Shown: piece by piece, positions 1 to 64,000 of the stretch | Position numbering within the stretch: the first letter of the stretch is position 1 | Layout: the number at the start of each line of letters is the position of its first letter | Source of the DNA: Tubulanus polymorphus | Lineage: Eukaryota > Animalia > Nemertea | Length of the DNA stretch: 64,000 nt | Assembly: GCF_964204645.1 (NCBI RefSeq) | Contig: NC_134035.1 | Coordinates: 5,456,001 to 5,520,000 of the forward strand | Direction: 5' to 3' | The notes under the pieces: generated by a model | Told to the model about the DNA's origin: nothing | Seen by the model: only the letters and a program-made list of their open reading frames with translations | The model's database searches: none | Program-made: the position numbers and the translations under genes

Positions 1-587
1 AAAATTTAGGTAGAAAAATATTTGGGTAATTTTTTGGTTGGGTAGAAACTTGGGTAGAAATATTTAGGTAATTTTTTACCTAATAAATGGTGGATAAAAA
101 ACGGATATAAATTCTATATTTATAAGGCTTTTTACCGGTACTTAAAAAGCCTGAGCATGTTGATAATTATGTAAGGATGAGTCCACTATGTAGAAAAAGG
201 GTGGTAGACAACAAAGACAAGATAGATTCATGTGATAAAATTAACATCATTTGTACAAAATTGTTGACAATTTAATAAGACCCCTCCCTCCTCTGGCTTA
301 TGATGTAATAAATGGATGACCCCTCACTAACTCTTAAATGATAATGATTTATTTCTCGAAAGCTTTTGGTGTTAAAACAACCTCAGAGCAATCTAAACCA
401 AACCAGATCAAAATAACACAATTAGTAGAACTAAAATCAGTCATAGAATTGTCTAGATATAAAAAAACAATTCAGTTGATTTTTGGCCTTGACCTCAGCA
501 CTTAGTTTGTCAAAAAATTACAAGGTTTAATGAAAATACTTTATAAAATTGATATTTGAATGTGGTATGTATTTGTTTCTATTTAAG

Positions 588-922
588 GGTGCTACAGGGT
601 TTGCCGGATCTGGACTGAAACTAGAGGCTAAGAAAGATCGACCAACACTGCAGGCTTAGTAGATTCATGGCTGGCATAACAGAGCTGAAAACCCTTCAAA
701 GAGTCGGAAGATCAGAATTCTGATGGAGGTCAACATGGCAAATTTGCAGCCCTGAAAAGTTGAGGTCAACACATTTTGATAAATTGCAAATTTGTATTTT
801 GATTATTGTAAATTATGTACATAGATTTCACGGACACCAGCGATGTATTTTAGATTATATGAATTAAAGATTTGTTAATAGTATTGTTGTTGTAAATGCT
901 TTTATTGTAAAATGTAAATAAA
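588..922 (+). other. Possible terminal exon and 3' UTR of a gene starting upstream of the window
   Basis: Pyrimidine tract plus AG at 586-587, short open frames ending in stops (e.g. GATGFAGSGLKLEAKKDRPTLQA*), AATAAA at 917-922. No family recognised. Confidence 0.25.
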
Positions 923-1176
923 TGTACATATCTGATGTCGGAAAATTTAAAGTTGTTGACATTTTTTCGATAAAGTATGTTTTTGATGGATTTTTAGTTT
1001 GAGGAATGAGTTTCGGATCTGGGCCGCGAAAGGATTATGGATAAATCCTAGTAAAATTTGACTTTAAACTTCCAAGAAGGAAGTTCCTGGCCCGAATAGG
1101 ATCTTTTGCCTGATAAAACTACCGTCCGATGCTGCCATCTACTGCCCTTGCGTGGAACTACGCAAAAAATAAGAAG

Positions 1177-4100
1177 ATGGATTTAGCTGAAGAAACTGGA
1201 TGGCAACCGCATTTAGCGGGTTTATTGAATAGATTGAAGCGTACAGGAGATTACCACGAGTTCAGGGCGATTGAAACCGACTCCAGAAGAGTTTTATTTT
1301 GCGCTCAAAAAAACTACCTTCGGTGAGTATCAATTCAATTCAATGTAGTTTATATTGCGAGCTATAAACGTGGACTGAGTTTACACAGACAGAAAACAAC
1401 GTTCTTTTCTACGAAGTCTCAGTTGAAATGAACGCGTAGTTCGATAGGAAACAATTGTGTGGATGTTGGTTTTTATTTCTGAAGGGGTTTTTACAAATGA
1501 CATGCGCCTAAAAAGCTGGAGGATGGCTCAACAGAGTCAAAAGTAGACAGAAAACTCAGACAACTGGTTCTCCTTCAGCAGTTCAGTTTGTGGAGCGATT
1601 TAATTTCTCAAAAGCCGTGTTTTTTCAGATGCGATCAAACAAACTGTACGCTGCATGTGCTTGTAGTAAATAAGTAAGATGATGCGATATGTACAAATTG
1701 CAGCGTGTAGTAGGTGGTGCCACTCTACCGCTAGGATTTCAGCTGTGCGGAGATGCTCTTCATCTTCGACCACTGGTCGTCGACCGATCGACCCGTCGCT
1801 GCTGTCGACGGTTAAACCGCTGAAACCAACGAAATCGAAATCGAGCACCGACACGAAAAAACACTTCGTCGATTACCGGGTCGTGAATTTCGTCGGCGGC
1901 AATGGAGGCGACGGATGTTCGGCTTTCAGTAGCTACGCCGGTAAAGAGTGGGCGGGGCCTGATGGCGGGGATGGGGGAAACGGAGGTCACGTGATACTCG
2001 CCGTCAATCACAACGTGAAGAGTTTGAATCATTTAACTGGTTTGATACGCGCGAAAAACGGTGATAAAGGTCGTTCGAAATGTTGCCACGGAAAAAATGC
2101 CGATCACGAATACGTCGAAGTTCCGCTGGGAACGATCGTCAAACTGGCCGAAACTTACGAAACGATCGCCGATCTCGAGGCGTCAGACTCAGTTTATGTG
2201 GCTGCCCGTGGTGGCGCTGGTGGTAAGGGTAATCATTTCTTCCTAACGAACGAGAATCGAGCGCCTGTTATCGCGGAGCTCGGCGGGATCGGCGAGAGCA
2301 GACGGCTCGTCGTCGAGTTAAAAACAATCGCCGACGCCGGATTGGTCGGTTTCCCGAACGCCGGCAAATCGACGTTACTGCGAGCGATTTCTCGAGCGCG
2401 GCCGAAAGTCGCCGCGTACCCGTTCACGACCTTGAAACCGCACGTCGGGGTCATCGAGTACGAGGATTACGAGCAGGTCGCCGTCGCCGATATACCCGGA
2501 CTGATTCACGGCGCGCATCAGAATCGCGGACTCGGGATCTCGTTTCTGAAACACATCGAACGATGCGTCTGCTTGTTGTACGTGATTGATCTTTCGGTCG
2601 ACGAACCGTGGAGACAACTCGACGATTTGAAATTCGAACTCGAACAGTATCAGCGCGGTTTATCCGAGCGTCCGCACGCCATCGTCGGGAATAAGATAGA
2701 CGTTCCCGACGCGGCGCGGAATCTGATCGAACTGGAACGACGGATCGATATGCCGGTGTTCGCATTATCGGCGAAGAGACTGATCGACGTCGAACCTCTG
2801 ATGCTTCATTTGAGAAAACTTTACGACGATCATCGCCGCAGTAACGATGATAGTGCTAATTAATGAATGAGATTATGCTAATTGATATGCGATATTTTTG
2901 ATCCTGTTTTTACAGTGTGGTTGTAGAATAAAAGATTGTGTCGCTTAACGAATGTCTTTAGTACTGGTGTTTTATCTATCTGCAGGGGACAGTTGCTGAT
3001 AACCGGTGGATGTATAGTAACAATGAACTTTTAATTGTCACTATGTTAACTAATCACTTGTTAACTGTAACCAACTTTTGAGCAACTGGCCCCAGGTCTG
3101 TAAATGCTCCTTGTAGGCTACTAAAAAGGAGCGATTTTGTAAGGATATTGAGTGGTTGTTCAAGGTGGCTAATACTATAACGTACTTTGAAGGTTGACTT
3201 GAGTTTTTTTGAGTGCAAGATTTCGCCACTAGTGCATAGCAGCTTCACAGGGATGGATCCAGAGGCAAATTTTAAACGACTTGTCACATCCCAAATGGGC
3301 TGTTTGATGTCCAAAAAGGCAATGTTAGGTGTACTCCCGCATATAGGGGCTAATTTTGAAGTACTTGTTAAGTCCCAAAAGGGGACTTCGATGTCCAATA
3401 GGGAAAATTAATCATACTCGCACCCCCGCACTGAAATGAACCAATCATCTGTGTTGACAAAATGAAAAAGGGCACTCAAAACATTTGATGGACTTGAACA
3501 AGTCTCATAAATCCCTCTCAATCTACCCCTGCTTCATAAGGTAAACTACCTGAGCTTTGAGCTTTCGCTGCTAGTGCGTGGTAGCAGGTGAATGAGACAC
3601 TTGTTAAGTTGTAATTATTGTCTTGGAAAAAAGTCTTCTTTTTGGAAGTGCTTGTGAAATGTATTTGAAACTGTTTGAATTCAGTATGAGGGTTAATACT
3701 GCTTGCTCATTTAACCACTGGTTTCAATTCTTTCATTTTTCAGCGAATTATCGATGAAATGGCCGAACGACGGGCTGAACGAGAAATCTACGAAAACGGC
3801 CGTCGAATTACGCAATCAGGGCAACAAATACTTCCAGAAAGAAAAATACAATGACGCCTTACTGAAATATAACGAGGTAGGAAAGATATCTGCTTTGAGA
3901 TACCGGCTGTGCCATGATGCTCCCGATCCTGCGCGGTGTTCATCACCCCACCACTAGTAGCCAATAATGGGTTGGAGTGAAAGATAGAAATGCAGCGGTT
4001 TGATTATGTTTGGATATTTTCAGAGTATATTGAAGGCTCCTCGGGACGATGAATCTCTATCAGTTGGATTTGCTAATAGATCTGCGGTTTCATTCCATAA

Positions 4101-7100
4101 TGCACACTATAATGTACGTAGCAGATATTTCCGTAGTCAATAGATTTTTCTAATTTCTAAGTAACAGCGTCAAGAGTCAGTTTTACATCATTTCTGATCA
4201 AATAGTTTTATGGTGTGTTCGATTTGATTCTTGAAGGTCGCTTTGAAGGACATCGCGCTGTCTCTGGATGCCGGCTATCCGGACAAACTCGCCTACAAAA
4301 TATACAAACGTCGAGGACAGTGTCACGAATACCTCGGTCGCTACGACGATGCGAAACAAGGTCTGTATTAATTGATAATGTGTGTTTACGCGTGATCGAT
4401 GACTCTCCATATTTTAGAGAATGATTCTATTTTTAGCGTACTCGTCAGCACTTCAATTCCTGAATGAATACACAACGCATTTGAAACCTGACGTAAAGTG
4501 TAAGTACATTATTTTCTGCTCTTAACCTTCAATTTTTGCTACTGATGAATTTATTTGAATAGCAATGAAAAAAAAAAGTTATGGGTTGTAAGATGATAAT
4601 AGAGTTTCCTATTGCCTATATTGAGTTGGTGATTGATTAAGAATTAGTAGAATTCTACAATTGATTGAGGTCTTAAATCTTGTACAGAGGTCTACAAGTT
4701 TTAAAGGCCTATGGTCAACAGGTTACTCTCTGACACCACTCAAATAATGAAATTGTCAAATTTCATTGCTCTGCTTCGCAAATGTTTGAAGTTGTGATAA
4801 CCGGCAATATTCGTCGGAAAAAGTCTTGTTTTTTAAATGCTCGCGAAAGGCATTTGAACTAAGAATTCCGCGTCTCATTTTATAAAACCACTAAGTCTTT
4901 GACTTTTTTGGTTTTTTCAGCTGGTCATATCGATGATCTGACGAAATTACTAAAAAATGTCGAAACAAAGTTGAACAAACCCACCGCTGTCGAGGCAAAG
5001 AAAACAGATGGCGACGGTCCGAAGAATCTCCCGAAACTGAGTTACGGCGAAAATGAGTCGATTCCAGCCGCGACCAGTCGAATCAAAGTGAAAATTGACT
5101 CCAAAACGGGTCGATCATTGATCGTGAGTTTATACAGACTCTTTCATATCATTCTTGGAAAATTTCACATGGTTCTAGCGAGTCCTAAAAATCCTTGGAA
5201 ATTAGCAATTACCAGGAATTTTAGAAATGTTGCGGTTTTAGTATCAAAGGCCTAGTAGTAATTGTTTTCATAAACTTTCAATTCATATGTGAGTATAATA
5301 AGCTCATAACTCATACATTGAGTTGTCTATTTGCATTCGGCCCTTCCTGGAAAAGCCATGGAAAATCAAAGAGTGCAAATAGTGAATAGAACAAAACGTC
5401 ATTCAGTTGCAGTCTAGATATTACATGTTTATCTTACACACAGCTTTTTTAGTAGTCTCTCTTTAAGCTGGGGTTGTGCTGTAGATTGTTCATAAGGACA
5501 ACTTAAGGAATAGATTGATTATTTTTGCAGGCTGCTGATGATTTAAGAGCTGGCGATAATTTGATAATCGAAGAGCCGTACGTGTCGACACAGTTACTGA
5601 AATTTGAACGAGAACGCTGCCACCATTGTTACGCCGTAACGAAATACCCCGTACCGTAAGTGGATCAGTCTCAAAACTGTCGAGCCTTGAATGTATCCAA
5701 CTTTAGAGCCAAAATATCAAACCCTTTTCTCTCTCCATAGGTGCAATCAGTGCAGTCGTGTTGTTTACTGTTCTAAAGAATGTCAGATGGAATCGTGGCA
5801 TCAATATCACTATATAGAATGTCAAATACTCTACATTCTTTACGAGGTCAGTTTCATACATTAACCTCACGTGAGGTTAATACGAGGTTTGTTAGTTGAA
5901 CCTTTATATTTCTTCATGCGCACGTATTGTATTATCAACTAACGATACAGGTAACAACACTTTTGAGTACTATGTGATATTTAAGCCAGTCTTATATTCT
6001 GCAGGGCGTTTATACAATGTTACGAATTTCGTTTTAGACTGGTCTCGCTCACCTGTGCTCAAGACTCGTTATCAAAACAGGAATTCCTTATCTGAAAAGT
6101 ATGCGTTTCTTGATCTGAAATTAAAATTTTCAACACTTGGGTTCTTACAGATCAGGGAATTCAGGATTTATTTTTTTCCTTATTCTGGAAAAATCTGGGA
6201 ATTCCGTCTGTTCTATCTGGTGACGAGTGGCACAAGGAACCTCTCGATAAGAAATCGCGTCAATGGGGATATCTCGAAGATATAATCAGCAAATTTTTGC
6301 TCAAGGGAAAATTACGTATATATCAGGGAATTTCGGATTCTCTGTTCCGTAAGAACCCGGCACACTATGAAGATTCTGGATGAATCGAAGAACTAGGATG
6401 ATACCTTTTCAGAGTTCCATGAACGATTGAAGTCCGGTTCGTCGTCCACTGCCGCGCCAGGATTTACCGAGGATGGGAAATATTTGAACGACTATGAGGC
6501 GGTTTACAGTTTGTTGACGCACACTGAGAAACTAAACGTCGACGATCTGTTTTACTATTCAATGGTACGTCGTAATGAACATTATTGAAATCGGAATACC
6601 CGTATTGAATATAAGAGACGATGATTCTGATTCTTTTTTTAGACTGCCGTGTTGCTTACGAGTCTGGTGAAAAGAAGGGGATTTTTTGATACCAATGTTG
6701 CACAGGTGCTTATTATTATGTATTTCTCAAAATATCCCATTCATCGACAAGTCACCACTTATATGTTCCCCGTAGTATGATGATATATTTTAAGTAGCCC
6801 TATTTCGGCTTGCGAAAAATTTTGAATTCAATTTAACTGATTCATGTTAGAGTATTAGAAATGGCTGGGGTAATGATACCGAGAATGTAAGGCACTCTTC
6901 GCTGGATTGAGCGCTGTATAAGGCACATATTATCATTATTATCATGTAACTGTGGGAGGAGTTATGTTCACTTTTCCTCGTTGGTTTCCTGTCGAATGAC
7001 ACGGCGCTGAAAGAAGTTTAATGTTTTATCTATGTACAGACGAACTCTCAAAACCAGACGGCTTCATCAACCGATGGAAACCAGCATTTAAACAGCGGAC

Positions 7101-9728
7101 GAGCTCAACTTCACGACGACGAACAACCGGTTTTCACAGATTTTGAGATATTCGTCGGTGGTCTGATGCTGCGTCATTTCCAGCAGTTTATCTGCAACGC
7201 TCAAGCGATCACGAACGTAACACCAGACACAACGAACGATAAACACAGTATGATGGAAGGCTACGTTTACGATGTGTCAGAAAAACGTATCGGGGTCGGA
7301 ATTTATCCTACAGCGAGTTTAATGAATCATTCCTGTCAGCCGACCGTATTGTGCAGGTGAGATTCACTAACAATCATTAAAAACTGATAACTACAGTCGA
7401 TTGTCAGAATGGGATGCAGGGTACAGACAGCATATTGTCTGAATTAGATGCAGGGTACAGACTGCAGATTGTCTGAAGGGCTGGAGGGTACAGAAAGCAG
7501 ATTATCTGTCTGAGGGGTTTCAGGGTACAGACAGTAGATTGTCCAAAGGGTTGGAGGATACAGACTGCAGATTGTCTGAGAGGGCGCAGGGTACAGACAG
7601 CAGATTGTCCGAAGGGTTGGAGGGTATAGACTGCAGATTGTCTGAAGGGTTGGAGGGTACAGACTGCAGATTGTCTGAAGGGCTGGAGGGTACAGAAAGC
7701 AGATTATCTGTCTGAGGGGTTTCAGGGTACAGACAGCAGATTGTCAGAAGGGTTGGAGGATACAGACTGCAGATTGTCTGAGGGCGTGCAGGGTACAGAC
7801 AGTATATTGTCTGAGAGGGTCAGGGTACAGACAGCAGATTGTCTGCAAGGTTGGTACAGACAGCAGATTGACCCCTGCATTAACCCTTTCAGTGCTGACT
7901 AATTAATACCCTATAGTGCTGGAGAAAATTTGAAAATTCTAAAAAATTCCACCCTAGTGTGTTGAACAATGGGAATACCACTATAGTGCGTCTACACCGC
8001 AGTGCGGTGTATCGTTAGTTACTAGTATTTCACTATGTTTGACACTTGCTGCCATTTTTCAATAGAGATAATTACAAATTACTAATTACATCAATACACC
8101 GCAGTGCGGTGTACTAGCAAAATCCATCACTGATTTATACACCGCACTGCGGTGTAGACGCACTGAAAGGGTTAAGCGAAAGTGCATATTATCGATATTT
8201 TTAGTTATCAGGGGAAAAAATTGATCGTCCGTTGCACGGAAAAAACTCGAAAAGGTTGCGACGTTTTCAACTGTTACGGACCGCATTATAAACGCATGAA
8301 TACCGAACAGAGACGACAGATTCTACGCGAGCAGTATTACTTCGAATGTCAGTGTACGGCCTGTATGAACGACATGTCCGCCGCAACGTGGCATGTGAGT
8401 ATTCATTTCATCCGATCAAATTGCGTCATACCTTCCCCTATATGCAGGAAGGGAATTATTTGAAATTTCTGGTATAGCTGTCAGTTTTGATGTTGTCAGA
8501 TGTTGGCGTGTGTAAAGTGTTCAGGTCCGATCGTCGACTTGGTTTGTAACGAGTGCAAACATCGAATTGACGCCGATGAAAAGGACAACAGACTACTAGC
8601 GGCATCTGAACCGATGGAGAAGGCCAGCGATCTCGTCGACCAACGCCGGTTTGCAGGTAAACGCAGGGTGAAGTTGGGTGCGTCTTAAGAGAAGGCGGGA
8701 CTCACCTTTTTAGCGGTGATTTTTTGATTACTACTTTTTTTGAATAAATTACGATGATATGTATGAATTATCTCACACAGAGGCACTGGATTATTTGAAG
8801 AAGAATTACGACTTTGTAAAGAAATCTTTCTACAAGTATAACCGCAGTTTAGGCTCGTACGAGGACTTATTATCTCTGTGTTACATCGAGGATAATTCTT
8901 ACTGTAAGTACTTCCTGGCTGCACGCTTTCAGATATTAGATACTTTATCTTACGATTTTAGATCATACATACATCATATGTGTTCAGATCTTCACCTGAG
9001 ACGTTTTCTATCGAAAATAAACTACTTACACCAGACATTAGACATTTTATCAGCACACTTTCAAAAACTGATCATCCATATTTCACATGTGTTCAGAACT
9101 TCGCCTGAGATATTTTCTATTGAAAATGAACTTCAAACACCTTACATTAGACATTTTATTAGCACAAATTCAAAATAAACTGATCATCCACGCTTCACAT
9201 GTGTTCTGAACTTCACCTGAAAATTGAAAATGAACTACAAACACCAGATATTCAGCACATTTTCAAAAACTTGTCCACACTTCACATGTGTTCAGTAGTT
9301 CACATGAGAAATTTTATCAGAAAACTTTTACTGTTTGTCCATACTTCACACTACGTACAGTGATGAATGTATGATGGGTTGATCTTCATTATCTTTAGTC
9401 ACAATTAAAGGAATATTTTCAAGGTTTTGAAATCTCTTCTGTATTTCTATTCGCAGACAACCCATGTCTCTCTCTCGAGCATTTAGGACGATCGTTGGCG
9501 ATCGTTGAACAGAATTTCGGTCGTCGTAGTCTCGAATACGCGAAGGAGTTGTGCAATAAACTGATCCCGATTCTCGGCTGCAGCGGCCGTTACGCCGATT
9601 TGCTGAAAACGATCGACGAAGCGCTCGAAATATTGAACGTCTTCTGTCCGGAAAACGACGAAGAAATCGTCGAACTGAAATTTCAGCGCCGTAAATTTCA
9701 GCCGTTCGTCGCGAATTGCGGACGTTGA
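1177..9728 (+). CDS. SMYD4: SET and MYND domain-containing lysine methyltransferase SMYD4-like, 16 coding exons, about 774 aa
   Basis: Phase-consistent GT-AG exons: 1177-1322, 3744-3876, 4024-4113, 4237-4360, 4437-4499, 4921-5123, 5531-5655, 5741-5846, 6038-6098, 6413-6564, 6643-6705, 7040-7356, 8205-8394, 8500-8656, 8781-8903, 9457-9728 (2325 nt). N-terminal TPRs (LRNQGNKYFQKEKYNDALLKY; GFANRSAV; LDAGYP), split SET (TGRSLIAADDLRAGD; GIYPTASLMNHSCQP; NCYGPH), MYND finger (CHHC..PCNQC..YCSKEC..W..YH..EC), post-SET YYFECQCTAC, C-terminal helical region. Confidence 0.9.
1679..2863 (+). CDS. MTG2: Mitochondrial ribosome-associated GTPase 2 (Obg/CgtA family), intronless, nested in SMYD4 intron 1
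   Basis: 394-aa ORF with an Arg/Ser-rich mitochondrial presequence, Gly-rich Obg fold (GGNGGDG..GPDGGDGGNGG), G1 GFPNAGKS, G2 YPFTT, G3 DIPG, G4 NKID, G5 SAK. Confidence 0.95.
   Translation: MMRYVQIAACSRWCHSTARISAVRRCSSSSTTGRRPIDPSLLSTVKPLKPTKSKSSTDTKKHFVDYRVVNFVGGNGGDGCSAFSSYAGKEWAGPDGGDGGNGGHVILAVNHNVKSLNHLTGLIRAKNGDKGRSKCCHGKNADHEYVEVPLGTIVKLAETYETIADLEASDSVYVAARGGAGGKGNHFFLTNENRAPVIAELGGIGESRRLVVELKTIADAGLVGFPNAGKSTLLRAISRARPKVAAYPFTTLKPHVGVIEYEDYEQVAVADIPGLIHGAHQNRGLGISFLKHIERCVCLLYVIDLSVDEPWRQLDDLKFELEQYQRGLSERPHAIVGNKIDVPDAARNLIELERRIDMPVFALSAKRLIDVEPLMLHLRKLYDDHRRSNDDSAN
2927..2932 (+). terminator. Polyadenylation signal of MTG2 (intronic relative to SMYD4)
   Basis: AATAAA 64 nt after the MTG2 stop, followed by GT-rich sequence. 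Confidence 0.6.
2986..3092. mobile_element. Short MITE with CAG target-site duplication (PIF/Harbinger-related, NuwaI-like)
   Basis: CAG|GGGACAGTTGCT ... AGCAACTGGCCC|CAG: terminal inverted repeats and a 3-bp direct repeat. Confidence 0.6.
7395..7870. repeat. Minisatellite, unit about 30 bp, in SMYD4 intron 12
   Basis: About 15 copies of GGGTACAGAC(A/T)GCAGATTGTCTGAAGGGTTGGA-like units. Confidence 0.9.
7884..8171. mobile_element. piggyBac-type MITE (copy 1)
   Basis: TTAA|CCCTTTCAGTGC ... GCACTGAAAGGG|TTAA; internal palindromes ACACCGCAGTGCGGTGT; inverted sister copy at 16448-16733. Confidence 0.85.
8935..9325. repeat. Degenerate tandem repeat in SMYD4 intron 15
   Basis: About four recurrences of TTCACATGTGTTCAGAACTTCACCTGAGA...CATTAGACATTTTATCAGCAC. 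Confidence 0.7.
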
Positions 9729-10302
9729 CCAATAATGGTCGCGAAATCAAATTAGATACGTCAAGTTTCGACATCTGGAGTCGGTGTCACAGTTCAGAGT
9801 TCGAATGAACTGTATTTAGTTTGATTTTCATTCGTTTAAGTTTACAATTACTGTATTCCTCAGTTCAGTAACGGTGAAATCTAGTAGTACTTGGTAGGTT
9901 AACTAGATTTTATTCAAAATATTTCACTACAGTGCATCATAGTATGCAACTGCTTACTATGATGCACTAGTAGCTAAAGCTCGTACTATTCTTGATATAC
10001 CGGTTATCAAGTTAACCTACAACACTAGATTAACAAGGCTCTACAACTATTGTATTCTTAACTGAATTTGTAAAAACAAAATGTTTATTTTAAAAACGAG
10101 GGCGTGTATAAAATAAGTACACCTGAAAACTTACATATTAGTTTTTTTTATATGTAGCTGCTGGTTGTTTTGATAGCTCTTATTTGTATCGGGATCAACG
10201 CCTCTGAATAATCATTATAGACAACAAATAAGATCAGCAATTTGAAGAATAATTCGTTTCTCCATCAGCACAGAACATTTTGACGACGTTAGAGCCTACT
10301 GT

Positions 10303-10460
10303 CAACTATCATAGATCATTACTCTCAACTATCATAGAGCATTACTCTCAACTATCATAGAGCATTACTCTCAGCTATCATAGATCATTACTCTCGGCTA
10401 TCATAGAGCATTACTCTCAGCTATCATAGATCATTACTATCACAGCTCACAGAGCATTTA
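10303..10460. repeat. Tandem repeat, 23-bp unit
   Basis: About 6-7 copies of CTATCATAGA(G/T)CATTACTCTCA(A/G). Confidence 0.9.
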
Positions 10461-11052
10461 ACCACTTTAACCTGATCTCAAATATCTACCCTATTAATGC
10501 AAATATTAAATGGGCTATTTGGAATTTTTGATTGTGTTTCAAGATTTCTTTGAACATTATGCAAACCAGGAGAAAAAATCTGCAGATACAACAGCGATAT
10601 TTGATCTTGAAATAGGGATCGTCGCTAGTAATTATTTGGTTAGAAGATTTGGTCGATATTGTTTTGAGTGTCCGTTAAAAACCCACCACACCTGCCGGGT
10701 ACAACAGCGATAAAAGTAGGCCTACACGATTATTGGTCGTTACAAGTACTTGAGTGGAAACTTAGCATTGGTAAACCCAGTCCATCATCCCTACCAGTCT
10801 GCTGTCCTGGAGCAGATGGACGCGGTCAGTTATTGCTAACTGTAAACAATACCGATGTCCGGTTGGGGATTCCATTATTAATATTGAAAATGTTATAACG
10901 TGTGTTATACGCTGGAGATTTGATTGAATCGTCGATAAATTCAATAGGATTACGTGGTCAATATGCGATCGTTGCGACAACATAAAGCGATGTCATGATT
11001 TATTTGCGGATAGTGTAGGTTTCAAATATCTAGTTCGTCGCATTGGTTTAGG

Positions 11053-12177
11053 ATGATGAGGTGTTGGAACAAACTACTGATTGGATTAGTCTTTTTACTG
11101 ATTTTCATCGAGATAATGTGTTTAATGTTCCTGGCAGCAGAACGACAAACCGATCAGCGCCAATTTTCGACCCGGGCCGCGGCTTGGCGGTCGCAGCCCC
11201 GCGATAGGAATATGACAGTCCTCTACTACGACTCGGTGGCTAAAGTGTTGGAGGAACAATTGGAAACGTCGAATTGGAAATGCCCGACGACCCCTAAACG
11301 GCGGATACACCAAACGTGGAAAAACGAAAGCATTCCGAAAACGTTCGAGAAATACGTGGCGTCGTGGGTGAAATTACACCCCGATTGGGAATATTGGTTG
11401 TGGACTGATCGCATCGCCGACGAGTTCGTTAAAAAGAGATTTCCAGCCTATTATCGAATGTTCGACAAATATTCGAAGGGAATTCAAAGAGCCGACGCGA
11501 TTCGCTATTTTATTCTGTATACGTTTGGTGGAGTTTACGCCGATTTAGACGTGGAGGCCATTCGGCCATTTAGTAATTTAATAACCGTTCACCCGGCGCT
11601 GATACCCGAAGATCATCCCGTCCATAGCGTTATCTATTTCGGTCGACGGCGACCGTCCACTCTAAACGCGTTGATGATTTCGACGCCTAAACATAAATAT
11701 TTTCGGAAAATAATCGAGTTTCTACCGAAAGCGAACACGAGAACGGGTAAAGGCGACGTTATACGGAAAACGGGTCCGTTTATGATCGATAAAGTGCTCG
11801 TATCTTACGAGAAAGCGGCAGCCCAAAAAAGCCACCGCATCGTTTCGATATGCGATGCCGTCTATTTTGCTTCCTACTCTAGATTCACTCCGCACTTCAA
11901 AGCGGCTAATTTAACTTCATTAAAACGCGTTTGTAACCGACGCAGATCCGCTTCATCGCCACGAGGTAAAATTTGCCAGGCTTTGAAACGCACCAATTTC
12001 AAAAATGAACCGCTCGGGCCGGAAGTGATGTCGAATCACGCGTTTCATCACACGTATTACGATAAAGCCGAATACAAGATTCAAATTCCGATTCGCGACG
12101 TCGTCAAAAATCCGTTCGATATCAGGAAATACATCGAAAACATGGCAGCTGACGCAGATTTTGCGAAACTCATTTGA
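11053..12177 (+). CDS. Glycosyltransferase family 32 (DXD), SUR1/CSG1/OCH1-like, type II membrane protein, intronless
   Basis: N-terminal TM (LLIGLVFLLIFIEIMCLMFLA); RRIHQTWK, SW..LHPDWEYWLWTD, IQRADAIRYFILYTFGGVYADLD, TGP motifs of the Gly_transf_sug domain. Confidence 0.88.
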   Translation: MMRCWNKLLIGLVFLLIFIEIMCLMFLAAERQTDQRQFSTRAAAWRSQPRDRNMTVLYYDSVAKVLEEQLETSNWKCPTTPKRRIHQTWKNESIPKTFEKYVASWVKLHPDWEYWLWTDRIADEFVKKRFPAYYRMFDKYSKGIQRADAIRYFILYTFGGVYADLDVEAIRPFSNLITVHPALIPEDHPVHSVIYFGRRRPSTLNALMISTPKHKYFRKIIEFLPKANTRTGKGDVIRKTGPFMIDKVLVSYEKAAAQKSHRIVSICDAVYFASYSRFTPHFKAANLTSLKRVCNRRRSASSPRGKICQALKRTNFKNEPLGPEVMSNHAFHHTYYDKAEYKIQIPIRDVVKNPFDIRKYIENMAADADFAKLI

Positions 12178-12799
12178 ATTAACAAACGTAATTTCGGTTT
12201 TTAACGGAGTGTGCAGAAAGACTTGGATCTCTGAAATAGACATTTCTCAAGATTTCAAATGTTATGTACGGTACACGGAAAAAGACTGGAAACAATTTTC
12301 CTTCCGTTTTGTCATCTTAGAAGTTTCCTGTTTGTGTCGTGAAACATTCCGAAAACGCCCCACCTGAACTACCACCGATAGAGCCCGAAATTGTTGAAGT
12401 CACATTGAAAGAGAAATCCAAAGTTCAAGCTTTGACCACTTTACAAAGCGGTTTTTACATTTATTTTACATATTTCTATTAAGTTTTATTCAATTGTATA
12501 AATAAATATGGGGTAACCAATGCCTTTTGGCATTGGATCAGTCGGATAATTTCATTTGCATCAAATTGTCGGTCTGGGGCCGTCAGTACTCTTGCTATCG
12601 GTGAAATTCCACTGATAGTCTCGGTTTTGAAACTCATTTGGACCTGGTGACTTTGGTTCGGACTTACAATACCCGTACACGGTTGCTCGTACACAATGCC
12701 TTTCCCAGTTGCTGAGAGGAAGGATCTAGGAGTCCGCCGTGCACTAGATTGTGCGGGTGGCATTTAATTTAGGGCAGATTTTTGCGGGGGCTGCAACGG

Positions 12800-13093
12800 T
12801 AACTCAGGCGAGGCCGATCCATTTTGCCCGTGGCCCATTTTCGTTTTTGCTCAATTCCAAGGGGGACACATTCGAATTTTGATGGGGATGGACCAATCCA
12901 CCCGGTTCAGCCCTGTTGTCTCGCCCGGCGGCGATCACGGCACGGCGCCGGCCACCAGACCGGTCCTCCAGTCGGTTGTATAACATCTAACCAGTTCTAT
13001 AAGGATCGAAGAAACGTTTGAATGGTCCGTTGTCTAGTATGGCCATCATCCTAATCAATCAATCAATCAATCAATCGATCAATCAATCAATCA
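12800..13093 (+). mobile_element. Probable non-LTR retrotransposon 3' fragment with (AATC)n tail
   Basis: GC-rich island with decayed Arg-rich frames ending in an (AATC)n microsatellite at about 13053-13093. Confidence 0.4.
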
Positions 13094-13577
13094 GTGATGA
13101 AGGAATGAGGGGTAAGTAATTGGTTCGTAAAGGCGGTGAATGAGTTTTACACAGGCAAGCGAGTAGTGCTAGAAATGCCTTAGGTCAAGTGGCAGGTGGC
13201 TACTGGAGTCAGGTGTCTATAACGTGTAGTTTACACATTCACCGCCTACCATGTGTGAAGGGGCAGCACTGAACGGTCTATTGCCTCGATGAAGTGTAAT
13301 CAAACTCTGGCAACCAAGGATATCGCCGTAACTTTGGTCACATGTAAACAATATGGCGACCTCCATGTAAAATGTAGATTGACATTTTGGAATGAATTTC
13401 GCAAATTATTCAATGAATTGACCCCATGATTTAACTGAAGGCACAGTACATACAGATAGTGATTTACTCGTTATTTTCTACAACTGAAGCTAGAGTGGTA
13501 AGTGAAATTTAAGTATTTAGTGCTAGAAAAATGAAAAAGTCTTGATGGTAGACAGTCTGAGTATTGATTAGTGAGTG

Positions 13578-13670
13578 TCTGTGGTTTAGTTTCACGATCG
13601 GATATTTTCACAAAACATGTATAAGCTCATCCTATTATAAAAAGCTTACTACCAACGATTAGGTAACTAA
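13578..13670 (+). repeat. Interspersed repeat, short ('empty') copy
   Basis: TCTGTGGTTTAGTTTCAC...ATAAAAAGCTTAC.ACCAACGATTAGGTAACTAA matches 15573-15630 joined to 15952-16006. Confidence 0.75.
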
Positions 13671-14085
13671 GTCGTGATTGACTTTGGTCAATATGACAAT
13701 GGCAATGTCAATGTATTTATAGGCCTATTTATTGTATGAAATGACAGTCATTGACAGTTTTGTATTGATTTGCATTTATGAGTTAGACTAAATGAGTGGA
13801 TGACACTTGTTTCACAATCACTGATGAAGTAGGCAATTCTGGCCTATTTGTTGGCCTTAGGCCCTATATAGTCCTGAATACCAGATGATAGTTCAGAGTA
13901 GGCCTATGGGACAGGGAGGGTTTCCCTGTCCTTTGGCAACAACAAATAGATATTAGAATTATTCTTTTTCTCACCAGTTACTCTACTAAGCCTGATAATT
14001 TTTCGCAGTTAGTTCATTTCAGACTCGTTAAATTTCACAGCACAGCTGGAATGATTTGTTATTTGTTTTCACAGGTTCTGTCGCT

Positions 14086-17000
14086 ATGCCGACTGAAGAA
14101 AATTATACGATAGCGACGAAAGAACAAACGAAATCTAAACAGAATTCAACGTTTGGTCGTAGTCAGCTACACGACGCGTGTGGTTACGGTCAATTAGAAA
14201 CCGTACAACAATTACTAACAGTGAGGCTCATTTATCTCAAATAATTCTCATTTATCTCAAATAATTCTAATTTATTTCAAATGATTCTCATTTATCTCAA
14301 ATAGTTCTAATTTATCTCAAATAATTCTAATTTATCTCATATGATTTTCGTTTATCTCAAATCATTCTCATTTGTCTCAAATGATTCTCATTTTTGTCTC
14401 AAATAATTCTCATTCGTCTCAAATAATTCTCATTCATCTCAAATAATTTTCATACTTCTAAAATATAAATTAATTTCATTTTTTAATCTTTTGAATTTGT
14501 ACAAAGTGAGTGTTTAGTTTTTAAAACATGTATCAATGACATTAACTACTAGACGATGATATGTATATGTTATAAAGGGATCTATACGGAAACTACTATC
14601 TTTTCTTTGAAGAGTCCATTATATAAAATGCTTTATGTTTAGGACGGAACTTGTTGGATCAACCAGAAAACGAGCGCCGGACGAACAGCTCTACACGAAG
14701 CGAGCGCCGGGGGTCATGTCGCCGTCGTGAAATTGTTACTCAGTTACGACGCCGATTTCAGCGCTGAGGATAGAGACGGACGTACCGCGCTGCATGTCGC
14801 AGCGTTTAACGGAGAACTTGCAGTTTTAAAATGTCTTATTCAAAAAGGTTTGATATTCATTTGTGTTCTGTTTCTCGTTTGGGGTTTCTACGATTCGTTG
14901 ATTCCTTATAAACTCCCTCTAAACGGAAAATGCTTTTAAAAGTGCTCGAAACTCCTTTAATCTTAGCAAAATGCCTTATGAAACTCCTTTAAAACTCAAT
15001 GCTGAGAAATTGGTTATGAGAAATGTTTGTACTTGTACAGTAAACTAAATCGGTTCAGTTAGAATTAGTTTTTACCCTATTAGGCTGTTGCCAAATTAGA
15101 AACAGAGTTTACTTAGGTAGTGTTAAGGATAATAAATTGCTTATAAAACCACAGAATTAATGATTTTACCAAAATGAACAGTACAGTTAGGAGGGGTCTA
15201 CAGTAATTGTGATATGAAAGGGATGCAGACCCTTCCTCAAAATTCAAGATTTTCTCCCTTCGAAACTCCTTGGAAACTGCTTATATCCTGGAATGATCGA
15301 TATGCAGGGACCCTGTTGTTGGTGACGTTGGCCAGTGTATATTAATCTAAGCATTCTACATTATGTAAATGAAATTTCAGGAGCTTCGGCAACGTTGGTC
15401 GATAAACAAGGACGTTCGCTGTCTCACTTGGCTTCCATCAGAAATCACGCGAAGATTCTTCGTTATCTGTTTGATTTTGGTATCGATCTGGAATGTACGT
15501 GCAGCGTTGGTAAAATGCCGATGCATTACGCCGCGCAGCATGGAGGTAAGATCCGTTGTAGTCAGTAACCTGTCTGTGGTTTAGTTTCACAATCGGATTT
15601 TTTCACAAACCACGTTGGTATAAGCCCATCTTCACCCGTCAAGGGATTCGAACCCATTGCGCTAAAGCTGTTCCTCGAACCCCTTGACCTCACGAGTCGT
15701 TGGAGTCGTTACTAGCTGACCAGAATCCAGTCGTACCAATCACAGCGCTTGTAACAAACGACATTGGGCTTCTGTTGGTTTTCCTGTTAAATGGACCAAT
15801 CAGCGAACGTTTTACCGAAAAAGGAAGTATTTCGCAAATCGATGTATGACGTCATGCGCAACAGCGCCAGTAATGAATTCACGCTTCGTGAGGCCAGGGG
15901 GGCTGGTGGAAGCGAGTTCGGGAGTGATACTGGACCCCTGGCAAGCGAGGATGGTATAAGCCCATCCGATTATAAAAAGCTTACCACCAACGATTAGGTA
16001 ACTAACTAGATCCGTTGGTGACGTGGATTAGGTTTTTAACACGAAGAGAAAGAAATTTCCAAATACCTCTGATCTACTCTGACCAACCTTACTGATTTTA
16101 AAGTCTGGGTCATTAGTTTTAACCGAAAAGTTAGCAAGTTTTATGTAAAATGTTTTAGCTCCACTTTACGTGATTGAATCCATGTGAAATAGATGAAATA
16201 TGATGTCTCATGAATGAATAAGTCCCGCTATAGAATTCTATATGATAAAATTCATTGAAATGAAACCACAACCTTTCGGCTGTTGACTAATAGCCATCAT
16301 CAGATGGTTCATCATTACATCTGATGAAGCCTGTTGACTAACAGTTAGTCGACAGTTAGTCAACAGCCTAAATGTTGTGGTTTCATTTCAATAGATTATA
16401 TCATATAGAATTCTATTGTGGAACATGTTCATTCATCTACAGTTTTACCCTTTCAGTGCGTCTACACCGCAGTGCGGTGTACGAATCGGTGATGGATTTT
16501 GTTAGTACACCGCACTGCGGTGTATTGATTTAATTAGTAATTACTAATTATCTCTCTTGAAAGATGGCAGCACCTGTCAAACAGTGAAATATTAGTAACT
16601 AACGATATACCGCGCCAGGGTGTAGACGCACTATAGCACTATTCCCGTTATTCAACACACTAGGGTGGAATTTTTCAGAATTTTCAAATTATCTTCAGCA
16701 CTATAGGGTATTAATTAGCCAGCACTGAAAGGGTTAAATGGATCGTAGTGTTTTATTCGACTACTAATGATGTCTCGTTTCATTTTTAGGTTTGGAATGT
16801 TTGATAAGCCTCGTAGAGCGAGATTGTGATACCACATTACCCGACGATAACGGTTTACTGGCGGCTCATTACGCAGCGATGTACGATAATCTCGATTGCC
16901 TGCGATTCTTAATACAACAAGGCACGTCGCTAGAAGTCGTTCAAGGGGAAGGTCGCACTCCCGCTCATCTTGTAAGTTAGATGATAGATGTTTCCTTTGT

Positions 17001-18574
17001 GTTTATCGCGAAACTGGTCCCTTAAATAGGGTGTCGTAGGGTGATTCAGAAAAATCTAGAATAATTCGGGGAAAACTTTGGGAATTTGGCAAATCTTACC
17101 AAAAACTTGGAAAACTCTTGACCATGTGTGTCTTAATCTGTACGTGAGTGAAAAATGAATGAATGAATTGTAACATTTTAAACATCCTCAGAGTCACTCG
17201 GGGAATTTGTGTTGTAACATGGAAAATCAAGAAAAACTGGAATTTGTAAATGGGCGGAAAGTGGTTACGCTGCTAATGTAATCCTGTTGTTATTTTTCCT
17301 CGTTGTAGGCCGCGATGAAAGGGGCTTTAACTTGTTTACACTGGCTGCTAGAAAAAGGTGCTAATCCGAATATACAAGACATGCATGGAAACACAGTCGG
17401 TCATTGCGCTATCGAAACCGGGCAGGCGAAAGCGTTCAATTGTTACCTGCAACACGACGGTCTTATCGACGTTCTCAATAGTAAAAACGAAGATTTACAT
17501 CAAACCGCTCGTCGATACGGACACCCGAATCTCATGGATCGTGCAAGTGAGTTTAGGCCTCTGACTGGTGGAAATTTCCTATATTGCCATTTGTAGTTAA
17601 TTTGTTGTGATGCCTGGTGTTTGTAGTTCATTTTCAATTGAAAATGTCTCAGGTGAAGTACTGCGAAGCGTGCATGATCAGTTTTTGAGAGTGTGCTAGT
17701 AAAATGTCTAAAGTCTGTTGTAGTTCATTTTCGATTAGAAATGTATCTCGGGTTAAGATACACATGCCATTGTAGTCAACACCTGTTTTACTCAACTTAT
17801 TTTAACGTTGGCATTTATTATTTCTAATTCCAGTGAAGAATGAAGTGACTTGCGACACGTGTTTTCGCGCGTATAAATATCACGTGTGGCAAACGGCCAA
17901 CCAGCCGAAACCGGTGGAACGAAGTATAACTAGAGCTAGTAGAAAAGCGTACGCTCCGTACGTTCACGGCAAGTAAGTACCTGGTATATGACAATAATCT
18001 TTACTCAGTTCTACAATTGTCGAGTTGAAATTTGACTGACTGAAAATGGAGTGATCCAATTCACATCCACAGTATCCAGTTCTATAGGCCTAGGTCTAGG
18101 TTAAGTTGTTGGTAGTTCATGAGATTCAAAACTCAACCAAGATTTTGAACTGGAGCATTGTCTATATAAATGATACCTTGTTTCTCCTAATCGCGTGCTT
18201 TTGTGAACTAAAATCAAATTTGTAATCAGTTAATTTCTATATAGCTGCCGGGTCTGGTTAAGCTAGCTTGATTTTGATGTTAAAAAAAGTACTGTACAGG
18301 GTAGATAGGTGGCAGGCCGGGCCAACTGTTAGGCTCAGCAGAAAAAAGTTATCAATTTTTTTGCCTTAAATGTGACAATTCTTTTTAATTATTCTATCAT
18401 GGTTTTCCTTGTAGTCGGTCAGAATCGCCGCCACCGATTAAAATAAAACCAGTTCGAAGTAAAAAGAAAAATGCCAAAAACACCGACAATAAAGATGGGG
18501 ATGAGAATGCTGAATTGCCAAAACGAGATATCGCTGCCAAATATTTCGGAGAATTTCTAGAAGGTGGAATTTAA
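14086..18574 (+). CDS. Ankyrin-repeat protein, 7 coding exons, about 407 aa
   Basis: Exons 14086-14220, 14643-14847, 15381-15545, 16790-16971, 17309-17546, 17834-17972, 18415-18574 join in frame (1224 nt). Serial ANK motifs GRSQLHDAC, GRTALHEAS, GRTALHVAA, GRSLSHLAS, GKMPMHYAA, GLLAAHYAA, GRTPAHLAA, GNTVGHCAI; CxxC and basic tail. Probable non-coding exon ending at 13497; AATAAA at about 18787. Confidence 0.88.
14227..14452. repeat. Tandem repeat, 20-bp unit, directly after a splice donor
   Basis: About 11 copies of CTCATTTATCTCAAATAATT. Confidence 0.9.
15573..16006. mobile_element. Interspersed repeat, long ('filled') copy with a ~320-bp insert containing a tRNA-like segment
   Basis: Insert bounded by the direct repeat TGGTATAAGCCCATC; minus-strand B-box GGTTCGAATCC at about 15644-15654. 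Confidence 0.6.
16215..16432. mobile_element. Penelope-like element remnant: inverted repeat with hammerhead-like cores
   Basis: The two arms are reverse complements. Minus arm reads CTGATGA-T-GGCT..AGCC-GAAA-GGTT; plus arm reads CTGATGA-A-GCCTGTTGAC...CAGCC-TAAA-TGTT. Confidence 0.55.
16448..16733. mobile_element. piggyBac-type MITE (copy 2, opposite orientation)
   Basis: TTTA|CCCTTTCAGTGC ... GCACTGAAAGGG|TTAA; reverse complement of 7884-8171. Confidence 0.85.
18170..18345 (+). repeat. Interspersed repeat shared with 35011-35163
   Basis: AATGATACCTTGT.TCTCCTAA...GCCGGGTCTG...GGCTCAGCAGAAA occurs in both introns. Confidence 0.65.
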
Positions 18575-19636
18575 TGAAGACTTAATTTCCTGTAGCCTTT
18601 ATTTATGTATATTTATTTGATGTATATTTATTCTATATATGGCAGTTTTGCTGTGAAGATGTGCCAAAAATCGAATATATAATTGTTGTAACAAATAATG
18701 GATTCTAGCTATTTTTTCTAACTTTGTCTATTTAAGAATGATGTTCATCCGTCCAGTGTTGTTGTTTAATGTATACATGCTACAGAATAAATCGTATATG
18801 ACAACTACATTCAAGCCGGATTTTATCTTCATGTATCTAGTTGTTTTCTGAAGGTTTTTCTGTCCATTCGGCAGAGATACTTTATAATATCCCCTCGATT
18901 ATTATTATATATACTCCGCAATCTTTAAGTGTTAAGAGTCTGCAAATGCCAATTCAATTTCGAAATGATTATCGTGATATTAAACGACATCTAGGATCAA
19001 TTTCCTAGACACGTCCCCGCGCATTCTAATGCCACTTTCATAATGTCCATTGGCAATGCCATAACTGATGAAATTACTGGAGACTTGGAAACCGAACTGA
19101 GGTAAAACCGAATAAAATAATGACATGAACAACGAAACTGATTAAGTATTTACAAATTCATTTATTTTAAGTCAAAATATTTAAATATAGGCTTGTACCA
19201 GTGCATGTTATATACTGGAATGGGGAATCTTACCTTTCCCTATAAATTAAAACATATCAATCAACATGAATTAGAAAGTCTGAAAGTGGTGTTTCAATCA
19301 CCAGCTTCATTTTCAAAACTTGTTTACCGTTAGTTCGAAAGACACCATGCCCACCAACATTGCATAAATATACTTTCAGCTATCGAGTATTGAAATACAA
19401 TAACTAAGGGTTCCCGGCTCTGTCTCCTTGCTCTTTACAAAAATTCCCATATTATACACCTTTATTTTGTTCTTTATTCGTGAATATGGAAAAAGTGAAT
19501 TCAATTTCGATTACAGTAATAATATACATTTTTGCATTTAACGATCCAATTCAACGTCTCGAGTATACCTAGTATTTCCCTCGGCGTATTTACAGACGTC
19601 CACAAGGATAGGGAATCACTCAATACCAAATTATTT

Positions 19637-19860
19637 CAGGCCAGTTATCTAAGTTACCCTTATAGGTAAACCTCAACCTGGGCCCGGTTTTATAGACCGG
19701 GTATCAAAGTTACCCTTTTTAGGAATAAACCCTCAACCTGGACCCGGTTTTATAGACCTGGTATCAAATCTACCCCACGGGTTAAATCCTTAACCTGGGC
19801 CTGCTTTTATAGACCGGGTATCAAAGTTACCTTTAGGGATAAATCGTCGATGAAACTCAA
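19637..19860. repeat. Tandem repeat of about 58 bp in the UNC50 3' UTR region
   Basis: 3-4 copies of CCTCAACCTGGGCCCGGTTTTATAGACCGGGTATCAAAGTTACC. Confidence 0.75.
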
Positions 19861-19907
19861 CCCAGATATACTTTATATAATCTAGCAATATAGCAATCCG
19901 AATCGCT

Positions 19908-20750
19908 CTAAATTCTCCAATGATAGAAATAGCACAGACCCATACTGAAGTTCCAATTAAACACCAGCGACAAAATATAAACAAGAAACATGCCGGTCAT
20001 CGGGTATAAAAATATCTGCGTTCGTTTTAAAAACGAGAGCGCGCTATAACCGAGAAACGTAATATATATATAGTAACAGACAGCGACGAGCCAGAGCGTG
20101 TTCCCGACTAAACAACCGACGAACCAATCGTGATTAACGACGTGCGCGAGAATCGGCAGCTGGAAAAAGTGCAAAATCATCAACAGCGGGAAAAACGCGT
20201 TCAAATGAACGTCGAACGCATAACCCCATTCGACGTCGTCGACGGCCGTCGTGCCGACTCCGCGCGATTGTATCATGTATTTATTACTGACGAACCACAG
20301 CGCGGTCGCCACTAGCAACCCGACGCCGATGCAATCGACGAAGATCACCCACGCTAAAAACTTGGCGAAACCGGCGAACGAGAGTCTGAGAACGACCGCG
20401 AAGCCGATCGACGAAACGAACAGCCAGAAACTGAGCACGACGAGAAACGCCGGGTCGTCGCGCGCGAATTGATCCTTCGTGCATTTGCGATATTGGAAAT
20501 TGCGATAAACCTTCTGCGGCGACACGAACAGGTATAACATCTGCCAGAACGCGTATTCGAAGTCCATTTGGCGAATTTTGAACAGGCGGCGAAAGTATTT
20601 TTGGCGTTTAGCGGACGCGGTGCTTCGCGCGGCCGACATCGACTGGTGATGCGCGGAGTTAGCGCCGCCCGGGGTTACGAGGACGTCCGGCGACAGCGGT
20701 CTCGATCCCGATGGAGATACCGGGGGTGATGTTCTCCCGTAATGATACAT
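19908..20750 (-). CDS. UNC50: Protein unc-50 homolog (Golgi membrane protein), single coding exon
   Basis: 280-aa ORF with QMDFEYAFWQMLYLFVSPQKVYRNFQYRK.TKDQFARDDPAF, VEWGYAFDVHLNAFFP and YYIYITFLGYSALSFLK motifs. A minus-strand acceptor at about 20768 suggests a 5' UTR intron. Confidence 0.96.
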   Translation of the reverse strand: MYHYGRTSPPVSPSGSRPLSPDVLVTPGGANSAHHQSMSAARSTASAKRQKYFRRLFKIRQMDFEYAFWQMLYLFVSPQKVYRNFQYRKCTKDQFARDDPAFLVVLSFWLFVSSIGFAVVLRLSFAGFAKFLAWVIFVDCIGVGLLVATALWFVSNKYMIQSRGVGTTAVDDVEWGYAFDVHLNAFFPLLMILHFFQLPILAHVVNHDWFVGCLVGNTLWLVAVCYYIYITFLGYSALSFLKRTQIFLYPMTGMFLVYILSLVFNWNFSMGLCYFYHWRI

Positions 20751-20976
20751 CTTCCTTCACTGCACACCTACAATATATAAGAAACGAATATAAAACTCAG
20801 TCACAGCAGAACAAAGACAATGATGACAAAATGAGATATTTTAGTAGGTCCAAAATTCTAGTCTGAATACCAGTCATTGTTACGGGGTCCCCTACCGATG
20901 GCTAGGCACTAGACTAGCCTAATTCAAGAAAGAAACACCACACTCTCGCGCAATTGCATCAAATCCAAACTTACTA

Positions 20977-21449
20977 CGCAGTGGATATTTTACCGTATAC
21001 GGCTGAGTATTTATTTCCGCTATTTTATCGTACATCGTCGCTGATTGACTGATTCACGCCGCACATGCGCACAGAGGTGCGCGACTTAGAAAATTCAAGG
21101 AAAGTGTGGAGAACAGAGTGAGAAAATAGAACGGATAGAGCGAGACTCGAACCCGGGCCAGTAAATTACTAGCGCAGCGTCATACCACTAGACCATCGAG
21201 CTCGCTAAAAACCAATCAAATGTTTTAACTACCTATAGTACCTCACCTTACCCTAATTCTATCCCTACTAGGCGTAAAACGGAACCCTCTTCTCACCCTC
21301 TTGACACTAACCCTATCGAAACCCTAACCCTCTAAACCCAATATGATGATTCTATTGTTACTTCTATTAGTTAATACTATATATTAACCTTTGTACGGTA
21401 AAATAGCGGAAGTAAATACTTTGCCGAATACGGTTAAATATCCACTTCG
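20977..21449. mobile_element. Mutator-like MITE with ~57-bp TIRs and 9-bp TSD
   Basis: Left TIR CGCAGTGGATATTTTACCGTATACGGCTGAGTATTTATTTCCGCTATTTTATCGTACA and its imperfect reverse complement at about 21392-21449; flanks AACTTACTA (20968-20976) and AACTTATTA (21450-21458). Confidence 0.75.
21138..21203 (-). pseudogene. tRNA(Pro)-like segment (SINE head or pseudo-tRNA) inside the MITE
   Basis: Minus strand GAGCTCGATGGTCTAGTGGTATGA...GGCCCGGGTTCGAGTCTCG has A-box and B-box resembling tRNA-Pro, but the anticodon arm and 3' acceptor stem do not pair properly. Confidence 0.6.
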
Positions 21450-21769
21450 AACTTATTAACTAATCAATCTGTCGCATACATACACGAGACGAGTAATTTT
21501 GACGTCGGTCAGCCCAGGTTAAATTACTAACTTACGTACAGAGATACTATCTTGTGAGACTAAGATTTTCCCGGACCGGGAACTTGTTGAATTAACTAAC
21601 CAACTAACTGAATACTAACCTTGTGATCTGTAGTTTTTAAACGCTACACAAAAACGTACAGTAGTAATAAATTGTCATCAGTAGTGACGTGACAACCATA
21701 TTGAAAATACGAAATCGAACATGTTGACTGAAATTTGAAATTAAAATCATCTATATTGAATAGTAATAA

Positions 21770-22206
21770 TAAAGGGTAGCTCCGAAAATATCTGAATCAA
21801 GGCATCCATATCGTTTTTCCAGGCCATGAACTCTCTTTCGTTTTGAAATTCCATCATGATATTGTACTCGTCGATGTGATAGTGCGAGGGGCTCACTCCA
21901 AGAGACCCTCCGCGTGACCCCGAATAGCACCAGTCTCTTTGATTCTTTTATATTATATTCACTTGATTGTATCGCCACCTAGTTTCCTTGCTGTAGTATT
22001 ATATTTTGTTTTACGTTTAACATATTTTATTTGCAAATATTCTCTATTCCTATGTTATCCATTATAAAAGCGATTTTAAATGTATGTCCACTCTTGTACT
22101 GTTTTCCCTGTGTTTTGATGTTAATATTTTATTGCATGTCATTTCCTATGTAACTTGTGTATTATATGGAGCAATAAAATTAAAGTTCAAGTTCAAGTTC
22201 AAGTTC
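21770..22206 (+). mobile_element. LINE (CR1-group-like) 3' fragment with (GTTCAA)n tail
   Basis: Decayed GHPYRF-type ORF2 C-terminus, T-rich 3' UTR, AATAAA followed by tandem AAGTTC. Confidence 0.45.
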
Positions 22207-23106
22207 TCACGCCGCGCCCGCACCGCAATCGAATCACGCTAGAGATGATTTGTCGGCCACGAAATTTTGAAAATTTATCCGGTAGCATTACATGTCATTT
22301 CAGGATCGTTGCTGCCATACAAAAGATCAGTTCCAAAACAATGCCCACAAATAATGAAGAAATAGATAATACGTAAGTAGTTTTATCTAACCTTTATTTC
22401 AAAGAAAGCCAAACGCAATGTACACAAGTAATGCGGCTAACAGGTGCCTTTAACAAACCTTTTTTTTCAACGATTTTTAAAAAACATTTTTTGTAACAAC
22501 AGAAAAAAAAATAAATGTAAATGATTACTATGAGGCTAAAATATGCAAAATACACTACGCCATGATAAATAAAAAACACACACATTCACCGTCATATCAT
22601 ATATATATAACTAGTAGAAAATTTACCCAAATGTCACACGTTAATTCGATACGATCTAAAATTGACCGCCATATGCAATTTCACTTAACATTGACAAACA
22701 TGTACATATTCATAAATTCTAGATGTTATACATAAATATCATATATCGTCACAATATATTAGTTTTATACATATTTTATGATATCACATTTTTGAAGACT
22801 TGACTCTACCGGATTTATCCGTAGAGAGATGCGAGCTTACATTATATCATCATGCAAAAAATTATTTCTTTTGTTTTGGTCAGGTCGCATCGTTAGGAAT
22901 GAAGGGACATGCCTACAGCATGAAACGTGACCTGTAACCAGATAGCCCTAAACACTGAAGAATTCTATTGAATTTTGAGAGAAATATGAAAAAATTCGCG
23001 AGAAAATAAAATATAGGGGCTACTTTATAATTTATGCCTCACTCTTTAATGTCTGTATCACAGTTGTAGCTAGGTGACGTCTATTCAGACGAGCCACTTC
23101 TCATAT

Positions 23107-26100
23107 TCAGAAACACCCTGGAATATGCGGAAGGTTGTCGATCGTCGCGTTGCCGAATCCCAAACCGTGGAGCATACTGTTACCGCTTTCAACGAGGGCC
23201 GTCCTATTCGGACACAAGATATCCCTGGTTTCCGGGAAGCCGACGATGAAACTCGTGTAGGCGCCGAAACAGAGAACCAACAACACGATGATAATGCTCA
23301 GACCTCTCAGGAAGAATATCTGTCGCCTGCTGGAACCGTCGTGCCGCGATGAATCGTTTTGTTGACTATAGTGAAGTTTGTACGACGGATCGCCCAGATG
23401 AGCCTCGCTGTAAGCCATATTATCGCGAGCGCCCTCGCACAGCAGCGGCTTCGTTTCGCCGATGGATTTCTCGAGTTCGTGTTCTAATGCCATGCGCTTT
23501 TCAACTCCGAGTCGATTCTGAGCCTGTAGAATATAAGATACGAAAAAAGATGTGTGAAAAAATGGTTGCCGTTTGGTGACGTTAGTTTTGGGAAGGGTTA
23601 ATTTCTCGTTAGCACATCGATATCAAATGAAATTTAAATCGACCAAAAAACTACATGGATCAGAAATTTCCAATATTCTCCCACGTGGATGTATGCTCTC
23701 AATGATGCGCACATGGTTAGTTTGATTGACGAAGTTATTCCAAGCAGATACACACACTCACCTCGAGTGACTCTTTCTCCCAGTTTGTGATGAAAACAAC
23801 GATCAATAAGAGAATCATGTTGACTGTAACTCCGACTGACATACCCCACCAGAATCCTGCAACCGAAATCATATCATTTACATATATTCTGATTCCCAAC
23901 AAAACGAGGCAAGAAAATATCGAATGATTATGACATTATACGTACCGACAGTTTTTAGCTCTGTGAGGAACAGTAGCGGAATACCGATAGGCATTCCGAC
24001 CAGATAGAATCCGATGAACACGGTTATAGCGCCGAAATGTTGTCGGCCACATCCTCGGATTATACCTCCACAAACGCACTGACAAAAGACAAATGAAATG
24101 CAACGTATAATACTCGATCAAGCTTATACATTCTGATGCTAGAATTGTTGAGTTGGAGGCACTCCACTACTTGCAGGTCAAGCTCTGAGAGTTAAATCTT
24201 AATTCACAACTGTGGAACTTGGTCCGGAAGATTAGTTGAACTTTTTAGATTTGATTTCGTCTTTAATACTTACGCCTATTCCATCCGTGACTTGATAAAT
24301 AGCAACTACCGGTAAAATGCTGGCCGTTATTTCAATAACAGTGCTGTAAATAAAACAAATATCCAGCATTCATTCATATGTTACGTCTCGTGTATACTTG
24401 TACTTATATGTAATCTCAGTATATACATCGGTATTGCGTTCGAAATACTGACCTGTCGTTAGAAAACACCTGTGGCAGGTAATTATTGAAAGCGATAAAG
24501 GCTCCGGCGACAACACTTCCACTCACGGCTGGAAATGAAAGAAAGAAATAGCATAATTCATTGTTCTATTTCATCTTCCATCTTGCACCGCCTAAGTTTA
24601 TTTACATTATTCATTCAGTACACCCTAAATGCTTCTCGCGTATTATACATGCAACTGGTATTTTCTGTAATGCAATGCTTCGCATACGGAGCCCCGAAAG
24701 ATGACATGGTATGAAATGAATATATTTTTGTTCACGTTGTTTGTTCACGAAAAGAATATGTGATTTTCATCATGTCACCTTCGGGCTCCGTATTTACATG
24801 ATAGATATGTTTATGAAAAAAAAAAACAAATACAAAAAGTTATTTTATTATTGTCTATCTTGTTTTTTAGAACTACTACGTTTACTAGCGACTTCGAGTC
24901 ACGCGTACTTACCGACAATGATAAGTCCCATCTTCGAGGCCCTTGATGCGTCTAGATGTTGACCACCGCCCAGCAGGGTTCCAACTCTGATACTACTGGC
25001 GTACGAAATACCCATCGACAACTGAAATGGATTACGATCAAATGTCAACCGATCAATGATATCATAGATCTATTTCTAAAAGATATGTCTAGTAAGCTAC
25101 GTACGTCGATTACGCACTTGACCTCGGGTAAGTGATATTTACGTTATTTAAAAATTTTAGATTTACCTGATACGACGCGGCTGTGATTTGGTGAATGATC
25201 GACATCGCTCCGAGGTCGACCTCGCTGATGGTTCCGGCCAGGAACATACCAATCTCGGCGCAAAAGAAATCCAAACACAACATCAACGTACCGGGGATCG
25301 CGTAACGAATGAACACGCCCCATTCTTCGAACGCTTCCCAAGACCAACCTGCAAAATCAAGCGACGCTGAACATATAATATGTGTTATGTGTCCATCGAA
25401 AATTGTTTTTAGAATCCCGATAAAAGCGTGAAGGCGCATTTCGCCTCAAGACGTACCTGACCAAGTTTCCTTATAGACCTTCCATATCATGATGTAAAGT
25501 AGGGACAAAACCATGAAAGTCGCGTGTGACAAAACTTGTGAAATAGCCGAACCACTGCAATTAAAACGATATGAATTGGGTAATCATTCTTTCCTTTTAA
25601 CGAGTAAACTTAAATAGAGAGATATAAAAGAAATAATCGTTGCACTTACTCAGGTCCCATGTCGAATTGGAATAGAAACAGATAATGACAGACTGCATTC
25701 ACCCCGTTTCCGATAAGACCGATCAGAATCAGCGGATAAACTATTCCTTGATTTTGCATATATTTCATCAGCACTTGAAATATGAAATTCGCCTGAAAAT
25801 ACATCAGAGAAATGGCTAATAAAAGATCAGTTTTGTAGTTATGGCCATAATAGTTGAAGACTTGATCCAGTAATTTTTGGTGTCAGAAGTAGAGTATTTT
25901 ATATGTTTAGGTAAACAATGGCTTGTCTAACAACATAAGATCAGTTAAGTTTCCAGGTTGAGGTACTTTACTTACCAATAGACCAGGCATGAACAGGATC
26001 AAGTAACGAGCCGTGATGGCGCAGACTTCCTCATTCTGACCGAGCAATCTCATCAGGGTTTCTGTATTCAGATGAATCGCCCAGCACGGGAAACACGCCA

Positions 26101-27967
26101 GAATCAGAATCCACAGAGCTTTAAAATCAGAAATAAGGTACAAAATGTTAGCATGGAAAAAGTGTCCGTGAGATGCGAACTGCGTAATTAGGTAGATGAG
26201 CAACATACCTCGTTGAACTAAAATTCCCAGTTTGCCCTTGTTTGAGCTTCCATAAGTTTGTGAGAAGAGTGTATCGCATGCAGTGGTCAATCCAGTACCG
26301 ATGGCTATACCGGTTACGTTGATTACCTGTAAATAGTAGTGGCATGTGTATAGATATTAGAGAGAAACTATGAAATCTAACAGACATGGATGTAGTTCTT
26401 GAATTCAATTAATGTCTCACAGACGAGTTAGGACTAACTACAGAAGACTTTAGGGTAACTACTGAGCGAAGTGAATGGATGAATTACCGTATTAGCCAAA
26501 GATACCGCGGCAAGATCCGTCGTTCCCAAATGTCCGCAAAATGCCACGCTTATCGGCATAATCAGGTACTGAAATATCGCGGTTAACGCCTGAAATCAAC
26601 AAAACGACATTTCTATCAACATTGAAAATAATGGTCGAAGTATTCCTTTTTTCTTCATCGGAGTCTTTTGAATTATATCGGACATTCGTCATTCTATTCG
26701 CTGGGCTGAATTTCGCATAAAGGATAAACTCAATTAAGAAGTTAATGCTTTGTATTCGCGAAACTGGGGTCCTAGACTTCCGTGCTTACCATAGGCCAGG
26801 CCAGTTTCAATAGGTGTTTGAACTCGACGGCGAACCATTTCGGGAGGCGCCTGTTTTTAGTCGGCGGTTCTTCCTCGGACGTCGGTGTTACATTTTCGAC
26901 CGTTCCGTAGTTATTCGACGTAACCAACTGTTTCTTCTCGATGTCATCCTACAAGAAAACGAATATCGTTCAACGTTCGGCGAATGTTGATTATGACGCC
27001 GGAATCGATTTTCCGAAGGCACGCTCGTCGAATTACGAGTCGTACCCTTCAAAAAGTAATCTAAAATTCGTATGTATCATTCCGAATATTTATTAGAAAT
27101 GATACTTTAGATCTGGTATTATTGATTTTAGTGTTGACGTTTTGTTTTTATACGTGACGACGCGTTCCCGATTATGGAAGCGCGTCATCAACTAGAAAGG
27201 GACGTAATGATGAAGAGAAAAGAAAAATGTTTAATAAAGCTGTGTGTTTGGCGTCCAGGGTGTATACCACTGCCCTGGACTGAACTTACGTAAAAAAATA
27301 AATGTTTTCGTACAGTGAAAAACCTATAAAAGAAAATAATCTGTAACCACACTGAGAATCGGCCAGCCATGAGGCTAGATTGTGTAAAATCTCCTCAAAA
27401 TGTTATAACGTATTGTGTTTCATAGTTCGGAGTCAAATTGAGTTCCGAATCGATTTCAAATATTGTGACTCTATCAGAGGGAAATCCTGCAATGAATTCA
27501 GTCAAAGATGAAAAGTTCTTGAAGTGTATATAGATATAAATTTCGAGCAAAGATTTCTTTAATATTAATCGAACACGGATATTGTGTACATTCTTGACTG
27601 CTCATCGGTTTTAAATCTATGATAAAGTCAAATGTTGGCCAAGCTCCGTTCAACTGGATCCTCGGTATAACCACCAACAACTACAAGCGTGACTATCATT
27701 TGAAAAAATATTCAGTAATTCGAACTACTCGGTAAGATGAGATAAAATGTTTGTTGTATCGAAACAAGTCGAAAGTTTCCGAAACTCGTGCGTGAGGAGC
27801 CAAACCGCAAATCTCAACCGGATAATATAGAAATAATGTTACGTTAGAATTGATAAGTATCTCAACTAAATACAATCGATGAAATGAATATGACTTACCC
27901 CGGAAAGATCGAGGCTGGTAGAATCTAACTTCTCGTACGAATAAACTTGAATTCGTGTCGAATCCAT
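23107..27967 (-). CDS. SLC47A1: Multidrug and toxin extrusion (MATE, SLC47A-like) transporter, 14 coding exons, about 637 aa
   Basis: Minus-strand exons 27967-27899, 26948-26790, 26589-26488, 26326-26209, 26118-25976, 25792-25650, 25554-25457, 25348-25167, 25021-24913, 24528-24453, 24343-24274, 24078-23946, 23856-23762, 23523-23107 (1914 nt, in frame). Motifs LKLAWP, FCGHLG..DLAAVSLA, GLTTACDTLFSQTYG, KYMQNQG, TWSGWS.EAF.EWG, IRVG..LG, GIIRGCGRQ, GFWWG, NWEKE and the animal-type 13th TM after RRQIFFLRG. The symbol marks the family, not proven orthology. Confidence 0.9.
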
Positions 27968-28609
27968 GTATTATTGATAGTTAGAGTGTGTGTGTATTAG
28001 GCTGCTAACACGTTGTCACCGGCTCTAAATCCGAAGGACTGAATGCGCCAGTACGAGATGGTCCGGCCGAATTTATACCAGATAAAACAGTCGACGTGTT
28101 TGGAAGTCGTCCAAAAATACCGTCGATTTCTACGCTGATGTCGTCATTGAGAGATAAGCCCTACCATTTGACCTGTTTCTCAAGTGCTCGCATACTTTTA
28201 GAGGAAAACCTGTCGTCTAAATAAAACCCGGTTTGGTCAAGGCCCTGGGCAGCGAGCCCACCAACTTGTAAAAGAAAAAAAAAACAAAAAAACAAAACAA
28301 AACAATATTATTAGCTTTTCCCATCAGCGATTTCATTTCAGCGAGTAATCGCTTTCGGTTTTGTGCAGAGCGCTACATGATATTTTGATGACCTTTAATG
28401 AACCGTTTTGGCGCTATATAAAAAGTAATTTCGATCTATTTGTTGATTACATTTTTAAATTATTGCCACTACGTGAGCGAGCAGTAAACCTGACGGTTTC
28501 TTGAGCGTGTTGAAAAATGAAAATACTATGTGGTATCACAAGACCTGATGAAGAAAATTGTCGAAAAGACTAGTGAGAATAAAATGCGTCGAAATTCTCA
28601 ATTTGATTC

Positions 28610-28890
28610 ATAATGATGATAATGATAATTTATTTGTTTATATAGCGCTATATTATATAAGATAATCATAGCGCTTTGCAATAGTAATACATGAAACCAC
28701 GAAATTATTAAAATACCCCATTGGAATTCAAGAACACAAGAATATAAAACAAGTTGTAGGAGACATTATACGATGGTTAAAGCCTTCCTAAAAGATATGT
28801 TTTGAAGTTTCGTTTAAAAGCGTCGACAGATGAGGGTTCCCGAATACTGGACGGTAAAATATCCGATAGTGCTGGGGGCAGTGAACTTAT
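28610..28890 (-). mobile_element. L2-type LINE 3' fragment
   Basis: Minus strand encodes decayed LPSSIR..SSVDAFKRNFKTYL, then the AAGCGC..AGCGCTATATAA motif and an (ATT/ATC)n tail. Confidence 0.55.
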
Positions 28891-29023
28891 TTCATGCAGG
28901 TCACATGATAGGTGATCGAGCAATACATTTTATGGTTTTGAGCATGTTGAAAAATGAAAATGAGAATATTATGTGAGATGTTCCAAGAGCTGCTGGAGGA
29001 AATAGGAAAATATAAAAAATCAG

Positions 29024-29132
29024 GACCCAGTTCTGCCAGTTGTGAGTTAGGATATGACTCAGAGTTAACTCATTGAAAATGAATTAATTTTAACGCAGAG
29101 TTTACAATAACTCACAACTGTGGAACTGAGCT
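29024..29132. mobile_element. Short palindromic MITE (family also at 47891-47998, partial at about 24120-24165)
   Basis: CAG|GACCCAGTTC..AGTTGTGAGTTA ... TAACTCACAACTGTGGAACTGAGCT; shared core CTCAGAGTTAACTC and CATTGAAAATGAA. Confidence 0.65.
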
Positions 29133-30035
29133 CGGTTAGAATTTAATGCATTAAACTTCTTAAATAAGTTTCTTAATTGAGCTTAATGAATACACGTCAC
29201 ATGATACTTTCTCATTGAAATAATGCAGATTATGGAAACTAGCGCGTCCATCGTGTATGAACAGTTCGCGAACTGCGACGAACCTACTCTAAATTGGCCT
29301 CCGTTCTCCTTCAGAATCATTTCGAAACAATGCCTTATCATACCTGACTAATGACGTATAACCTACTTATCGCTTATATCACTCTCGTTCCCCGCGTAAT
29401 TAAACTGGAACAACCCTGATAACTGCTCGCCATTTCTACTTCAAATTCTCCTTCAAATTCATTCGGCGAACCGCCCGCGACCGGTCTGAACCGGCGGATT
29501 CCTCCTTGATCAGTAGACCTAACCTCCTCGAAATTCTACTTCAATTTGTTTGCGCCAGCGGGACGAAATAATACAATACCCTTCGTCAAATATGCCCGTC
29601 TGCTTTTTGTTTTGAGACTGCACTGTTAATTTTGAAAGCTTTCCTTTTCGTTGGAATGCAGAAAAAAATACACGAACCGCCCTCCTCGGAGGTGAACTCC
29701 GATCCTCCGTAAGCGTGGAGCTACGAACCTCTTGGTATTTTTTTGCCGTGTTTTAAAAATCAACGGGGGAATTTTGAGTTAGAAATTCGAAGTCGATTTT
29801 TTTGTCCGTTATTTTCGAAAGGAATTGTCCGTATTGTGAATGTATAAATGATGCGCGACATGGATCACAGACGTGACAATAAGTCTGACTGGTTTGCGAA
29901 AAATATAAACGTTATATACAAATATACCTTTTAGTAATAGGTCAGCTACGTGTTTTCAATGCCAGGTCTTTTTTATTCAAACGTTCATAATAAAACCAGG
30001 TATTGGTTTTGGTTGTACTGGCGGCACGAGTTGTT

Positions 30036-32222
30036 ATGGCTTCCCAAGGAGTAAGTACAGTAGAGTATCATTCTCGTAGACCACATTGATTTTTAGTCTA
30101 GGAACGTGGTGTATGTATGCTTTATTTAAAAAAAACAGAAATTATTTTCTCTCCATCTGGTCGGCCGTAATGTAACTGTTCTGTATTTTGTATCCTAACT
30201 GTCTCAAGTAAAATAGATAATTTCCGAAGGTCCGAAATATTTAAAATGTTTTCACTTTATTCGAGTTTTAGCGACACTTTTATGTAGTAAAGGGTCAATT
30301 CACTAATAGGTATCTTTTGAAGTTTTTTTCAATCTAGAATAGATTTTGGTAAAATTCACCGATTTTGAGCGGTTTACCGGTGGTACCAAGTACTGGTCAA
30401 CCCGGCTGGCTAGCGTGTTCATCGTTCAACTCGGGGAACAACTCACAGACGGGATGGGAAACCTTTTCATTTTTAGGTGCCCCCTTTGTTTATTTTGGCA
30501 ACGGAAGGACCTGCTTTTCAAAAACCTGCCAAATTTCAAGTGCGTTTCCCTTTTTCATAACATGTTGACACAATAGCCATCGACCTCGAGGTCGTCTGAT
30601 AAGCGCTTGTACTGGTCATGTTCGATTCCATGTCGCGTGGCCAAATCAAATACAGATAACTTTTTAATGACTTTCGAATCTTGAGAACATGAAAGGCGCA
30701 AGTTCAGAAAGATTGTAAATGTATCAAAACTGTCTTCCTTTGATGATATTCTGGACTCCACACCATTAGAATTTGGCTATTTGAAAATGAACTTATTTTA
30801 ACTTTGGAGTCAAACTTAACAACTATGCAACAAATAAGGCATAAAGAAAACCGCAATATGGTAATTAACCATAGCAACATCAGCGCCCCCCCCCATAGGT
30901 GAATTAATGAGTACACCAGAGTGGCATCAGGTATTTTCATGAAATATGGGATCTAATCTATCGATTGACGTTGCCAACCATTATCAAAAAATGCCGTAAT
31001 ATCCCATTTTTGAACCTTCGGCAGGCCGACTACTCGATCCTTTGAAGTGGAATGCTACCTAATACTTCAAAAAGCGCGATAAAGGTTAACAGGTAGATTT
31101 TGCGCATTTATGAAAAAGGCCACCGTTAGAGAATATATTTGCATACTCAATGGCAATATTTATTTTTTATCTATCTATTTACTATAGTGACATGTACATC
31201 ATATATATAGATATAAATAGGTGATAAAGATACAGTACCTTGCCTTGATTTAGACTTAAAAGTAACTTGATATGAAATGATCACATACAATACCACGAAT
31301 ACATATAAAACGAATGTTTCTACAGAATTAATAGTTACGAAATTGGATTTAAAAAAAAAGGTTAATTTCTTTTTCTTGTTGCCCGTGAAGCAAATGAAAA
31401 GTTGGAAAGTAAAATTTGATGACTAGACATAATTCGTATAATAAATTGAAACTGTTTGTCAAGATTTACAAAGGAGAGTCTATATCTTAAACTATATTCA
31501 GTAAAACAGGTCGATAGTTTTTGAAATCGAGGACATTCCACGACAAAACGAAATTCACTTTCTACCTTGTTTTCGCTACAAAGTATGTATTCGTAGATAT
31601 TGTTATTTATCATTATTATTTACCATATTTAGCGCCGTATTAATATGTGTTACAATCACAGCTCTAAAGCACTTACAAAGCATATTTTAGTCATAAAACA
31701 TTAAAACATAGGTACAATGAAAGGTAACTATAGTTATGACAAAAGGCTTCGGTAAACATATACGTTTTGAGAGATTTTCTAAATTGATTAAAATCATTAA
31801 TATTGCGTAAACTATTAGGACTGGCATTCCACAATTTAGCACCAGCAACATTGATACGACTATCATTATCTTTTTTGCAGATTCTGATAGTTTTTGCGTT
31901 TCTGTTGGTGACATGCCAATGTTGCTTGGATAACGAGCACCTCGGTTGTCTAAAGAGCTGTAAACTCCGGACGCAATTCTGTAACCAGGAATGCGTCGGC
32001 AACGACTGTAACGACAAATGTATACGTTCCGCAGAAAGTTGCGCCACCGGTTGTAATGAACGAACCGATAAAGATCGTACAGACGCGACCGTTCTGATCG
32101 AGCGTTTACTAGAGAAACTGAGTCGAAGACGTCACAGCGAATCAACCGTTAAAATTTGGGATCCCGTCAAATTTCTTGTCGAGTTGCGACGACGGCGGCG
32201 ACAACCGGTAGACAAACGGTGA
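30036..32222 (+). CDS. Orphan secreted cysteine-rich precursor 1 (predicted disulfide-laddered helical hairpin), about 118 aa
   Basis: Main exon 31881-32222 after a strong acceptor (TTTTTTGCAG): signal h-region ILIVFAFLLVTCQC, core C-x3-C-x6-C-x3-C-x4-C-x3-C-x6-C-x3-C, tail with RRR, RRRRR and KR. First exon is tentative: 30036-30050 ATGGCTTCCCAAGGA|GTAAGT (MASQG, phase 0). ATTAAA at about 32295. Confidence 0.65.
31340..31600 (-). mobile_element. Decayed LINE ORF2 C-terminal zinc-knuckle fragment
   Basis: LCSENKVESEFRFVVECPRF resembles the C..C...EDE.HF...CP motif of non-LTR ORF2 ends. Confidence 0.45.
31606..31862 (-). mobile_element. L2-type LINE 3' fragment abutting the acceptor of Cys-rich gene 1
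   Basis: NVAGAKLWNASPNSLRNINDFNQFRKSLKTYMF is a typical L2 ORF2 C-terminus, followed by GTAAGTGCTTTAGAG...GCGCTAAAT and an (AAT)n tail. Confidence 0.7.
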
Positions 32223-33184
32223 ATGCGTCCGAAGATTGCAAGAAATGCGATTGTCAAACTAAAAAAAATCGAAATGTGAACAAAATTGCCACTCATTAAA
32301 GACAGAACGCATTCAATGTTTCAGCAATGATAAATCTAGATAAAGCGACCAACGGCCACTAGCCAACGAACGGGTTCTAGTTCAAAACAATGCTGTGCTG
32401 TAAGGTGGTAAAATCGGGCACCTGAATTAAGTCGAATCGGACGGAAAAAAACTGAATACAACATCGAGTGAGAAGAAACGAAATAGAACGCTATGAATGA
32501 TAGACAGTGTAGCAGAGAGAACTGACTCCTAACGCACCCGAAAAGAACCCCGCCGCTCTAAACAAACAGCTAGTGCTGAGAGGTCTTCATAAAGGAAACA
32601 TCGCGCGAATGAGTCGCGAAGTGCGTGGTCTTCTATCGCACTTATTCAAGTCTTAAAACCGCTCGCGAGGAAACATCGGCGCGCGGAATAGTCGGAATAA
32701 TTTAGAGCGATTTTATTCGCAAATGGAACGGAGAAACTTGCGATATCATTGTTAAGAATTATTCACTTCAAAATTGCCGACGTTATTGGAGACAATAAAA
32801 TTGTTATCTTTTACTACGATTTGCTTTATCTGGACGCTCACCGAGAGTCAAGAGTTCATATATGCTTGTATCCGTATAGGGTAATCATCAACAGAATTTA
32901 CATTGGAAAACTATTTTCATGTAAAACAGATTCATTTTGACCGCTTACTAATCAGATTTCCCCTCGTGAATGGCTGAAATCTGAATCTCGAAAGCAAGAA
33001 AAAAGAAAAACATCTAATCAAAATCAGCGATATTTCGAAGGAAATTACCCAGACTTAAATAGCTCGTGATATTTACTACATCGTCGATTCTTTGTTAGAC
33101 GCAGGCGCGTGGGTGGATAGGTGGAACCTGATATTTCAGACTATTAGCGTTATGAACAGTAGTCTTTACTGCCGTAATATTCAT

Positions 33185-33247
33185 ACCAGCGAAGAATGTA
33201 ATACCGGCGAATACTGTAATACCAGCGAATAATGTAATACCAGCGAT
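33185..33247. repeat. Short tandem repeat, 19-20-bp unit
   Basis: Four copies of (A)ATACC(A/G)GCGAA..(A/C)TGT. Confidence 0.7.
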
Positions 33248-33749
33248 GAACACACACAAAACTTCGAATTTTGCAACTAATTGCTCCCTGTAGTGAACAC
33301 GGTAGAATGTAAAATTGTAATTTTATCCTCGAATATATAACGCGAGTTGAATATGATATTGCCGGTGGCTAACATACGGGTCCTCTCGGTTGGCTCACAT
33401 TGGTCCACATCGGACACCGGGGCAGGTTGCAATAAGAAGTTACAAAGAAACATGTAGTTTTTTTAGGACGAGCTACGACATTTGCTGTATAACCTATAAG
33501 TCGCTGTTGCAACAGATGTGATGAAATATGTTTTTTTTTACCTGGGTTTATTGAGGGCCAGGTTATTGGAGACGAGAAAAGATACACAATATCCGTGTAT
33601 GACGAATAACGAGAGAAATCATCCCACAATAAATTCAGCCATGATGTCTAATAGTATTTAGCCGAAACGTTGCTCGAACCGTTGCTATTTGTTTTGGGAT
33701 TTCTCTCGTTGGCCAAGTTATTGTTTTCAACTAACGAAATAGCACCATT

Positions 33750-34029
33750 CCTCGCGCATAACTGTCCGACTGATACCCAGTTAGTAGAGCACTTGACTTG
33801 CGCATGATGGTTCACAAGTTCGCGTCCCGCGTTGGCACATATTTTGTTCGCCTGCGATAGTCCCCGGTGTCCACGGGTGCAGATTATCGAAGCTCACATG
33901 GTATCCACGGGCATGGGCATATGACATAATTTTCAAATGGTCCGACTGAATTCCGTGGCCAATAATTCGAAGAGTTCGAAGTTCTGGGCTAAAAGGAATC
34001 ACCCGCGGTTTCCACGGGTATTACTCTAG
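33750..34029 (+). mobile_element. Helitron-like element 3' end
   Basis: GC hairpin ACCCGCGGTTTCCACGGGT (34001-34019), then CTAG (34026-34029) before T; repeated CC(A/G)CGG motifs upstream. The 5' boundary is approximate. Confidence 0.5.
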
Positions 34030-34165
34030 TGATAATTAGCAGCGGGTTTTTACTGATTAAACCACGACTGAGTTAACCGCTATCAATGGTACGGATGTAT
34101 TACCGGCTCGACGGTATTTTCAGTCACGATGGTAATTTACGGGGGCGAAATATCGTATGATTCGC

Positions 34166-34171
34166 TATAAA
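34166..34171 (+). promoter_or_regulatory. Candidate TATA box of Cys-rich gene 2
   Basis: GCTATAAAT about 280 nt upstream of the ATG at 34443. Confidence 0.4.
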
Positions 34172-34442
34172 TCAAAAGCTATTCATATCGAATGCGGTTT
34201 CTTCTATTACCGCGAGTCATGATTCTCTTAAACGTCGTCTTGTTAAACTCCAGTTTACAACACCGCCTACTGTACAAACACGAGGCAAAGAATCTGCGAC
34301 TATATGTATCTGATGAAGGTGTTCATCATTTAGGCGTGGCGGCATTTCCATTTAGAATTTGCCATCGAAGCTATTTTCGCTTTTGACAACAGTTTGCACG
34401 AGGTTCTATTGTTCCACAGACTGAACACATCGGTTTATTGCG

Positions 34443-35654
34443 ATGCTAGTTCTACGGTTTCTTACTCTGGTAAGTGAACATTTTCTTTTCATCTTATATG
34501 TGGAATGAATCGATGTTTATTTATTCATTGCAAGTTCCGTTAATTGGACCTATATCTTCGTATTTATTCTAATCTTTTTACGCTAGATAAGAAAAAAAAC
34601 GCTTGTTAATCTCGCGATGATCGGACGCGTGGGAAATCTGGCCGAAATGTAGAATAGCGTGGTTAAATTGCTCTTTCTTATGATACTTCGACATACTGTG
34701 GCAAGCGAGGATCCACTAGGGTCGCTAGTAGTAATAAGATAAAAACCCACTATGTACAAATTAAAAGAATTCTAAAATCGAGAATTTATTTATTAAGTGG
34801 GTTTTTATCTTATTATCTGTTCACCACGTTTGAGTGTAGTTATCGTACTGTCGCTAGTAGACTTAATCGGTCTTTCACGCGTGCGTTCAAAAATTGTACT
34901 AGATTTGAATTTTTATCGTTGAAACTATAGGCCTATTTAAGGACAGGAATTTAATTGAAAAGAGGCACCCAACATTTTTCTCAAACGCGTAAACTGTCTA
35001 TGCTAAAATAGAATGATACCTTGTATCTCCTAAACGGTCGGGTTACTTTTGTTAACTGCAATGAAATTCATGATGAGATCATTTCTATTGCCGGGTCTGT
35101 CATGAAAAAAATTTACGGGATATCTAGGCGGCTGGCCAGGTCAATACTCAGGCTCAGCAGAAATGAGAAAGAAAGTATCGATTCTTGTAGCCTCTAGTTC
35201 GATCCCTGTACGCTCAAACTGATTAAGCATTTATGTGTTTCAGATCGTGGCAATATCGTCAATCGAAACGGCTATTTCTCGAAAACAGGCGAAGAGCGAC
35301 TTGTCGAAATGCATGAGAAAAGGTAACGATCGATGCATCGAGATTTGTGGAAAAATCTTAAAAATAGAAGAAAACGCTATTCGCGATTGCGTCAAGAACG
35401 GGACCGTAAACTCGACAGCGGTCGCCGAGACTGTGTGCGACTCGTTCGGTCGCGTCTGTTTCAGCGAGTGTCGTTATCGATATTGCGGCGTCTACGACGG
35501 CAAGATGGGTCCGTTCGACGTGGACAACGGGGACGTCAAATGGATGAATGAACCTTTGAACGAGATCGTTAAGATAAACGACGTAATGCCGGCCAAAACG
35601 AAACGACGAAATATAAAAACCCGATTCGATCGGCACGCGCGTCGTTTTAAGTGA
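34443..35654 (+). CDS. Orphan secreted cysteine-rich precursor 2, about 145 aa
   Basis: Exon 1 34443-34469 (MLVLRFLTL|GTAAGT) joins exon 2 35244-35654 in phase 0, completing signal peptide MLVLRFLTLIVAISSIETA. Eight Cys spaced 7-3-13-15-6-3-4; NGT and NST sequons; basic tail KRR..RRFK; AATAAA at about 35783 and 35799. Confidence 0.78.
34698..34728 (+). mobile_element. Helitron-family 3' terminus (also at 56207- and 60220-, minus strand)
   Basis: TGGCAAGCGAGGATCC(A/G)C(T/C)AGG.TCGCTAG|T: a conserved hairpin plus CTAG seen three times in the window. Confidence 0.55.
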
Positions 35655-37308
35655 AAACAGGATCATTTTATTTACAGACATAAAAGTGTGAAAACATGCG
35701 TATATTTAGTGCTTACATAATTCGCTACTTATCTCTATTATCGTACTCTATCTGAGGTTAACTACTATACAAACTAAAAACTAATAAACGATTCGAAGAA
35801 TAAAGACTTATTCGTTAATCTGGAATTGATTTGATGGTTTTGATGGTTTACGCAATATCTCGACATGATTTTCAAATTTATTACTGTTTCCTACACGCGT
35901 ATCTGGACCCCTCGTTTTAGAGTTCACGGTACGCTTAAGTTCGGTCCTTTCCGATTGAGCTCTTCCGAAAGAGGAATGCTCTGCTTTTATCTTTCGATCA
36001 CCTCGTTTGGAAGTTCGTCTATCTGTGACGGCGGAAATCCTCTGTCGAGCAGTCAGACTATACTCCGTCTTCCGGATGAGCACTATCGAAAAGGCCCTCG
36101 ATGACCTTTAGAAATAGCGAACTATGATTTCGTCATCAGACCTTACGGAATAAGCCTACTGTTTGGGGCATACTTTTGTGGTTATTTATATACATTCTAA
36201 GTTTGGTAGTAACTGAATGGATTGTAAGTGAATACGTCTATAGTGTTAGACTGACGACTCCGGTATAGATGACATCGATGTTCAGAAGACAGCTTTATTA
36301 TATACATAGGTACCATATATAATTCTAATCGTAAATAGTTATTCGATATTCAAGAAAACCTATTAAATTCGTATGATTTCACGGGATATTTCTAACTTCG
36401 AAACGTCCGTTAAAACATGAATTATCTTTCTTATTAGAGGAAATGAGCTATCAAGTTCTTCACAAAGTAAAGCTATCGACAGCCAAATTTTCTTGACTAA
36501 TATTCAGGAGACACGACCACGTCACACCGCACTAATAAGGTAAAGACAAAGATCTTTTCTATACGTAACTATTATATACACATATGTATATATATATAGT
36601 GCTACTATATGAACAAGTGTTAATAGAATATTTAAAATGACTTCATAGAATGATGCTCACTGTAACACTATACATAATGATATTATAAATAACAAGGAAT
36701 CGAAAACGTCAAAAAGTTTTTTTGTACATTGAAATACACATATAGCCCGAACATTTCAGCGTGTATGTATCTAACGATAGATACACGAGTGTCTATGTAT
36801 CAATATACAGATACACAATATATATATGTATAAATTCGTCTATTCACACTTGAGAAACCCTTTAACTGCGGCGTACGGAAAAGTCGGGGGTTCCACCGGT
36901 CCTTTTTTACCCGATTATTTCATAAGGCATTTTGTAATACGTAATGCGTTGTTACTCTTCTAACTTAAGTATTTGCACATCGGAAGTCGCCCCTTGAGGG
37001 TCCATAAAATATTTGTAAAATATTAGTTATAGATTTATAAAAAAATCAAATTATTATTCGAAATATGCAAATTATCATGCAACCGTCGTATTAGTGTAAA
37101 GTCTACTTAAGTCTATGAGTTATGCAAAACTTTAACTCAATCAATACCAATATAATCATTGATGAAACACTATTCCGTGTAGTGACGACATAGAGGATCC
37201 CCGCACTGGTAAAGATCCCCGCACGAGAAAGATGAAGTCCGAAAAGTTTCTTCAAAGCTAATGATTTATTGATTCGTCGTTTCGACAATAACCTAATACT
37301 CATCTTTA

Positions 37309-37812
37309 AGCCTGGCGCACACGAGGCAATTTTCAGTCGCCGGTTGCTGCGACCGATTTTTGAGCAACCGTTGAGCAATCGATCGCTAGGTGTCGCCCGT
37401 ATGCGACCACTGGCGACGGAGAGGCGATTATCTTTCGCGCCAAACATTTTTATCATGTGACTTGTCAAGATGGCCACGCTACTAACCCGGGTGATGCCGT
37501 ATTTGGAAGTATCACATGATAATTATTCGTTTAGTCATTGGCTAGGTTGATGAGGTGCTCGTTGCTTGGCGTCTCCAGCTACCGCAGACGGGCAACTCTC
37601 GAGCGATCGCCGAGCAATTTCTCGGCGACAAGCAATTTTCCGTCGCCCAATATCAAACATATTTGATATTGGGCGACACGGAGCAATTCCTTTCGACAAC
37701 GAGCAATCGCTGTCGCCCCCTGCCGCAGACGAGCGATTTTTTCGTTCGACGCCGAGCAATTCGGGCGGTTGCTCGAGAATTGCTCGAAACTGTCGCCCGT
37801 GTGCGCCATGCT
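37309..37812. mobile_element. PIF/Harbinger-type MITE
   Basis: TTA|AGCCTGGCGCACACG ... CGTGTGCGCCATGCT|TTA: TIRs with TTA TSD; internal GAGCAAT repeats and hairpin TCGCCCAATATCAAA-CATA-TTTGATATTGGGCGA. Confidence 0.8.
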
Positions 37813-37836
37813 TTAGGAAACAGTTTCCCAAGATGA

Positions 37837-37870
37837 CTGAAGATGACTATTAGGATATAGTCGAAACGTC
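37837..37870 (+). ncRNA. Minimal type I hammerhead ribozyme-like core (stem I missing)
   Basis: CTGAAGA-T-GACTAT[TAGGAT]ATAGTC-GAAA-CGTC: intact core, perfect 6-bp stem II, palindromic ACGT helix III, GUC site. Confidence 0.5.
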
Positions 37871-40797
37871 GAATTAATTAATTATTAGCTTTGTGGAAAC
37901 TTTTCTTACTTCATCTTTCTCGTTTTATCAGTGTGGGTATTCTTTAATATCAATATCGTAATAACTAACCCAAGGAAAACAATTTCGGACCTTTTGATTC
38001 TTGGTGTTAGATTTTATATAAAAAGTTAATATTTATTAGTATGCCTTGGTATATTTCATTCGCGCGCAATCAAGGTAAACAACCCGCAGTTAAAGGGAAT
38101 AATATTTAGACGCGACCGATAAGAAACATAATCAGATCATAAGTATTCTTACAGTCGTTACATTATAAACATCATTACCGCTAATATCAATATGTGTATA
38201 TTTATATATTTACAATTTTGACTAATTCATCATTCGGATTTGAAGATATATCGAATGATACGCGTATATATCGGTTGCGAGTGAAATTCACTCATTCAAA
38301 AAGAGAAAATATCTAAGCCGTTCAAACGAATTCTTATATACATGTACGCTTAGAAACGTGCGTTGTAAAATTAAAAGACCGAAATCTGGAATGATCGCGG
38401 TCACTTTTATGGAAATCCTATGGCCGAAATAACTCTATTTTGACCTATAAGTGTCGAACGAATGGTAGGAAAACAAAATTCGTAATTTAAGTCTCGTTCA
38501 CACGTATGCCAGGATCATTATAGATCACGTATAACATTAAGTTCAGTATTTGAGCGTGGATTCCGAATTGACGCCAATGGTGACAGCACTAGTGTCAACA
38601 CCGTGCTTACTAGGTGTGGATTTTCCCAAACGGATGACCGGTGTCCTAGAATGAAATACCTCCCCTTATCCATGCCCCCATTACAATAGGGTTAGGACCA
38701 GCAGCCCTATTATGACTTACTAATCCGTCGATCTATTGTAAGGGGCATCAGATTCTACGAGACCGGCCACATGGTGGAAAAGAATTACAAATTTTTCCGT
38801 TCGGAATTTCATTGCGGATTTATCAAATGTGGAAATTCGGTTCTAGAGGGGCTCGAAAAGGTCTCTTATATCTTAGCTGTCTGAAAAGTAAAAACGTGAG
38901 TTCACACCGATTTCGATCAATCAAAAAGTACATCGTGTTCATGCGATGGGGAACAATTTCCTCTAATCTCGGGCGCTTTCGAGAGAAAAAATGATCAACG
39001 TTCGTGAAGTTGTTGTGTATTCCTACGTATTTCGAGTAAACGGCGTCACGTCGTTCGGAATAATACGCCACACTGTGTCGTCTGTCTCTGTGCAAGCCGT
39101 GCAATGCTCTCTGCTAGAGTGTAACACCTCGCGCGCGAGTCGAGCTATATAGTCTCACAACATCTTACGTTCTCGCAAACATCTCCCGAATACAACTCTA
39201 ATTATCCGTTATATGAAGGCACGTCAAAAAGGCGGTAGTAGGCTTTGAAAATCCCTTTGATAAAAATAACCCCCGATGACGACGACGACGTCGTTTTTTT
39301 CGAGTCGGTAGATTGCGATAGATTCAGACGCGATCAAAGCGAACACGCGAGAACGACACGTTTCAATCGTCGGGGATGGGTATTCAGGGGTGTCGAAACA
39401 TCAGTGAAAAGAAGCTTTAGAAGAAGTTAATATGTGCGCAATAGTTTGTAACCTTCGTATTTCAAAATATGCTAAACAAGTCGTTCCTTTATAACTGTTT
39501 TTAGTTGACAACAGAGAATTCGCAGTGTTCTACGGAAATTTTCTGGCCTTTCCAGTTTTTTTTTCTATATCTGGGTTTCACGAGGGTTTGTTCTCAATTC
39601 GACTCGAGAACTGTTGTTTTTTTTAATAGTAGACTCTGTTCACGTCGCGGGTAGGTGAAAATTGGCAGGAAATGGCAGTTATACTAGTCTCTCACATTTC
39701 GAATTCCAACCTGCTCGTCGATATTCAAATCTATCTCATCTGAAATTACTGTCAATGAGTTTACGACTTAACGTGCTTATGTACCTTACTCTTCAGATCG
39801 CCCATTATTCCGATTGGATTATGTTTATAATGTAGCGGCGATAATTGATAATCAGCCGCGTAATCATCGGTATATCCGCCATTCAGAACACGATCATATA
39901 CGTACTACGTAATACGCGTTTACGTCACGACAGGAAACCACTCAAATCAAACGTAAATATCGAGCAATTATTATTTATTGCCGTATTTATGAGCGGCCAT
40001 TTACGCGCGCACTGCCCGTATATCGAAAAGGCTTAGCGCATCAGATATAATTCAAGTTCCAATAGCCGGATCGAGCAGTGCCGGAGATTCGATGTTCTGA
40101 CGAGCAAACGAAATTATCAACACAACTCGCCCGCACACACACACACACACACAGCTCGTCGATTGTGAAGGGGATATTTTGTGTTGCTGCGGAAATTGAC
40201 GTATTAATCCTACCTGCTGCGCTGATAATTGAGGATTCGTTAAGCAATTTCCTGAATTAAAGCGACGATTCTGCGATCGTACGTGAGATACAGAACGCGG
40301 CGTGGTTCTAAACGCGCGCGTCAATGTCGAGAGCGACGACAGCAATAATATATCAATCATCTTCGCGAAAAAGAAGTGGATCTTTTTTTTCTAAGAATGT
40401 AATGATAAACCATCTTCGATCTCATTTCCTCGTTTACATCGTAAAGATATAGAGAATAGTGCGGAAGTTTGGGAAAAAAACGTCAATTTGAATATTGATG
40501 AGACGGCTAGTGAGCGATTGCATAGGGTGAATGAATAATCGTATATCTTATAGTAGTTGCATGCGCATGAAAATATGGTGGATTGAAATTGAATTTTGAA
40601 GAACAAAATCGACAAAAATCCACTATATTGAAGAAAAATAGGAGAGTTTAGACATTGGCGTCCCCGGGATTTTTCAAGGGGATGAGATTTCTCTATAAAA
40701 AGGGCCAAATCCACCAGATTTCAATTTCTATAACTGCGTATACTGCGTGGTTTGGAAGAGCAACATAATTTTGGTTGTAATAATTTTCGCACCCCAG

Positions 40798-40929
40798 AGC
40801 CCAGTTTCACGAAAAAGTGTAAGCTAAAAACGGTTTAAGTTAACGTTGTTGTCCTCATTGAAAACATGAAGTAACCAATAGCAATTACACCAAAAAAAAA
40901 TCAGTTCAACTTCATCGTGAAACTGGGCC
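40798..40929. mobile_element. Short MITE with CAG TSD
   Basis: CAG|AGCCCAGTTTCACGA ... TCGTGAAACTGGGCC|CAG. Confidence 0.65.
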
Positions 40930-41299
40930 CAGACCTCCTTCGTCGACTCCATTGGGAGGCTTCCCGCGGAGTAGTGACGTTTCGAGTCAATCGCTATATT
41001 TGAGCCATTTTCTGCAGTCGAAAAGTCGCGTTTTTCTTCATCATTGTTGTTTTTATCTTCAAGTTATAGACTTTATAGACTTATAGTCACTTTGTCACCT
41101 ACGAAATTGAAGTTTAGACGGAATAGTATACAGTTGAAACGAGAGTGCCGCGAAATCATAGGGGATGCTCTGAGCAAGAGCTCGCAATACTCTGTGAAAC
41201 GCTATAGGATATCGACGGACATCTCATAGGCGTTTCGGTGCGCTCAAGGTTGCGGTTACTGGTGTTAAAATTAGCAGAGGGCATTGCATCGGCTTCGTT

Positions 41300-41799
41300 T
41301 CAGCTCATGAACGGTATGATACGACTGTTTCGCAGACTGCCCGGCTGACAGCGGCATTCCGCCAACAGGAAAGCCGATATGCAAACTATCACCATAATGA
41401 AGGCCACCGACAACGAGGAAATGATCGCTTTCAGTAGCGAGTCAAAGTTTCTGGGTCTGTACGGCTGTTTCACCGGTACCGTCCAGACAACGCGCGCTTT
41501 GGTCGGCGCAGCTGTTTGTCCGTTCAGATCCTCGTCGATGAAACCGTCTCCGTCGTCGTCCTTGTTATCTTTGATTTCTTCGTCGACTCGTCCGTCGCAG
41601 TCGTTGTCCACGCCGTCTCGCCGGTTCGCCAGCGACTTACTGGTCGTACGTCGACAGGACGCCAGTGCGACCTGACCGAACGCGACCGGCAACGAGTTCA
41701 ATAGACCGGCGCTGTCGGTCGAGTAGGCGAACACCTGCAGCGGATACGACACGTTGTTGGTGTCGTCGAAGTGTTCTAAATCGAACGTGTTTTTACCTC

Positions 41800-41831
<32 letters not shown>

Positions 41832-44800
41832 CACGACAGGTTTATCCGACAAAACGCCGTTTGTTCGAATCCGTCCAGCCAAGTGCACGTTTGTTTATTA
41901 CCGTTCAATCGGATGCCATTCTTATGAGATTGATCAACTATCACAGCTATGCGAAGATTGTTACTGTTCATCGCGCCGTACACGTGTTTGAGATGAGATA
42001 GATATACCCTGTAGAATCGCGTGGCAGACGCGCCCACATTCCATAGATACGTGTCGAATCCGGTGACGACGTCTCTCACGTAGTAGTCCACGTTTATCGG
42101 TTGGTTAGCGCTGATGAACACCGTTTCGTTCGGGCCGACGATGAAGTCTTTCGACGCCATTTTCTGCACGGTGTTTTCCGTGCGTTGCAGTGAGTCACGA
42201 ATAGCGATCGTAGTCGACGCCGCTTGGCCTGAAATGATATAAATCATACAAATAATCGATCGGTTCACTTTGGTTTCTTTCGCGCGTAATAAGCGTCTAG
42301 GACATAATCGGGATCGCCTGATTTTCTCAAGGAATCGCATACAAAGTTCAACCACTAGGATTCGAAATGCAAATGTGTACTTTGTTTTACTCGTTTATAA
42401 AATATAACTGTCGTAGCTCACATTGAGTGTTCCTCCGCACCCTGTAACCATATGTACTTCGATTTCCGATTTCAAGTTCAAACCCCCTGTTTTGCTTCCG
42501 GCAGGTGTGGCGGGTTTGCAAGGGCCCCATCGAATCAAAACAAATAAAACGAAATCTATACCGATCGAATAAATAACAGGGACAATCCCTATTCTAAAAA
42601 AAGAGAATTCGTAACCCCATCATTTATTGACTAATATGAGATCTTGATTTTGCTATTGGAAACATACAACATATCATCTAATTCTACAGCGCAGAAGGTT
42701 CGAACAGCAAACATAATATCGAGTTTATAATGTAACGGTTCTGTATAAAATAGCTGCCAACTATGGATGCATTTTGATTACCGGGGGACATGGTAGTACT
42801 TGCAATAAAAGAATCCTATCAGTCCACCTATAATTCCGCAGTAACGGTTGTTTTAACGGTAATGAAAGTTGAACCTCACATCAACCGCATTAGACCTCTA
42901 ATCATCGGAGATTGTTTCAATCCCCCGGAAGGCTCTTCTGGCTGTAACGACAGTTGAGTTTTCCCGCGTTGATTAGAAAGTAAAAGCTTATCTATTATCG
43001 GAATAATATACGAATCGCAACAGGCGAACAATTTTAGATTCTGATGTCTAGATGCATGGCAAAAATAGGATAAGATATGTATTATTCGCATTCGCGATGC
43101 TATAAACATGTAAATGTCGGATTCGGAAGTCATGTATATGCGCATATTATGTCACGGAATCGAATTGGTAAATCGTCGTCAGCATGTATACAATAACGTG
43201 TATTAGACACAGTCTTTATAGCGTGACGAACAATATACTTTATTCTTAGCTTTCCGTGTATTATCGACAGATTTTCCAGCTTCACATCCGCGACAGAAAA
43301 CGTCCCGTTCTGATAGGTTTATTATCGAGAGAGAGAGAGAGAGAGAGAGGCTGTCACTTATAGATATGTTAGCTCGAATATTAAGTAGTTTACGTATCAT
43401 AGATACGTATATATTGTAGAAATCAAATAAAAAATATACCACTTGTTAAAAGGGACTAAACGACCGCTACCTCGGCTTGTTCGTCTGTCGTCTTAGATAA
43501 CGTATTTCTGTCAAAAATTCAATCTCAAGTATATACTAAACGATAGCTCCGTGGACCTAGAGTATTTGTTGAGCATATCAGGAGTTTCACAGTTTTAGGA
43601 CCGAACGAAGAAGCACTCGACCCTGGTTGTCACCGACGTGGAATATTCTAGTGAATTTGTTCTTATATATTAGCGATATTATTTTCCATACTCCGATCTA
43701 ATATATATTCTAATTTCCATGTCCGCCTATCTATATTTTCATAACCATACAGTCAAGCGCGCATGATTTGTAGACTGAGAAGTCAAAAACGTGATAAGGT
43801 TTGATTATGTTTGTGACGGAAACATGAATAAATCTGTGTATATAGGTTTCTTCGTATGATCCACAACGCTTATCTTGATTATCCAGTCAGCAATCCCTAC
43901 ATCCCTCCTGGGGAGGGGGGGGGGGGGCTAAGTCCTCGTAATACCGAGATTAAGAGGGAACTCGAAATCAAAGATAATTCGAATTAATTCACATTCGTTG
44001 TAGAGATTTAATAAATTAGCTAGACCGGTATTGAATTAACTGTGTATGCCTTAATCAAATTTGACCTAAATGAAAACAGGCCTGTGTATCTCAAATCAAT
44101 CGCAAGCGGAAACCAGATTCTTACAAATTTCCTCGTATATCCGTTATATACATAGCGAATCGATACGACAAGTAGTGACGACAATTTCGGTTTCCTCTGA
44201 TATCAGTCAAGTGAAAAACCCTGCGCAATGAAATGAAGAAAAGCGATAAAAGAATCTGACGTTTCGACTCGATTCGATGAGCCATTTTCAAAATCAGATT
44301 TTGAAAATGGCTTATAGGAACGTCAGCTTCTTTTATAGTTTTACTATCTTATTGTTGGTTTTCACTGCAACGACGATAAGCTAAAATCGGAAATAACGAA
44401 GGCTTAATTTTTCTCGCAGTAGGTGTAATAAAACATTAGGTTTTCTAATCAGGAGTCTTTCATCCGTTTCAAACGTGTTCTGCGATCTGTGTCGCGCGCG
44501 CGCGTGCGCACGTCAACGAACGAATCTCCAACGGTAATCAATCAAAACTTGTAAAAACTGTACACTTTTTCAACTGGTTTTCATTAATTTAAAAATCCGC
44601 CATAAGTAAACACACACACACACGACGAACGACACGCGATAAATCACTTTGACGCCTGGGAGAGCTGACGGATTTCACCGTCGCGTCTGTTCACACATCA
44701 TAAAACGGTTCGCGTCAAACTAAAGGCGTAATGCGCGCATTTCTACGGTTAAACCTAACTATCGTAACGTTTGGATATTTCTTGCCACGACGAGCAACCA

Positions 44801-47800
44801 GTTTCACCGTTACTGGTAGAAAAAAATCTTGCGTCGCTATTTAAGTTGTACGTGACGTATCAATAGAAAAAATCAACCCATAAAACCCGGGTATATGGAG
44901 ACTATATCTAAAAAAGGGAAGTAAAGTTTCACGTTGTATTTCGAAGGCGCTTAGGTTGGCGGGAGCGAATCTAGAAAATTTACAAGCAGCACTTGTGAAT
45001 ATAATTTTTCGACCGCGGGTACCCTCGAGGTGGCCTAGTTGGGTCCTGTACCGGATAAGTTTGTGAAAAATTGATGCTTATAGATGATATTTCCCGCAGT
45101 CACAATTAAAAATCATTATTTTCAAAAAATCTATACGCCCTAGGTAATGCGCGTTACATATTGCGCGTATCGACGAGAATCGGTATTGACGATCGCATTG
45201 AATTACTTTAATTAGCATTTCGAAGACCTACGCAATATACAAACGAAGATATCTATTCAAGTTAGATATTTCATTGAAACGTTCGCAATACTATCGGCTT
45301 TTTGACGCTAACTGTCGATACTTAGTCTGCCGAAATATTTCAGATAGTCAAACGACGTTTCTTCCATATCTCACTTATGTTAGTGCCTTACAAACCCACC
45401 CAGTAGGCGGCTACTCGATCAAACGATGCGACCGTAGTCGATAATCAAGTACGCTTGTCGCGCTGGTATAGGCCTAGCGCAAGTGTATCGTCTTCGCGTG
45501 CGTCGAAGCAGTTGTTGAAACCCCTCGTCGAAGAAATCGTATTATAATAGTTCGATGATGCCACACATGACCGGCTACATATACGCAACCGATAACTGTT
45601 GATGAGAGGTAATAATTTCCGTTTATAGGTGTGTTCCGGATGTCAACGTTTCGTCGTAATGTTGCTAAGCGACAGCAGACGAACAAATATTGTATATATA
45701 GACTGAGCGACACAACAAAAAAATAAACTAAAAGTACGATCGAAACGGTTTCTGAATTCAGATCGAAGAAAGTATATCAATTGAACGATTTTCAATAACG
45801 ATTTACAAAATGGCGTCTGGTTTCATTAGCTACATTTTTTTGTAGATACTACACAGTAAAACCGTAGAAACCACGGTATTACACATTTTTCTGCTGTTCG
45901 ATACGTTGTCGGGGTTTATTAAAGGTCACAAAAACGGTGCACCAGTGCTTGGATATAGCTATCAGTGTGCATACAGTGAGTTAAATCGTCTCGTTTCAGC
46001 TATCAATAAAATAGATTGATTGAATTTGTTGTAGTTTACGTTTAGTGTCTGATGTTGTAAGGCGGCCAATATATATGTTGTTATAAAGGCACCGAAAAGT
46101 CGGTTCTTTCTAACTGCGTGTTGAAAACTGTAATGCGCCCTCCTAAAAACGCAGTTTCAAACGGGTCGGATTGTCTGTGTCTTCTTCATAAAGACAGTTA
46201 ATACGGTAGAAAATGAAGATGAAAAAATACTAATCAATGTCCCCAGGACGCCGTGTGAGATTATTGAATTGTAGGTTAATGTCTATCTTCAACAAACACT
46301 TTTCTGACACGAAATACGTAATAATCGTAATGAGGTGGTCGGCCTATAATCGATCCATCGACCAACCAAATTCAATCTGCCGTAATGTCGGCTGGCTGAG
46401 ATCTGAAAATAACTAATTTTACCCAGGGGCGGATCTAGGGTCTGATTTAGGGCGGGTGCATCCCAAAAATATGGCATATCATAAAATTACAAGGGCAGCC
46501 TGAAAGAAAGCTCATCGAGGAACATTAACTCATTTTTGAAAATACATAGAACAAGCTTATGAATTTAAACTTTTTTAGGTATCAGTTCAATTATTTTATA
46601 TTCACGTAAAATTTCAAGGCAATTTGATAACATTTTAGGGGGCGCACCCCTTCACCCTCCCCTTGGATCCGTCCCAGTTACCCCCGAGTTCCACTTCGAG
46701 TTCAAATAAGTAGCTCGTATTTTTCCTTCTTCACAAGATGAAGCCTTTTGTCGAGAATGTGCAGTCAACATTCGTTTATACGAGTTTCAGTCAAGGACGA
46801 TGGGAATCCTCTGTTGTATAGGTGATTTGTTTAAATGTTTTTGACACGAAAAAGTAATTTAAGTCGGATTACGGGGGAACGACATGGACCCAATCAATTA
46901 CAGTAATGGTTTTGCACTCACAGTTGGATTTGATGTGAAAAGCAGCAAAATAGACGGAGCAGCGGCGTTTCAAATTGGAGCATATTCAAAATTGAATTCT
47001 AAAGGCAGTTAAGCGAGAAATAGATAATATTCTTGGAATGATATTGGAAAGATAATGTTTAGAGGCAATAATATGATATGCAGTTTGAATTACTATGTGA
47101 CCTGTATATATATAATACCTACCCATAACACTGAATACTGACTGATATCTAAGTTTATCTATTTCTAAGGCGGGTATATGGTATTTCGTGGACCACATCG
47201 AAGTGGGCAGTAGCTGTCGAAATATCCAAGAAGTCCGATTTCGTTCGGTAACCTGTGCACTGTAGTAGACGACGGTAGAGTTCGAACAGCGAATATTCAA
47301 ATTTTCCAAACTGTCGTTCGATTTCAGCAGCAGTACTTCATTTTTCTCCAGCTCGTAGTAAAAGTCCGTACCGCGATTGAATCCGCCGGAACTACTGTAA
47401 ATCGAAACGGACGTCGGTGACGTCATCGCCACGCGGGTTTTCGCGTGCAACGAAATCAGCGTCAGCGTAGCGGCCGACGTGAGGGCCATCGTTCGAGGTA
47501 CGAAATATTCCGTCGCTATCTTCGTGTTTATTTGTATCAGCGGTGATAGTCCGTGAACGGCGTTCGAAGCGATACTCTTACAAAGGCAATAGACAAACAT
47601 CGAACCACTCGACTGAAGGATGGCTCCTAGAAGTTAAACAAAAATGAACGGTGTACAGTCATTAGAAAACGACGAATCGTGTTGTTCGATAACGAAACGG
47701 CAAATACATTATTTAAAAAGCCCATAAATCAAAAAGATAAAAAAATATTTAGATGAGATCAATTTACTCCATATTTTTAGATTTGCCTTTCACAAAATGA

Positions 47801-50800
47801 CGATTTATCTCTGGTGCGAAACGTCGTATCATTTTTTTTCATTTTTGATTAATAAGAAAATGTGTTTTTAAACCTAAAATTTGTCTACACGATCCAGTTC
47901 CACAGTTCTGAGTTAAATTTTACTCTAGAGCTATGACATTGAAAATGAACTGATTTTAGCTCAGAGTTAACTCTAACTCGCAACTGTCGAACCGGGCCCA
48001 GGGGATTAAGTCCGAGTGTAGATATTCTATCAACATTTCTTGAAAGCTCATCGTTCACAATTGTGTTAAAGTGTTTGATAAAAGGAGTTGCCCCACACCA
48101 TTTTGTCAATAATTTGCAGATGTGAAGCCATGTTAGGCGTATAGAGTCAACTATAGGGCGTTTCTGAATATAGGCTATAGCCATAACGATGACTACTCCC
48201 AGTCTCCCGGGACAGTCTATGACTATTACATATTTTTACATTGTGAAAAAGATAAACCATAATTGAGCGAGTTCGTAATGTAGGAAATATGCGGCAGGCG
48301 ATCAGACTCGGATCAATCTTCCGTTCGAGAAACGAAATGAAGACGAACGAGTCAATAAAAATGGCCACCACGCCATCTCTCAATTACCTAACTGTATAAC
48401 AAATCTAGTGAATCGAGAAAAAAGCCGCCATCGCACGAGATCCGGGGATGGACCGGACCCGAGTCGAAATTTTGCACGTGAGCGCGTTTACACGTAAATC
48501 ACTCGCTAGTTACTAAAAGGCTATCAAAACGATGCGTGAGGTCAGTCACTTTCGGAACCAGTTAGCTATGGTACCCGTGCTAAAGTTTAGCACGGGCCTG
48601 GTCCGACAAATTTGACCCGCGCTTGAAGTCACTGGCTCGCTACTAAAATGCTATTAAAATGATGCTGTGGGCAAGTGAGCCGAGTCGTTTCCAGAATCAG
48701 TTAGCATTCACGCGCAATACTATGACCCATGCTAAAATTTGGCACGGGCCTGGCTAGACGTTCTTGGTCGGGCCAAATTTGGCCCGGTCTGGCCGGTTTG
48801 TTCGGGACTAGGGGCCTAATCTGGTACGGGCCAAATCCAAAAACTAGAAAAACATTAGGTGATTTCGGAGCTTTTATGGAAGATAATGCGAAAGGGCATC
48901 TATTAGCTATTTTTAGTATCTATTTTCATATATACTGGCTATAATTATGGATTATGTTCTTTCATTTTATATTCCATTTTACTGCAGTAGCCGCGAGCGA
49001 AACATCAATTCTAATTTATAACGATTTGCGGATATTACGAATGCGAAGAATAAACAGAAAGACTCTTTCGTGACGACGATATGCGATCTAATGATTACTT
49101 TGAACGATGATAAATTGACGGACCACGACGAACTTAAACACATAAATACAAATAATTGTTCCAATTTGGGGGAAATCCATAACATCGCGATCGTTCGTCC
49201 ATCGGAGTTATGCCTGTGAATATTTATATTAATATGTGGCTCGAACTAGTCGGCCAAACACTTTTTTCTGTCAAATTCTTCTCATTTCAATGCTATGTCG
49301 GTTACTAGTATGGTAAAATCATGTTCCGGGTAAGCCGAAACTTGTCAACAATGACGCCTAAAACCGTTACGCTAACGAACATTGATACCTAGTACGCGTT
49401 AATCAAGGGGTTCTGTGTGCACTACGTCATCGATATTTGTGTTTCAAAATAACAATCACAACGTAAATGTCAGCGTCTATTTAATCAAATTTCATAACTC
49501 TAATTTCATTTTTGATAAATTTTGATGATTATTTTTTGAGAGGACGTTCACTATGTACGTCATCGATATATCGGGGCTGGACTGGTTGCCGGGCTATATA
49601 GATCCTTAATTTCATATCATTTACGTTATATTACTTATTGTCGAAAATACCGAGCAATATATGTGTTATGTTTCCAGGCGTCAAAATACTTTCAAGTTAG
49701 TGTTCTTGTTGTATGTAAATATAACAAAAAAGAGGATCTAAAATGTTCACCTTGGCGTTTTGTTTACAAACACCTTCTTCTATTACGTACCTATTTTATG
49801 TATTCCTGGGTTCGTTACGAACAACACATCCGGTATTTTCTGGGACACGGCGTTCATAACGCCGTTGACCTTCACGGGGGCCATCGAGTTGGCGCCCTCT
49901 AGCGGTAGAAGGGTATAGTTCAAACCGACTCGTGTCTGTGGTATGATGAACAGTTCAATAGACACACCATCTGCTAGTTTCGGGAAAGCCGTATAGAAAC
50001 GAGATCCTCCGGATGTGAAGACTGAAAATTATACGTATTATTAATATATAGTCAAAATAAGTTTTATCACAGTAAAAATGAAATGAAGGAATGGAGTTTT
50101 TTGTAGGGAACCTAAGGATAGGATTATAGGTTAGGATAGCACGCCTTTTAAACAGTAAAACTACAGTAAGACTCCGAAATTACGGGAAATCTGAATTAAA
50201 AGTCGTTTTCATGTATATTAATGAACAAATAGACTGCGAATATTGTCCGGATTAGACCAATATTCGGATCAAGCAGATCCGGTTAAGCGGGTTCGACTGT
50301 ATTATCAAAGGCGCTCTCCGGAAACAGGCAGTGACGTGAACAGAGAGCTGAGCTGTCGCTTTTATACGAGTCAATATCACGGAGGGGTTGGAGTAGGGTA
50401 ATCCACACAATGGGTATAAAAAATGTCCCAAATGCCTTCGGCCGACACGGCCTGGCTGAAAGAAGGCTTATACCATATCATTTTGTACCTTTTATGGTAC
50501 TACTGTATTTTGATTGGTATCGTAACTCTTTTTTCTTTTATCAATTAATTCGTTATCAAATACCCGTGACGCCAGGCGTATCCTGTCTCGTGCGTGACAT
50601 GAGGACACTTCTGCTGAAGCGACCATCTTCTCGATAACCGAACTTCAATCTATTCCCGTTCGGCGATTCTTCTCCAAAGGCAACAAACATATGTTGCTTT
50701 AGAAGTCAAGTTTTTTTCGCGAGTCTACTCTTTTCGATCAAACGTAGAAACATTTTCGAGCGAAACTAAATACTGACTGCGATTATGTGAACCTGTCTGG

Positions 50801-52269
50801 TTTCAGCGGTTCCATTAAAACCTGTTCTCCTCGGTGAACAGTTTTTTCTTTACAATCAACAGTTTTTTTTTTCACGCGAAAACGCTCGCACGTTATATAT
50901 ACCACCCTCGAATACGAAATCTCTTACCGTACCTAACATTTGTATGAAGATTACGAACTTCAACTGAACCGGTTGGAATCCTGAAAATATATACAAAGCA
51001 CTTTTGACTCACGCTTTTCTTTAGGATGTTATGCGAGAAAGTTACACTCGAGGCAATCGGTTCCTCTCTCAGATAAAAAAAAAACAAGGGTAAACGAATC
51101 TCTTGTCGAGTCGTGCAATATTAATTACGATCGCGGCAGATTTTATGCATTTACACATCAATATTCGAGTACAAGCCGTATATGCTGTAAATATCTAAAA
51201 TGAGTAACATTTTGAGTGCTTTTGACATAGTGTCCGTTTGTATTATGTTTATATATCGTTTATCGTTAGTATCGTCTTATGAAGACACATAATTTCGAGT
51301 AACATCATTCCGCAACATTCCTGTTGCGGCGCTTGATAAGGATGAGGGGAACCGCTCGATTTTGCACATCGAATCGTTTTTCGGAAATAGAGGTTACTAT
51401 GGCCGTACGTATTATCACACGCGCCACACTGGGCGTTAAATGCCCGTCAATAAATGATGTTTTTTAACTTCGGTTAACCGCTTGACGGTCGATGTGACGC
51501 ACACTGTCGTGACGCCACGTGTAAACTATTCTATAGGGATTCGTCTAGTAAGTGCGCCGGTGGCTGATTCGGGCGACACCGACATTTTTCGACCTAGAAA
51601 AATCAGAAAACTAATTTCGTAGAAGAGAAAACAAATATTAATGCGAGGAAAAATTCGGGCGTGAGAAAAAAATAATTTGTGTACGCGCAGTACACAACAT
51701 CTCAGATCGTTAGGAATATCACCAAGCTTTGTTTCCGCGTCGGCTTCCTAAATGACTGAATTACCAATATACGGCGCCGGCAAAAAAACCCAAAAAAGTG
51801 ATAAGTACCTGATGGCTTAAACCCTACCCGTATCCATTAAGCAGTTATCCGACGGTAACGCAGACGCCAGAAGCGAATTATGTTTTAGAGCTCGGCGGCT
51901 CGCAATAATCATTAGTACCGTGTACCGGGGGTGTAACGTAACGACAATCTCGTTACTGGATTTTAATAGGTATAGCAAGAGTGAGAGAGTCGGGTTAGAT
52001 TGATGGTAGTCGGGTGGCTCCGGTCGTACAGATACGGCGTATAGGCCGCCGTCGATAAGGGAGTATACTTATCGATCTTATACAATACAACGTGAATGTG
52101 AATTAGATTTAATTTCCGTTTCGTTTACGAACGCTTTAGTCGGCAGCCGCTGAATTCCTGCGAAAATGGGGTGGGAAAAATGTGCATTCGCCGTCATCAC
52201 CAGTTCTCGAACCCCGTAAACGTCTATCTATCTATACTTACCCCATTCCTGGATTTTTTCTCTTTGCAT
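41300..52269 (-). CDS. IgGFc-binding N-terminal-domain-like type I membrane protein with MopE-like Asp-rich motif, about 579 aa
   Basis: Well-supported phase-1 exons 50021-49791, 47626-47123, 42228-41300. Tentative 5' exons 52269-52242 and 50980-50933 give signal-like MQREKIQEWGFQPVQLKFVIFIQMLVFTSG. Motifs GSRFYTAF, QLLPTSMWSTKYHIP, GIRLNG, DGVDNDCDGRVDEE..DNKDDDGDGFIDEDL, C-terminal TM, short tail. Confidence 0.75.
43327..43349. repeat. (GA)n microsatellite
   Basis: Direct reading. Confidence 0.9.
44238..44345. mobile_element. Penelope-like inverted repeat with degenerate hammerhead-like core
   Basis: Palindrome centred on GCCATTTTCAAAATC-A-GATTTTGAAAATGGC; minus arm TTGAAAA-T-GGCTC..GAGTC-GAAA-CGTC-AGATT. 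Confidence 0.5.
46424..46677. mobile_element. Short TIR element (CAGGGGCGGATC type)
   Basis: CAGGGGCGGATCTAGGG ... CCTTGGATCCGTCCCAG imperfect TIRs around an AT-rich core. Confidence 0.5.
47891..47998. mobile_element. Short palindromic MITE, inverted sister of 29024-29132
   Basis: GATCCAGTTCCACAGTTCTGAGTTA ... TAACTCGCAACTGTCGAACCGGGCC|CAG. Confidence 0.65.
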
Positions 52270-54538
52270 TTTATCCCATCGAAACAGAAGCGCGCTTCGT
52301 CATTGCCATCTGTAACGAAATGACGATATTGAATTTATTTCGAGGTTAATTTCCTGCGACAGGTTGCGATTCGCTTTCGAATAATTTGTCTAAATACACG
52401 ACTCATATTCATATGATTCTATATTTTTGGGATATGAAATAGTATTGGCGATTCGGGAAATCTGTAGAATTCGTTTCAGAAATGGATTCTTCTTTCAGTC
52501 AGATAACTCGCCAGGTGGTGTTGTTGGTCAATACCGGGAATCAACGCCACGGCGCTGTCGCAAAGCAAAGAATGACAATATGACGGCTCAACCGTTTGTA
52601 TCCATCCTAACGGAATCGTGTAGTTGGGTGCGAAAGAAATGCCGTGGTTTTATCATCTCAAATTAGAGAGTATGGCTGAACTCTTATTCGCGCCAGACTT
52701 TGTATTGATAGGGTTTTAGTAGCATGGCTTTTCTGGGTATCGGTTTTTGAGGGTCGGCGAAACTATGTTGCAGTCGTCAATAAATCATTCAAGTCGAAGG
52801 GAAAAATCTTTAAAACGTGAACAAATGCTTCGAGAAGTAATTTTTAAGATTTCAGAGCGTCCTCGAAAGACTCGCGACTCAGTCCAGCCAGGCACCTAGC
52901 TAATGACCAGACAACGCTATACGAATAAGGTCGAAAAAAGAACCCACACATCTAATCACAATAAGATGGGACCTGCTTTATAAAGTAGCTTCCTCGTTAG
53001 TCTCGGTGTCTTCCACTTATACGTGATGACACGAAACGGATACAATTCCTGAGTGTAATGTAACGAGTTGGAACCGCCCAAATCTTATTACGTGTCTACT
53101 TAATTACAGAGCGTTCGGGTGGACTTAGGTCCTCTTCCAGATAATCCATAATCGTTGTATAATCTGTATTCATTATATACCAGACCAGCTCCTTCACAAA
53201 GGTCGACTAATTTCTCTCCAAGATATCCCAGTCATTTTTCAGATGTAGCAAAAACAGGAGCTTTTTCAAGAAAATATATGGAGAATAAATAGCAAAACAG
53301 CCACATGGATGTGGAGAGAAAATTGACCAAAAATCTCAATCCGAAATTTTTGTCTAAGACAAGATCCATTTCGTGAAAATAGACCATTCTTATTTGCTAG
53401 TCATCATTTTCAGTCACGTTTGTTGTGACACTCACCATTTGCGACTCAAAAAGCCGAAAGTCATTATTCATATTATCAGGTCACATGTGAAAGTAAACTA
53501 CCATTTTGCGACGCATACAATCGTGCGTTGGCAATTTCTAGGGCGAAAGAAAATGGAAATGAAATGTTTGGTAAATATAGGATATAGGATTTATAGGATT
53601 TCTATTGCAATATAGGAAATACATGTGTATGGAGGTGCTGGGATGTCTGAATTCAGATAACTTTGGAGACAAGGAGTTGACATGATGATTTTTACCTCGA
53701 TATTTTGCGCGTAGGTGTTTCATTAAACAGAACGGTGATAAATATGCGTCGCGTGTTATCGCCGTTTGACGAATTTCTGAATATCGGTTAAAACACTAAA
53801 CTCGCGAGGCTTAAACAATGCTATATCGGCTTCCGATAAAAACCCGACACTATCTCAACGAGTTTCCCGTTTTGAAGTTGTAATTACCTTCGACTGAAAA
53901 CCATGCGTCTATATCATTCGTGATTCACGCTCGCAAGTATCATCGCCTCCGCGGGTACGTGGAATAGAATAGCAATTGTAGGCGAAAGTATTTTCGAGTG
54001 CACGTTAGGTGAAAATGCACTTCCATTTTAGCTTCTCGATGACTGCTGGGTTATATACCCCTGGAGGTGGAGATGATGCGCCATCGATCTGAAGCACCTA
54101 TAGATGTTTCGGTGATATTTCGTTCACGGGCCAAGTGTTTTTACGAAAACATTCAAACTTCGGTTTTGAATCGCTATCGGTCGCTTTTTCAATTTCGACA
54201 ACACGATTCAAACTCGATCGTTTTAAGATTAACATTTTACGTGAAAAGTTGACTCTGGACCATATTTCCGCTTAAGGCGAATGTGATAGAGAGTTTTTCC
54301 CCATCTTGCAGAATATTCTGTTGTCACGTCCATGCTTTGAGGTAGGTATATACCGCGATACTATTAACATTATAATATGGCCGCCCATCAAAAGTCACCA
54401 TTGCTTACTAGTTGGATTGGACCTTTTCACGGCCATATTTTCCGATAGAGATTTGAAGGGCAAATAAACGATATGTATGTCGACGCATGAGGTGGAAATA
54501 GTTACCATAAAGTATTTCTGTAAAGTGCTCTGAGACCA

Positions 54539-54785
54539 GCAGCCCGGGCGAACCTCGATTTATGTAGCTAGTCGACAAGTGGACGGGAACTAATAACCGA
54601 ATTCACTATAGTTCGGTCGTAACGCATTTCACTGTGTCGGCCATCTTGAAAGGTCCGAACTATAGCGACCGTGCTCATTCCCGTGGTCGACCATTTCCGA
54701 ACCATAGTTCCGACTAACTGATATTCGGTTTCAACTAGTTCGACTATAGTCGACTAACTCCGATAACCGAAGTTTGCCCAGCTGC
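54539..54785. mobile_element. MITE-like element with subterminal ACTATAG/GTCGAC repeats
   Basis: GCAGCCCGGGCGAACCTCG ... CCGAAGTTTGCCCAGCTGC imperfect TIRs. Confidence 0.5.
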
Positions 54786-56206
54786 ATTTAGCGCTATATA
54801 TAAGCCTCATCATTATCATCTATATCATTCGACCGGCTTTAAGCATAAACTGTATTTGCTACCGTCGGTCGAGCAATCTTTTACTATCGACAGCCTTTTT
54901 ATATTTATTATATCAAGTCGTATATAATCGCTGGCCAACCGAATTTATTGTCATTTACCATACATTTTCTGGTCGCTGATTAATGCGGCTGCTGCCGCGA
55001 GTTACTTTCCTAAATGGATCGACCCGACTAAATCAAATCAAGCGCCTGTTTAACCCGCAGAGTGGTTATATCTAATATCGCAGTGTCAAACGAGTCCTGG
55101 TGCAGTGTCGAACAGACCATCGCCGACAACTTCCGAGACTCGGCCTAGAAAAAAATAACAACTTCTAACTACTCACTATGTTATCAATGTCAATGTGAAG
55201 GGTTTCGCGAACGGGGAATTGGCTGGAAAATCGAGCAGCTCTCCTTCAGTCGGTTTCGTTAAGACCGACCGAATATATGTAGTCGGGTAGAGTGATTTGA
55301 ATATGCGGACATCGATGAAATGTTGACGTACGTACGAGAGCTTCGGTCACACTTTCCAAGACCAAACGTCTCGATCTTACATTTTCGCGACTGTCAATAA
55401 CCGGATCTGTTGAAGACTATCCGCGGACGGCGGACTTTATATACCGTATCTGTATAAATAAGCCCGAGGGGCTGTAGCGTCGATCAACTGCCTGCCAATC
55501 AACGTTCATGTATGATTGATAAACTATATTTACTCGGAGAAATGAAAACAATCGTATCCAGTCACGCGTATGGTCAACAAGTAATCTCGATTATTGATGA
55601 ACGGGTTCTGAACTCCGAGCTCTCTCCGCTCTTCTGGAAACGACGCGTTAAAATTCTGGATGTACAATGTCACTCCTACCGTGCTCTGGCAATCGAGGAT
55701 TTCGCTTGTGGCGAGCGAGTTCAAGAGCTGCACGTTCAAGTACAAGTTCAAGCTTATTTCAAAGGAAAGCAAACAGAGACGCAGTCATCAAACGTAATTT
55801 CTAGAAGAGAGATTTCCTGCGACGGGTCACGATTCGCCTTCGAATAATTTGCCAAATACAGGATTAATATTCATATTATTAGATATTTTTGAAGATTTTT
55901 TTGTAATCAAGAGATCTAGAATGGTATCAACTATTCGGGAACTATAATCATCTTATACTCATATCAGTACTGTTAAAGGTAGTGAAAATTAGTTAATTTT
56001 CAATAAACTTTCAACTGGATTTTTAGGCTCCCAAATGGAAATGTGGTCAAATAAGTCATCAAATAGATATAAGATTGTTCCCAATTAGTGACGTTCCCCA
56101 AAAAATGTGCTATAAATTTATTAGAAATTGATTTACTAATGAGTAGAGTTGACTCGAATTTAATCGAAATGTAGAAGAAATTGAAGCGCGGTAACCGAGT
56201 TAATCA

Positions 56207-56262
56207 CTAGCGAACCTGGCGGATCCTCGCCTGCCATTCGTGGAATCCTCGATTGCCACAGT
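56207..56262 (-). mobile_element. Helitron-family 3' terminus
   Basis: Minus strand TGGCAGGCGAGGATCCGCCAGGTTCGCTAG|T; same family as 34698 and 60220. Confidence 0.55.
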
Positions 56263-58766
56263 AGCGGTGCGGGTACCCCATTGATTCTCTTTTACGGTTA
56301 TTCAAGCCGCTAGGTTGTGGTATTGGTCATGACCAGGAACCTTTTTTCCCAGCCATGGTTGCTTTGTAAAAAACCAATAAATAATCCGCCAAATAATTCC
56401 TTAAACTTTACCTAAACGTATTCGAAAATATCCAAAGTACAAAACGATAAAAAACTCAAATCCAATTTTCAGTACGATTAGTTTCTACACATTGATTCGC
56501 TTGATGGGAATGTCGCGACTCGTCTTCGAGTGACATCAAGCTATAATTAACGATCATTTTTTCGATATTTTGAAGTGAGTCTACCAGACATCGTTTGGTT
56601 ACATTACACTGATTAAAGTAGACAGACTGTTAGTAGACTTTATTGAACACTATTTTTCGTATAGTGGGTGTGTTATTTATGATTAGTGTCAGGATGAAGG
56701 AATGGAAAGTCTGAATGCGCAAGTGAGACTTCTCGCTTTCGAATGGGGGGTATACGCACTTGCCTAAAGGTCGTGTCAATTGAGGATTTCCACTTGTGGC
56801 AAGCGACAATTTTCTCAGGCTTTTTTTCTAGTTGACGTCCTCCGCTCGTACGCACCTCTCTGAACAAATATATGAAAAATTCGGACCCTGAAATCGCGAC
56901 GTCCCGCGAAAGCCATTCAAAAACGACCAAGTTCAACTAGGTGTTATGTAAATCAGTCAAAACTCTGGCTGACTGACCTTTTAGCGATTTAACGTTAATT
57001 TACGCTGGCATCAATCACGTCAACGCTGCGCACGTACACAGATGAGCTGCTAATGCTATAAACAATAAACGCTATTGTCATGGTGACGTCGTGATGCGCT
57101 CGGTAGTGCAATCTCCTTGGAGACTTGACGATGATAATGATAACCAAAGAGAGGCACGTCCATGGCACGACACGCACGTATATATATAGTATAATCTATA
57201 TCTATATACGGGTATAATAGCGCCTAACAAGACGATTTTAGTCGCCGTTTTAGCACACCTAGCTGTCCATCGGTGCGAACTGATGCTTATTATGTAGTTG
57301 AAAGAGATCGGAGATCAATCCCGAAACATATTTTCCCCATCACTTGAAACCCATTTACACATTGTACCAAGGCCGTGCCTAGCGGGGGAAGGGGCAGGGG
57401 CAGTTCGAAAAGTGCCCTTCTTGCAAATATCAGTGTTTTATCCGCTAGGCCTACCCTTCTTCGTTTTCTGCCACTTCCTCAAATTCAACTGCTAGGTACG
57501 GCCTAAAATACGTTTCAAGTTTTAACGGGCCAGAAATGTTTTATACTTAGGTTGATGTCTATATTCTTAGCCCTTTAGAATTAGACGGTTTCTAGTTCTG
57601 TACAGCTGCCAATCGGCTATGAAATCGACGGTGATGCAAGAAAAGATATTCTATTAGGTTTCTCATTAGGAGAGCCACGGTGACGTCAAACTTTCAGCCA
57701 GGCTCCGCGCATCGAGCACTACGCAGACTTACATGCTGTTTATCTTATTAGCAAGGTCGTCTAGTAAAAAGCGACGTCAAACCTAATATCATCATGTCCC
57801 GAATACGACGAAATCATTGCGACGTTTCATCTTTTAGACGAGCAGTATTGGTGAATTTTCCGCTTCGAGGCACAGAGAGCTACAGGCGCTGGCGCTCTCC
57901 AATATCTTAACACAATGGGCTAACGGCAACGCTTCTGTGGCATTCAAGGATTCTGCGTTTCAATTTCTCAGTCATGATAGGGGCTATTTAAAAATGTATG
58001 AGGCTCATTTTTGCGAATCTTTTGATACACCCTTTGCTAGACCCCCTATATACAGTATAACGTACCCCATTTGCTAAGTGTTTTCTAAAATCTTTATCGC
58101 GGTTCCAGTTTGAAACTGTAGCCTTCGATTATTGATGACTTACGTTATGAGTGAACGTTATGTTTCATGTTTTACAGTTCCAGTATTTGTAATTGATGAT
58201 TGGCGAAACTTCACTACTGTCCTCGTTTCACTTCAAAAACGAGATTGCTCGAGATGTTTCTACTGAGAAATTCCGAAATTTTGTTTTGTAACAGATGTTG
58301 AGACTACCCCTCCCCTTGTAACAATCTGTAACAAACCTTTGGAAACCCCCACCCCCGTACGCGTTACGTAATTTTTGAACATCCCCATACGATTCTTAAG
58401 ATAAGATTGAACCCAGTTTCCTCTTACATAAATAAATTTTCATTGAATACGTTTGCAGCACTAATACGTGAAACTTCAAATTATTCAAACTGATACCTTA
58501 ATGGTTCAAGTCATATCGTGTTGTTGGGGGTCGAAATGTGAGAACAGCGCTCATTGGATTTTAATAGAAATGCAAGAAGAATTGATCGCGGAAGATCTCG
58601 AGTAACTATTTTTCAGAGCGATCCTGTCGGATTTTTGGTTGCCATTAGTGGAATCGTCGATTGCCGAAGTGAGCGTAGGGAGTTCTTCATTGATGTGCCT
58701 CTTTCGAGTCGCAGTATCGCTATCACCAACAGCAGCGTTTGATCGTGCAACCCCTAACAAGAAAGT

Positions 58767-58800
58767 AGCAGCAGCAGCAGCAGCAGCAGTAGCGGTAGCA
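58767..58800. repeat. (GCA)n trinucleotide repeat
   Basis: Direct reading; no frame gives a supported gene. Confidence 0.85.
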
Positions 58801-61800
58801 GAGCATCGAAAAAGATTTTATGGCCGTTAACGGTACGAATTCTAGTCGGCTTGTGTGTTCGCATGAAAGCCCTTCACAAGACCCGTGACATGTGTGCCTG
58901 TCAATGATATCGCCTACAGAGACCGTTACAAATGTACATGTCATGAAAGAAACGCGACGTTGCAAGATTTGCGTCGATATCGCCCGCATTGGATATTCTG
59001 CATATCGGCGTATCATGTTTTACATACACCCATGGGATCTTAGCGTCCAATATTCACAAATGACTCGACTATACCATCCGGGCGATCAACACGTATTTTA
59101 CACTGATACCGCGGTATCGACAAGTTTCTAGCGCTAGAAATGATTATTTTGATAGCGTATAAAAAGCAATGGAATTCTAATGGTAAGCACGGAAAATACA
59201 CAAGAGGAACTTTCAAACGGTTGGACTGATTCGTAATTTTATTCATCGATATTTACGCAAAAATTACAAAAAAGGCCGCCGAACTAAACATGCTGCATTA
59301 TCGCGTTTCCTATACGCATCCCGGTATAGTCGATAGCGGATAACGTTGCTTGGTTGCAGTTGCAAACATTCGTCAATTTATCGTTTATCAAATATGAATA
59401 ATCAGTCGCTAAAGCGATTCGACACGCTCAGACTCACGAAACGAGACACGGGATGTTTAGAATTAGAATTGACAGGCATTCGTTTCGTTTATACGTTTAA
59501 AAGCACGTACCGGCGTTGCTCTCTCTCCGCCCTCTCGGTCGGGAACGAGGAATTTGATGAAAACATGGCGTGATGTCGGCGTCAACCCTCGTCGAAGGCA
59601 TCGTCGAAAACGGATCGATGGCGTCTAGCAATATATCTTAGAATATTCGAGGCGGAGCTCGAACAACATTTTGGAGCTGCGGCTGGCAAAGCTATATTGC
59701 GAATCATATTGTTCCATCGATTTTAACGATCTATAATATTGATTGTTTCTGTTTATCTGGTCTTAAAATACCAGACAAGAAACTTCATGTAGCCTATATG
59801 CGCTTACCCGGCGTCAAAATATAAACCAGTATATAAAATATACATCGATCGATCATTATTAGATCATGCATATCTCTAAATCGAGTACTTTTAAAGTGCC
59901 TTTTACTACATGTACTTTGCGTGTTGCCCATCACGTTCGTTATGATTTGATATGTTAACGTGCCTTGGCGAACCGCAGCAACAAACTATGCCGCCAGATG
60001 GCGTGACTCGCAGTCAGTTGTGACGTGGATTCTAGATGTAGCTTTTACATAATCAATTTTGGGCTCTCGAATCAAATCCACCAAAACAAAAATTATAGCG
60101 ACTTTTTTTGTTTTCTATCCGATGCTTTTACATTAAGCTTCTATCAATTTTACTGAAGAGAAAAGTTCATTTGAATTTTGATTGTTGAAGAACTTGGACC
60201 TGGAAGACCGAGTAACTTAATAGCGACAACTGGCGGATACTCGCTTGCCACAAGTGCCGGAATCCTCAGTTGCAACATTCGTATTTCTTGTCCATGAAAA
60301 CTAAATGTTTTTAAAGAATGAAAACATTGTCTGTAATCATAATGAACGTAAATCGTTGTATACGGATGCAAATATGTCTAGCTCGTTTTCTCAACCACTC
60401 CCTCGTTATTTCGAATACTGCTACTTAACGGTGTGTGTGTGTCTGTGTGTGTGTGGGCTCCACCATATTCAGCAATCATTCATATAATTGTCATGCGATC
60501 TGAAAATTACTTTATTCAATTGTATTCATACATCATACACATTTCGGTCTATCAGAAATTTCGACTCGACGGGATGGAAAATAACCTCACTAGGGACACG
60601 TGCAAATTCGCACGACGCCAACGACGGGTTTAACTAACCAGATATTCATCTACATAACTATCCCCACGTCCCGTTCGAACGAGACTAACGTCTGATCTTA
60701 TTCAAATTTAATCAGATCAGGGCGGTCAAATATGCCTAATCCCATAAAACTAATTCCGCTAAGATATAATCGTTAGAACGACTCGATGTAAACGATCCGG
60801 AATAATGAATTTTATAAACATGTATGTATGTATGTATATATGTGTGTATAATAATATGTGCTTCGGGCATCGTCGAATCGTTAACTTCGAATATGTATAT
60901 AGTTTTATATACTGTTCAAGAAATGGAGTCGTTGGTTTTTCGATGTCAGAACCGACGAAAGGATGACAAATTCGTAACAGGAGCGATTTTTTTGATGATA
61001 AGGGAAACGATGTGGGAGAAGAACGTTCCCAGTTCTGAACCGGGGTGGATCGAGGAATTTTGGCAAAAACCCGAGGCCTCGTTTCATACACGTACTTGGT
61101 ACATGAAAGCGGAGTTTCGGGGCTCAAGAAGATTTTGATCTAGAGCGATTCTAGAACAAAATGTCCGGCAATAAATAATTTGCCACTGTATGTGTATCGA
61201 GGTTGTGAAAATGTTATCTTGGCAAAATATAGGGGTGGGGAATCCCAGGCCGCTTGGCCCCATTGGATACGTCCCTGTAGAACGCTGTTGAGGACTCCAT
61301 TTCTGAAATCGCTCCTACCGATCTATACCCGCCTTTACAATATATATGTAACCCAGAAACGGAATTGAAATCCAGTGCGAATGGGATTCGAACCGATGCC
61401 GATGTAATGTGACGTCATATAGTTTCTGTACCGGCTAAATGGCAACAAAACGCCTCATAAATTACCGTATTCAGATCGGAATCTAAATTTCGATTCTTTT
61501 CATAAACAAACGTGTTAATTAGAGCCAGTTTCTCATTTGCAGCGCCTTAGTTTATTCATGTTTCTCGATTTAATTCCGGCACGTTATGCGTCATCACTCG
61601 TTGAAATTGCTATTCTAATAGATACGATACAATTCGCGAGATCGTATTACTATTAATGCATATATACAGACTGTAGCGTTTTGATGTTCATAAACTTGAA
61701 ATACCCCTTTAAACCTACCACATTCGATGTCAGACGCTTAAGATACTTTTCCGTTCGAGATGATGAGGTTGAAAGGTAAAACTGCGTTTAACACAATAGA

Positions 61801-62030
61801 CAGTCTGGGTATTCGCTCAGCACGGGATTGTTAACATTCCGATCGAGTTTAACTCCAACGTGCCAGCGATGCGCCAAGAACGTACTCGGAATAAGAATGG
61901 GAAAACTTCTTGCCGACGAATGAAATATTAAATGAAATACTCGTATGATGCTGACACGCATCAACAGGTCACATGAATTATTGATGTTTATATCATAAAA
62001 ATTACATTATTGATATCTATATTATAAAAC

Positions 62031-62368
62031 CAGGCCCGTGCCTAGTGGGGGTTCGTGGGTAGCGAACGGATCCACTAACATTTTCAAAATGACCTTCAAA
62101 GACGGTATCAAAAAAGATTTGTATCAGGATTTCGCAAATTTTGGATACAATTTTCGTTTTTCTTTTCTTCGGAAAATGAAAAGCAATCCATTCTCAAATA
62201 ATTTGTTCAGGTACCCGGGCACTTCGCGTATTTTAGATGTGTCTTTTTTTCGAAAGGAAAGTGGCCCTTTTCACGATGAAAAGGTGCCCCTTGAAAAAGG
62301 AAAGTTGCCCTTTTCACGGTGCCCTTTGAAATGGAACTGCCCCTCAAAAAAGCACGGCACGGGCCTGA
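62031..62368. mobile_element. Short TIR element (related copy at about 57368-57505)
   Basis: CAGGCCCGTGCC ... GGCACGGGCCTG TIRs, internal GTGCCC(C/T)TT repeats. Confidence 0.55.
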
Positions 62369-63278
62369 AATGTGGACAAAATGTTTTGTCAAGATTACCA
62401 ATATACAACGCGTGCCTTTTAGTCCAGTAATGGTTATACAGCTTGGTGCTGTAGTGATCTATGCGTGAACAATTTCAACCGTTTTTTCACAAAGAATGCC
62501 TACAGCTTATCAAGCGGTCCTCATTCTCGGATCACGAGACTTCGTCAAGCAAATCGAGCAGAGGATCGTTCCCAAGACGACGAATAATCGATCTTAGAAA
62601 ACAAACGAGATTCGAACCCAGGCGCGGAGGCTGACAGATTTCTACCGCCGGCTTCGTTGCCGCGCATCATAAAGAAACGAAACGAATCGTATCGGAAAGA
62701 AAACGTATTAAGAACCGAGACTGTAAATGTCTTATTTGCATTATTCCAATTTGCATAGCGCGCAGCTGGTTCGTATCAGCCGTAGAATCACGGCCAATCT
62801 TCCAAGAAGAGCGCACTCGAGATGAAAACAAAAACACCGCCATTTCTTCGACATCAATTCATCCGGATGAAATTATCATCGTCAAAATACGGTCGATTCC
62901 GAGACTGAACTGCGTAACTTCTGAGCCGAAATGAAAGTTAATGAAAACAGCTAGTTCCGATTAGTGAGTGAAAATGTTATTCCGCGAGCGAGTACCCGGT
63001 GAAGTTCCCATAAAGTTGAATCTTTACGCTGGGATTCGGACGTTACTGCGATTACGGCCTGTTTTCTGCAGTCATCGGGAAAATAACCAATCATTTCTAG
63101 TAATCTATAAAAGGCTTGTCTATATATACGTTCAAGTGCTTATAAATTCAAACAACTATTCAATTGTAATGGCTAACAGATATATTTCTTCGAGCTTATA
63201 TTTCATTCGACAATATTCTACAGGAAATTTTTGCATCGTATGTTTTTTTGCATCTCATCAAAGTCTTTCAACTTCCAC

Positions 63279-63321
63279 TATTCCTGAAGTTGTTTCTAGG
63301 ATATAGTCGAAACGTTGAATA
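63279..63321 (+). ncRNA. Decayed hammerhead-like copy retaining stem I
   Basis: TATTC-CTGAAGT-TG..TAGGATATAGTC-GAAA-CGTT-GAATA: TATTC/GAATA pair; shares TAGGATATAGTCGAAACGT with 37851-37869. Confidence 0.4.
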
Positions 63322-64000
63322 AACTGCGCCTCGAGGGAGCATTTCGCACTCGCATTTCTTTGTATAATCATTGTGAGATTCCGTTCCACGGCTTGTGAAC
63401 GTATATCTATATATTAATCTGAAACCTATTAAACGTAGATTTATATATTATTAACTTTATTCGATGCATGCATTATTTGAACACGCTCCTCGATGTGTAT
63501 AACATATGCGATACAGACCACATTTTAATATAAATATCACGTATATCAACGTAGTGCAAAAACCGCTGCATCGCTCCTGGTTTTGTATGGATTTTTCATG
63601 TATCTGAAAAATTCCAGATGGTCCTGGATTCTATTCGTATACGCGCAGATAATGGCTCTATATATGACTGTGTGAACGTATATACGACGTACACATGTGC
63701 ACGTTGTTGGTAATTCGGTTACATTTTGATATATTCTTTTCGCTACATCGAAAACACAAAAGGAACCGGCTGGTGTAGTAATTGAATGAATTTCTCTATT
63801 TATCAATTCCTGTGCCGAAAAAAATATTTCTAAATGCCTATACAGCTGTGCGCCTACTGTGTACACAGTAAACTCGCGGCAGCACGTTCGAATTGTGTAC
63901 GAATTTTAACTCGAAATATATTTTTTCGATTGAAAAAATCTACATGTCGTCATCCGTCATTGAGGGACAATATGTGAACAGATTTTGAGGTCCAAAACTG

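What the first reader, a model, noticed from the sequence alone, without database searches (positions are those of the whole stretch)
1177..3876. MTG2 is a complete gene nested on the SAME strand inside SMYD4 intron 1
Seen: exon 1177-1322 (MDLAEETGWQPHL..., similar to the vertebrate SMYD4 start MDLPVDEWKSYL as I recall it) ends CG|GTGAGT in phase 2. It joins exactly in frame to the acceptor at 3743/3744 (CG+C GAA TTA TCG ATG AAA), the first TPR exon. The 2.4-kb intron between them holds the whole intronless MTG2 ORF and its AATAAA (2927). Established: nested genes more often lie antisense to the host; same-strand nesting forces competition between intronic polyadenylation and splicing. Inference: one promoter may drive two unrelated proteins (a mitoribosome-assembly GTPase and a lysine methyltransferase) by mutually exclusive processing.
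Basis: partly seen in the sequence, partly recalled or inferred. Interest (0 to 1): 0.8.

Follow-up and report, generated by a model that had tools for sequence, protein, structure and literature searches.

The report
MTG2 retrogene sharing SMYD4's first exon
In this ribbon-worm genome the only gene for the mitochondrial ribosome-assembly GTPase MTG2 is an intronless retrocopy lying in the first intron of the methyltransferase gene SMYD4, and RNA-derived contigs show SMYD4's first coding exon spliced either to MTG2 or to SMYD4 exon 2; this is a well-documented example of a known kind of locus.

Summary

Run X4 behaves as RNA. The DNA run X1 holds neither.

Exon 1 is true SMYD4 coding sequence. 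Its peptide matches the conserved N-terminus of SMYD4 from molluscs, arthropods and Hydra, and the intron sits at the same place in two molluscs.

New here: MTG2 is a retrogene. Five intron positions shared by a nemertean, an annelid and a mollusc are all absent, none of those three MTG2 genes lies next to SMYD4, and the genome holds no other MTG2.

In the MTG2 mRNA form, the SMYD4 start codon opens a 64-codon upstream ORF that stops 1 nt before the MTG2 ATG.

Not shown: the transcription start, the share of MTG2 mRNA that uses exon 1, and how MTG2 is translated.

The kind is known: hitchhiking retrogenes such as Taf9/Ak6, and the VAChT/ChAT locus. The scan noted two similar cases elsewhere in this genome (PTAR1 in MRPS18B, CLIC in TAF10). 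I did not test them.

The parts
1177..1322 (+). Shared 5' exon, which is SMYD4 coding exon 1 (start codon plus 48 2/3 codons). Its donor at 1322/1323 is used by both mRNA forms. The true 5' end (transcription start) lies upstream and is unknown. An in-frame ATG at 1129 also exists.
   Evidence: sequence, ORF 1129-1326. (joints 1322>1629 and 1322>3744; only the last 29-30 nt are seen in the X4 contigs). (P0122 starts here). (homology to SMYD4 N-termini: 15.6 bits, 0 of 2000 shuffles).
1323..1628 (+). 306-nt intron removed in the MTG2 mRNA form (GT..AG).
   Evidence: joint skipping 306 nt in a contig of depth 74; X4 has no cover in 1401-1600.
1629..1678 (+). 5' leader of the MTG2 terminal exon. 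It carries the tail of the upstream ORF (15 codons), whose stop TAA lies at 1675-1677, 1 nt before the MTG2 ATG. Stops in all three frames fall within 1664-1677.
   Evidence: translation of 1630-1690. (sequence).
1679..2863 (+). Intronless MTG2 ORF of 394 aa (ObgH1/GTPBP5 orthologue). It has an Arg/Ser-rich N-terminus, a glycine-rich Obg fold and G motifs G1 at 224, G3 at 271, G4 at 338 and G5 at 364.
   Evidence: (only copy in the genome). (five ancestral intron positions absent).
2864..2950 (+). MTG2 3' UTR with AATAAA at 2927-2932. The cleavage site is inferred at about 2945-2955 and was not seen.
   Evidence: The X4 contig stops at 2851, next to two SNPs, so the 3' end is not observed.
1323..3743 (+). 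SMYD4 intron 1 (2421 nt, phase 2). It contains the whole MTG2 unit and, at about 3000-3500, high-copy repeats.
   Evidence: joint skipping 2421 nt; X1 depth up to about 11,800 in 3001-3200. (the intron is at the same codon position in Haliotis and Argopecten and holds no gene there).
3744..9728 (+). SMYD4 exons 2-16: 3744-3876, 4024-4113, 4237-4360, 4437-4499, 4921-5123, 5531-5655, 5741-5846, 6038-6098, 6413-6564, 6643-6705, 7040-7356, 8205-8394, 8500-8656, 8781-8903 and 9457-9728 (stop included).
   Evidence: exact mapping of P0122. (the first ten joints seen in X4). (TPR, MYND, split SET).

Best explanation
A processed copy of MTG2 was inserted, in sense orientation, into the ancestral first intron of SMYD4 in the lineage of this worm. 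It has since become the only MTG2 gene.

The locus now works as one unit with an alternative last exon. Transcripts carry SMYD4 exon 1, whose donor at 1322 has two fates. It is joined to the near acceptor at 1629, and the RNA is then cut and polyadenylated after AATAAA 2927, giving the MTG2 mRNA. Or it skips that acceptor and the poly(A) site and is joined to 3744, giving the SMYD4 mRNA of 16 exons.

The shared exon is coding for SMYD4. So the MTG2 mRNA starts with a 64-codon upstream ORF: the SMYD4 N-terminus plus 15 codons, with its stop 1 nt before the MTG2 ATG.

Shown: the anatomy, both splice joints, the identity of both genes, the homology of exon 1, the loss of five ancestral introns and the single-copy state.

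Inferred: retroposition as the mechanism, a common promoter, the use of the poly(A) signal, and that MTG2 is translated by re-initiation, by leaky scanning, or from transcripts that begin downstream of ATG 1177.
For: Both joints from one donor appear in run X4. Each sits in a contig that begins with the same 29-30 nt, the k-1 overlap expected where a k=31 graph forks after a shared exon. They are absent from DNA run X1.

MTG2 identity: Obg plus G domain; best hits named MTG2, 61-67% identity; PDB MTG2 1e-122 against GTPBP10 6e-45.

Single copy. The two weak matches are GTPBP10 and a DRG-like gene.

Retrogene: MTG2 of Lineus, Owenia and Littorina each has 6 coding exons. Their 5 introns map to the same alignment columns, at Tubulanus residues about 59, 108, 147, 223 and 268. 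All are absent here. None of the three lies beside SMYD4.

Exon 1 belongs to SMYD4: P0122; the N-terminal motif W-Q..L..F..T..R..FC is shared with SMYD4 of 11 animals; intron 1 sits at the same place in Haliotis (aa 47/48) and Argopecten.

Upstream ORF frame.

Against: All RNA evidence comes from assembled contigs of one run (X4) whose record does not say RNA. The body of exon 1 (1177-1292) and the MTG2 3' UTR are not covered by X4 contigs. The tool warns that holes prove nothing, but the start site and the poly(A) site are therefore unseen.

Contig depth (74 and 65) is a whole-contig mean. It cannot give the share of MTG2 mRNA that carries the junction, so an MTG2 start site of its own between 1629 and 1678 is not excluded.

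No poly(A) remnant or target-site duplication flanks the insert. This is expected if the insertion is old, but it leaves retroposition as an inference.

The neighbours of MTG2 also differ among Lineus, Owenia and Littorina, so 'moved' is weak evidence on its own.

ATG 1177 has a strong context (A at -3, G at +4), which makes efficient MTG2 translation behind it hard to explain.
Confidence: 0.7

Rival explanations
1. The two genes are functionally independent. MTG2 has its own promoter in SMYD4 intron 1, with a start at or just after 1629, and that promoter makes nearly all MTG2 mRNA. The exon-1>1629 splice is a minor by-product of SMYD4 transcription running into a good acceptor.
For: Contig depth cannot weigh the junction against the body of the contig (the tool's own warning). 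A strong SMYD4 ATG and a 64-codon upstream ORF would handicap an essential single-copy gene. VAChT has its own promoters inside ChAT intron 1 besides the shared exon (PMC3053374).
Against: In X4 the MTG2 contig runs without a fork from the exon-1 stub through 1629, and 1401-1600 has zero depth.
Confidence: 0.22
2. MTG2 did not arrive by retroposition. It lost its introns in place or by other means and was brought into the SMYD4 intron by a DNA-level rearrangement, or SMYD4 exon 1 was placed upstream of it.
For: There is no poly(A) tract or target-site duplication. MTG2 neighbours differ among the three outgroups, so the gene moves often.
Against: All five ancestral coding introns are gone at once, while the host gene keeps 15 introns. 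The copy is in sense orientation with its own poly(A) signal. SMYD4 intron 1 predates the insert.
Confidence: 0.06
3. The spliced contigs are assembly artefacts, and there is no shared exon in real RNA.
For: Only one run shows them. The evidence is contigs, not reads. The shared side is only 29-30 nt long.
Against: A k=31 contig needs real 31-mers across each joint, and neither DNA nor unspliced RNA can supply them. Both joints lie exactly at GT..AG. The SMYD4 contig goes on through seven further canonical joints whose exon lengths sum to its length. The independently stored protein model P0122 uses the same 1322>3744 join.
Confidence: 0.02

Closest known systems
Hitchhiking retrogenes that use the promoter and 5' exons of a host gene (for example mouse Taf9 using the first two exons of Ak6; review PMC5408686)
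   Same: An intronless retrocopy lies in a 5' intron of an unrelated host gene on the same strand. It is expressed as a chimeric transcript that begins with the host's first exon, and the host still makes its own mRNA by skipping the insert.
   Different: Here the retrocopy is the only MTG2 gene left, so the parent has been lost. The borrowed exon carries the host's start codon and 48 codons, so the retrogene ORF sits behind a long upstream ORF. The animal is a nemertean; the listed examples are mostly from mammals and flies.
Cholinergic gene locus: VAChT inside the first intron of ChAT (PMC3053374, which cites Eiden 1998)
   Same: The whole ORF of one gene is a single exon inside intron 1 of another gene in the same orientation. 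Alternative splicing from a shared upstream exon gives the two mRNAs.
   Different: VAChT and ChAT act in one pathway and the arrangement is conserved from nematodes to mammals. MTG2 and SMYD4 have no known link, and the arrangement is absent from Lineus, Owenia and Littorina. The cholinergic shared exon is, from my own knowledge, non-coding; here it is coding.
PTAR1 retrogene in MRPS18B intron 1 and CLIC in TAF10 intron 1 of the same genome (scan notes s1-511874 and s1-516480; not tested by me)
   Same: Same genome, same design: a complete gene on the same strand in the first intron of a host gene. PTAR1 is reported as an intronless only copy.
   Different: For PTAR1 the shared first exon was reported as not shown. 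Here both joints are seen in contigs.
Cellular dicistronic mRNAs and termination-reinitiation at stop/start overlaps (general knowledge, not tested here)
   Same: A downstream ORF begins within a nucleotide of the stop of an upstream ORF (TAA-g-ATG).
   Different: No evidence here that re-initiation happens. The upstream ORF is a by-product of exon sharing, and no known re-initiation element was looked for.

Membership tests
MTG2 (ObgH1/GTPBP5), Obg-family GTPase of the mitochondrial large ribosomal subunit | N-terminal glycine-rich Obg fold followed by a G domain | tested here: met
   PF01018 at residues 64-216 (2.6e-44) and PF01926 at 220-339 (3.3e-25).
MTG2 (ObgH1/GTPBP5), Obg-family GTPase of the mitochondrial large ribosomal subunit | Intact G1, G3, G4 and G5 motifs | tested here: met
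   GFPNAGKS at 224, DIPG at 271, NKID at 338, SAK at 364.
MTG2 (ObgH1/GTPBP5), Obg-family GTPase of the mitochondrial large ribosomal subunit | Closer to MTG2 than to the paralogue GTPBP10 | tested here: met
   PDB MTG2 1e-122 (413 bits) against GTPBP10 5.8e-45 (157 bits); best hits are named MTG2. The GTPBP10 gene lies elsewhere in the genome (L002).
MTG2 (ObgH1/GTPBP5), Obg-family GTPase of the mitochondrial large ribosomal subunit | Mitochondrial targeting presequence | tested here: inconclusive
   the first 45 residues hold 7 R/K, 1 D/E and 13 S/T, which is the typical composition. No predictor was run.
MTG2 (ObgH1/GTPBP5), Obg-family GTPase of the mitochondrial large ribosomal subunit | GTPase activity and binding to the mitoribosomal large subunit | not testable with these tools
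   This needs biochemistry.
SMYD4 (SET and MYND domain protein 4) | SET domain split by a MYND zinc finger | tested here: met
   on P0122: SET at 249-553 and zf-MYND at 283-322.
SMYD4 (SET and MYND domain protein 4) | N-terminal TPR region | tested here: met
   TPR_1/TPR_2 at 144-171 and TPR_11 at 75-95. One search shows the same exon by exon.
SMYD4 (SET and MYND domain protein 4) | Best full-length relatives are SMYD4 orthologues, colinear from the N-terminus | tested here: met
   28-35% identity over about 700 residues to proteins named SMYD4 in Argopecten, Owenia, Haliotis, Hydra, Biomphalaria, Lottia and Limulus. N-terminal motif.
Retrogene hitchhiking on a host gene's 5' exon | All ancestral coding introns missing | tested here: met
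   five intron positions shared by Lineus, Owenia and Littorina fall inside the uninterrupted ORF.
Retrogene hitchhiking on a host gene's 5' exon | Lies in a host intron on the same strand, and that intron is older than the insert | tested here: met
   intron 1 is at the same codon in Haliotis and Argopecten and holds no gene there.
Retrogene hitchhiking on a host gene's 5' exon | Chimeric transcript joining a host exon to the retrogene | tested here: met
   joint 1322>1629 in an X4 contig that runs through the ORF to 2851.
Retrogene hitchhiking on a host gene's 5' exon | Poly(A) remnant and target-site duplication | tested here: not met
   only a 9-mer was found, which is at chance level and wrongly placed. 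There is no A-tract after 2932. Both marks decay with age, so an old insertion need not keep them.
Retrogene hitchhiking on a host gene's 5' exon | Intron-bearing parental gene elsewhere in the genome | tested here: not met
   no other MTG2 in 268 Mb. It is therefore read as a retrogene that replaced its parent.
Shared-promoter nested locus of the VAChT/ChAT type | Both mRNAs start at one transcription start site | not testable with these tools
   Only contigs were available, and they cannot show starts. The body of exon 1 is not covered in X4.
Shared-promoter nested locus of the VAChT/ChAT type | The two products act in one pathway | not tested
   No link between MTG2 and SMYD4 was found in the paper library (0 papers hold both names).

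The most novel reading that the evidence does not exclude
MTG2, an essential single-copy gene, is made only from the exon-1-initiated mRNA. It is therefore translated obligatorily by termination-reinitiation after the 64-codon SMYD4-derived upstream ORF (TAA-g-ATG). This would tie the output of a mitoribosome assembly factor to SMYD4 promoter activity and to a splice/poly(A) choice. It would be one instance of a genome-wide habit in this worm of replacing parental genes by first-intron hitchhiking retrogenes (PTAR1/MRPS18B, CLIC/TAF10).
Probability: 0.2. Interest if true: 0.65.

Novelty: new member of a known kind. Interest (0 to 1): 0.45.

Why it matters
This is a clean natural example of how a retrocopy gains expression. 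It landed in a first intron, picked up the host's promoter and first exon through a new acceptor, and then replaced its parent, so an essential mitochondrial gene now depends on another gene's 5' end.

The borrowed exon is coding, which gives a ready test case for translation of a long ORF behind a 64-codon upstream ORF with a 1-nt stop-to-start gap.

It also matters for annotation. Pipelines must allow a same-strand gene inside an intron, and two genes may share an exon.

If the two other cases noted in this genome hold, ribbon worms may be a good system for studying gene replacement by retrogenes.

Tried and rejected
- **Exon-1 ORF in the protein word search.** The 65-aa ORF (1129-1323) was searched to find RNA contigs that carry the exon body. 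No candidate was found, which is uninformative.
- **Exon-1 peptide in the own genome.** It occurs only at this locus, so there is no paralogous first exon.
- **The look-up of encoding contigs for P0013, P0122 and P0001.** Nothing is on record.
- **Closest Logan-derived MTG2 relatives.** The aim was to see whether their 5' leaders carry an SMYD4-like ORF.
  - L012 has an 88-nt leader and nothing else.
  - L011 has a twin-Cx9C ORF instead.
  - So the arrangement was not found in another species, but no close relative of this worm is in the collections.
- **Rfam on 1-10000.** No match.
- **Target-site duplication and poly(A) remnant.** None found.
- **Papers holding both SMYD4 and MTG2.** None.
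- **A possible acceptor at 1286/1287 (ctccAG|aag).** It would make a 36-nt mini-exon with an upstream non-coding exon. I set it aside because no joint into 1287 was listed and the conserved peptide argues that 1177-1322 is translated. Contigs alone cannot exclude it.
- **Reading the hole in X4 over 1177-1292 as absence of the exon.** Rejected. The tool states that holes prove nothing, and the MTG2 3' UTR is missing in the same way. The missing stretches are short dead ends, and I suspect the contig assembler trims such ends. That trimming is my assumption.
- **Joined sequences.** I handed no self-joined spliced sequence to any search tool.
  - Exons were searched one by one by reference.
  - Whole-protein work used P0122, a protein returned.
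  - The script only walked that stored protein along the window and printed coordinates.
Full report
**What is in the sequence**

The window is animal DNA. I could not check the name. The closest MTG2 relatives are spiralian, at 61-67% identity.

On the + strand the following features are present:
- An ATG at 1177, in the context aagaagATGg, opens a frame that runs to a consensus donor CG|GTGAGT at 1322/1323. That is 146 nt, phase 2.
- A first acceptor, ttttttcAG|A, lies at 1628/1629.
- Fifty bases later starts an uninterrupted 394-codon ORF (1679-2863), followed by AATAAA at 2927-2932.
- A second acceptor, ttcatttttcAG|C, lies at 3743/3744 and opens an exon that continues the frame of 1177-1322.

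**Identity of the two genes**

The ORF has a full Obg fold and a G domain with intact G1, G3, G4 and G5 motifs. Its best relatives are named mitochondrial ribosome-associated GTPase 2 in dozens of animals. Against solved structures it matches MTG2 at 1e-122 and the paralogue GTPBP10 only at 6e-45.

A search with one SMYD4 exon (7040-7354) returned P0122, a 774-aa protein identical to the window over that exon. P0122:
- starts at ATG 1177 and joins 1322 to 3744;
- maps exactly onto 16 GT-AG exons from 1177 to 9728;
- has TPRs, a MYND finger and a split SET domain;
- has as full-length relatives proteins named SMYD4 in molluscs, an annelid, arthropods and Hydra.

**Is 1177-1322 really SMYD4 coding sequence?**

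Yes, on two grounds.
- Its 49 residues align colinearly with residues 1-50 of many SMYD4 orthologues and share a motif M..(N)WQ..L..F..T..R..FC. Against a profile built from 42 orthologue N-termini without the query, the peptide scores 15.6 bits, and none of 2000 shuffles exceeds 6.6.
- In Haliotis and Argopecten the first coding exon ends at residue 47-50, the homologous position. It is followed by an intron of 0.44 kb and 2.9 kb respectively, with no gene inside.

So SMYD4 intron 1 is older than its MTG2 content.

**RNA evidence**

Only one read-laying run was allowed. Run X1 is DNA-like: about 31x depth and colinear with the window. Run X4, from another individual, behaves as RNA: it covers exons only and shows canonical joints.

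X4 holds two contigs that matter:
- A 1253-nt contig made of the last 29-30 nt of exon 1 joined to 1629-2851.
- An 874-nt contig made of the same 30 nt joined to 3744-3876 and six further SMYD4 exons. The exon lengths sum to exactly 874.

The common 30-nt stub is what a k=31 graph leaves after a fork. That is the signature of one exon with two successors. No joint from MTG2 into 3744 was reported. X1 has none of these joints.

Limits:
- This is one run.
- The evidence is contigs, not reads.
- Depth is a per-contig mean.
- X4 contigs do not cover 1177-1292 or the MTG2 3' UTR. The depth of 20.2 in bin 1201-1400 equals the two stubs alone.
- The tool states that holes prove nothing.

The start site, the poly(A) site and the ratio of isoforms remain unseen.

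**Origin of the arrangement**

- MTG2 of the nemertean Lineus, the annelid Owenia and the gastropod Littorina each has six coding exons. Their five introns fall in the same alignment columns, at residues about 59, 108, 147, 223 and 268 of the worm protein. All five are absent here, while the host SMYD4 keeps 15 introns.
- None of the three outgroup MTG2 genes lies near SMYD4.
- The 268-Mb assembly holds no second MTG2. The two weak matches are GTPBP10 and a DRG-like gene.

The simplest reading is retroposition of an MTG2 mRNA into SMYD4 intron 1, capture of the host's donor through an acceptor just upstream, and later loss of the parent. No poly(A) remnant or target-site duplication survives, so the mechanism is inferred, not shown.

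**Consequence for translation**

The borrowed exon carries the SMYD4 start codon. In the exon-1>1629 mRNA that frame runs on for 15 codons and stops at TAA 1675-1677, one base before the MTG2 ATG (and frame arithmetic). This gives a 64-codon upstream ORF. Stops in all three frames lie within the 15 bases before the ATG.

How MTG2, whose N-terminus looks like a mitochondrial presequence, is translated is open. The candidates are re-initiation, leaky scanning past a strong ATG, or transcripts that begin downstream of 1177. The separate first-reader note s1-493116 had predicted this stop-restart layout, and the splice it needs is now seen.

**Comparison with what is known**

The design is known in two forms:
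- The review PMC5408686 describes retrocopies near the 5' end of a host gene that 'hitchhike' on its promoter and 5' exons, with mouse Taf9/Ak6 as an example.
- PMC3053374 describes the cholinergic locus, where the single-exon VAChT ORF lies in ChAT intron 1 and alternative splicing and several promoters give the two mRNAs.

This locus differs in three ways. The shared exon is coding. The retrocopy is the sole copy of an essential gene. The animal is a nemertean.

The scan holds two more notes of the same design in this genome: PTAR1 in MRPS18B intron 1, followed up as an only-copy retrogene but without the shared exon shown, and CLIC in TAF10 intron 1. I did not test them. If they hold, the pattern is recurrent in this species.

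**Verdict**

The retrogene origin, the replacement of the parent and the upstream-ORF problem are added here. It is a new member of a known kind, of moderate interest.

No self-joined spliced sequence was sent to any search tool. Exons were searched singly by reference, and whole-protein work used the stored protein P0122.

Noticed in passing
window 588-753: A 166-nt contig of RNA-like run X4 covers exactly this stretch at depth about 530, seven to eight times the depth of the MTG2 and SMYD4 contigs. It is single-copy in DNA run X1. An AG precedes 588. There is no Rfam match. It may be an exon or 3' UTR piece of a highly expressed upstream gene, or a small RNA.
   Followed up: partly
window 3000-3500 and 6139-6400: Intron stretches with very high contig depth in the DNA run (up to about 11,800 against 31 for single-copy DNA) and many loose ends. 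They are high-copy repeats, probably mobile-element fragments, one just downstream of the MTG2 poly(A) signal.
   Followed up: no
window 7399-7870 and 8961-9220: Tandem arrays inside SMYD4 introns: a 33-nt unit in 14 copies (also read as a 202-nt unit in 2.2 copies) and a 109-nt unit in 2.4 copies.
   Followed up: no
window 19908-20750 (-) and 11053-12177 (+): Two more complete single-ORF genes in the same window: UNC-50 (280 aa, PF05216 at 1.3e-86) and a DXD glycosyltransferase (374 aa, PF04488 at 1.6e-19). Whether they too are intronless replacements of intron-bearing ancestors was not checked. Together with the scan's notes on PTAR1 and CLIC, this hints that intronless copies are common in this genome.
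   Followed up: partly
L011 42-284 and 315-1445 (Logan contig of ERR1712050): In an unidentified marine animal's RNA contig, the MTG2 ORF (63% identical to the window's) lies 30 nt behind an 80-aa twin-Cx9C (CHCH) ORF on the same strand. From memory the small protein resembles COA4. It could be a dicistronic or operon transcript of two mitochondrial proteins. A contig across two genes does not prove one transcript.
   Followed up: partly
L005 3054-3896 (-) / 4001-5221 (+) and L006 65-7549 (-) / 10001-14662 (+): In Littorina and in a related Logan contig, MTG2 lies head to head with a Lipid_desat (PF10520) gene. This may be a gastropod synteny. It is not shared by Lineus, Owenia or this worm.
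   Followed up: no
window 1195, 2620, 2622, 2852, 2855: The second individual (runs X2-X4) differs at these places. 1195 A>T changes codon 7 of SMYD4 exon 1 from Thr to Ser. 2620 and 2622 lie in adjacent MTG2 codons. 2852 and 2855 lie in the last codons of MTG2.
   Followed up: no
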